The position numbers and the translations under genes were made by a program. 64,000 nt of DNA from contig MU062317.1 in the NCBI GenBank assembly GCA_013265495.1, forward strand, positions 434,001 through 498,000. The letters are read 5' to 3'. Source of the stretch: Vicugna vicugna. Taxonomy: Eukaryota. The notes under the pieces were generated by a model that saw only the letters and a list, made by a program, of their open reading frames with translations, was not told the DNA's origin and did no database searches. Below are positions 1-64,000 of the stretch, in pieces. How positions within the stretch are numbered: the stretch's first letter is position 1; every line of letters begins with the position of its first letter.

Positions 1-1892
<1,892 letters not shown>

Positions 1893-3480
1893 AGTCCCCG
1901 CGCACGTGCGCGCGGCTGGCGCAGCCCTGGTCCAGCCGCGCGGTGTCCCCTCGGGAGCGCACTGGGTCAGAGCGGCCGACCCCGCCGCCAGCCGCGGGGA
2001 GACCCCGAACTGAAGGGCCCTCGCTTGTAAAGCTGCTGTTTCCGCGGGATGTGTTCTCTCTGTCTGCACACGCGGTGGTGGTTTGAGCCACCCCCTCTCC
2101 TGAGAGACGTCTTGTAAAGAAAACCCCACTGGCGCTCTTTAGTTTTGATAATATGCAGGTTTATTTTCCATAATCAAAATTTGATCAGTCTCCTGACTGA
2201 TCAGTGCGGTTCTCAAAGAGCTCTCCTTTATTACTGTATGCGGAGCTTGTGTTCACCTGGGAAATTCAGCAAAATACATATGGAAAAGAAAGAAACTATA
2301 TTTTGAAAATGTTTTCGAAGAAGTTTATCTCCTTAGCGTTGTATTCCTTCCTAAAATGTTTGGGAGCCAAGTGCCAAAAACAAATCCTGTCTCGTCTGAC
2401 ACTCATAAGGCTGGCTCAGCCCGTGCACCCACCGCCCAGCGGAGAGGTGAGGGCCGAGCACAGCCCTCAGAGCGTGGGCTGGAAGGGCCACACCCCTCCT
2501 CGTGTGTCCAGCATGGGGTCTCAGATGGCAGGTGTTCGCACATCCCTCTTCCCGGATGGCAGGGAAGCCAGCCGTCCAGTGAGGCTGTGCCCTGCGCCGG
2601 GGTGCGGGGTTGCCAGGCGCAGCTGCCCTGCCGGAGACGCTTCCAGCCACTGTTGTGTCCAGGAGCCCCTTGTGACGCATTCTCACCAGGGGGCTGTGGG
2701 GAGGGATGGTGGCCTGCTGCCTCCTGTCACCAGCTGCTGGCAGAGGACACGAAGGCTGGGTACTAGGAGGTCATCCCGGAGGGAGCCTGGATCCGCAGGC
2801 GATGCACAGGGTGAAAACCTGCCTGCACCTCGGGAGGCCTGTGCTGGCTTTTGACGAGTGAGCAGCAGTCTTACTGGGTTTGAGCTAAACGTTTCTGGTT
2901 TAGTTACGACAGCAGCTAGGCTCACCCCCTACAGTGTCCTGTGACCCACAGAAATGTCTTACCTAACATCATCTGGGGGCAAAATGAAGTGCCCTGTGAA
3001 GTGTCCCGCTCTCCGTGACCCAGCCACGGTGCCCACCTGGAGCACCTTTCCCCACAGCCACTTCACTCCGACATGACCCTTGTCCCACCAGCCGCTGTGC
3101 CCTTCCCCTGCTCTGCGTGACTTCGGGACGTATTGATCCACAAGCTGTTTAGTAATTTGACAGTTGCTGGTAAAGCATTTCTATGGCAGCCAGGGAGAAT
3201 AGTTTACAGCCGGGGGTTCTGCGGGAATGACTAAATCCTGCGCTCAGAAGAGTGGGTCGAGAGGCCTCGGGTCTGGAGATGCTGTCCCCCCCCCCCCCCC
3301 CCCCCCCCCCCGGGACGGACGTCCTGAAGCGGCTCACCTGCAGAAGAGGTGCCTGGTTGCATTCCTACCAAAATGCGACGCCTGAACTCCAGGCCTGGGA
3401 CGCCCGCCCCCTGCTGGCTCCATCCTCGCCTGAGCCTGCAGCACGGGGGGGGGGGGGGAAGGGCCCCCCCGCCCGCCCCG

Positions 3481-3719
3481 NNNNNNNNNNNNNNNNNNNN
3501 NNNNNNNNNNNNNNNNNNNNNNNNNNNNNNNNNNNNNNNNNNNNNNNNNNNNNNNNNNNNNNNNNNNNNNNNNNNNNNNNNNNNNNNNNNNNNNNNNNNN
3601 NNNNNNNNNNNNNNNNNNNNNNNNNNNNNNNNNNNNNNNNNNNNNNNNNNNNNNNNNNNNNNNNNNNNNNNNNNNNNNNNNNNNNNNNNNNNNNNNNNNN
3701 NNNNNNNNNNNNNNNNNNN
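3481..3719. other. Assembly gap (239 N) flanked by G/C homopolymers
   Basis: N run, with a C26 run at 3286-3311 and G runs on both sides of the gap. Confidence 0.99.
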
Positions 3720-5105
3720 GGGGGGGGGGGAGAAGGGCCTCCCAGCAGGCCCAGGCTGCCAAGAGTCAGCCCCCGGGAGGGCCTGCATGTTCCTGACTCA
3801 GCGCACGGCGGGCCTGCCTTCCTGCTTCTTCGGGTGTCAGCCGGCTCCCCGCCCAGATCACTGCTGCTCAAAGCCCAGGGCCCTGGGCGGGCAGACACCT
3901 CCCCACGGGCGTCCAAGGCGCAGAGGTCCCCAGGGGTCCGGGCAGTCTGAAGACAGGCTTTCTTTGCAGTGGGCAGGTTAAGTGTTGGTCAGCCCCTCCC
4001 TAAATCTCTTCAGTCTTCCCAGAGTGTTTGGGATTGAAACCCACCCCTTCCCTGGCCTCAGCTGGCAGCAGGGTCTGGGTCCCCCTCAACCCAGCCCATC
4101 CTCTTGCTCACACCCTCAGCCACAGTGGCCTCTCGGGACCACGGCACCTCATCTGGCCCCTGGCTCCCTCCTCGAGCCACTGTCCGCTGGAGGGGCCTCT
4201 GCCCGCCCTCCCCATCACATCCTTTTCTGCTCCCTGCTCCCAGTAGGGGCTGACCGCAAGCTGCCTTCCTTCTGACCCGCAAGGCCAAGACTACAGGAGT
4301 GCTGACCACCACAGCCTTGCAGGCTGAGCGAGCCCAGCACACAGCACGTGGAGGCCTCGGAAGGTCCCCCACCAGCTGCTCCTAGGAAGCCCGTTCCAGG
4401 CACCGGGGCCTCCCAGCAGTGGAGGACCCCTTCTCCATCCCACACCCACAGACGTCCCAGACCCTCCCCTCCCAGCGCCTAGATTCTTCTTCCCTGCTGT
4501 TGAAAATGGACAGACCAGACCATAAACCCATATTTTGCAGAGAGGTTCGGCTGCCTGCTCTCCCCTGGGGGTCTGAGGGTTTGGGTGATGCAACTCGTGA
4601 CTGGTGGCCCCTCCCATCCATAATGATCCCCAGCACCCAAGCTCGGGGCCTCGCGCCCACCGCAGGTGAGAAGGGTGGGGAGGGACGCAGTGCAGGAGCC
4701 GATGGCGCTGGAGGGGCGGCCAGAGTCCTAACAGATCAGCTCCCGAGGGGCCCTGAGGGCCGGGCAGGAGCCCCGCGTGGAGGTGGGGAGGGTCCTGGTA
4801 CCAGCCCTGCTGAGCTGCCCTCAGAACTGCAAGGAGGCTGTCAGAGGCGCATCGGCCGCAGAGAGGGGCCAGCCATTCCCTGAAGGCTGTGGGGTCAGGT
4901 TCACATCCCTGTCACACAGAAGGGACCTGAGGCAGGACTTCTCAAATTCTGCACAGAACCGGCACCTTCTAAAGTGTGTCCGTATTTCAGTGAAGATAAC
5001 AGAACAGTTTGGGTCACATTTTTAAAAGCCACGGACCCCGTCTTTTCTTTCTTCGTCATTCCCCACGGGTGCAAACTTCTCAGATACGTCTATTTTTTAA
5101 AAATC

Positions 5106-5111
5106 TTTATT
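5106..5111 (-). terminator. Probable DFFB polyadenylation signal (AATAAA on minus strand)
   Basis: tttatt on + strand inside an AT-rich patch about 830 nt past the DFFB stop. Confidence 0.65.
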
Positions 5112-5933
5112 GCTTTTGTGATTTTACAGTAAGTATAAAAAGTAAAATACGACAAAACGTAACTTTAAAAAAGTAAGTTTTAAAAACATGAAATAGATGC
5201 TCGTTTCAAAAACTTCCAGTACTATAAAATGTGTGATTTAGAGCATTAGTCCTTCCTGAGCCAGTCGCGCCCCCCGCCCCCCGGGACCCCTGCTGTGCAC
5301 AGGCGGTGCGTCCGTTGTGACGGGCTTCGCACAACCAGCACGTGGAGTGACAGACACTGGGGTCACACTGGGCACAGCCTCGTGCCACCTGACAGCCAGC
5401 TTCCCGTTTCTCACATAAACGCCTGAAGCTGCCACGTGATTCTGCAGGACGCAGACGTGTAAGGCTGAACATGAAGTAGTATCTGACCCCTTCTGACCCA
5501 CAAAGACACAACTGCCTTTGGTCCGGCGGTCCCCTGCGGACACACACCTGGAGGGCTCCCACTTTCTGCGGTGACAGCGCAGCAGTGACTGTCCTTGCAT
5601 CTTACCCCAAAAGGGTCACAACTCTCCCCAGCACCTAGAAGAGTCCAGAGGATGGAGCATCATCTCCCTGGGAGCAGAGACACAGCGGAGCTGAAGCCCA
5701 AACAGCAGGTTCCCTGAGCCCGAGGGGCCGGGCAGGCTGGGGCGCCGATCGGGGAGGCGGGAGCGGGCCGCGCCCGACCCCGCGCCTCCCGGGAGCGTCC
5801 AGACTCGTCCTCGGCAGCTGAGCTCGCAGAGGTCGGGAAGCAGCTTCAGGAATGCGCTGGAAGCCAGGGTCCGCAGGGCAGGCTCTTCAAGCTCTTCCCA
5901 GGAGTGGCGGCTGGCACCGCTGACAAGTCCATG

Positions 5934-6168
5934 TCACGGGCGCTTGCGGGCCGGCCGCTTCCTCCTCGGCGCCGCCCGGGCTCGGTAGAGCCTGCTGGGG
6001 TCGCAGCGGAGGTGGTGGGTGGTCTTCTTGTGGCAGGCGATGTGCACCAACTTGAGGTTCTCGGAGGTGAAGAGCAGGCCGTAGAAGTACTCCCAGTCCA
6101 CCTCGCGGCCCTGCGCGCCCCGGACAGCCGCGGCCAGCGTGGGCACCACCGTGCGCCTCTTCTCTATT
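5934..6168 (-). CDS. DFFB: DFFB exon 7 (coding part)
   Basis: IEKRRTVVPTL..VDWEYFYGLLFTSENLKLVHIACHKKTTH..RKRP*; TGA at 5936-5934. Confidence 0.95.
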
Positions 6169-9100
6169 CTGCGGGGAAGGCCAGAGATGTCAGGCTGGTT
6201 CTCTGCTAACCTTGGAGATGGTCAGATGTGGTTTCTGTGCAGCGTGCTCACGGAGACACAAACGGTTTGGCCGCTTCCAGGAAAGGCAGGTGGGGAAGGG
6301 TTAAGAGGGACCGCTCAGGGACCATCCCAGCCAGAGCAGGACCATCCAGCTGTCACCAGACGAGCACAGGGGGACACTCCTGCACAAGCTGGTGGACACG
6401 CCATCCCTGCACACAGCCGCACCCGCCGGGCCAGCTGGCCTGGCAGAGCCCCATGCAGGCCCCCGGCCCGTCTCACGTTGGAAAAGTAGACAGCTGCGTA
6501 GTTTTTACGACACTGAGAAGTACACAGAAAAAAAATCATCATATTTATCAACAACTATTTGGCTTCCTTGGTTCCACGCTTATCTATGTGCGGAGGTACC
6601 AAAAGATCACACGACAATATACGAACATGTTTTAAATGCAAACTTACAAGTAAAGCTGAAGTCACCTCTGACTACAGCCTTCCATCTCACTCCTGCCTTC
6701 CCTCCCCGGAGACGACGATGGCTAAGGGTCCGACTTTGTCTTTCCAAGCCTCACCTGGTACTTTTATGACAAGTGAAGCAGGTACAACACCGCCTGTGTA
6801 AGCCTGTTTCACTTACAAACAACAACTCAAAAGACCTCCCAGGAACAGAAGTCAAAGGTGGCACCCTGATGGGACGGACTCGGACACGCCATGGCGAGGA
6901 GGGCTGGGGCAGCACGGGGACCAGACTGGCACGTAGATCGCTGTCCCCGCGTCGCCGGGAAATGCCGAACTAGAAATGAGTAAACATCTGAGATCAAGAA
7001 AAAGAAGAGGGCTCTCCTGCCAGACACAGGGCGGGGCCGCACCCAGCAGCTCGCCAGGGTCTCCGTCTCGGCAGAGGCCCAAGAGGCCCTCAAGAGCCAG
7101 GAGAGGAGGGCGCGAGACCCCCGCTCCAGCCGTTAAAGGAGGAACAGAGAGGCTGAGGGGGTGTCCTGGGCTTGGGGAGGAGGACGGAAAAGCCACCATG
7201 TCCATAACCAGCCCCCTAAAACGCAGTGGTTGCTGCGGGTTGGCCCGGCCCACTCACGTGGCTGAGCTCTGCTGGGGCGTTGGCAGGGGGAGCCGGCCCT
7301 TCACCCCAAGGGGGTCAGGGCCCTGGCGTGGCGATGGTGGCGCGCAGAGGGGACACACCCCACGTGCAGGCAGGGACCAGGCCTCCCAGCTTCCTGTCTG
7401 CTGGAGTCACGTGGCCAAGCCGGATGCAGGGGGAGGGCTGGGGGCACAAGGTAAAGATACCGGGAGGTGCCGGGCAGGGGCCCCCTTCATGTAACCGTCC
7501 TCCAACATCGCAGAAAACCAGGACCTGCAGAACCTCTTACGCAGGCACACGTCCAACGTCACGCTGCCCAGCAGAATGGGAACCACAGGCAAGAGCCACC
7601 CGTGGCTGTTAGAGAACCACTGGAAGCCGGGTGTCTGTGGGAACTAGCGCAGAGCCACTCGGAGGGGCACGGGGACAAGCCAGCTCACGAAGGCTGCCCA
7701 CAGGAAACAGCGCCCACCGAGGACAAGCTCACCATCCAGACACACAAACCGCGCGGAACGCGACCCACTGCCAACAGGCAAGAGGAGCAGTCGACGGCAG
7801 TGCCCTGGGCCCCCCGGCTAGTGGGGTTCACACAGAACCCCCTCTGCCGCTGACCGCAGCGCTCGGGCCCGAGACCGCCCACAGGCTCGCTGGTGTGCTG
7901 AGAGGACTCAGACGCCCCTGAGGGCCGTCACACTTACAGTTACGGTCTATGACCACAAAAGGATGCAAATTAAAATCACCCGAGATTAGGGATGCACAGG
8001 GCAGAGTCCAGAAAGCCCCAGGGAGGCAGGGACACTGCTCCCGGCAGTGGTGGTGACAACACACACACGAGTCAGCAGACAGGGACGCTCCCCGAGCCCC
8101 GGTGTCCAGAGTCTCTACTGGGGCTCTTGTCACGTGAGCAGAGTTGACCACCCACACAGCTGACCTCACCCCCAGCGCCCCCGCCCAGGACGAGCTGAAA
8201 CCATGTGACCCAAAGCCCCTACCCTCTTCACACTGTTAGACTGTCCAGTGACCCCGGCCGCCCAGGCAAACGAAGCCCCTAGCAGACAGGACACTCCAAG
8301 GGCTCAGAGCTGACCTCCAGGGTCGGGGGCAAAGGCCAGACCTGTCTTTGGGCACAGTTAAGTTCTTTACTACACAACCATAAAATAAACATGCTTGAAA
8401 TAAATGATCATAGTGGTTTAAAAGAAAAATAATGAAAGCAGACTAGTATGAAAAGGCTTGCTTTGTTTTTTAAATGACCCCAAGCACTTCCAGAAAGGGA
8501 GTGTGTACTGGGGGGCCGACTAGGGCCTGAGCTGCTGCGGGCATTCGGGCGCTCAATGTACGGGGCGTGCATCAGTCGGCTCTGAGGCAGACGATGCAGC
8601 ACGGGCGGGAGGGTTAAACAACGGGAACTCACCCCCTCTCAGCTCTGGGGGCTGGAGTCGGAGGGCAGGGCGCTCACGCGGCCGGGCTCTGATGAGATCC
8701 CCTCCTAGCCAGCAGATGGCTGCGTCCTCGCCGTGTCCTCACGCGGCAGAGGGACTCCGCTCCCCTAGTAAGACCACAGCCTCGACAGGTCAGGGCCTCA
8801 TGTAGCCTTGGCCACCTCCGGAAGGTCCTGTCCCCAGTACAATCGCCTGGGATTAGGGCTTCGGCAGATGAACGCAGAGGACACAGCTCGGTCCATGGCA
8901 GGAAGGCCTGGGGCGAGGCGCAGAGCTGGGAACACGCAGAAGCAGGCACTGCGCACGGAGCAGGTGCCGAGTGCGGCCAGAGAGTCAGGGCAGCCCTGCC
9001 CGACGCTGACCAGGTCGCCCAAACGAGAAAATCGTCTTCAGAACAAAGGAGACAAGTCTCACTCAGGATCTGAACTAAAGATCTAAGCTAGATGCATGTC

Positions 9101-12100
9101 ATTTTCAGAAAGAAAGAGGAAAATCTAACACAGCCACAGAAAAGGCAGGAAGGGAACATCGTGACAGCAGCCTTGTCAGGAACAGACACCACAAGACGGC
9201 GGCGTCTGGGCTTCAAAGACCTGCTGGCCAGGTGGCTGCCAGCCTGAAACTCACGTCACCTCAGCCAGCACTCGGGGTCTCTCTACGACTGAGCGGCGCC
9301 AGCCCCCAGACCCTTGTGAAGGAAGCCCTCGGGGACACTCGGCGTCAACAGGGAGTGGACCTGAGCGCCGTGCAAACACAGAAACCGTGACTACCAGGCA
9401 AGCCAGCACTCTGCACAGCGCTCACGGGCAGCGGGGTGTGATGTTAGCATGACCCCAGGGGGCCTGGGGGCGAGGAGGACGCGATTCTGCTCCCGATGTG
9501 CTTGGCTCTCCAGGGCCCCTCCAAAGGACACAGCAAACATCTAATTCCCGAACAAAGGAAGGTGGGGTGATGGGCTCGGGGGGAAAGAAAATGCAGCTAA
9601 ACCCAGAGAGAGCACCAAGGAGGCCAGCAGGGAGCAGGACGGTGACCAGGAAACCGGGCAGACAGTGGTTAAGGGGGAGGGTGCAGCTCGGTGGTGGAGC
9701 GTGCGCTTGGCACGCACCAGGTCCTGGGTTCAGTCCCCGGTCCCTCCATTAAAAATAATGAAATAAAATTAATTTAAAAAACAGAACAGAATACAGTGCT
9801 TAACATAAGTCCAGATACACTGACTATTTACTCAACAAACACCGACTGAGCGGCCTGGTGGCCAGATGCTGTCCCAACACCGGGAGGGCCGCCACCAGCC
9901 TGTCCATTCCCAACCTCGTGGGGCGGGCGGCGGCCCCAGTGCAGCCAGGGGCTCCAGCTCGTGTCGGACCCTCCCAGGCTCTGAGAGAACAAAAGCTGAC
10001 ACGACCCACAGGACACTCAGTCCAAACGTCCTGACACACCGAGGTCACAGGAAAGGGGCTGAGAGCCACCAGACCAGCTCCAGCCCAGTCGCGGGGGATC
10101 CAGCCACGTGCACACACCAGGCCGCCACCTCCAGGCTAAGACGAGGTGCAAAGGGTCACGAAGGGGAGCAGGCCACCAGGAGCGGAAATCGGGGACATGA
10201 GGCCACTGAAAACAAACGCACGTGTGCTCGGAAGCTCAGCCCACTTCTAACCAGCTCATCACGATGGAAATGACAGACTCCTTAGGCCTGAACAATAAAA
10301 TGGCCACACTCGCGGGAAGCAGCTAGAAGCAGACCTGGAATGAACACATTAGCCCACGAAAGAGGTGCAAATTCAAGGAGCAGCAAGAAGAAGCCTGAAA
10401 CAGTGGACAGAAGGGATGAAAAGTAAAAGCAAAGTGAATGAAGTGAAGGAGGAGGCAGAGGCGGTCCTGGAGGGAGGAAAGTGGTCCTGGCAGGAGGACT
10501 GGTCACAGCCCGCGGCCGGAGGGGACGCCCTGAAGCCCCCGGGGACCCCACTGAGGGCAGGATGGCTCCGGACGCACTGCCACACAGAAAGGAGGAGACA
10601 CATCTCAGCGCGCTGGAATTCAAACCTGGCACGATCAAAATCAGCACAGAACTGGGAGACAAGCATGAACAGTGGAAAAAACACCTGTATCACAAAAACC
10701 CACCAAAGAACTAGCATCCAGGACATGTAAAGCAGTCCTACAAGTTAGTAAGACCGAAGCCCTATAAAAAATGAGCAGAGGAAGCAACAGCCTCTTCACA
10801 GAACACAAACATGCAAGGAGACACTCAGCCTCCGTCAGGCCACCGGACCGGAGAATCCGTTTCTCACCATCACAGGGACAATGGAGAGACGCATGCTGAT
10901 ACCAAGCGGCGACAAAGCGCAGGGCGCGTGCGCTCACACAGCCAGCGAGCGCGTGGCCGGGGCCGCTCGAGAGCAACCCGGCGACGCGCGCAAGGGCAGA
11001 GGGGGCAGGTTGGGAGCCAGCACCCACGCAGGCAGAGGTCCGTGAGTAATTCTAGAGGCGGATCTCTGTGCACGGGTTCCTCTGTATCTACACTTCCATA
11101 TCCACGGATTTGACCAACGCGCACTGTGCAGCCCTCCACCTAGCACGCACTACTGCAGAAGCCGCGTAGGAGCGACCCACACACTCCAAACCCCCGTTGC
11201 TCAAGGCTCAGCTGCGTGTTCGAGGAAAGCGTCTCAGTTACAACAACATTTCCACTTCCGCCCATTTTCCGGAATGAGCGAGGACACACTCACAGCCCGG
11301 ACCTGCTCACCCTGTGTGAAGCAGGAAACGCCCCGCACCTCACCATGGACGGGAGCTGGCGGTGGGAGGGGAGCTCAGGGTCCCACAGGGGTGGGCGGGG
11401 GTCAGAGGCCGCCGCGCTGAGGGACGCCCCACACAGGCTAGGCCTGGAAGCACAGCAGGCGCCCGCAGCCCCTTCCACGCCGCACGCCCCCGACACCGGG
11501 CAGTCCACCGCCCGAGCTGGGCGCAGGGGATACGAGGCGCCGGGGCCACGGGGCACGCGCACTGGCGGCCGGTGCACCGCACACTCACATGTGGTCCAGG
11601 TTCCAGGTGCTGAAGAGGACCCGGCTCTCCCTGTTGCTGTAGGGGTTGATGGAGTGTCTGGAGGCACAGTCGTCCACGTCAAAGGGGCCCTGGGCCAAAA
11701 GAGGAAGGTCATGTCCACGGGGCAGGGCAGCATCTCCCACACTCGCCCCCACGACGGGGTGCCTAGTCAGGGCTCAGGCCCGAGAAACAGTCTGTGTTCA
11801 GGCAAGTAGGAATCTGCCATGGAATGGCACCCCCGTCCCCTCGTCACCCCAGTGTGAGGCTCTGCAGTGGGGACAAGTCGGTCCTCCCACCGTCGGGGAC
11901 GCCAGCCTCCTCACTGCACGCCTCCCACACCTGCACCTCCCACGCCACCACCACACACACCCTGCGGGAAACGGAGGCCCACAACCAGCGAGGGCTGTGA
12001 ATGACCTGCTCCCTCTCTGTCTCCTCCACAGGCTCCTGGCGCGTCCGTGACCCCACACAGACCCTGGACAGCAGGGGTGCTCTAAAGCGTCACCTCTTCC

Positions 12101-15100
12101 CTGAAGCCCCCAGCTACACCCCACCCAGAAGACTGCCCCCCCACAGCACCCCCTGCCTGAAGCCCCCTAGCCGACTTGCCTACAGGCCCCTGACCGAGAG
12201 CCTGCCAGGGTCGGGGTGCAGGCCTGGTCTTTGTACCCCCGACGCTGCGGGGCTCAGGTCACAGTCCCGGGAGCGAGAGGTCACAAGGGGTAACGTGAAG
12301 CAAGTCGGGAAGGAGCAGTGCTGGGACAGTCAGGGCCCGAAACCCGGGGAAGGACTAGCCGGGCAGGGGCACGAGGAGCCTGTCAGGGGGAGGGAGGCCG
12401 CACCCGCCCCTGGGCCCTGCTCTGGATGACCTCAGTGACGCTAGGAAGGCCACCAGAGGTGGGAGGGGCCTTCCCTGGAAAGGAACCTTGTAAACACAGA
12501 CAACTCGCGGCTCAGGCCCTCACCAAAGCCCCCGATGCCGGCGGCACTGGAGGCTGGACCAGGCCTGGCCCAGCACACATGGGAGAGCAGGGAGGGCAGC
12601 AGGAGGGAAGCAGGGGCGGTGGGTCGGCCTCTGCTTGTCCCCCCGAGGGCCAGCGGCCCGCCCCCAGGGCGCAGTGATGCCCCCGCAGCTTTGTCCCGGA
12701 GGGGGCCCAGCCCTCAGAAGGCTGCATCTGCCTGGTGCTGCCCCGCAGGGTGCCAGGCTTTACCAGGGCCCGGAACGCCACATCCAGCCTCAACCCTGCA
12801 GCCCCTGGGCTCTCTCGTCCAGAAGGCTTAGCCAGGGGAGCAGAACACTTCTCAGCTGCCCAAACAAATGCATGCCTCCTCTGATGCCTGGTCAGGGCCC
12901 TGCTCCTGCGCAGTGTGTCCTGCTCAGCCCCTGCAGCAGTTCTCAAGGGCAGGGCCCTGTACCTGCGTCCACATCGCCTGGGAAGCTCGTCAGAAATGCA
13001 GGTTCTCAGGCCCCACCCCCAGCTGCTGGAACAGGAGCTCCAGGTGGGGCCCAGCAGCCTCCCAGAGCCCCCAGGGGGATTCCACCACCACTGACATTTG
13101 GGGCCCACCAGCTGAGCTGACGCACAAGGGCTACCCCACCTGTCCAGGCCATTGCCAGGGTAGCCCCAGGGAAGGCGCCCCGCTCACCTGGCAGGAGAAC
13201 CAGCCTTCGGGCGTGCAGAGCCGGCCACCCGCCTTAACCCCTCTGTCGAAGTAGCTGCCATGGTACCGCGCCTCCTGCAGCTTCCGGCACATGGCGCCCA
13301 CGATCCGCTGATACTCTTCCTGAGCCTCCCCACCAACCAAGGAGGCGCAAGAGGTCACCTGGAAGAAGCAAGGGACATCGCTGAACGTTGGCCACGAGCC
13401 CTGGGCAGAGCTCCCAGTCCATTCAGCGCTACAGTCCTCAGAGCCCCTGCCCCCTGGGTCCCAGCACAGCCCTGAGGTCAGGGGGCGGGGGTCTGATTTC
13501 ACACCGACCATGGCTGTCTGACCCTGGGGAGTTTCTCTGGGCCCTAGAGATGGCGCTCTGGTCACAAGTACACAGATAAACTCAAGCTCTAGGCATCCTG
13601 GCTGCTTTGGGGCCAGAAACCTGAGAGGAAGCGGGCAGGTGGGGAATGACCACCGCGTCACCTCCTACCTGCCCATGAGGCGCAGCTGCGCACCTCGGGG
13701 TGCACCTGAGCTCGTGCTGAGCACTGGGGCAGAAGCCCGAAGACCGCCTGGCCTAGCGGGAGTGACAGCTGGACAGCACATGGACCAGTACAGGACAGAG
13801 GGCGGGCACCCAGCAGGGGTCGTGAATGACGTGCTGGAGACACTGGGTCACCAGTGCAGGAGGCGCATTCTCAGAGACAGGAGGAGCCTGAGGGTGGCCA
13901 CGGGGAAGAGGGGAGCCGGGAACAGAGAGCGACTGCCCCCTACTTCCGTGTGGCGTCTGTCAGAGCTAACGGTGGACAAGATGGTTACTTGGGATGAGTT
14001 CACATCAAAACTGAACTGCTGGACAGATGAAGAGCTCACAGGCGGGTTCTGGTCCCAGCCCACAGGGAGAGCTCAGGCTAAGCGGAGGGAGACAGAATCT
14101 GTGACCCCAGGGGTGGAACTCTGAGGGGTGGGAGCCAAGTACCTGCTGTGCGGAGCACAGGGTGGGGAGCTTGCTGGGCACATGGTCCTGCTGGCTCGAG
14201 TCCGCCAGCACCCACACCCGCACCGCCCGGTGCTCCTCCGACGTCCACGCCCACCCTGGGAACAGAGTCCCGACAGCAGAGCCCGCTTCTAAACCTGCCC
14301 GGCGGCACACCCGGCATCAGCGGGGACCCACCTCTCTCAGGTAGCTCCGGATCCGGCTCTCGCAGCTGTACCTCAGGTAGCCAGACTTGTTCCGAAACCG
14401 GGCCTCCAAACCTGCCGGAGGAGAGAGACGAGACGCCTGGAGACCGGGCAGCGCGCTCTCCCAGGAGGGGCGGAGCGTGAGGGCCGCCGGCTCTGCTCCA
14501 TCTAGAGCCGTCCTGACCATGACGGGCCTGCTGTCTCTGGATTTTGCTGGTCTGGGAAGGATCTGTGGTCCCCCTGCACGGAGCACGGTGGCACCTCCAG
14601 GCCCTCTCTCCAAGAGGGCTGCAGTCTCTCAGGGCTGCCTCCACCTGGCTCAACAGGCCAAGCCAAAGGTGGGAGCATCCCAGGTGAATGGATAAAGATG
14701 TGGTCCATCCACGCAATGGAATATCACTCAGCCTGAGAAAGGAAGGGGATCCTGACACCCCGCTACCACATGGAGGAACCACGAGGACACGGTGCTGAAT
14801 GCAGGAGGCCGGGCGCAGAGGTAAGCACCGCGTGATCCCGCTCTCACGGGGTCATTCACTGAGACAGGGAGGGCCGGGGGGGAGGCGGGGAGTGTTTAAC
14901 AGGGACAGAGTTTCAGGTTAGGAAGGTGAGAAAGTTCTGAGAACGGATGGTGGGGATGGTCGCACAACGATGTAAATATATTTAATGCCAGTGACCTACA
15001 CGCTTAGAAACGATAAAGATGTTATGCCGGCATTACTGTATCTGAAAAATAAATAAAAATGAAAAGGCCAGTCCCAGGGCTGCCCGGACTCTGGCCCCGC

Positions 15101-18100
15101 ACTTAGGGAGCCCCTGGCGTTCGGAGCTGAAATAGAACCCGTCTCCCCGCAGGTCGGCTCTGAGGAAGCCCCCGCCCCACCCCCTTCAGCTCCCTCCAGG
15201 CCCGAGTCCTCCACGCACCTTCGAACCACGGCGGATCCTCGGCCCTGGTCTCAGCCGCGATGTTCTCGCTGACGGTGTGCAGGAGGTCGGCCAGGAGCTT
15301 CTGCCGCAGCGGGGCCCGCTCGTCAGAGAGCAGCTGCCGGGCGGCCTGGATGAGCCCTGCGTGCGGCTTCTGGAACACGCTGAGGAAGCGGCTGATGTCA
15401 CTCACATCTGCCATCGAGGGGGAACAAATGGAGAGGCCACCAGTCCTCGGAGCACCACCTCGGGGAGACGCAAGGATGCCCGCATGATCCCCCCTCCTGC
15501 CCAGCCCTGTCCTGACCTCCCTCAGCCTGGTGCTCCGGGCCTCGGGCCTGGCTGCCCAGGCCGGGGGTGGTGAGAGGACAAATGAGGAGGGAACAGGGCA
15601 CGAGCTGGAAAGTGAAACCACACAAGCAAGTTGCGAGTTGCCGCCCTCCTCCAAGTGAAGTCTGCCGTCTCTGGGTCCCCCTGGAGACCTCATGTCTGAT
15701 CACCCTGCCCTGTCCTCCTGTCCCTGGAGCCTTTCCGCACGTGCCCGAGAGCAGTGAGCCCCCGAGCGAGCACCGGGGTCAGGAGGAGCAGGCGTACCGG
15801 GGACACGGGGACGCTCGGTGCTGCAAAGCCAACCAGTGCCATCCACTCTCCACAGGCTGACAAAGAAAAGTCACGTGATCGTAGCAATCGGAGCAGAAAG
15901 ACAGAGAAAATCTCTGAGACCTAGGGCTTCGGGAAGCGTTCTCAGACTGAACACCAAAAGCATGGGCATGAAAGAAAACCGGAAAAGGGACGAAATGAAA
16001 AACCTTTACTCCGTGAAAGACCCTGTTAAGAAAATGAAAAGACAAACTGCAGAGAAAGAGGAAACGTCTGCAGACCACCGACCCCACGGCAGACTGGGAT
16101 CCAGAGGAGATTAGGGGGAACCTCTCAAAATTGACCGATAAAAAGTCCACTTAGAAAACCGACGAAAGGCACGTGACCAAAGAGGATATTCAGAGGGTAA
16201 ACCAGCCCACGAGAGGGTGGTCAGCACAATTAGCCAGGAGGGAAACACAAGTCAAGGCGCCCGCTCGCCCCCAGATGCTCGCCCCCCAGAAGGGCTAAAA
16301 CAAAACCAGCCAGGCACCCAGAACTGGGGAGGCCGCCCCGCCCCTGCTGTGCAAACAAGACGGGGCTGCCTTTCTGGAAAGCAAAGTGCAGCTCCTTTTC
16401 TTTTTTTTTTAAACAACTTTACTGAGATGGAATTTTCTAGAAGGACAAGGTCCAACAGAGGAAGGGTGCTTGCAACTTGGAGCACACACCAGACGTGTCG
16501 CCTTCCCTGCAGACTGCAGAGTTCCAGCAGAGGGGCGAGGCCACACCTCCGCTACTCTTAGACCTTCTCTGTCCTTTAGGCAGAGAAGGCAGGACCGTCC
16601 CGGTCCTCGGAGCTCTGCGTCCTTCCCGGGGCACCAGAAGCATCTCCTGAAACAGAAGCCAGAGAGCCAGACAGCCCTCCTGGGGGAAGTGCACACACCT
16701 TGCCACTGGCCTAGGTCTCCGGAGAAGCACTTGTCACCCAACACGGCCCCCCCACCTCTGACAGCACGGCTCGAACGCGGCAGCCTCAACGTGCACCCGA
16801 AGGCAGCGTGTCCGCAAACACCGACGCAGACCAGACACCGAGCGTGACAGGAGCCGCCAGCCCTCCCCCGAGAAAGCCCCGCAGCAGAGCAGCCACCCTC
16901 TCCAGTCCGCCTCACCCAGTGCCAGAGGCCTCCCTTCTGCCCTTGGGAGTTACTAGGACACCTCAAGTGAACAGAAATAAAACAAAAGGACGTTTTTAAA
17001 AAGGAAAAAAGACACAGCAAACAACCAATTGGACATCCAGGCTCCTGGCTTTCCCTCTTCTGACTTCAGAGCACGGGGACCCCTCCCTCCCCGAGCTGGT
17101 GCCCCACCCCCGGGGAAGACCCTCAGCACCTCCAAAGCCCCACCAGTTCCCCGCCCACCTCCAGGGTCCCCGCCACTTACAGCCCTGCCAGGTCTGGCCC
17201 GCAGTGAGGAGCACGAGTTCCGCGCCGTCCGGGACGCTGCAGAAGCGATCTGCGGTCAGCTCCGAGCCGTCCTCATACAGACACAGGCGGGAGCCGGGAA
17301 CGGGCAGCTGCGGGGAGGGGAGGGGACAGCAGGGCGGGCACTGCCGGACTGGGTCTCGTGGGCCCACCGTAGGCAGGCAACATACGGGCTTTCCACCTGC
17401 AGCCCTCGCGGTGTACAGGGAGGACCTACGTTCTGAAGACTCACACTTGAGATGCTGTCTCTGGGCATAGAGCACATCAAAACAAGAGCTCCTACTGCAG
17501 ATTGTTCTAAGACGTGGAAAGTCACAAAAATACACACACGGCGGTGACTGCTTTGTGGGAGTCATGACTCGGACTCCTTCAGAACGAGCCCCTCCCAGAC
17601 ACTTCAAAATCCAAGCCTGTTTCCCGAAATGACGGCTAACTGCTTCCACTAGGCCCGTAAACACACCCGCACTGCCCAGCAGGTGCCAGGATGCAGCACC
17701 TCCCGCTCACGTGTCTCCTTGGGCGCTGATTAATTAAGGGGACATCTTACTGAAGATGACTCACCGCCTCTGTCTACAGGACTGTGACCAGCATCTGGGA
17801 CTGTTAACTTGCTGAGTTCTCTGTTGCTTGACTCTGATCAATTTTAAGAATTTTTACAGTAAATTTTTATTCCTCCCCTCACCCCACCTCACACACATAC
17901 ACATTTGCAACCCCAGCTGGTCTAAGCCCAGCCAAGGGAAGTAACACAGTAAGGGTAAGAATGAGGGCTGAAATCCCTACAACCGGGGTGGGAAAGGGCC
18001 TTTAGAGGCCTCTGAGTGCAACCCCTTCATCTTACACCAAGGGAGACTGAGGAGGGGAGAGGCCGCGTGGCTGTGCCCCGGAGCACGCAGCAGGTTAGCC

Positions 18101-19456
18101 GGCGGCCACGGGAACTGGTCTCTGAATCTCAGGCCAGAGCTGTACTGACCTACACGGTCAGAAAGACGGAAATGTTGTCCCAGGTCCCTCCACAAAGTCC
18201 CCCAGCTCTGACTGGGGCTGAGGGGCCAGAGGGGGACTCTGGGAACCCCTCCACAGCACGGAAATAGGGATTCCCTGGGGCCCGGACGTCTCCCACACTG
18301 CCTGGTTTTGAGACAGAAAAGCAGCATCTCTTATTCTCCCCAAATTTCTCCCACGCAGGTGGGCACCTGAGCAATGGGGCAGAGGCTTCACTAGGGCCAT
18401 CTGCTAAGACACGGCACCTCTGCAGACACAAAGCACGGCCAGAAGCCCCAGAGGACTCCAACTGCCCCAGCTTGCGGTAGCCCCCGCCCTCACAGAGGCT
18501 TTGCTAAGAGGCTTTGGGCTCAGCCAGTCCTGGGTTTAAATGCCCGCCGATCCTCTGCAGCTATGGCAGGTTGCTTAGTCGCTTGGCACCTCAGTTTCCT
18601 CATCTGTGAAATGAAGGTTTTAGCACCCAATTCACAGGGCCGCATGTGGACTCCACCACAACCCACGGAAGAAGCCAGAGGGGCCCAGGGACCGGCACGT
18701 GGCCGTCAGCCATGGTTAGGTTCATGTTCTCCACCCATGGGACATGGACAGTGTCCCCTCCCAGTGACCAGGTCAGGACTCAGGGACACACTGTGTGGCT
18801 CGGTGCAGCCTGAGCTCCACCAGTCCCGAGGGTGCAAGACGACAGCTCAGCATTGTTCCATCTCACCAGCAGCGCTCTGGGCAGGCTCGCTCAGACCCCG
18901 AACCCCTGGCTCCCTGCCCCGCGGCGCCTGCAAGTGAAGGCCCCCAGTTCCCCAGCCCCCGGCCCCCCGGGGCGCCTGCAAGTGGAGGCCCCCAGTTCCC
19001 CAGCCCCCGGCCCCCCGGGGCGCCTGCAAGTGGAGGCCCCCAGTTCCCCAGCCCCCGGCCCCCCCGGGGGCCTGCCCTGGGAGGCCCCCCAGTCCCCCCC
19101 CCCCCGCCCCCCCGGACCCAGCCCCCGGCCCCCCGGGGCGCCTGCAAGTGGAGGCCCCCAGTTCCCCAGCCCCCGGCCCCCCGGGGCGCCTGCACGTGGA
19201 GGCCCCCAGTTCCCCAGCCCCCGGCCCCCCGGGGCGCCTGCAAGTGGAGGCCCCCAGTTCCCCAGCCCCCGGCCCCGCGGGGCACCTGCAAGCGGAGGCC
19301 CCCAGTCCCCCAGCCCCCGGCCCCGCGGGGCACCTGTAAACGGAGGCACCCCTTCCGCAGCACTTCCTCACAGCTCTTGCCCGCCACCCCAAACTTCTTC
19401 TGGCTGTGCAGAGCCCGCAGCTTGAACGTCTTGGGCTTCTGAGTCACCGCAGACAT
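5934..19456 (-). CDS. DFFB: DNA fragmentation factor subunit beta (caspase-activated DNase, CAD/DFF40), complete, 341 aa; complement(join(5934..6168,11589..11689,13188..13358,14332..14411,15219..15407,17181..17307,19334..19456))
   Basis: Exons of 123/127/189/80/171/101/235 nt sum to 1026 nt with an open frame. N-terminal CIDE-N domain (KLRALHSQKKFGVAG..LCLYEDG), Zn-binding and catalytic motifs (FSC..DC..RH, NLDH, VHIACHKKTTH) and a basic C-terminal NLS (RRKRPARKRP) are intact. Confidence 0.97.
9669..9785 (+). mobile_element. tRNA-derived SINE (Vic-1-like)
   Basis: ggggagggtgcagctcggtggtggagcgtgcgcttggcacgcaccaggtcctgggttcagtcccc plus A-rich tail. Confidence 0.8.
10290..10860 (+). mobile_element. 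Highly diverged LINE-1 fragments
   Basis: A-rich + strand; aaagaactagcatccaggacatgtaaagcagtcctacaag..aaaaaatgagcagagg resembles L1 ORF2. Confidence 0.5.
11055..11130. mobile_element. Tigger-family DNA transposon remnant (tentative)
   Basis: gggttcctctgtatc..ccatatccacggatttgaccaac resembles a Tigger2-type terminus. Confidence 0.35.
11589..11689 (-). CDS. DFFB: DFFB exon 6
   Basis: GPFDVDDCASRHSINPYSNRESRVLFSTWNLDH; donor |gtgagt. Confidence 0.95.
12950..13090. mobile_element. MER5A-like hAT-Charlie remnant
   Basis: atcgcctgggaagctcgtcagaaatgcaggttctcaggccccacccc..ggtggggcccagca. Confidence 0.7.
13188..13358 (-). CDS. DFFB: DFFB exon 5
   Basis: VTSCASLVGGEAQEEY..YFDRG..LCTPEGWFSCQ; donor |gtgagc. 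Confidence 0.95.
14332..14411 (-). CDS. DFFB: DFFB exon 4
   Basis: GLEARFRNKSGYLRYSCESRIRSYLRE; AG/GT boundaries. Confidence 0.95.
14680..15060 (+). mobile_element. LINE-1 (L1MA/MB-type) 3' end
   Basis: gaatggataaagatgtggtccatccacgcaatggaatatcactcagcc..; gggacagagtttcaggttaggaaggtgagaaagttctgagaacggatggtgg..; A-rich end. Confidence 0.8.
15219..15407 (-). CDS. DFFB: DFFB exon 3
   Basis: YVSDISRFLSVFQKPH..ETRAEDPPWFE; AG/GT boundaries. Confidence 0.95.
15880..16310 (+). mobile_element. Ancient LINE-1 ORF2 fragment
   Basis: aaaatctctgagacctaggg..acaccaaaagcatgg..tactccgtgaaagaccctgttaagaaaatgaaaagacaa..caaagaggatattcag. Confidence 0.75.
17181..17307 (-). CDS. DFFB: DFFB exon 2
   Basis: LPVPGSRLCLYEDGSELT..LTAGQTWQG; cag| acceptor, |gtaagt donor. 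Confidence 0.95.
18010..18140 (-). mobile_element. MIR SINE (diverged)
   Basis: ccccttcatcttacaccaagggagactgagg..gagaggccgcgtggctgtgccc. Confidence 0.5.
18505..18645 (+). mobile_element. MIR SINE
   Basis: gtcctgggtttaaatgccc..cacctcagtttcctcatctgtgaaatgaagg core. Confidence 0.75.
18917..19350. repeat. 48-bp GC-rich minisatellite (VNTR), about 9 units, spanning the DFFB exon 1/intron 1 boundary
   Basis: Unit GGCGCCTGCAAGTGGAGGCCCCCAGTTCCCCAGCCCCCGGCCCCCCGG. The minus-strand CAG recurs at 19334, 19286, 19238, 19190 and 19142, then at 19024, 18976 and 18928, with a degraded stretch near 19060-19125. Confidence 0.95.
19334..19456 (-). CDS. DFFB: DFFB exon 1 (coding part)
   Basis: gaggATGt start at 19456; MSAVTQKPKTFKLRALHSQKKFGVAGKSCEEVLRKGCLRLQ; donor CAG|GTGCCC. 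Confidence 0.95.
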
Positions 19457-20120
19457 CCTCAGACCCTCGAGCCCCGAGGGGTGCACCGGCCTCGCTGGCA
19501 GCGCCGGGGTTCGGCGCGTAATGTGCTACACCGAGGGGAATCAAGAACGCGCGCCGCCCCCAGCCGGGAACTACATTACCCAGAAGTCTAAGGGAAGCGG
19601 CGGCGCGACCCCGCCTTGTGCGCAGGCGCCGCACTGCGGGAACTTCATTACCCAGAAGGCGCGGAAAGCGGCAGAACAATTCCGCCTTGTGCGCAGGCGC
19701 GGCACAGCGAGGCGGGGTCGCGCACGCGCGGAGGCCAGACCGGGCCGGCCCGGTTGTCATGGGAGCGGTGGCCGCGGCCCGGGCGGTGGGCGCGGGCCGC
19801 TTGGGCAATTCCTTCTCTGCCACCGCCACTGCGGCTCGGGGGTGCGGGCCGGCCCGAGGCGGCGGACGAGGCGCCGCCGGAGCTCCGCCGAGGAGAGGGG
19901 CGGAGACCCCCGGGGTCGTGCGGGCGTCCTGACAGGTACGGGGAGCGGCGGGGCGGCCCTGCGGGCCGGGGCAGCGTCACTGCCCCGGCGGCCCGCGCTC
20001 GGCTCCCGCGCTCGGCGGCGGTGCGGGCCGAGCCGCCCTCCCGCAGAACGGCGACCCCACGTCCGTGCCGGCGGGACGGGAACGAGCGGGCTCATTTACC
20101 TCTTGTGTTTCGGGTTTTCT
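19380..20120. promoter_or_regulatory. CpG-island bidirectional promoter shared by DFFB (-) and CEP104 (+)
   Basis: Very CpG-dense. Two ZNF143-type motifs (GGGAACTACATTACCCAGAAG at 19566, GGGAACTTCATTACCCAGAAG at 19638) and two NRF1-like motifs (TGTGCGCAGGCGC near 19617 and 19688) lie between the DFFB ATG and CEP104 exon 1. Confidence 0.9.
19740..19935 (+). other. CEP104: CEP104 non-coding exon 1 (5' end approximate)
   Basis: GC-rich segment ending at donor CAG|GTACGG (19936). The next acceptor is ctcctgctcccataaacag|23451, 13 nt before the ATG. The TSS cannot be fixed from sequence. Confidence 0.65.
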
Positions 20121-20789
20121 CGGAGGCGCTTTCGAGCCTTGCGGTTGCTTGACCAAAAATCATTTAACCGTGTAACGTTCACGCTTTCTTGAGAAGAAAA
20201 GTGGATGCAAGTTTTGTCTCCCAGTCCTGTAGCAAGATGGTTTGGAAGTTGCTAAACTATTTCCATGTAATTTCGCGTTATCGATACCCCTGATACATAG
20301 TGACAAGCAGAAGTTACCCCGCCCCGTAACAGCGTGCGCACCGAGGGCGCGTGGGCCGTGACCGCTGCCCGGGGAGAGGTGCGGTCCGGCGCGTGTTCTG
20401 GGATGAGGACCGCTGTGCACCAGGGCGGCTGGGGCCCCGCATTCACCGGAGTTTTGGTTCTCCGCAAAATGTTAGCGATGATTCTTATAGAGCCTAATAC
20501 GAGTGTCCTTTAGTGACACCTCAAGTATCTTTTGTAATACTTGAAGGTTGACACAAAGGGGGGCCCTAGGGTACAAGGTGGAAGGATGCAGCCAAAAAGC
20601 AATCCTTTTCAGATACCCAAACCCAGGTGATAAGGTTGCCTCTGCTGTTCCCTGACATGTCTCCTGCCTGGTTCCTAAATGCCAGCCCTGTGTTTTGAAT
20701 TTATTGAGGCAACATAGTGTAGTTGTGGACACATCCTCTGTTCAGATTTGAAGGGTCCTGTTTCTAAGTCTTTGCACCGTAACAGAGGC

Positions 20790-20945
20790 TGTTGGTCAAG
20801 ACCTGAAACTCTGGAACCTGACCAGCTTTAGGACAAACCCTGCCTGTGTGGCTTCATAGCCAGATGGCCCTGGGCATCGGCTTCTCTGTGCCTCAGTTTC
20901 CTGGTCTCTACAGTCAGGGTGTCAGAGTTGTCATGAAGGTATAAA
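20790..20945 (+). mobile_element. MIR SINE (diverged)
   Basis: actctggaacctgaccagc..cttctctgtgcctcagtttcctggtctctaca. Confidence 0.6.
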
Positions 20946-22699
20946 CACATGCCCATCTACAAGCAGACATACCGAGTAAGGGCATCAGTCTGACATATGC
21001 CAAGCAGGGTGAACAGTATCTCATATCTCCAGAATGTCCAGATACGTGGTCACATTCAGTTGAAAAGATTTCATTGATACCTACCGTTTTCGAGGTGGGA
21101 TAGGAAGTGACAGGCCCTGCTCTTGAAGCTGACCAGAGGATGTGGAGAACTCCAGCACAGGGATGCGGCACTAAGCTTTAGTGAGTCTGGCTGGGCTTGA
21201 CAATCCCTGACAAGAAGTGAGAGTTGGAAGAACAGATGGGGCTTGAGGAGGAAGGCTCAGCAGGCAGGAGCGGTCCTCCAGGGAGGGAGACCTGGCTGTT
21301 GTTTTCTAGAAAAGACTGTGAGAGCCAGAAGAAGGCACGTGTGCCGTCACCATTCCAGGGCAGAACCAATGAGACGCGGCGCCCCGTGGGTGGGAGTGGG
21401 GAGGAGGATGCAGAAGTAGGTGCAGGGAGGTGGAGGTCGAGGGAGGAGTCAGTCCAGGCCGGAGCCCGGCACCAGGGCACCAGCACGCAGGAGGCGCTGC
21501 AGGCTGGGCGGGACGGCTCTGTTCCTGGCGCGGAGCCGGAGGGCAGCGGGCTGCGGGGGAGCTCGCGCCCACCGTCTTCTGTGCACTTCAGCATCTCCAG
21601 GTTGGCTTAGCTCTCCTCTTCTATCCTGTGACGGGCTGTGTGCAGAAAGTAACTAGGCTCTTTGACGATGGTTTCTGTCTGCTTTTAACACTGCCGACAC
21701 TTACCAAGCTGGCCCTCTTCAGGTTCCCAGTAAGTCAAAGGAAGCCCTAGCCCGTGTACCAGCGTGTGAGGCAAGCAGGTTGCATGTGGGGCGTGCCTGC
21801 GTGTTACCTCCTGCCGAAAAGCCTCGGCCGACAGTGTGTCGCACCCCAGAGACCTCTGTGGAGAAGCCTGCCCCCGTGTCAGCGAGGGCCCTTGGTTGCG
21901 TACTGACACCTCACGCAGGTTGGCCTGTTGAAGAGGGATGGATTGGCTTAGTGACTAGAAAACGGGAGTCCATGAGTTGTTTGGTCTTTAAATCCTGAGG
22001 CTCCCACAGTGTGTCTGCCTCTCAGCACTGCTTCCCCCCAGCAGCCCTGCCCTCTGCTAGGATCTCCCAGTGGTGGCCTCCAGCAGCCTCCGGCCAACAC
22101 TATCCTATGGCTGCGGCCCCAGCAAAGTCCTGGTATCGAGTCACATTGGTCCTGTTTGTTGGGTCTTGTTCTCATGTCCCCATCCCTGAACCAGTTACTG
22201 AGGAGGGATGTGGAACTTGTGGACCGACCAAGCCCAGGACCGGTGCCCCCACAGGCGTGGAGCTGAGGAGCGCAGGGGGCGTCGGCTCCGCACATCCAGG
22301 CCTGGGGAGGGCAGAGTCACCCAGGCAAACTGCGACTGGGGCGCCATTTCAAAGCAGCAGCAGGCAAAGCCAGGTATCGCCACAGCCGCCCTCAAAACGA
22401 AGGTGTGTAACTATGAACCAAGTCGGGTCACTCACATGTCATGACAGAAAAAAATCACTCAGCCAACATTTAAACATCTCCCAAGACTCAGCTCCCAGCC
22501 CGGCCCCGGGGCGCGGCTACGCACTTGGCGCTCTGACTGCGGGCCGGCGCCCCCGGCCGTGCATGTTCATGCAGCAGTTAGGGTGCTATTGATTCACCCA
22601 CCCCCTTCCCCTTACTTCTGTGTGGCTTACTAACACACTCGTTGTATTAATTTCTTAACTGATAGGAAAAACTTTGTTTTCATATCTTAGCAAAAAACC

Positions 22700-23110
22700 T
22701 TGTCTCTGCTGTAACAAAGTAACACAAACTGGATGACTTAAAACGATAGAAATTTATTCAAGAGGCTAGAAGTTCAAAAGCAAGGTGTGGGTGTGCAGGG
22801 CTGTTCCCTCTGACGGCCCCAGGGCCCGTCCTTGCCCGGCCAGCAGCTGCCACCCGGCCATCCTCGGCCAGCAGGTGCGTTGCTCCCTGCTGGGCCCTTG
22901 TCACATGGACTTCTCCCTGTCCACGTGTGTCCCTGGCTCTGCTCTGATAAGGACACCGGTCATGGTGGAGTAGGCCCACCCTACTCCAGTGTGACCTCAC
23001 CGTAACTTGGTTACATCTGCAAAGACCGTGTTTCCAAATGAAGCCACATTCACTGGTCCTGGGAGTTAGGACTTAAGCTCAGCTTTGGGAGGGGCACAGT
23101 TTAAACAACA
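22700..23110 (-). mobile_element. MLT1 (MaLR) solo LTR
   Basis: ctgctgtaacaaagtaacacaaactggatgacttaaaac..gaaatttatt..; ataaggacacc..taggcccaccct..gtgtgacctca..ttacatctgcaaagacc.tgtttccaaat, all hallmark MLT1 motifs. Confidence 0.8.
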
Positions 23111-23208
23111 CTGGCCACACTGTTTGGACATATATTTGGGAGACGTTAAGGTAAGTTAAATGATGCCTTATGTAGAATTAGAGGTGCCATGAAAAGTACT
23201 TAACAAGA

Positions 23209-23305
23209 GGGCAGGGATGGTATAGCTCAGTGGTAGAGTGTATGCTTAGCACGCACAAGGTCCTGGGTTCCATCCCCAATACTGCCATTAAATAAATACA
23301 AAAAA
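23209..23305 (+). mobile_element. tRNA-derived SINE (Vic-1-like) with 17-bp target-site duplication
   Basis: A box tagctcagtgg, B-box-like gggttccatccc, A tail; TSD aaaagtacttaacaaga at 23192-23208 and 23306-23322. Confidence 0.9.
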
Positions 23306-23463
23306 AAAAGTACTTAACAAGAAACTGGACTCTTTCAAAGTGATGGGACAGTCCTGGCCAGGTCGTGAAGGACTTTGAACAAACACTTTCAGTGTTACGT
23401 GCTTCTGAGTTCCTTGATTTGAAAGCTGTCTCTCCTGCTCCCATAAACAGCCCCGAGTGCAGA

Positions 23464-23576
23464 ATGCCCCACAAGATTGGATTCGTGGTTGTCAGCTCGT
23501 CCGGACACGAAGACGGCTTCAGTGCCCGGGAACTCATGGTCCACGCTCCGACTGTCAGCGGGTGGAGGTCGCCGAG
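23464..23576 (+). CDS. CEP104: CEP104 exon 2 (first coding)
   Basis: MPHKIGFVVVSSSGHEDGFSARELMVHAPTVSGWRSP; donor AG|GTGGGC. Confidence 0.95.
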
Positions 23577-26500
23577 GTGGGCCGGGCCAGGGGCCGCGGG
23601 CGGGGGGCTCTCAGGAGCAGGCGGGCTCTGGCCTCCGCTTTGTTATCTGAGTTTTATTATGACTCAGACGGCAGAGCCACTGGAGGGTCGGGTTCCCCGT
23701 GGATTCACCAGCCTAGTTACCTCCTGGATTTCCTTCCTTCTGTTTGTAAAGACTTGTTTACCCTTTTCCTGATAGCAGTAGCCCATGCTCGCCTGAGCAG
23801 TGTGCGCGTGCAGAGGATGGGGGGAAGGGCCCTGCCGCGCCCTCGACTGAGCTCCGTGGTAGAGGTTTTGCATCTGGCAGCTTTCGTGTAGCTTGGGACT
23901 TTGACCCAGAAAGTCTCTTTCGAATCCATCTGGAATGTTTGTACACCTTCAAAAATGCTCACTACTTGAGCGATGTAGTACTAGTGAGTGTGTTTCTGAA
24001 ACCTTGAAGTCTTTTCCTGAGAGGCCTTCATTCTTCCCCAAAAGTGGAGGCAGAGTTCGTTGTGGAGAAGCCCCCAGGCCTGGTCAGGCCCCCTACACAT
24101 CCTCAATGTCAGCCGCCTGAGGCCACTCGCCTCCCGGGCTGTCACCTCCTCGTGACTTGTTTTCCGAGATCGAGTAGAAGGTGCTGTTTGCTCCAGACTC
24201 ACAAATGTGTGAACATGCATGACGTTTAAATTCAGTCATACACTTGCCACTTACTTTTATTCAGAAGATGTATTGCTGAAAAGTTGAATGTAAATCCTAT
24301 TTAAAATTCAAATATATTTTCTTTTTAGAGTTGTTGAGGGGCCTCAACAATTAGGGCTCCATTCTCAATGAACTGAGAAATTAAACAGGAGTAAGCAGAT
24401 GGGGGTAGACAGCCCCTTTCTTGCTGCTGAAGCTGATAACTGGGACCGAGGGCCTTATCTGCAGGCAAGGAAGCGTCCCGGGCCTGCCCCAGCTGCGCGC
24501 CGCCCTGCCCAGCCAGGGCAGCCTCCTGGGTGCCACGGGCGGGCGGGAGGGACGGGGGAGGAACACCCCACGCAGGCAGCCCGGGGCACATCCATACCCA
24601 CCCCCTGCACTCACAAGTCAGTCCAGTTCTGCCTCTCCCCAGGCCGGAGGCCCGGAGTGAGCTGGGGCCACGGTTTTATGCGAACGTCTTCCATTCCCCC
24701 GCCTCCCCTGCCTGCATCCCCCTCCGGAAGAGGTCCTTTAGGCTAGATGCGCTTGTTCGGTGTTCATGCGTGAATCAAAGGTCCTTGACTGTACGGCCCG
24801 GACCCCGTTTCTAGAAGTATTTATACGAGCAATACTAACATGATTCTTTCCTGTACTGACACGGTGCCCCTTCTGGGACATGCCCTCTCCTCGTTTTAGC
24901 AGTAGGCTTTCCAGTCCCCCCAAAGAAAGGGGATACGCACCTGGATCACCACTCAGACTCATCCTGGGCTGGGCCTGGGGTCTCCTGCCTTCAACACAGC
25001 GTTCCCTGAGGTCAGGCGCATCATACGGAGGCAAAGCAAAGTGCCCTCAAACCAAGTCTCCCGAGGGAGGGCAGGGCGCTGTTAGCCCAGGTCAGAGGGC
25101 CTAATAGGGCTGTACTGGGGGGGCCCTGGGGGGCTTTACAGGGCACAAAGGAATTGCCTCCAGTGTCTCTCCAGCGTGGGAATCCACAGGGCCTGCCGTC
25201 TTCAGGGCGCGAGACAGCCTCCCCAAGAGAGCACAAAGTTTACACCAATGACCAGAGCCTCCAGGCAGGAACTTTTTGTCAAATTATTTTTATTCAAAAA
25301 GAAATCAGGGCGAGCAGAGCTCAGTGGCAGAGCACACACTCAGCACGCACGGAGTCCTGGGTTCAATCCCCAGCACCTCCATTAAAAAAAAAAAAGCAAA
25401 ACTCAAGAGACACATAGAGCTGTCAGTTTGTCCTGAAAAATGACACACCAGCCTTTTTAGGTCATGTCAGCCTTAAAAATCAAACAGCCAGGGGTCTTAC
25501 TAGCAAAGTGAGCTTACTTCACGGCGGCAAGGAACTGCAGTTCGGAACATGCAGACTGTGGCGAAACCGCAGGAAATGTGGGGGACAAAGGAGGGAGAGG
25601 AACGTTACTTAATGGAGAAAAGGAGGAGGTTGGGAGGGGCTGCTGGGAACAAAGCCCCCAGGAGGGGAGCGAGGGTCCCGGCCGCTGACATTTCCCGTTG
25701 GCCGGGCCGTGGCTGGGCAGGGAGGAAGTCCACCTCTGCAGGCACAGCGCAGCCAGCTGCTTCCCGCCCAGGAGCGAGGTCAGGGACACCCCCGAGAGCC
25801 CCCTTCAGGGCCCCCGGCTCTGCTTTGGACGAGGTTTCCCTTTGTTCACTTGCAGAGTGTGTTGTTTCTTCCTTTAATCAGCTTGAGGGTTTTTCTGGTT
25901 CATCTATAAACTCTTGATAAGCTGCATTTGAACAGCTGAGTCATAGCCCTTTTTTTTAAAGGGTTTTAAAATACACAACTTCAAAAAAATACAATTTGAA
26001 AATTTTGTCAGTTGTCTTAATTTTCTTTAAACAATTTTGGAGGTTGTTTAAAAAATAATAAAGGATTTTTTTCACAATAGATTACCAAGAGTCCTTATGT
26101 CTAGAGTGGTCTCACCACAAGTTACAACGCGTGTGCCTTGCGTTTAAACACAGCACATGTCGCCCGTGTCTAAAGCGGCACTTGGCTGAAGTGGGGAGGG
26201 AGGGTGTTGGAGGTTCGAGCTGCTGGTCCCCGGTCCTGGCTGCCCTCCTGCCTCACGAGCACTCCCCTTACAACCTGTGCATTTTTGAAATCTCAAGTGT
26301 TCGGGAACCCCAAGGATCACAACCCCAGAACAAGCCCGCTCAGCCCGCGGTCACCAGCTCTCCCCCACCCCCGCTCACCCTGCCGTGTCCCTCAGCTACA
26401 CACAGAGGTTCCCACCCGCCCTGCCTGGTCTAGCCTGACGTTCCTTTCTGTGCCCTTCCTCCTTCTGTCCTGACCGCCCGCCCGCCTGCAGCCAGGTCAC

Positions 26501-29500
26501 CACATCACAGCAGGGAGCCATCAGGCAGAGCTGGGGGGCTCTGGCCATCCTGTTAGGAGTTAAGGACAGGCGTGGGCCATGGGGTGGGCTGCGGGCCACT
26601 GCTGAGGTGGGAAAAGCTGGGGGAGGAGGCTGGTGGGGGTGGAATGGGGGAGCTGGGCGGGGGTGGGTTTTGTCTGTCACCTCGAATGCCTTGTGGGCGC
26701 ATCCATGGAACATCAGGTTGCCGGCTGGATGCGCAGGTTCAGACACAGGTGGTGTTCACTTGGGGTTCTTCGTGATAGAACTGATGGGATCCCCTCCAGT
26801 GGGTCTTGCTGGAGCAGGGAGCCCGGCACCTGACCCAGACGCAGGAGTCCAGGCACAATCGGGCTTGGACAGGGAGGCAGCCTGAGGCAGGAAGGGGCCA
26901 GGAGGGGTGGCCAGGTGGGCCAGGCTCGTGGGCTGAGCAAGGTCAGGGCTGGGAGGTGCAGGTCACAGTCAGCATCACAGAGGTCAGAGTGGCCTTCACA
27001 AGAGTGACCTGTGACATTGGCTGGGGTGGCAGCTGAGAAACGGGCTGCGAGCCGGGGAGGGATTCAGGATCACGGGAGGGTTCCCTACAAAGGGGGTCCT
27101 AGAGTCTGTCTGTGTGAGGTCGGGAGGAGGCCGATCGGGTCGAAAGAAAAGGCAGGCTGGCTTGGCTGGGAGAAGAGGAGAGAGAGGGGCCAGGCGGGCC
27201 AGTGGATGGTCTACCAAGGCGCTCATGCAGGGTCGGACACTGGTGTTGGAAGGGCCTTTCCCAACAGCCCATCCTCGGTGCTTCCCCGCTCTGATGCCCT
27301 GGGCAGCCCACTGCTGTGTGCAGCCGGTGCTCTGTGTCGCCTGGGCACGATTATACACCTCGAGAGAGGTTTCCAGCGCACTGAGTCACTTCTGAGCAGG
27401 AGGAGCAGCTCCGGTGGGGACAGGTTCCTCCTCTGGGCTGCTGCGTGTGAGGGGCACGGGGCCGACTGACCGCTGCTCCATCAGCTCAGGGTTCTGGGAA
27501 GCAAGGGGATTTAGGTTCCTGTGGAAAATCCTGCGACTCACTAGCACAGCCTCTTTAGATTGATGTGTGACTCGTGATTAACTTGAAGTTTCATTCAAAC
27601 CATGAACTAACTGCTCAAAGTGTGGTTCACACCGGGGGCGGCAGACCCCATCACACCTTCGCTCGGAGCCCCTGCTCCAACTGTGAGGCTGCGGGGACGG
27701 GGCTGGTGGCCTCGCGGCCTCGGACCCACAGACCGGCCACGTCACGTGGAAGCAGGGTGCAGACATCCAGAAGCCCTCTGCGGGGATCGTGCGGAAAAAA
27801 CAAAGTGTGTTTGCTTTCAGATTTTGCCAGTTTCCACAAGAAATTGTTCTGCAAATGGTGGAGCGGTGTCGAGTGAGAAAGCTGCAGCTGCTGGCCCATC
27901 AGTGCCTGATCCCGAGCAAGGTGGAGTTCTACGTGGGCCAGAGCCTGCCCGAGCGCCTCGCACCGCGCCCGGCCGAGCGCTTTCGAAGGCTTGGGTGAGG
28001 ACGGATTCAGAATGTATGGTGGCAACTTTCAGCCAGGCCAGTTCCACCTCAAAGCAGTGAAAGCCAAGGAACTGCCCCTTGCTCTTGGTCCTCCTCTAGG
28101 TCCTCGCATGTGGGTCAAGGTTGCGCGATTTCCTAACACCTGCCTCGTGGTGAATGCGCTTACTAAGCCAGGCCACCGTTGTATCAGCAGCGTTCAACCC
28201 CCCTTTCCAGGGGCAGAACTTGTCCTAAGACAGGCTGTTTAGAAGTTGACTTGGCGGCTTTTTTCCTAGGACTTTTTCAATCCAAACCTAAGTTTTCCTT
28301 GGAACCCACTGAGCTCAGAGGGTACAGAGGGGCAGCGTATTTCCGAACCAACGTGATTCTGGAGTCGAGTTTTTTCTTGCAGGTACGTGTCTCTCTGTGA
28401 CAATGAAAAGACAGGCTGCAAAGCCCGGGAACTGAAGTCCGTTTATGTGGACGCAGTGGGGCAGTTCCTGAAGCTGGTCTTTCACCAGAACCATGTCAAC
28501 AAGTACAACGTGTACAACCAGGTGAGGCGCTCGGGCCCCCGGGCGCCCGCCCCCAGGACTCGTCCTCCCCCTCAGGGCGTTTCAGGCTCTCTTTTGTTCT
28601 TACTGTATTAGTTTTAATATCTAATCAGCATTTAAAAGTTTCCCAGCAACACAAAGGAATATTTTACCTTTGAAACATTAATTAAAACTGTGCTTACATA
28701 TGTATATGTAACCGTTACCACTAACATAAGCTACTCTATTTTAACACTTTTCAACGAGGTAAGCAGAATTTTCTGTACCAAAGTACCGTATTATTATTAT
28801 TTGAAAATGTCCACAAGGCAATATCAGTTACATTAGCATCTGTTACAGAGTCATAAAATGCATAGAACGTCAGCAGCCGACAACATTATGCTTTAGAAAG
28901 AGCGCCCCCTTCACAGCGTGACGGGCTCAGAGGAGCCCGTTTGACATCAGACTGCCCAGCGGGGGGCATCTGTGCGGAAGGGTCGGGCGGCCCGTGGCCG
29001 CACCCTTTGCTTGGGAGCCCCGGCCACGCTGGCTGTGCGCGCCCGGAGCGGGGCCGGTCCAGCTGCGGGGGCCGCGCACCGGCTAGGCTCAGTCGCGCGA
29101 GGGGGTGACGCTGTTCAGCTGTTAGGCTTCGACATGTTACTAAGATCAGTTTCCTCTGCTTCTTTCACACCCTTTCCTGTGTCTACTAGAGAACTTACAA
29201 TCGCACACATGATTTGCGTTGTGTTTCTGTTGGACAGCACCGCTCCGGGTAAACCCACTACACTTGTGCGAGCTGCAGCCCCTGGTGGAAATTGGGAACC
29301 TTGTTTCATGTCATGTGCAATCCAGGATCTCTCTAGCTCCCAGCCTCCCTTTCTTTCTTTTTCCTTTTTTTTTTTTTTGGCATAATTAACGGAGTGGAAA
29401 TCACTGGTGTCCAAAGCAATCTTTTTCGAGCAAACTCGCACAAATATTTACCACACTCCCAGCCCCTCCAAGAGGCCGGCAGGCATGCCCACCAGGCAGA

Positions 29501-32500
29501 GCTCTGTGCGGAGCCGGGTGGGGAAGGGGGGCTCGGGTGGAGCGCTGTGGGCAGCTAACTGGGGTGATTCCGAGCCTCTTCCTCCCTCTCCCACGTGCGA
29601 GTGCTCGCCATAACCCCCGCTTGTTAGCTCAGCTGCAGTGATTTGATTCTCGAGGAAGGGGGTCCGGGAAGGCGACTCCTCCCCGTCCGGGGAGAACCGC
29701 TGACTTAGACGAACCCAGCTGTGTTAACGTGGGTTTTCATTTCGTTGTCGAATTTACCACCATCGTAGAGAGATGACCCCATCCTTAACCTTGAGTGGAG
29801 AGTTCAAGGCAAGTCTGGGCTAAAGTGTCGGAGGGTTTTTAGCTATTGTTTTAACATCCTTCAGACCCTGGGTTCAGCATTAGAGCACGGACTTAGGTGA
29901 TTGACAGGAGTGGTGAACAGTGGTCCTGCGTGAGCATGAGGTTTTCCAGCTCACACCCTGTGACGTGCGCCTCCCATTTGAGGGCGAGTCAGTGAGAGTT
30001 TGTTACAAAGAGTTTAAGTCACACCAGACGTTTCACATGTAATTTGTATCAATCGACTCTCTCTCAGGTTGCTTTGGTTGCAATAAACATCATTGGAGAC
30101 CCTGCAGATGTCGGCGACGAAAGCGATGTTGTAAGTTTGGGACGTTCGTTCCTAAAGAGGATCATTTGTCTCTAACACGGAAGGATGGGAGGGGAGCATT
30201 TATTTTTGTCACAAAAAGTGTCATCCTAAAAATCTTTATCAGAGTGTCTGGTGAATACCTAGCAGGGCATTCTTGCAGCTGCTGTATATCAAACTGTCCT
30301 TGAGAATTTTAGTGTCCCTCCAGAGGACCGGGGTCGTCGAAGCTCGCTGATGTTTCTTACCGCGTTGTCTCCAGGTCAGGGTTTGTGTCACTCCTTTTCC
30401 TCTGAGACAGTAAGCGGGACTTCCTCTCCCCAAGGCCTCCAGGGAGAAGCTGATTGACCACTACCTGGGACACAGCACGGAGGACCCAGCTCTCGAAGGA
30501 ACTTGCACCGCGTAAGCATCCCCTGCAGGGCGGGAAACTTGCGTGACTTTCCCCGGAATCATGAAAGTGTGAGTCATCTCCAAAGGACCCTGGACTTGGG
30601 GGCCTCGGAATTGAGTCCGGAGCTGGAGGAGCCACTGACAGGGTTGTCCTGAACCCACCGCAGGTGAAGTCCCCTGTTTTATTTAGCGCACCCTCCACGC
30701 CCGCCCTTCAGAGATGACTGCATTTCTCGTGTGTTCAGGTGTTACTAGAGAGGTTCTAAGATGTGCTCAGATGAAGGGCCTGTCGCCACTGGCTGGCACC
30801 TCAGAGGCACAGGCAGGTTCACGGGTGAGACAGGAAGGTGTCACTTGGCCAGGTGGCCAGTTACCGGAGGCGCCATCTTGTCTGCTTTGGAACTTTCCTC
30901 AGGACGCGGACGCACGCCACATGGGTCTCTACAGGTCCCCTCCGGACACACCCTCAGTGACCGCCCTCTCGACCTCTCCGTCTTGCTGCTTCTCTTTAGC
31001 GGGTCAGGTGTGGAGAGCGAGGCTGAAGGGCCTGGTGGCAGGGTCCTGCCCACCCCCTGATCCCGGCGCCCCTGGGGCAGAGGCCTCCAGCACTCTTGCC
31101 ACGTGCCCACTGTCCACTGGAGCAAGGGGCCACTCCCCGGGTGCCCGGCCTAAAGAAGGGGATTCAGAACGATACCCAGTGTGTCCCTGTCAGCAGCTCC
31201 CCAGCAGAGAAAAGACAAGACGCCGCTGGGCTCCCGCGGCCGTGTGGTGTCTGCCGTGACTTGTGCGCCATCTCTCACACGGGGTCGGGTACTGGCGCGG
31301 CCGCTAAGCCGGCTTCTCTGCATCATACACGGAGTCGGTGATGGCCCGGGCGCCGGTGGCTCTGCCAGGCATGCACCCAGCGGCCAGTGAGCCTGCTCCC
31401 TGCAGGGCCCCATCCCCTGCAGCCTGGGCTCCATGGGGCCCTTGAGCCTGAGGCAGGGGCCACCATGGTGGCGGTGAGGGTGGCATGCTGGGCAGTGGTG
31501 TGTGAGAGGTCGTGACAAGAGTGACCTGCCACACCTGCACGAGCTCCTCCTCAGTCTCCACCCAGGTCCTCGGCCTGATGGGGTCCTTGCCTTTCAAGGT
31601 GGGGACGAGGGATGCTGGGGCGGGGGAGTGCAGCGCTAAGGATCAGGTGCTCGAGCCACTCCCCGCGGGTGTCATCGTGGGGCCGCTCTGGGGCTCCACC
31701 CTCGGTGACCCACGAGGCTGAGGAGCTGGGAGGGCGCTGGCTGGCCGGTCTTGGGGCCCCCGATGTGAGCTCTCTGGGGGTCTCGTTTCTCTTTAAGTCA
31801 GTTTTGCATCGCGTTGGCCAAGTGGGCCGGTGGACTGCAGTCCTGCCGCGTCCCCCCCATTCTTCTGGAAGGTGAAGTGAGGTCCTGAAAGGTTGTGTGC
31901 AGTGCCAGAGGCGCAACCCATCTCAGGCACCTGGGGCTCCTTGGGGCCCTGAGATGCCCGGAATTCCGACCCCGCTGTGTCCTTCATGGACCTCTGTGCT
32001 GCAGCGACGGCTTGGTTTCACCTCTAGATTTTCTAGGCGACGTGAGTTAGACTTGAGGGGTCAGTGCGCACTTGGGCACAGTAGCCCCGCGGATCTCATC
32101 AACACGTGGGCCCTGGGCTCTTCACTCGCCACTGAGATGAGGGGGTTCGAAGCCGCCCCGGCCTCCCTGCCCGCGGCTCCTCCTGCAAACTGCCTGAGGC
32201 CAGGGAGTCAGGAGGGGGACTTGGTGCTTTTGAAAGACGGCCTGGTCCCCTGTCCTGTTTGAATGTACTATTAACCCACCAAATTTCTACGACAGATGCT
32301 CTGTCTAATAAGTTCACCTGTGTGCAGGGCGTCCAGCTCACAGCCACCAGCAGCCTCCTTTCTGCCGCTGACCCAGCAGATCGGGAGGCTGTGAAAGGCG
32401 TCTGCCCAGCATTTCTGTTGGGTAGTTAGAGAACGTCAGGCCCGGAGGAGAGCTGCTGGCTGGCTGGCTGGAGGGCTGGAGGCGGGGAGGGGGGCACCTA

Positions 32501-35500
32501 TCAGGGCATTCAGGTGACTTGGGTCACTGACTCCGGGAGGGATCTTCCTGACTGCAGGGCTGGGCAGCCGCGTCTCACAGTCTGACGCCTTGAGGCTCAA
32601 GCCCGGGGTAGCAGTTCTCCATCTTTCATGTCCGTCACCGTTACTGCGGCAGGAAGTGCCTGCCTGGGCCACCGAGTCTGCCTCTGCCAGGGGACGGGCC
32701 TGGTCGCGGCTGGCTCTGGTTTCCCCACGTCTACCAATGATCCACGCGCACTGCCCTGTCCCTGCGCCCACAGCAGAGCCCGACATGGTCTGCACTCGGA
32801 GTGCCTGTCGAACGAGTGAGTGAAAACGAGTGAGTGGACGCGCTGAAGGTCAGATGCCCCGAGGGCAGCTAATTCATGGTCAAGCGCGTGAGCTGCGGCC
32901 TCAGAAAGACCCGCTGGGCTTGCTGCTTTGCGACCTGAGGCCTATCACGGGCTCCTCTGAGCCCCCACTTTCTCAGCAGGAAACATTCCAGTTTTGGAGG
33001 CAGGGGGGCACTTTCCAGACCACCCTGGTGTCTTCAGCCCTGAGCCCACAGGCCCCTCTTCTGCAGCATCACGTGGGCTGACGCCGGCCCTGAAATACTC
33101 TTTTCTTTCCTCTAGGAAATCTGACTATATCTCCCCGCTAGACGACTTAGCTTTTGACATGTACCAGGACCCGGAAGTGGCGCAGATTATACGCAAACTA
33201 GATGAAAGGAAACGCGAAGCCGTGCGGAAGGAGCGTTACGACTACGCTAAGAAGCTGAAGCAAGCCGTTGCCGATTTGCAGAAGGTACGTGTTCCGTCAC
33301 CCTGGTAGCTGTTCAGACCAGTGAGCAGGCCTCGGAGGCTGCGGGGGTCAGTGGGGGTTCAGGGCGGCGAGCACCACCCGGCCCCAGATGGATGAAAGCG
33401 CCTGGGACGGTGCGCTCCTCCAGAGTCGTCCTGGGCCCGAAAGGCCCATCACTCCCCATCCCCCGGGACGTGGGGACGGCCGCCCACACTGTCCTCCAGC
33501 ATTACTGCAAAGCCGACGCGTGTGCCCAGGTCGGGGAGCGGCTGGGCAGGTTCGAGGTGGAGAAGCGCTGCGCGGTGGAGAAGGAGGACTACGACCTGGC
33601 CAAGGAGAAGAAGCAGCAGATGGAGCGCTACCGCAGCCGTGTGTACGAGCAGCTGCGGCTGCATGACCTGCTGGACGCCGAGCTGGTGGGTGGGGCAGCC
33701 CGCGGGCAGCAGGTGGCTGCGGCCCCTGACGGCAGAGGAGGCGGTGGGGAGGCTCCCCACTGGGTCCCTCCATCTCCCCGGCCCCTGTCGGTGAACTGGT
33801 GGCGGCCCTGCCCCTCGCCCCCCTTGGGGCGTCAGCCGAGCATCACCCTGACGGCTCAGGCTGACTAGGGAGGGGTGGGGCAGGGGCCTCTGCCCTCGTC
33901 TCCAGAGCCCACGTCACAGGCCAGGACACTGAGGCCCAGCGCCAGCGCTTGGAGGATGGTGCTGGGGGTGCAGACTTGGGGGCTCCCTGCTGGGCCTGGT
34001 GCCCACCCTTCGGGTCCAGCTCTGCTGGCTTGGCCTCCACCCTTGGCCGCTCTGTGCCAGGCTTCCCCGCCCTGTCCACGGGGTGAGGAGGGGGTCGTGA
34101 CCACGTCGTCTGCCCAAAGCAGCAGGTAACACCCGCCCAGTCCTTGCGCTCCTCAGGGCGACCAGGGGCCACCAGCACCACTGCTTGGTCCTGCCTGGGT
34201 GCTGCCAGCCCTGCCCGCGGCTGCCCCAGCCCATCTGCCCCACACCGCAGCGCCCGTGCACATGTGCTCAGAGTCACACTGGCATTTGGCGTGCGTGTCG
34301 CTGGCGGGTCCACATGGGAACCACCCGGAGACGGTCCAAGGGCTGGAGGACGTTGTCGGTGTGGTTGCAGCCCTCTGCCTTCTGAAACCGCTCCCCCCCA
34401 CCCCAGGAGCAAGAGGGCTGGGCCTGGCATGGCAGTGACATGGGGAGTAAGTGTCCCATTTTCCCCCAGATGCGAAGGCCTCTTGACCTGCCCCTGCAGC
34501 CCCTCCTCCGCTCCGTCAGCCCCCACCACCAGCAGCTGGTGCCCTCACTGCCACCACCAGGACAACGAGGGGCAGGAAGCCACCTTGCAGACCCCTTCCT
34601 GCAGGAGAAGCCTTCGGCCCCTGCCCCAGACACTTCTCCTCAGTGCCCTGCGGTGGACCAGCCGCCGCCCACCACAGACCCTCCTCCCAAGACCCAGGTT
34701 GGTAACTCGGTGTCGCACCAGTACAGTTGATCAGCAGGTGTGGCGTGAGGACTGTGTGTGCGGGGCTTCCTGGTGCGGGCGGCATGTAGGGGGGCACGAG
34801 TGGGACACCCTTTCCTGCCTGTGTTCCAGGGGAGGGGCAGAGCGCCATGGCTGGGACGTGGGGACATAGGCAATCAGCCCCCGCCCAGTCCTGCCCCCTC
34901 GCCTGGCGGGGCTGAGGCACTCCCCACCCGGGCCCCTGCTTTCTGTCTGTGAACTTGCAGCCACCCACTCGGGGTCGTTCCCCGGACTGAGGGGAGTGTC
35001 TGTCAGGTACCCGACTTGAGGTGACCTCAGCAGAGCCTCGGCACACGCCGTGTGGTCACCGCACCTGCTAGAACTCCCTGTGTTGTAGGTAGTAGAAGGC
35101 CGGGCTCGAACCGGGGGGCTGCTGGCCTTTATAACCAGGAATTTAAGAGATTGTCGGGTTTCAGGTCGGTTTGATTCAGTAGCTCGGCAGTGTCAGCAAA
35201 GCCTGGCTTCTTCCTGTCCGGCGACTGTTTCCTGTGGTTCCGGGCACCCTAGGGGGACCCATCACGTGGCCCCCAGCCTCAGGGCTGCACGCTGTGCCAT
35301 CCAAGAGGAGCATGCATCCCACTGTGGGCAGAATCCCCAAGTCCTCCCTGATGAGTGCAGCCTCAGTCCCGCGCCCGCCCCAGGAGGGCGAGAACCAGAG
35401 GAGGCAGCGGTGCCGATGGCTCGTTAGGGCCTCCCTGGAGCGTCTGTGTGCTTGGCTGTGTGGCCGGTGGGCGCTGGGGAGGAAGGAAGGACGCGGGTGG

Positions 35501-38500
35501 ATGAGGGTGAGCGTGAGCTGTGGCCAGAGGCCAGGGAGCCGGCTCGCAGGGGCCCTCCCTGCGCCCATACATAGTAACGAGGCCGAGTCGACATTGCCTT
35601 TTTTTCTTTCTTTTTTAAATTATTTTATTTTATTTGGGGGGACAGAGAGGGTAATTAGTTTTCCTCATGTATTTGTTTATTTAGAGACAGGACTGGGGAT
35701 TGAACCCAGGACCTCGTGCATGCTAAGCACACCCTCTACCCCTGAGCTCCACCCCAATGCTGCCCTTCTATTGGGTCTATACTGAGCTTAGGAAGGAACA
35801 GTGACCCTAATATAACTTTTTTCAAAGTCACTCTGTTGTGTAAGTTGTCCTGATCAGATGAGGCTGATGCTTAGTAAAACACCCTGGTTCTGACCAGGTG
35901 AGTCCAGAGCGGCAAGCCCGCGGGTGCAGACCCGGATCGGTAGGTGGGGAGGACGGCGCTGAGCCCTGCAGCCACCCTGTCCTCCTGCAGCCCGAGTCCC
36001 TGCCCTACGACGAGCGGCCTCTGCCCGCGATCCACCAGCAGCCCGGGGTGGCGGCCGTGGAGCTGGAACGGAGTGACAGGGACAGCAGTGAGGCCCCCAG
36101 AGTGGGCGCCGCAGGCGAGCCGGAGCCCTTGACGGAGAAGGCGTTGAGAGAGGCCAGCTCTGCCGTGGACGTGCTGGGCGAGGCCCTGGTAAAGGGGAAG
36201 CCACGTGCACAGGCGCCACCAACCACAGGCCAGAAAGGGGGAGGCGGGCGGGTGGGCGGGCCCTCTGTCCCTGGGGTCCCCCTGCCCTGCATCCTTGCTG
36301 TTCGGGGGTCACGCAAGGCAGCACGTGCGTAAGCCAGACTGAAGGGTTCCTGATGCGCATTCGCTTCAGGCGGGTGTCTGTGCTGCTGGATGCCAGCTCG
36401 CGTGTGGGCACCGCCAGCCCCGGGGCACGATCGCAGAGCAGGACTGGACACGAGGGCGTCACCTGCCTCCAAAGGTCGCTCGTGCTGGAGCCTTTCACAC
36501 ATTCCGTGTTCTGACACGGTCTTAAGTTCTCCGCATTAGGAAGGGTATTTCTCTAAATACACCTACTTAGTTGGCAGAGAAAAGCTACGTCTTCGGTTGA
36601 AACAAAGCAAGGCCGGGGTTGCAGGTGCCAGCTAGGGGGACGTGGCCCGGGCGCCCGCCTGAGGCAGCGGCCCCCACCCCCGCAGGTGGCCGGCGCCTAC
36701 TCCAGGTCGTGGTCACACCGGGAAGGCGCGCTGCTGGCCTTGTATGAACAGCTGTCGGAGACGCCGGTCGGAACCCCGAGGGAGGACTTAAAGAACACAC
36801 TGCGGGCGTCCATCTTCCTCATCAGAAGGGCCATCCGAGACATAGTGACCCCAGTGAGTGCCCCGCCCGCCCTCAGGGACCCCAGCGCCTGCCCAGGAGG
36901 GCAGGGCAGCCCCAGAGGGAGCCTGGCCCCCAGCGCCGTTGTCCCTGGCACGGCGGAGTCACTGGGCACGAGGGTCTCCCGCAGGAAGTGCAGTCAGTGA
37001 GGGGTCTGGGGTCTGTCCCTCTGGGCATGACTCCACTCTTCAGAACCCACGGGTGCACAGGCCTGGTTCCCCGGGGCTGATAAACGTCCCGTTTGTGTTT
37101 GAGTTTCGTAAAGTGTGGGGAGCTGGGGAGGCACTGCTAAGTGTTCCTGACCCCGAAAGAGCCCTGAGTCAGCACCTCACATTACAGGGTGGCCTGCATT
37201 CACACGGGGCTCAGCCACGTGCGCAGAAATGTCAGACACGGGGCCTCCGGGGACCTCACGACACGGGAGAGGGGAGCGTGCGTCTCCCCTGCAGGAAGCG
37301 GGCTCGGACGGCAGCTGAGTTTGCCGTTTCCAGACCGCGTGTTATGTTCAGTATGATGCCCCTGCTTATCGCTACTGGCGAATCCCCTGCGGACTTCGGG
37401 TGGGAGTCAGCGGTCCCGGCTCACCTGTTTTTTATCGCTTTTCCCTTAGGTCTTCCAGGCGTCTCTGAAGTTGTTGAAGATGATCATCACGCAGTATATC
37501 CCCAAACACAAGCTGAGTAAGCTCGAAACCGCTCACTGCGTGGAGAGAACCGTTCCCCTACTGCTCGCGAGAACCGGAGACACTTCTGCCCGCCTGCGGA
37601 GCACGGCGTCCAATTTTATTCAGGTATGAGCTTCACCGTAAAATCGGAAACCGTGAGTGATCCACACACACCCCCAGGGGCTCGGCTTCCTTCACACCTT
37701 GCAGGGTTCTGTCTGCTCAGGACCACGTGATCCTTAGTGACTCCCTGTCACTTAGTCCTACAGAAGGTAAATTTCGCCTTAAACACGATTAAAGTGTACA
37801 GTTTGCTTTTTCTAGTGTTTCTCTTATTCAGTGTAGGCTATTCATATTTTAAATAAGTAAAAATATATGGAAAACTAAATCAGAACAGAGAAATGGGGTA
37901 AAGAGGTAACAGTAAACGTGTAACTGTCTTGATCTAAATATTCTTATTTTTCCAGCAAACACGCCTCCTCTAGCCAGGGCACGGGGAGATGTCGAGATGG
38001 AATTAAATGGCTAAGAGTTTGGGGTACTTTAGTGAATTCGCCTGGTCTAGGAGGTCTTAAGTTAAGTTAAGGTTCATGTCTGGGCTTCAGAAAGCCTGTG
38101 AACCCTTTCACATGTGGCGCACAGTGCTGTGAGCGGCACGTCTTTCTTGGGAAGAAATCCAAGGCATCCGCGGTCTCTCAAGGGGCTCGTCCCTCCAGCA
38201 CGAAGCACCACCGGTCTGGCCTCGTTTCGTGGGTGTAAGTCTTCAGGGAGGACGCGCACGTAGCACCGCTTGGGGTGCTCGTGGGACACGGCGTGGCTTC
38301 GTCTCATCACTTTTGAGCCCCATGAATCTCTGAGACATCGGTGGGGCTGAGGGTCGCCTGCGTGAGCGTCCATGCTTGTCCTGCACCGGCCTCCCCTCGG
38401 CCGACTCCGAGGCCCCGTGTCTGCGGCGCGTGCCTGCCTGCCTGCCTGCGCCGCGGGGAGTTTACCGCTCGCACTGCTCTGAGGGACGCTCTCCCGCCTC

Positions 38501-41500
38501 CCCTCTCACTGTGGTTCAGAGCCACTCTCAGGCTCCGAGAGAGAGCTCACTGTGCCGCCAGACAGGAGGGCACCGCGGCCGGTGCGGCCTGCAGCCCCGT
38601 TGAAGCGGACTGCTTCCTGTGCCACAGCTCATTTTATCCGCGTTTCGTCATGTTTCCAGTCTTTTTCTTTAACATTTTAGCAGTTTTTTCTTTTTCTGTG
38701 TCTGGGTAGTTAAATGATAAAGGACTTAACCATAGAAAGAGACATGTTTCATGTTTGGAGATGTGAAAACTGGGCTGGTACCTGCGCCCCTCACCCACCC
38801 CCAGCACTCCTGGCAGCCCGAGCGGCGGCCCCGTCAGACTCGGGCCCGCGCTCCCTGACCGCCAGGATGGCGGTTCTCACAGCAGAGCTGACTTCTCTCC
38901 GGGCTTTAGAAATCAGAAACTCTTCTTCTTGAGGCTGGGAAAATCCTGAGAAGAGAGATCTTAAGTTTTCAATCACGTTTTCTATGAAGCTTTCATTCAT
39001 CTCCAGGTCATGCAGGTTTTTGTTTCTAGTTGTTATTATGTCTTAAATAGAAACAGGAGCTTAGAAACCAATGGCTTTACTGCCATTTGTCACTGTCCCT
39101 GCTTAGTCCCTGTTGTTTCCTTCCTTGTTTGCTTTGAGCACACACTGAATTGCACTGAGTTGCCTCAGCTTCCTCCAGTGAAAGTGAACAAATTCTGTTG
39201 GTTTTGTAGGAAATGGCCCTGTGTAAGGAGGTCAGGTCTCTCCAGATTATCCCAGCTTACTTGGTCCAGCCGTTAAAAGCCGGCTCTTCCACGCACCTGG
39301 CGATCAGTCAGACGGCCCTGCTGGCCCGGCTGCTGAGGGACCTGGGCGCAGAGGGCGCGGGCTTCACCGTGGACAGCGTGATGAAGGTGAGCGCCCCGAG
39401 CCAGGGCCTGGGCCAGGCGGGCGGGTGGCCTCAGGGACACGCCGGTTCCTCTGAGGGCGCTGGGGTCCCCCCACTGCCGGCGCTGCGCACACTGGGGCGG
39501 GGTGCGTGCCGAGCCCTGTCCCAACAGGAGCAGGTTGTGCAGCTCAGACAGCGCATCACAGCGCGTGTCAGGTCTGCAGGAGGAGACGCAGGTTTTGCGC
39601 TTTGACGACCTAACGGGCCTCAGAAGGTGTAGGGGAGAAATTTCCTGTCAAATCAGAGGTCCCCTAGTCCTGACTCCAGACGTTGCCAGCACAGCTCTGA
39701 GCGTGCGGCCCCGGGCCACATGGATGAGAGGGTCCCGCCGTGTCAGTTCCCGCCGGCCCTGCGTCAGCCCCGCGCCCGTTCCCGCCAGTGGCCGGGGAGG
39801 AGGCAGCTGTGCAGCTGATCCACGTGTGCACGGACTCAGAGCCCGGACTTGGACCTGACATGACTCAGTTGGCAGGAGCACACGGGGCCTGTTAGTACTG
39901 GCCTGTTTCACTCGTAGACACTGGGATAAATAAGCCTCCAGAAGCACCTTCTCCACTCGGCTCCCGGGGCCCCAGGCCTGTCTCCTGCAGCGCCAGCCTC
40001 GCCGTCTCAGCCCCTCGGTGGCTCCGCTCCACATCCCAGCTCCAATGTGAGCGTCTGGGCCCTGGCTGCTCTTTTCTGTACACACGTCCCCATGAGGTCC
40101 CGTCCATGCCGCACCGCCGCTTTACGAGGGCTCCCGACCTGCGGCCTTGGCCTGTCCCCTCCCTGAGCGGCTGGGACTCCTCTCCCGCTGCCCGCTCAGC
40201 GGACTCCTGCCCCTCCATCCGGCTGCAGGAGGTATGCCCAGGACACAGACGTTGGGGTCCACTCCAACCCCTCCCTTTGTCTCAGACCTCCATCAACAAG
40301 TGCCGTGGCTCTTCCTTAATATGTTTCCAGAACCTGACCAGCCACCACTGTGTCTCTTCCTGCTGGTTGTCACAGACTCCTCGGTGGCTTCCACGTCCCT
40401 CTGGGCCCTCAGTCCGTTCCCAGCCAGCTCTCGGAGAGCGCCTGTTAACATGAGGTCGAGCCACACGCTCCCTGGCTTGGCCTCCCGCCTCGCTCACTCT
40501 GGCCGCAGACTGCCAGTTCTCTCCGGAGCTGGACTTGTTCTGCTGTGAAAACACCAAAGGCGGCCAGTCCTCCCCAGATACACCAGTCCCCTGATTATGC
40601 CCGTTCGTCTGTCTCACCACCAGCGCAGTAGCCCTGGCCCACCTTCTCTGTGTGACCCAGTGTCAGCTGTTTGCCCTGTGTGATGTGGATCGCCGTTTTC
40701 CCGGCCTCCACGTTCGGTTTTCCGGTTCCCCACCAGAGACCAGAGCCCGCCCGTGTTCACAGCCCACGTCAGGGTCCCGACAGGAGCCTCGGCTCCAGTC
40801 CTCTGAGCCACAGTGACAGACACGAGCCCTTCGGTGGCAGCTCAGCCTTGTCGCGGCCAGAGCCATCGGCTGCTCTGCTCTGCGCGGGCCTTCAGGGGCT
40901 CGGCCTCCCCCACGTGTGATGTTGCAGCTCCCTACGTGACCGCCCAGGTCCCTGAGGAGAGGAAAGTGACCAGGGTTGTGAGTGGCCATTCCCGCCACAT
41001 TTCTGTTGACCGTGGCGGCCCTCCTCACCGCAGGGGCTGGGAGGAAGACGAGGGGCTGGACTGTGGGGCACGCGGCCCTGTGCTGGTCCACTTGAGTGCA
41101 GCGCCATGCAACCAGACGGAGGGAAAAGGAGACGAATCGGAGTGGGAGGGGGTGAGGGTTTGACAGCAGGAACAAAGCACCCCCTGTAGCTGGCAGATTG
41201 GGCTCTGAGCACACTCGGAGGGGCCAGCTCAGAGCAGAGCAGGGACCAGCCCTCCCCTTAACGAGAGGAGGTCAGCTCTAAGCCACGAGAGGATGGTGGG
41301 GGCTTGAGAGGCGAGAAGGAAGTGGGGGACACTGCCCTGGGCGTCTGAGAAGGGAAAAGGCCCAGGAAACATTACAGGTCAGTTCACCACACGACGCCAG
41401 AACCCCTAGGGTGGCTGCGGCTGCGAGTCCAGTGTGAAACCTGCCAGCACGACCCCCGGCTCTGCAGTCATGCTCTGCTTTGCTGGTGATCACAGGGAAG

Positions 41501-44500
41501 GAGGGAGGGCCCAGACTTGAGGGTGGGCATGTGTGCCGTGCCGGAGGGACTCAGTGACAGGCGTGCGGGGAGGAGGGGCTGCAGACTAGCGAGCTGGAAA
41601 GGGAGGTGTGATCATCGGAGGAGAGGGCGTGGATCCTTAGATCGGAGCCCCTGGAGGTGGGCAGTGGTTAGGGTGACAGGGTCCGGGGTAGGAGCTGAGT
41701 GCATGTGGCAGGTGATGACGTGGGCAGTGAGGAAGCCAGTGCGTGAGGCTGACCCTGGGAGGACCCCCCAGGTCGTGGATTTACCGCAAGAGGAGCTGGC
41801 GGTGCGTTGATAGGTCCGCGTGACACCAAAGTACTTGAAGCAGGAAGAACGGATGAAATGAATCTTGTCCGTGTGCAGATCTCAAAAAAAAGAAGGCTGA
41901 GTCAGAGGCCGTGTCAGGACCATAGCACAGTGGGCCATCTGTCAGATAGAACAGAACGTCTGCGTGCGTACACGCACCCTGCGCACACCCATGTGCACGC
42001 GTGGCAGCCAGTGAGGACATCTGGCGGGTGCAGGCCCCCGAGGAGGAGGAGACAGTGGGCCGGGGGGACCGCAGGGCCCCGCACAGGCGTCTGTGCTCTG
42101 ACTTTTAAACAGATCTGAAGCAAACGTGGCCACCTGGTGACGCCGGGTACTGTGGGTGGCGGAGAGTGAAGTCTGCTGGTTCCCGCTCCTCTGTGGTTGA
42201 AACGTTGGGTGGCATTTAATATGAAGTTTGTGGGAGGATTTAGCTTTGGAAGTGGTAGTTAATGCTTGAAGCAGAAAAAGCAAGACTCTGAGTTGTGCCT
42301 ACAACACGAACTCACCTGCGCATGTAAAGAAAGAAGGTGGGAAGGACTGTATCTTTATGGCCGCAACTCTGTGGGCGCCGCTTTATTTTTCAGATGTTGA
42401 TCGTGTACCCTTGTTTCTTTCATGCTGGAAAAATAAACACGCCATCTTAAGGGTCAGTGACAACAAGGGCCCCCACCCTTATGCTCAGTTTTCAGCACGT
42501 GCCTTGGAGCACAGAGTCCCCGAGGTCCGCGAGGCGGCGGTGCGTCTGATCCTGGGCCTGTACGCGCAGCACCGGGCCGCGGTTCTGGAGCACCTGCCCC
42601 CGCCTGACAGCGCCACCCGCAAGAACGTTCTCTATAAAACCATTTTTGAGGGATTTGCGAAAATCGATGGCCGACCCACAGATGCGGAAATTAGGGTAAG
42701 TTCACCTTCACAGAGTTTGCTCCGATCCCGCACGTAAGAAGTGACTTGCGCATGAGGGAACCGACCCGACGGGAGGCGCCGCGTGTCCGGGAACACACCC
42801 CCCGCAGCGCTCACGCCGGCGCCCACTTCTGCCCGCGAGCAGGAGCGCTGTGGCTGCGGGGGCACCTGCGGGTCCGGCAACAGCGAGCGTCCGTGAGTGA
42901 GGCCTGTTCTGCCGTTCGTCTCAGTGACAGTAACAACGTGTGAGAAACATGACTGACGCGCTGCGACTTGTCTCTCGACTCCTAAGACCACCCTAGGAAT
43001 AAATCAGCTCTAACAGAAAAATAATTCTGTACCAGGCTCAGAAGAGAGTGGCCACAGGAGAAGCGGAAAAGCGGAAGAAGGAGGAGATGACAGCCCTGCA
43101 GGGCCAGGCGGCGGCGCCGAGGGAGCTGCAGGCCCAGGCGCAGGCCCGGGCCGGCCAGGTCAGGGCAACCCCGCGTGTCGGTGTGCTCTCCGTGGGCGCA
43201 CGAGGGCTGTCTTCACTCTCTCTTGCTTGTTGGATTAGTTTGGGGGTGAATACAGGGAACCCTCTAGTAACTCATCTGCACGCCCCTCATCCCCTGGGGT
43301 CTGGGGGGTGAGGGGAGTGGCCATCACTGCTGAGAGAGGGACCTGGGGACTGGAGGGCAGGAGCCCGGGGCGCGGGGTGCAGGGCAATGGCAGGTTTCCT
43401 CCCGGAAGCTCCCCGCCCCCTTCAGAGGCCAAGGAGAAAGGAAGCTTGAACACGAGGGTCTGACTTCCCTGCAGTGAAAAGCAGGCTTTGGACAAACGTT
43501 CCCCCTCCGGAAGCCCTGGGTCCTAGTCCGTGGGGGGTCCGATGGCGTGTGCTCGAGTGCACACGTGTCCCTGCTCAGCTTCCCTGCTTCTAGGGTAGAC
43601 TGGCCTCATCACACTAACTTCTGTGACTCAGCTCCTTAAGTCGACAGTTAGGAGGGGGCAGAAGCTCGGTCGTGCACGAGCGAGTCGGGCCGCCACACTG
43701 AGCGGTGTCTGGGGCAGGCTCGTGGGAAGAGCGCTGACCACCACTTGTTAGAAAGGAGTGAATGGATAAGAGCGGAGAAAAGAGAAATGTGCTGAGTACG
43801 TGTTCAAGTGACAGTGACGTTTCCACTGAACGCTGCGGGTCAGTGACTTTAAAGGAGTGGGAATGGAAGAGGGGAGGCAAGGGGCCCATGGGCTGCGTGG
43901 GGACAGTGTCCAGCGCCCACTGGGCCCCTGTCCCAGCGGGTTCTCACCTCAGGTGGGTGAGTCTCCTTCCCCTTATGGTACAAATGGGGGAACTGAGTAG
44001 AGCACCCAGCAGGTGGTTCAGCCGGACCGTCAGGCTCAGCCCCAGACCTTCTGTCCTTGGCGAGCGCCGGGGACAGTGGAGACCACTCGCGAGGGTGACT
44101 TAGAAAGCCGTCGAGGGTCTTGAACTAATCACCTTCCAGAGGCAGTAACGGGGTCACCTGGCCCTAGGATTTGGGGCGGAGGAGGGCGTGGGAAGCGGAG
44201 GCTGGGTGAAGTGCCTGGACGCGGCATGTGTTCCGAAGTGGACCCTGTGGGGTTGGGAGGGTCCGGACAGGCTAGCCCAGGAGAGGGAGAGAGACGTCCC
44301 AATCTCCCCAAGTTGCAGCCTGAGTAGCTGGGCCACCGAAGGGGCCGTGACCCCCAGAGCAGGCTGTGAGGGGGCGCGGAGGGACGTGGGAGGGTAGTCT
44401 GGTTAAGTGGAGTTTAGGTGACGTTCCACACCCAAGTACGTGCTGGGTGGCACTGAGGGCTGGGGTGACAGCTGAGACGTCTGTGTCATCGGCGCAGAGA

Positions 44501-47500
44501 TGGGTGTCAACTGAGGAACTGGGTGAGAGCTCTGGCAGGGTCTGTACAGACAGGCGGGGGGTGGGGGACTGAGTACAGGGTGCACCAGGGGAGGGGGCTG
44601 CACCCTGGAGCCCAGCTAAGGGACCAGAGGAGAGGCGAGGTGGGGTCATGGCTGCTGGGAGCCCATGGAGATGTCCCATGGGCGGGTGACCTGGAGGACG
44701 CGTACGTGGCCTTGCAGAGCATTTCCATGGAGTCGGGAGACCAGAGCCCCGAGGTGGGGCCAGGGGAGAGCAGGACAGAGGGGGCGGCCGACGTTTGATG
44801 TGGACGACTCTTTCAAAGGGCTGTGTTGTTTCCTGGTATAAGTTCTCCAACAAAACCTAAGGACACGGATCGTGGAGAGACCTGCTCACCGCGGCCCGCT
44901 GTCCCTGACCTCTCTGTTCTTGTGTCTTAGGAGAAAGAAAGTGAAGCTGCCAAGGCGCAGGATCCGGGTACGTGGTGGGCACGCCAGGGGCCTTTGGGTG
45001 GAAACCGCTTTCATTCGTTCAGCAGACGGGTGCGGGAGGCCGGCCGCGCTCGGCCGCTGCAGGGCTGCGTGTCAAACGTGCTGCCCGGCGTCCCTTTATA
45101 CCTCACATCAGCCTGCTTAGTGAAGCTTTGAAAATTGTTTTCTACAAAAAGTTATTTAAATTGCCTTCTTCTTCATTTCTCCAGACACTCCAGAAGGGAA
45201 AGCGGCCCCACCTAGTGCTCCAGAAATCCCAGACAGTCGCTACCTCGATAAGTGAGTACAGGTCTCTGCTCCGCCACAGAACAGTCAGAGGGCTAAGCGG
45301 GAGGATGCTGTCGGGTCAGCGCGCCCCCGCGTGCGTGATGCCCTGTGCCCTCTGGGCCCTCCCTGTCAGCCCTGAAGCTGGGGCAGCTGCCTCTGACACG
45401 GCGGCTGGAATCAGCGAGCGAGCGAGCTCCACTCACAGGAGGCGTCTCGCCTCCCGAGAGCCGCCCCCGGGGCCACAGACACCCACGCGGGGGCCCCTCC
45501 AGCTGCGGGGACAGGGCCACCGAGCTCCTGGTGACGGCGAGGCCGGCTGTGCCTCAGCTCTGGCCTTCCCGTCCTGTTTCAGTTTGTGTATTTTCTGCGG
45601 GGAGAGGAGCGAATCCTTCACAGAAGAAGGCCTGGATCTCCATTACTGGAAGCACTGCCTCATGCTGACGCGATGTGACCACTGCAGACAGGTCAGGCGC
45701 CGGGCACGGCCGGCCCGACCCCGGCGTGAGGCCGGACGCGCGGTTCCCCAAAGGCCGGATCAGCAGCGGCCCAGGTCTTAGTATTTGCAGAGGAAAAGCT
45801 GTGGGGAGGGCAACTGAACATCTGTCGCCCCATTTGGCTTGGGGTTGATTTTTCTGACTTTTTCTGAAGGTGTAAGACACACGTGTAAGTGTCTACAAGT
45901 CACAGGTGCTGAGCTCCTGAACCGTCACTGGACAAACACAGCAGTGTGACAGCCGCCAGGCCAGAACCCCAGGGTCCCCTCCAGAGCCCTCTCTGTCTGG
46001 TTTCTGCGTCTCGCTTCTTGAGCTTTAGGACAGCACGCTTCCTGTCATCCAACGTGTGCGGTGCTTTGCTTTGTCTCATCTGCCGTCTGAATCCAGGGTT
46101 TCCATCCTCCTTCCTGTTTGTGGGACTCGGGTTGTGTCCACATCGAGGCCACTATGAGCAGTGTCGCTGCAGACCTTCTCGGGTGGGTCTGCGGCGCGCG
46201 TCTGATGGCACTTTGCTGGGCACCGCCAACTCGTGGGAGCGCTGGCTGTGCCCGCGTCCCCCAGCCTCGTGCCAGCAGTGCCCCGCACGCCGCGGCCAGC
46301 TGGAGGGCTGCTCCCGCGCGTCTCCTGGGCAGCGAGGTGGCCGGGTGCCCGCGGCCTCTCTGCCCTCCGTGGGAAGCCCTGCTGGGCTCCCGCCCGTTGG
46401 GGGGTTGGGCGGCAGCCTCGGTCTCACTGACGCGTGGTCGCTCTCAGCACGGGGAACGTGCGTGCCGAGCCGCGGGTGCGCCGGGTGCCCCCGCGTCTGG
46501 GCTTCCTTCTGACGTCAGGAGCTTTGCATTTTAACCTCGTCCACCTCGTCAGTCTGCTGTGTGCTCCGTGCTCGCGTGTCCTGTTGAACTTCTCTGCCCC
46601 GCAGCTTTTGTCTCTCCTGGGAGGCAGCCGGCCCCCTTTTGACAGCAGAGGGGCCTGGCAGGGAGGCCCCTTCTCCCCCCTCCTGGGGGCTTGGGCTTGC
46701 AGAGCAGAGTGTGGATGGGCAGCCCCCCCGCCCCCACAGCAGCTACTCCCTGGCTGGCAGTGTAGACGCCCTGCCCCGCGTAGCCCTCCGGCAGCACGTG
46801 TCTTTGGCGGGGAGCTCAGCTCTCAGGCGTGTACGAACCACCCCAAGCAAAGCTGTCAGAGTAGCGAGAGGCTCTCCCAGCATCTTGCTGCACTCCTGTC
46901 TCTGTGACGTGCCCAGAAACGGCAGGGAGCCGGGATGGGACCCCACGGCCACACTCCAGGCCCCTAGGATGGTCGTCAGTAAAACCGTAGCTCCTCGCCC
47001 CCACCCGCCCCAGCAGTGGCCTTTATATGTGGCTGAGGTGGCGTGACGTGCAGGATGTGGGGTCTTTAGCAAAGCGCAGCGAGGACCACAGCAGGAACAG
47101 GTGTGCACGCGTCCCTTCCCTCGTGGCGCTCGTGGGCCGGGGACCCAGGGCGGGGCCGTCACGCTCTCAGCACCGCCTTGTCCCTCCGGGCCCAGGTGGT
47201 GGAGATATGCAGCCTGACGGAGCATTTGCTGACGGAGTGTGACAAGAAGGCCAGCTTCGGGAAGTGTCACCGCTGCAGTGAGGCTGTTGTGAAGGAAGAG
47301 CTGCCCAGACACATCAAAGCCAAAGACTGCAACCGTGAGTCCGGCCCCTGAGCCCCCGGGCGTCTGTGCCAGCGGGGTTGGGGGGCTTGGATCTGTGTCC
47401 GCGGGGCTGCAGGGGTGCACCCGCCGTCCCCGGCCCCGGCCCCGTCTCACAAGAGTAACCAGGTCTCGTCTTCCTGAACTCGTTTCAGCTGCCAAACCCG

Positions 47501-50500
47501 AGAAGCTAGCAAACCGGTGTCCTCTGTGCCACGAGAATTTCAGCCCTGGAGAAGAGGTGCGGGGCCTGTTTGGGGGTGGACCCAGCCCAGGGGCGACCAC
47601 GAGGATGGCGGGCGCCCGGGGAGTGGACGGGCTCTGCCCCCACCTCGCCAGGCTCTCTGGCCGGTTCAGCTCTAGTGTCTCTCGGAGGCGCCCCACCTCC
47701 TGGGGTAGTAGCGTGAGTGGTTTGGTTTTCCCAGGCCTGGCCTTCATCGCCGAGCCGGGGCCTCACTGGCATCTTGGCCAGATTCCATAACACTCTGGCC
47801 CCTCTTGACAGCTAAAGCCGAGCCCAGGCCAGTCTGGAAACTCCATCTTGTGTCTGGTCCCTGGTGCTCCCCGCCCCAGCCTGACATCGCAGGGTCTCCC
47901 TCTCCCACCTCTGCCTTCATGTGCCCGTCCTCGGCATCAGGGGTGATGGCTGTTCTGGCTCACATGTCAGCGGCGCCCTGCTCTGTGTGCCCGCAGGGGA
48001 TGCCGAGCCCCATGGGGCCCGTAGTGGCTCAGCTCCCAGGACCCTGCCTCTGCCACCCACCTGCCGCATCTGGCCTCTGCTCTCTGGTCCCAGCCCAGCA
48101 GGTGGTGCAGACCAGCCCGTGGCTTTCTCCTGACACAGACTCGTGCCCAACGTGGGGCCGGGCACCCATCCCTCCAGCCCTCCCGCTGTCCTGGCTCATC
48201 CTCTCTGCCCCTTCTCAGAGAATGTCAAGTACCCAACAGAGAAGCAGGGGACCCGCACATCCCCACCCTCCACGTGTAGCTGTCTGCTCACCGCCAGCCT
48301 GGCCTCATGTGGGGCCCTGGTCACCTGCTCCCCAGACAGCGTGTCCTGTTACCTCACGCCCTGGAAGGACTTGTCCCGTAGCCGCAGCAGCATCCGCCCA
48401 GCTCCCCAGACAGTGCCCCCCGGGCCAGGGACCGCACAGTGCTGATCTGTTCAGCGGCACCTGGACGAGGCCCCAGGGGGTGGCTGATGGCTCTCACAGT
48501 GTCTTCCTTCCCACAGGGAGGGAGGTGTCTGTCCCGTGGGGGCTCCTTGTTGGATCTAGAGGCTGGGTCAGATACAGGGCTGAGTTATCAGTTTCCCCTG
48601 TGGTCACTTCATGGATGGCCATGGGTCCTTCCCCGAGGAGGCAGGGATGTGTGACTCTCGAGGCTCGATCGTGACCTCATCGGGGCTGCAGGGTCCAAAC
48701 GCCCCAGCACTGCCCCACCGCCTTCATCGGTGGCTAGAATGCTTCTTTAAGCAGAAAGGTGTCCCCTCTGCCCTTGGGTCCCCAGGCCAGGCTGTGTGGG
48801 GGGAGCACAAGGGGGCCGTCCAGTTCTCTCCCACTGTTTACGGGTTTTCAGACTCACAGGCTGGGTCCCCGGTATCTTCCAGTGGGAGCGTACTTGCCCA
48901 GGTCTTAGTATCGGCATGAAATCACGGATTCAAGCTCTGGATGTGTTCAGTCATCGCAGTCACCTGCTTAGTGATGGTGGATTATCCACCTCAGGCCGGT
49001 GTCGCCCCTTCAGAAGGGCCCCCGGCATTGCTGACGGCCCCGGCGGACCTGAGCTTCCCGCTTTCTGGTGTGAACAGGGGCCTGGCTGAGCCTTCCGTCC
49101 CTGCGCCCGGCCTGGGACCAGCCCCTTCTTCACGGGGGCCTGGATCCCAGCTCCCTCCAGGGAGGTGACAGTCCAGGCCCCCCGGGTGCTCCTCGCTCCG
49201 AGGTCATCGCCGTTCTAGGGCTCTCAGTGGTCGGAGCCGGGGAAGCGTGGAGAGGAACACCTCCAAGACCCTGCCGGCACTTCCAGTTCAGAGTCGGAGC
49301 TGCACGGGTCTCCGCCCCGTCCGTGTCACCTCTGCGTCTCCTCCTGAGAAGTTAGAGTCGGAGTCTCAGGCATGGCCGACCTCCTGGGACAGTCTCAGGA
49401 CGGCAGCGCTGGCGCCACCCGCCGGGACGGCCAGGGGACATGAGCCTTCCCCGCCCCTTGTCCTTCCCGGGCGCCCCTCAGCAGTCCCCGGAGTCGCTCT
49501 GCTCGGTCTGGCACCAACCGCGGGGCCTTTCGGCTTCGTTGTTTCATTTTACGGTCAAGTTTTAGGGGGTTTTAAAAATCAAGTTCTATAATTATTTAAA
49601 ATATTTACATGGTTCCCGAGTCTATAAAACGAAGCGCCTTCAGAGAAGGCCCCACAGAAGCTGCGGCCCTGCCCGGCGCACCGCCCTCCTCGCGCAGGAC
49701 GGGCTTCAGACTGTTCGGCCTTTTTAGAGAAGAATGTGAGCAGCCCTCAAGCCTCCTCCACCCCGGCTGGGCCCCTGCGGCGACTGCCACCCTCCCGCTC
49801 TTCTGTTACACAAGGCCAGCCCCTCCCCCAGAGACCCAGTGGGTCCCCTTGCTGAACTCCCATCCCCGCCTCCCGCCCCCAGCGTCCGCCTTGACTGGGC
49901 GGCGTCTGGCCCCCAGCAAACAGCCACGAGGCGCTGGCGCTGCTCTCCGTCCCTCCGCGTTCTCCGTGTCTCTTAGCAAAGCGCCACACGCTCGCTGGGC
50001 GGCGGAAACATCCGTCTGCTCGCTCAGTTTCTGAGTTGAGAGTCCCGGCACAGCCTGACCGGGCCCTCTGCTCAGGGTCTCACCAGGCAGCACTGGGTGT
50101 CGGCCGGGCTGCGTCCCTGTCCGAGGGCTGGACCGGGGAAGGAGCCACTTCCCAGCTCCTCCCGGCGTTGCCAGAGCTCCCTTCATCACTGTAGGACCAC
50201 AGTCTGTCTCCTTGCTGGCTGTGCAGCAGGGCCACCCTCAGCACCGCTGCCCTGCGCCCCGGCCTGTGTGCCCCTGAACCGCCGTCACACACCCACGCAC
50301 CTCGGCGGAGCAGTCCTAGCCTGCTGTGCCCAGTGGCAGTGAGGTCCAGGGGATGTGAAACAGGCCAGCCGTCTTGCGAGACTGGGTGCTTCCCGGGCGC
50401 ACCTGCCCGGCGGGCTCGGAGATGGGGAGCAGGCAGACTCAGGACCCACACAGAGTTTGGCGCTACTCCCGCAGCTGCGGCGCGTGGCTCCCTCTGGCTT

Positions 50501-51602
50501 CACTGTCTTGGTGGCCCTGCTGCTGGCCTGATGGCTGCCCCATGTGCCTCTCTCTTTCAGGCATGGAAGGTGCACCTGATGGGCCCTGCCGGCTGCACAA
50601 TGAACCTGCGCCGGACGCACGTGCTGCACAAGGCCCCCGCGCCACCGCCAGGTGAGGCGGCCTGCCCCCACGCCGCTGGGCCCTTGCAGCCACCAAGCCT
50701 GTCCCCGCCCCAGCGCTTGCCGAAGGCCCTTCTTTGTGACCGTGCTTTTTCCCGGGCTCTGTGGTGGTGTTCACGGAGCTGACAAACCAAACCGTGGGCC
50801 TCCCAGGGGCGCACACCCTGGTTCTCCGTGTCCTTCCACATGGCCAGCTTGAGTGTTCAAAGACACGAGGCTCAGTAGCAGGCCCACGGGTGACAGCACC
50901 GCCTGACCTCGAGGTCCCCACTGCAGCTGCTCTATGTCGGGCTGGGACGCCTTCCAGGAAAATGAGTTTTCATTGCAAAGTTATTCTTGACCTGGAAGAC
51001 GGGGGGCGCACAGCTGTGCCTCGGGCGTGCGTCAGCGGGAGAACAGGGGACAGGTCTTGTGCTCTGCGGGTGCCGGTCCCCGCGGCCCCTCAGGAGGAGC
51101 GCCCGGCGCGTCAGCGAGCCCCGCTCACCTCGGGAGCTGAGTGTCTGAAGCTGATCATTAGGAAACGGGCATTTCTGTTTTCCTTTCCCACCTCAGGCTT
51201 CTTCTCTGGGCTCTCTCCCTCCTCTTCTGAGTCCCACATGCAACTTACCGTGTGGCCAGCACGGCGCCCCCAGCCGGGGCCTGCCTGGCCGGTTCCCTGG
51301 CAGCTGAGTGACCGCCGGGTGCGGTGCTGACCCCGTGGGTTCCGGCCAAGCCCAGTGGGAGCGTCACACCCCTGGTGCCCCCCCGCCTGCCCAGCGTCAG
51401 CAGCGCCGGACCACTCGGACCGTGGCTGACCCCCGTCCGTCTTCCCCCGACACAGTGCCCGTGTTCTCTCCATGTGTCCACTGCAGGGAAAGGCCCAGCC
51501 ACGAGCACCGTGGGGACCTCGGGGTCAAAAGTCGGCAGCAAGATCCCGACACCCAGGGGGGGCCTGAGGAGAGGCTCGGGCAGGACATTCACAAAGCGGT
51601 GA
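23464..51602 (+). CDS. CEP104: Centrosomal protein of 104 kDa, complete; 21 coding exons; 925 aa (exon-15 GC donor after 43143) or 930 aa (GT donor after 43158)
   Basis: join(23464..23576,27821..27994,28383..28521,30068..30130,30435..30511,33116..33284,33530..33685,34470..34697,35991..36188,36686..36853,37450..37623,39210..39386,42489..42695,43036..43158,44931..44967,45185..45251,45583..45691,47196..47334,47489..47556,50561..50651,51487..51602). Frame stays open. MPHKIGFVVVSSSGHED jelly-roll, coiled coil, TOG domain, four C2HC zinc fingers and the C-terminal SKIP (SxIP) EB-binding motif are present. Confidence 0.96.
25308..25395 (+). mobile_element. tRNA-derived SINE (Vic-1-like)
   Basis: agctcagtggcagagcacacactcagcacgcacggagtcctgggttcaatccccagcacctccatt plus poly(A). 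Confidence 0.85.
27821..27994 (+). CDS. CEP104: CEP104 exon 3
   Basis: FCQFPQEIVLQMVERC..AERFRRLG; tttcag| acceptor, |gtgagg donor. Confidence 0.95.
28383..28521 (+). CDS. CEP104: CEP104 exon 4
   Basis: YVSLCDNEKTGCKARELKSVYVDAVGQF..YNVYNQ. Confidence 0.95.
30068..30130 (+). CDS. CEP104: CEP104 exon 5
   Basis: VALVAINIIGDPADVGDESDV; donor |gtaagt. Confidence 0.93.
30435..30511 (+). CDS. CEP104: CEP104 exon 6
   Basis: ASREKLIDHYLGHSTEDPALEGTCT; donor |gtaagc. Confidence 0.93.
33116..33284 (+). CDS. CEP104: CEP104 exon 7
   Basis: KSDYISPLDDLAFDMYQDPEVAQIIRKLDERK..ADLQK. Confidence 0.95.
33530..33685 (+). CDS. CEP104: CEP104 exon 8
   Basis: VGERLGRFEVEKRCAVEKEDYDLAKEKKQQ..LLDAEL. Confidence 0.94.
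34470..34697 (+). CDS. CEP104: CEP104 exon 9
   Basis: MRRPLDLPLQPL..PFLQEKP..TDPPPKTQ; donor CAG|GTTGGT. Confidence 0.9.
35599..35755 (-). mobile_element. tRNA-derived SINE (Vic-1-like), minus strand
   Basis: ggggattgaacccaggacctcgtgcatgctaagcacaccctctacccctgagct is the reverse complement of the same family; T-rich tail on the left. Confidence 0.85.
35991..36188 (+). CDS. CEP104: CEP104 exon 10
   Basis: PESLPYDERPLPAI..EPEPLTEKALREASSAVDVLGEAL. Confidence 0.95.
36686..36853 (+). CDS. CEP104: CEP104 exon 11
   Basis: VAGAYSRSWSHREGALL..LKNTLRASIFLIRRAIRDIVTP. Confidence 0.95.
37450..37623 (+). CDS. CEP104: CEP104 exon 12
   Basis: VFQASLKLLKMIITQYIPKHKLSKLETAHCVERT..NFIQ. Confidence 0.95.
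39210..39386 (+). CDS. CEP104: CEP104 exon 13
   Basis: EMALCKEVRSLQIIPAYLVQPLK..GFTVDSVMK. Confidence 0.95.
42489..42695 (+). CDS. CEP104: CEP104 exon 14
   Basis: FSARALEHRVPEVREAAVRLIL..LYKTIFEGFAKIDGRPTDAEIR; donor |gtaagt. Confidence 0.94.
43036..43158 (+). CDS. CEP104: CEP104 exon 15 (3' end uncertain: 43143 or 43158)
   Basis: AQKRVATGEAEKRKKEEMTALQGQ..ELQAQAQ(ARAGQ); CAG|GCCCGG at 43144 or CAG|GTCAGG at 43159. Confidence 0.85.
44340..44730. mobile_element. L2-like remnant (tentative)
   Basis: purine-rich ..gctgagacgtctgtgtcatcggcgcagagatgggtgtcaactgagg..gggtgagag.. resembles the L2 3' region. Confidence 0.35.
44931..44967 (+). CDS. CEP104: CEP104 exon 16 (37 nt)
   Basis: EKESEAAKAQDP; gtcttag| acceptor, |gtacgt donor. 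Confidence 0.88.
45185..45251 (+). CDS. CEP104: CEP104 exon 17 (67 nt)
   Basis: DTPEGKAAPPSAPEIPDSRYLDN; strong polypyrimidine acceptor, |gtgagt donor. Confidence 0.9.
45583..45691 (+). CDS. CEP104: CEP104 exon 18 (ZnF1 and start of ZnF2)
   Basis: LCIFCGERSESFTEEGLDLHYWKHCLMLTRCDHCRQ. Confidence 0.96.
47196..47334 (+). CDS. CEP104: CEP104 exon 19
   Basis: VVEICSLTEHLLTECDKK..KCHRCSEAV..RHIKAKDCN. Confidence 0.95.
47489..47556 (+). CDS. CEP104: CEP104 exon 20
   Basis: PAKPEKLANRCPLCHENFSPGEE. Confidence 0.95.
50561..50651 (+). CDS. CEP104: CEP104 exon 21
   Basis: AWKVHLMGPAGCTMNLRRTHVLHKAPAPPP. Confidence 0.95.
51487..51602 (+). CDS. CEP104: CEP104 exon 22 (coding part)
   Basis: GKGPATSTVGTSGSKVGSKIPTPRGGLRRGSGRTFTKR*; SKIP motif; TGA 51600-51602. 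Confidence 0.94.
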
Positions 51603-53395
51603 CACCGAGGGCACCGAGCCACCTCCCGACCTGACCACACCCCGTCTCCTGAAGGCCACCTCTGGGTGTGGCGACCCCGCACTCCACCCCTGCTGCCCTG
51701 GACTCCTGCCACGCTGTCCTCACTGTGGGCGCCCGTGTGGAGCCGAGCCAAGAGCCCGCGTCCAGAGTCCGGCCCTGCCCTCACTGTCGCTCTGGCCATC
51801 AGGTTTCCCCCTTTCTTGGGTCTCAGGCCCAGTGTCGGTGCCAGAGCGACGCTCTGTTCGACGAGGATCCGGAGCCATTGCCCCAGTCGCGCGCTGCCCA
51901 GGCGCCACTCACCCCGGGTGCAGGGGCCTGGTGTGAGCACAGCGCCCCTCCCTCCGCGGCTTGGAGCGTTTCCCATAAAAACCCCGCTGCGCACCCTTCC
52001 TATATCGGTCTCTCTGGCCCGTGGTAGCAGGTCCGCAGGGCACCGAGCCCCGAGCCCCGCAGGGCAGCAGACCCCACATTGTCCACGGCAGGAGAACTAA
52101 GGTCAAGACCGCAGCCCTCAGTACGGCCCCCTCGCTCCCCCTGGCCAGATGCTCATGAGGGTCTCTGCCCACCTGGCCCCACCCCTGCCGGCCCCCTCAG
52201 GGATCTGGGGTAACACCGGCGGCTCCACGCCAGGCCCCTCCTGGGGTGCTTCCAGTCCTTCACACGCACGAAGCCCTAAAGAACATGCAACGCCCTGCCG
52301 CTGACTGCCCGGCGCTCGCCTGGGCGTGTCGGTCACGGCAGACGGAGCAGGCCCAGCACCTGCTCGCCTGCCACCCTGTCCCGCCCAGATCCGAGCTGGA
52401 ATTAAACTGCAAGTTCACTTTCCTTGAACACTTCGCATGACACTCTAACACCAAAAACCACTTCAAATGATGAAACCAAACCTCCAAATCCAGCCTCCTA
52501 ACCAGCTCCTGATCCACCATCCCGTCCCGTGGAACTGGTTCAACTTGCTTCACATCCGGGTAGCTGCAGAGAAAAGCCAGCCTGTGTCCGAAACTTGCCG
52601 TCCATGCCTGTGGTCCCCAGGGGCCCCCTCCACCAGAGACCGGAGGAAGCTGGCCCTCCCCACCCCACCCCGTGCCCAGAGGTGGGCCTCCCTCCTGAGC
52701 GTCACGGGGCTCGGGGACACAAACATGGGGTCGGTGACTCCCAGGCTACACCATTGGTGGATGAGAAGCTTTCATTCCCATCCATGTGAAATAACAAAAC
52801 CTATTTTTTAAAAAATTAATAGCTATTTAAGCAAGGTATTCCCTGGGTATGTTAGTGACCATAAATTTGCACTAATCAATCTCCATTTTTGGTAAAATAG
52901 TATCTCTCATATGGTTGACTCAAAACACTGAGCAAGAATGTGACTGACTAAGAATTCCCTTCAAAACTGTACTCAGTTTAAAAGCATGGGGGAGAAGGGA
53001 ACACTGCACCAGAGCAGAGGACGGACGCCAGAACAGTTACAGAGTGACACTTCCTGGTCTCAGAAAGGTGCTCCTCGATCCTCTAACCCGTTGCTGAGGC
53101 AAAGAGAAAACACTTGTTTACATAGAACAATGAGGATAGGTAGCCAAGAAATTATTCTTTTCTCTCCAGTCAGAACTTCCCAGAAATATATACGGTATGT
53201 TTTCTATGTATTGTAACTTGAAGATATTTGTAAAAATACTTAATTTTTAGTGATTGACAAACAAAATCGAGTGCACTTAAAGCAGATTAGCCCTGCTGCT
53301 TACAGAAGAACCATGTGTTTACGTTCAGATGATTACCGGCAGAGATTAGTGTCTGTTAAAAGCTTTACAGGGTGCAGTACTATTAAGGAACCAGG

Positions 53396-53810
53396 AATAA
53401 AGGGTAAGAAGTGAAAAAGGCCCTGTAAGCTCCCTTGGCCGTTCGTGAATAAATATCTAAACTCGGAACAGTAATTAATAACAAATTTCATTCAGGAATT
53501 TGTCATCAATATTTAACACTATTTATTTTTATTATTTATACTTCAAAATATTCTATCAGTCTAACTTAAAAGAACTGTATCTATAAATTTGGCATTAGAA
53601 TACAAATGTAAATACTCCATGAAAATTTACAGCTTTTTAATGTTTTAACATCATTTTCTATTTGTCTTTATTTCAGGTACCAGAATTATCAAATAAGTAA
53701 TATATTTTTGCTGTTATTTTAGGGTTTAGGGGTTAATTCACCTGAGCATATTAAAATAATAAAAAGATTACTAAATGTTTTGTCGCTTTTATTTTTAGAT
53801 CATGATTAAA
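53396..53810 (+). terminator. Cluster of candidate CEP104 polyadenylation signals
   Basis: AATAAA at 53396, 53448 and 53758, ATTAAA at 53805, in an AT-rich island. The 53758 site is followed by a U/GU-rich tract. Confidence 0.55.
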
Positions 53811-54299
53811 AAGCAGTTCGTAAATGACATTGACTTCCGTCAACACGCAGGTGTAGCCCAGGCCGGAAGCGTCAGAGAACTGCTGAGATTTGCTGGGAAA
53901 AGGGCAGAGGGTGTGAAGTCGCTCTGAGAGAGTTTGGTTCCTAAAATAAGATGGGTTTACTGCTGAAGAAGCTAAAAGATTTTAAGCTATCTACAAATTA
54001 AACTAGTGACCAGTTTTACCCTGTGGAATAAAATGAGAAGTTTATAAATGCTCTAACTGTGCCCCGGAGAGGTTCACACATTATAGTCCCTCTGCTTTTT
54101 CCCCTTTGAGAGCGGGTACTGGTACCTGCCAACAGGGCTGTTTCGTTCCTCAAATGAGTAAAAGATACAGTACCTTCTCTGGTTCACAGAGTGGTTTCAA
54201 GCTTTTATCAGCTTTAAAGATTTTATGCTTGTTTCCATTTTGAAATTATCATGCAGTGTTCCCTTTACACAAATACGCATATTAACGTAGCAGCGTTAC

Positions 54300-54950
54300 A
54301 GTTAAACGGCAGGAACCAAGCGCAGCGCCGCCGCCGCCTCGCGGCCGACGCACCGAGGCTCCCCGTGTGCGTCGCGCAGCGCGCTGCTCGTTCGTGCCGC
54401 CGCTTTTTTGCTCTTGGAAACTAGATTCGTTCTTAAACACAAGGACCTGCCGGGGCGAAGTGCCGCCCGCAGCCCCGCGAGCGCCGCGGCCGGCGTGTCG
54501 GCCCCGCGGCAGCGCAGCTCTGGGCAGGCCTGGGCCCCCCCACCCCGGGCCGCGGCCACCGGCCAGGCCCGCTGCCGGACAGGAGGGCCGCTACCACAGC
54601 GCGGCGACCCCGCGGGGCGTCCTGGAGCCCCCAAGGGGCTGCAGGGCGGCTGCTCTCTCTCGCCCCCCGTCGCAGGCCAGGAAGTCAGGCAGCGCGCACG
54701 GCCTCACCCCCGAGGGCGGCGCCCGGCCGTGACCCCTGAGCTCGGCAGCCCGCCCCCCGGGGGACCGCGCAGGGGCGGGCGCGGGAGGACAGTGGGCGCA
54801 GCGCGGCTCCGCCTGCTCCCTCCTCCGTGGACTGGAGCTCGGGGAGGCACTGAGGCCCGGCTCCCGCGACGCGTCCTCTGCGCAAGCACAGCCGCCCCAC
54901 CGTGGACCGTTCCAGCCCAGGCAGCCTCCCTCCCTCGTCTCAGGCGGGCA
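54300..54950. promoter_or_regulatory. Orphan CpG-island-like element between CEP104 and LRRC47
   Basis: Abrupt switch from the AT-rich 3' region to CpG-dense sequence with GC boxes; no recognisable coding exon. Confidence 0.6.
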
Positions 54951-55589
54951 GATGCCGGGCCAACGGGGGAGTGAGACTGGAGGCGGGGGGCCCTCCACCT
55001 GCCGACGGCCCCCAAATTCCCCCCAAGCTTCCTTCCAGCCTCTGGGGTCCCCGGGTGCCTCCTGGGAGGGTGAGTGCGGGCCCCTCCCCGTCGAGACGTC
55101 CCTGCAGGGGAAGTGGGGAGCGAGGCTGGACTCCAAGCAGCAGGGTGGGGGTGCCTTGTGGGCACCGCACGTTTCATGACCCCTGTCCTCTCCCCAGGAG
55201 TGTCCTGCCGTCGCCTCCACACCAGTCACCTCCTCCCTGGGGCCTCCCGGTGTCCTGGGACCAGGCCTGGAGAGGGAGGGGGGCGGTGTCTCGCCGGAAG
55301 TGGGGTCGTTGCTGGAACCATCGCTAGGGTTCCAGATGCAGACCTTTCTCTCCCTGAGTGGGGGAAGGAGACAATGCTCGGGGTGCAGGGATCCTGAATC
55401 AGATTACCCCGGAGGTGGGGACAGAGGCGGGAGGGCACGCACTGCAGGTGCCCGGGGTCTTGGGCTCCCAGCCTCAACCGGGTGGGGACATGGTCAGGAC
55501 ATGTGCGAGCAGGGACAGCGATGGGGCCTAGCACTGGGCGGTGGCGCTGGGGTCCAGCTGCACTGTCCCCAGCGTTGACTTTTGCCATC

Positions 55590-55840
55590 CTCACGGATTC
55601 GCCACACGTGAATGTATCCCTCAGTGACGTAACCTTGAGTCTGACCTAACTTGATGCCTGTGGACGGAATCACACTGCTCGTTTCCTGCTGACTTGCTCG
55701 TCTCCGCTGTGACCCTGACCCTCATTCATGCTGCTGGGGCCACGTCGTCATCCGCTTTCAGAAACGTCGCAGTTTTCTTTTCCATCCGCCTGTCGGTGGA
55801 CATCAGCTGTTTCCACTGCTGGCTACTGTAAAACTAGCAA
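55590..55840 (-). mobile_element. Ancient LINE-1 3' fragment
   Basis: cattcatgctgctg..ccatccgcctgtcggtggacatcagctgtttccactgctggctactgtaaa, typical of antisense L1M. Confidence 0.6.
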
Positions 55841-56714
55841 TCTTCTTAGAGCCCGTCAGGATCGGTACATAACTGTATGAGCCATTGGACAGCGGCCCAG
55901 AAATCCACTCCAGAGAAACAGGAGGCAAGAAGATACACAGATCCAGGAACTGAAAGCCACAGGTGTTACACACGTGCTACTTTCTCCCAAGAAATCTCTG
56001 AGGAGATCCAAGGTTCTTTTGAATGGGGTGCGGCTCAGAAAGGGCAGGTGGAAGAAGTCTCAGCCCCACTCTCGCTGCTCCAGGCACGGCCTCAGGACAC
56101 TGGCTGCTTGCCCTTTGCAGATGGAACTGGTCACAGCAGCAACCAAGACAAACATCCAGCGTTCCTGTGGGGTCACGGGGGGTGACGGGGGCGAAGTCAG
56201 GGCAGCACCAAGGCCCTGCTGGAAATAAATATGGTACATTCACAGCTTTCCTATGACCCATCCACAGGTGCCTCCCACGCATGGATGGTCCTGCAGGCAT
56301 AAGGTTGAGCAAAGGAAACCAGGCACCACGGAGCTGGCCCTGCACACCATACAGGAGGTGCAAAAACCAGCAAAACTAGTCCACGGTGTGGGGGGACAAG
56401 GGGTGCGGGGGGACGGGTGAGCACCTGCTTCTGTCACGTGTGTTGGCTGCACGGGTGTTTTCTGTCTGGAGGAAGTTCACAACCAGGTGTGCACACTCTT
56501 CTGGATGTGTACTGCCCTTCAATACAAGTTTGGAAATTTCAAAACAAAACAACCGGAAACCCTGCTGGGGTGAGTAGTTTATGAAAACAGGCAGAGAGAA
56601 CAAGGGAGCTGATCTAAGCGTTCATTCCTCCAACCCTTCTCCTCCTAACACCTCTGGGGAGTGGATCCCAACACGGGAAGACTGCCTGACCCAAGCAGTT
56701 TCTCAGCCTCGCCT

Positions 56715-56830
56715 ACCCAGCAGGAACACCGGGGGGTGCTGCTAAAAATCCCACACCCAGACTATCAGGCCAGTCTCCAGACAAGGGACTGGGCATCAGT
56801 CACTTGTAATTTCCTGGAGACTCCAATACA
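56715..56830. mobile_element. MER5-like remnant
   Basis: gaacaccggggggtgctgctaaaaatccca..gggactgggcatcagt..tttcctggagactccaat. Confidence 0.45.
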
Positions 56831-56954
56831 CAAACTACTAATCTGGAAAAGAAAAAAAAATTTTTTTTTTGCACTGGATGCTTGTTAAAAACAGCAAGGA
56901 AGACTTAACCTAAGACTTGCAATAGGGGAGCATGAACTCAACTCGGAATACATA

Positions 56955-57426
56955 TGTGAACAAAAAGTACTGCAAACCGTATCAGTAAACAAAGCCATCA
57001 AGTTATCAGCCGCTGCCACCCCCCCCCCCCACTGGAGACCAGCCTGCAGCCCGGCCTCTGCAGCCACTCACAGTGGTGCCCTCGGAGGGGACTCAGAACA
57101 AGAAAGGACAGGATACTGGCCCTAGACAGCGAGGTGCTTGTCAAAGGAATGAATTCAATGAGCCCACATGTTTGCTTCCTCCCATACATAGAAAAGCACT
57201 AAATTCCTTAACTTGAGATACCTGGCTTTCTTTAGATAACAAGCAATCTTTTACTGTTCCATCTACCTGGTCTGTGTTGTAAAGCTCCTATATATCCTGG
57301 CTCCTCCCCTACCTCTTCGGAGCAGCCCCTCAGAGCCATCTGAGGGGCTGCCATCCCGGCTCGAGTCCTCCCACCAGATAAAACATAGCTCTCAACTTTT
57401 AGGCTGCTCATTTATTTCAGTCGACA
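56955..57426 (+). mobile_element. Solo ERV1-type LTR (about 470 bp), inserted among older LTR fragments
   Basis: Starts TGTGAAC and ends ..aaacatagctctcaacttttaggctgctcatttatttcagtcgaCA. TATA-like ctcctatatat at 57289-57295 and a gataaa polyA-like signal near 57378. No TSD recognised. Confidence 0.75.
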
Positions 57427-57799
57427 GAGGTTTACGGCCACAGGGCAGATGGGGCCAGTGGGTGGAAAATTACTGAAAGGTGCCTGGTTAGGTTTTCAAG
57501 GGTAGCGGAATACGCCACCCCGAAGCGTGCCTCCGAGTTCAGATCACACGACCGCAAAACATGACAGTCCAACACACTGACTTCTGAGCTGTGTGCTCTT
57601 GAAAACCAGCCCACGCAGGGAGCGGTCTGGGGAACTGCCCCCCCGTCTGCCGACAGACCCCCTCAAGGGCACTCGGTCGTCACAGGGCCCCCGGGGAGCC
57701 TCGCCTCCCCGGGAAGACGGGCTCACCGCCGGGAGGCTGCGCGACCTGCACCCTGCATCTCACCCCGTACTCCGCGCGTCCTCCTGGACCCTCCCCTCC

Positions 57800-64000
<6,201 letters not shown>

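Follow-up and report, generated by a model that had tools for sequence, protein, structure and literature searches.

Does a minisatellite that copies a splice donor also diversify the protein encoded by the exon to which it is attached? The question is raised by the window, the whole 64,000-nucleotide stretch of Vicugna vicugna DNA analysed here, in which a 48-bp tandem repeat begins inside the first coding exon of DFFB and continues into intron 1. The initial annotation had proposed that the repeated donors could give in-frame CAD isoforms with altered ICAD binding, and that the length of the allele could set the isoform ratio. We examined the structure of the array, the strength of its donors, its counterparts in other mammals and the annotated DFFB proteins.

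DFFB and its first two coding exons

DFFB (CAD/DFF40) is the minus-strand gene of the window, with its ATG at 19456. The coding part of exon 1 (19334..19456, minus strand) consists of 41 codons, M1 to Q41, which form the first half of the CIDE-N domain, and its last codon, CAG at 19334, is followed by GTGCCC. Exon 2 (17181..17307, minus strand) encodes L42 to G83, the second half of CIDE-N; its acceptor, ccccgcag|CTGCCC, places the start at 17307, as had been annotated, and gtaagt follows the end at 17181. The peptides of both exons are identical to alpaca DFFB isoform X2 (P0134), the exon 1 peptide being the N-terminus of that protein. Pfam recognises in P0134 an N-terminal CIDE-N domain (PF02017, 1.2e-18), to positions 1-36 of which window exon 1 corresponds, and the DFF40 nuclease domain (PF09230, 2.3e-102), and this combination agrees with the earlier assignment of the gene to DFFB. 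The same protein matches the PDB entries 1v0d, 1ibx, 1f2r and 1c9f at about 1e-37.

The DFFB promoter contains a 71-bp tandem duplication of its own (19565..19709, plus strand), which is separate from the 48-bp array and is also present in the dolphin and one felid locus (L008 and L010), with a ACTAYRNNNCCCR match at 19570. A run of N occupies positions 3481-3719 of the window.

A 48-bp array reiterates the end of exon 1 and its donor

The array extends over 19333-18928 on the minus strand with a period of 48 bp and a GC content of 82%, and it reiterates the end of DFFB exon 1 together with the donor. Using TRF, the 48-bp period was detected across 18917-19352 in blocks of 4.9 and 4.1 copies, with 90-95% matches and scores of 305-710, a tandem periodicity far above chance. 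The repeat register opens at about 19350, within exon 1, and the first unit overlaps the last ~17 nt of the exon, so that the exon end CCTCCGTTTACAG|GTGCCC aligns with CCTCCGCTTGCAG|GTGCCC of the next unit. Because of this overlap, the end of the exon and its weak donor recur in intron 1, and the claim that the repeat unit includes both the exon end and the 5' splice site is correct.

In the window the array is composed of eight units, namely four clean units of 48 nt, a fifth of 70 nt and three more of 48 nt, followed by a short tail; all of the following positions are on the minus strand. Unit 1 (19286..19333) is the opening 48 nt of intron 1. Unit 2 (19238..19285) opens with the second CAG|GTGCCC donor, cut after 19286; this feature is shared with Vicugna pacos and absent from the three Camelus genomes, and the Lamini unit 2 is chimeric in sequence, part unit 1 and part internal unit. 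Units 3 and 4 (19142..19237) each open with CAG|GCGCCC, an in-frame GC pseudo-donor, and so does unit 5 (19072..19141; cut after 19142). Unit 5 is degenerate, measures 70 nt and contains a poly-G run; it is absent from V. pacos and could stem from an error in assembly or base calling. Since this degenerate unit shifts the frame, the CAG|GC sites after 19072, 19024, 18976 and 18928 are out of frame; units 6-8 (18928..19071), which carry out-of-frame GC pseudo-donors, are followed by the tail to about 18917. TRF also reported a higher-order period of 166 (2.0 copies, 92% matches).

The absence of an in-frame stop had been pointed out before, and an open reading frame does indeed cross the array. 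As a sign of coding selection it was rejected, for long ORFs span most or all of the array in three minus frames (152-207 aa) and two plus frames (197 and 215 aa), that is, in no fewer than five of the six frames. The missing stop is thus a consequence of the 82% GC rather than of coding selection. That the period is divisible by three is a 1-in-3 event and carries no weight.

On the sense strand, each unit contains four G runs and one predicted G-quadruplex (G4) motif of the form G3+N1-7 x4, and 10 of the 37 minus-strand G4 motifs of the 64-kb window fall in the 430-nt array. With at least four G3+ runs and short loops in every unit, all on one strand, the array can be classed from its letters as a putative G-quadruplex minisatellite. 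The sense-strand GC skew is about +0.3, and the observed/expected ratio of CpG is 0.45 in the array versus 1.07 in the promoter core.

Two identical weak GT donors and several GC copies

Donors were scored with a Shapiro-Senapathy-type matrix, and the values are approximate. The authentic 5' splice site, CAG|GTGCCC (19328..19336, minus strand; cut after 19334), has a consensus value of ~69. The same 9-mer reappears without change after 19286 and in frame, which bears out the duplication originally reported, and it scores ~69 as well; both GT sites are weak, forming six U1 pairs from -3 to +3 and none from +4 to +6. They agree in the 9-mer and also in the 20+ nt that follow, and the second donor therefore has no intrinsic disadvantage. 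The possibility that RNA structure hides the second donor was considered and dropped, as the exon end plus two units folds like shuffled sequence (z = +0.66).

Copies of CAG|GCGCCC are indeed found after 19238, 19190 and 19142, at multiples of 48 nt and in frame, as had been described. In functional GC-AG donors, the GC at +1/+2 is offset by near-consensus bases elsewhere in the site. This compensating consensus is absent from CAG|GCGCCC, which has only four contiguous U1 pairs and no consensus base from +4 to +6, and for this reason we regard the GC copies as inert; judged by their sequence, it is very unlikely that they act as donors, contrary to the earlier suggestion.

A much stronger GT site, CTG|GTGAGA (18863..18870, minus strand; cut after 18867; ~86), adjoins the end of the array in another frame. 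It shares bases with the terminating TGA of the read-through frame and is conserved in all camelid loci.

The array in camelids and other mammals

We compared the DFFB locus of the window with those of V. pacos, three Camelus, sheep, dolphin, felid, perissodactyl-like and pig assemblies, the species labels of loci L007-L010 being taken from exon 1 peptide identity. The V. pacos assembly (GCA_048564905.1, L004) has five clean units and, like the eight-unit window, an extra GT at +48 in frame. Camelus dromedarius (L001) has three units, as do C. ferus (L005) and C. bactrianus (L006), in which unit 1 carries an 8-nt duplication; all three Camelus genomes have GC instead of the extra GT. Copy number thus varies between genomes as had been claimed (eight units in the window, five in the alpaca assembly, three in Camelus), with the gap between window and alpaca possibly due in part to assembly error. 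The window and the V. pacos assembly differ by 0.68% over 17 kb, and the window accordingly represents a further Lamini genome or a divergent individual; its array is 166 nt longer than that of the alpaca, which equals the higher-order period of 166 found by TRF. At five units as at eight, the array contains exactly two GT donors, and length therefore cannot add donors and could at most alter the dose of G runs; this speaks against the idea that allele length sets an isoform ratio.

Internal units are ~1 nt apart within a lineage and ~5 nt apart between Lamini and Camelus, with the flanks differing by 4.6%. The similarity of units within each lineage, set against the difference between Lamini and Camelus, is the mark of concerted evolution through unequal exchange or conversion. 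When the Lamini and Camelus units were searched for as exact patterns in metagenome contigs, no match was obtained.

Beyond the camelids, parallel arrays with periods of 37, 39, 40 and 50 nt are found, often out of frame. Sheep (L002 and L003) has a single partial second copy at +40 (CAG|GATGGG), with no extra GT. The delphinid locus (L008), whose exon 1 peptide is that of Orcinus, has two copies of 39 nt and a GT at +39 in frame, and the felid loci (L009 and L010; exon 1 of Prionailurus) have 3.9 copies of 37 nt, with GT at +37 out of frame and at +111 in frame. In the perissodactyl-like locus (L007) the spacings are 40-68 nt, with GT at +50, +90 and +158, while the pig array (L011) is degenerate and has no extra GT. 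The motif CTCC(A/G)CTTGCAG|G(T/C)GCCC thus returns within the intron of dolphin (+39), felid (+37 and +111), the perissodactyl-like locus (+50, +90 and +158) and, with GA, sheep (+40). The camelid intronic copies also keep CTCC(A/G)CTTGCAG, the sequence with which the exon ends in the other orders, whereas the camelid exon now reads CTCCGTTTACAG. This retention of the other orders' exon end in camelid introns indicates that the arrangement is old and has turned over lineage by lineage. Camelids, sheep, dolphin, felid and the perissodactyl-like locus all retain the weak donor CAG|GTGCCC itself, and in each of them the motif appears at least once more downstream. That a duplicated donor motif recurs in different orders is, in our view, the most interesting by-product of the analysis.

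Donor use in annotated proteins and the predicted 16-residue insert

Donor use was judged from gene models, which omit minor isoforms. The canonical junction is present in 144 of the 149 database DFFB proteins that include the end of exon 1 as well as the start of exon 2. Four of the remaining models, which belong to the ground squirrel Urocitellus parryii, contain seven additional residues (VRRDLQR) exactly at the exon 1/2 junction, which shows that in at least one annotation a downstream donor is usable at DFFB exon 1; the last is an unspliced mouse read-through. None of the ~30 isoform models from four camelids has a repeat-derived insert, Q41 being joined to exon 2 from the authentic donor in all annotated camelid proteins, and the alpaca models among them rest on an assembly that carries both GT donors and report an alternative +17 aa after exon 2. 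Repeat-derived inserts are likewise absent from the felid, delphinid and equid DFFB models, so the in-frame isoforms proposed earlier find no counterpart among the annotated proteins. In the felid and perissodactyl-like arrays the nearest pseudo-donor is out of frame, and its heavy use would be costly there. When the protein collection was queried with the read-through ORF, C. ferus P0005 and alpaca DFFB 1-83, no Logan/ENA camelid contigs matched. On the whole, annotation argues against major use of the second donor; a minor isoform is possible but unsupported.

Translation of the sequence between the two GT donors gives VPRGAGGWGTGGLRLQ, 16 aa, in agreement with the insert predicted earlier within CIDE-N. 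In the AlphaFold model of normal DFFB residues 1-90 (pLDDT 84), a helix spans 29-39, a loop 40-47 and a strand 48-51. The Q41/L42 junction lies in loop 40-47, and the insert would accordingly sit in the modelled loop just past the basic helix. CIDE domains are known to pair and polymerise via charged surfaces (PMC8891305). Q41 and P43, between which the insert would fall, do not vary among 25 mammals and birds, and this invariance argues for constraint on the loop, though the squirrel model has seven extra residues there. That the 16-residue insert alters ICAD binding is conceivable at best, and we consider a functional role for the longer form highly improbable.

If the second donor were used, Lamini would produce, as a natural variant, a CAD whose inhibitor-chaperone-binding domain has a 16-residue loop inserted, and this protein could serve as a probe of CIDE-N assembly.

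Proposed origin of the array and alternative explanations

We propose that the DFFB array is an exon-anchored, GC-rich, G-quadruplex-prone minisatellite, which, as the comparison of genomes shows, expands, contracts and homogenises via unequal exchange and gene conversion. Constraint on coding and splicing would keep unit 1 fixed, and the intronic units would drift jointly in each lineage; the exon copy is under selection, and the intronic copies are repeatedly refreshed from it. The arrangement is old: in several mammalian orders the motif occurs again 37-50 nt inside the intron. Splicing probably proceeds only, or almost only, from the first, cap-proximal donor, as in human F7 intron 7, and we consider this likely in the light of the donor and protein comparisons. 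The second GT of llama/alpaca-type genomes would then be a silent or minor pseudo-site, and the G runs of the units are probably ordinary intronic enhancers for a weak donor. As it stands, the DFFB array is an unremarkable repeat of neutral appearance, located in a well-known gene.

Appreciable use of the second GT in Lamini, which would yield a CAD carrying the 16 residues between Q41 and L42, alter ICAD binding or CIDE-N assembly and give a length-dependent isoform ratio, appears unlikely to us. It could draw on the shared 9-mer and downstream context of the sites at 19334 and 19286, with the second in frame, on the placement of the insert in a modelled loop where it could be tolerated, on the ground-squirrel model with its extra residues at the same point, on the IFI6 and CBS arrays, in which proximal pseudo-sites are used (PMC1557585), and on the extra GT common to two closely related Lamini genomes. 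These points are weighed against an isoform found in none of the ~30 camelid models, those from the two-donor alpaca assembly included, against the invariance of Q41 and P43, against arrays of five and eight units that have the same two GT donors, and against the F7 experiments, which favour the first donor. Moreover, Camelus lacks the second GT, so that any function would be confined to Lamini, and the felid and perissodactyl-like arrays retain out-of-frame GT copies, which suggests that such copies are likely silent in DFFB. A comparable degree of doubt attaches to the explanation that the extra 166 nt of the window, including the 70-nt poly-G unit, is an artefact of noisy long reads or mis-polishing. 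The degenerate unit does resemble a normal unit with G-homopolymer noise, the extra stretch is a near-exact higher-order copy, and sequence of 82-86% GC is hard to read; yet the array itself is found in all five independent assemblies with lineage-specific unit variants, the second GT is present in both Lamini assemblies, and the difference between five to eight units in Lamini and three in Camelus is independent of the doubtful part.

It is also possible, at slightly longer odds than either of the above, that the intronic copies are kept for a cis function, either because tandem U1 pseudo-sites and G runs aid the weak first donor or because a G-rich non-template strand near the promoter favours R-loops or G-quadruplexes and sense transcription from a bidirectional CpG-island promoter. 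Conservation of the weak CAG|GTGCCC in the mammals named above, each time with a further motif copy behind it, would fit such a role, as would the G runs, the concentration of G4 motifs and the GC skew of the array. On the other side, period, copy number and GT/GC/GA state vary freely by lineage, the pig array is degenerate, the RNA folds no better than shuffled sequence, and CpG is depleted relative to the promoter core; gene conversion from a constrained exon copy would account for the persistence of the motif without any function. A cis function of this kind is compatible with the exon-anchored minisatellite that we prefer. Far less probable, in our estimation, is a combination in which the duplicated donor motif is ancient in artiodactyls, perissodactyls and carnivores and needed for splicing from the weak donor, and in which Lamini additionally make a minor CAD with a 16-residue glycine-rich loop that changes ICAD binding or CIDE filament assembly.

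Comparison with known boundary-spanning minisatellites

Minisatellites whose first monomer lies across an exon-intron boundary and which reiterate the donor in the intron are a described class (Borensztajn et al. 2006, PMC1557585). The DFFB array is arranged head to tail with a unit in the range of ~10-100 bp, includes the end of the exon with its authentic 5' splice site in the first unit, and reiterates the donor, with usable (GT) reiteration limited to one extra copy; by architecture, as read from the sequence, it is a further case of this class. In human F7 intron 7, a 37-bp unit is polymorphic at 5-9 copies and the most upstream of the identical donors is the sole one used, the pseudo-sites being functional but used only once the sites upstream have been destroyed (PMC1557585). 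F7 resembles DFFB in having its first monomer over the boundary, a weak authentic donor, identical pseudo-donors at fixed spacing and a G-rich unit. They differ in that all F7 units keep GT whereas in DFFB only unit 2 does, and in that donor choice was measured experimentally in F7, while the DFFB array is known here from sequence and gene models. In addition, the F7 exon is internal and its unit 37 bp, whereas the DFFB exon is the first coding one and its unit 48 nt, in frame.

The boundary minisatellites of LMNB2 (100-bp) and PDGF intron 4 (81-bp), in which only the authentic donor is used (summarised in PMC1557585), are like DFFB in architecture and differ by their longer units and unrelated genes. 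In IFI6 (6-16) intron 2 and CBS intron 13, the authentic donor and the nearest one or two pseudo-sites are used, giving small insertions documented by transcripts (summarised in PMC1557585). These arrays also reiterate the donor, and their use of proximal pseudo-sites is the behaviour that the initial annotation had proposed for DFFB; unlike in DFFB, alternative donor use is backed by transcripts there. The position of F7 exon 7 as an internal exon, as opposed to the first exon of DFFB, and the proximal pseudo-sites used in IFI6 and CBS are points against exclusive use of the first donor.

The intronic VNTR of ABCA7 (PMC5954066) is, like the DFFB array, a length-variable intronic tandem repeat, and it has been linked to altered splicing of a neighbouring exon; unlike DFFB, it does not reiterate a donor and acts on exon skipping and expression. 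Among the handful of boundary-spanning minisatellites, DFFB represents a first-exon case, and its mammalian variants, whose copies read GT, GC or GA, keep or lose the frame and provide one to four pseudo-donors, could test the rule that the most upstream donor wins without engineered constructs.

Annotated DFFB variants around exons 1 and 2

The alpaca isoform X1 (P0135, 358 aa) carries, relative to isoform X2 (P0134), an insertion of 17 aa (CGAPRTGGLSICSPSMAD...) after exon 2, at the exon 2/3 junction. The difference in length between the 358-aa and 341-aa alpaca models is due to these 17 residues and not to the array. Within exon 2, an alternative acceptor, ttctgcag|CG, is located at 17236-17240 on the minus strand, and in the Camelus Gnomon isoforms P0002, P0032, and P0157 Q41 is spliced to this site. 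The downstream sequence is then read in a different frame (HPRRRG...), and the second half of CIDE-N is lost.

In the annotations, an in-frame donor further downstream is used at DFFB exon 1 only in the ground squirrel Urocitellus parryii, where four models (P0092 and P0232-P0234) have 7 additional aa, VRRDLQR, precisely at the Q41/L42 junction. Directly past the camelid array lies a strong donor-like site, CTG|GTGAGA (18863-18870, minus strand), which is kept in all camelid loci and overlaps the stop codon that closes the read-through frame.

Many models from Camelus, as well as older ones from alpaca (P0025, P0138, and P0154), begin on the minus strand within intron 1, upstream of 17307, and read into exon 2 (…LPSPQ|LPVPGS); the resulting proteins lack the half of CIDE-N that exon 1 encodes. 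These starts inside intron 1 imply either an internal start or intron retention. The sequence P0168, from a Logan contig with mouse-type sequence, is a genomic read-through; the mouse-type intron 1 is only 171 nt long and open in frame, and its retention would therefore add 57 aa inside CIDE-N.

Chromosomal setting and promoter of DFFB

DFFB is located about 2 Mb from a chromosome end in four of the camelid records; GC-rich minisatellites are common near chromosome ends. The longest DFFB model in C. ferus spans a further gene, UPF0688 (C1orf174-like), which is encoded on the other strand (19885-26379 of locus L005, minus strand). The window also contains a run of 239 Ns at 3481-3719.

The DFFB promoter contains a 71-bp tandem duplication (19565-19709), both units of which possess one GCGCCTGCGCA (NRF1-like) element and one ACT(A/T)CATTACCCAGAAG element. 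The copy at 19570 matches ACTAYRNNNCCCR, a ZNF143/THAP11-type motif, with 3 matches observed in the window against 0.42 expected. The duplication is common to camelids, one dolphin, and one felid, with counterparts in C. dromedarius (L001, about 1755-1895), the delphinid (L008, 1257-1388), and the felid (L010, 4-142).
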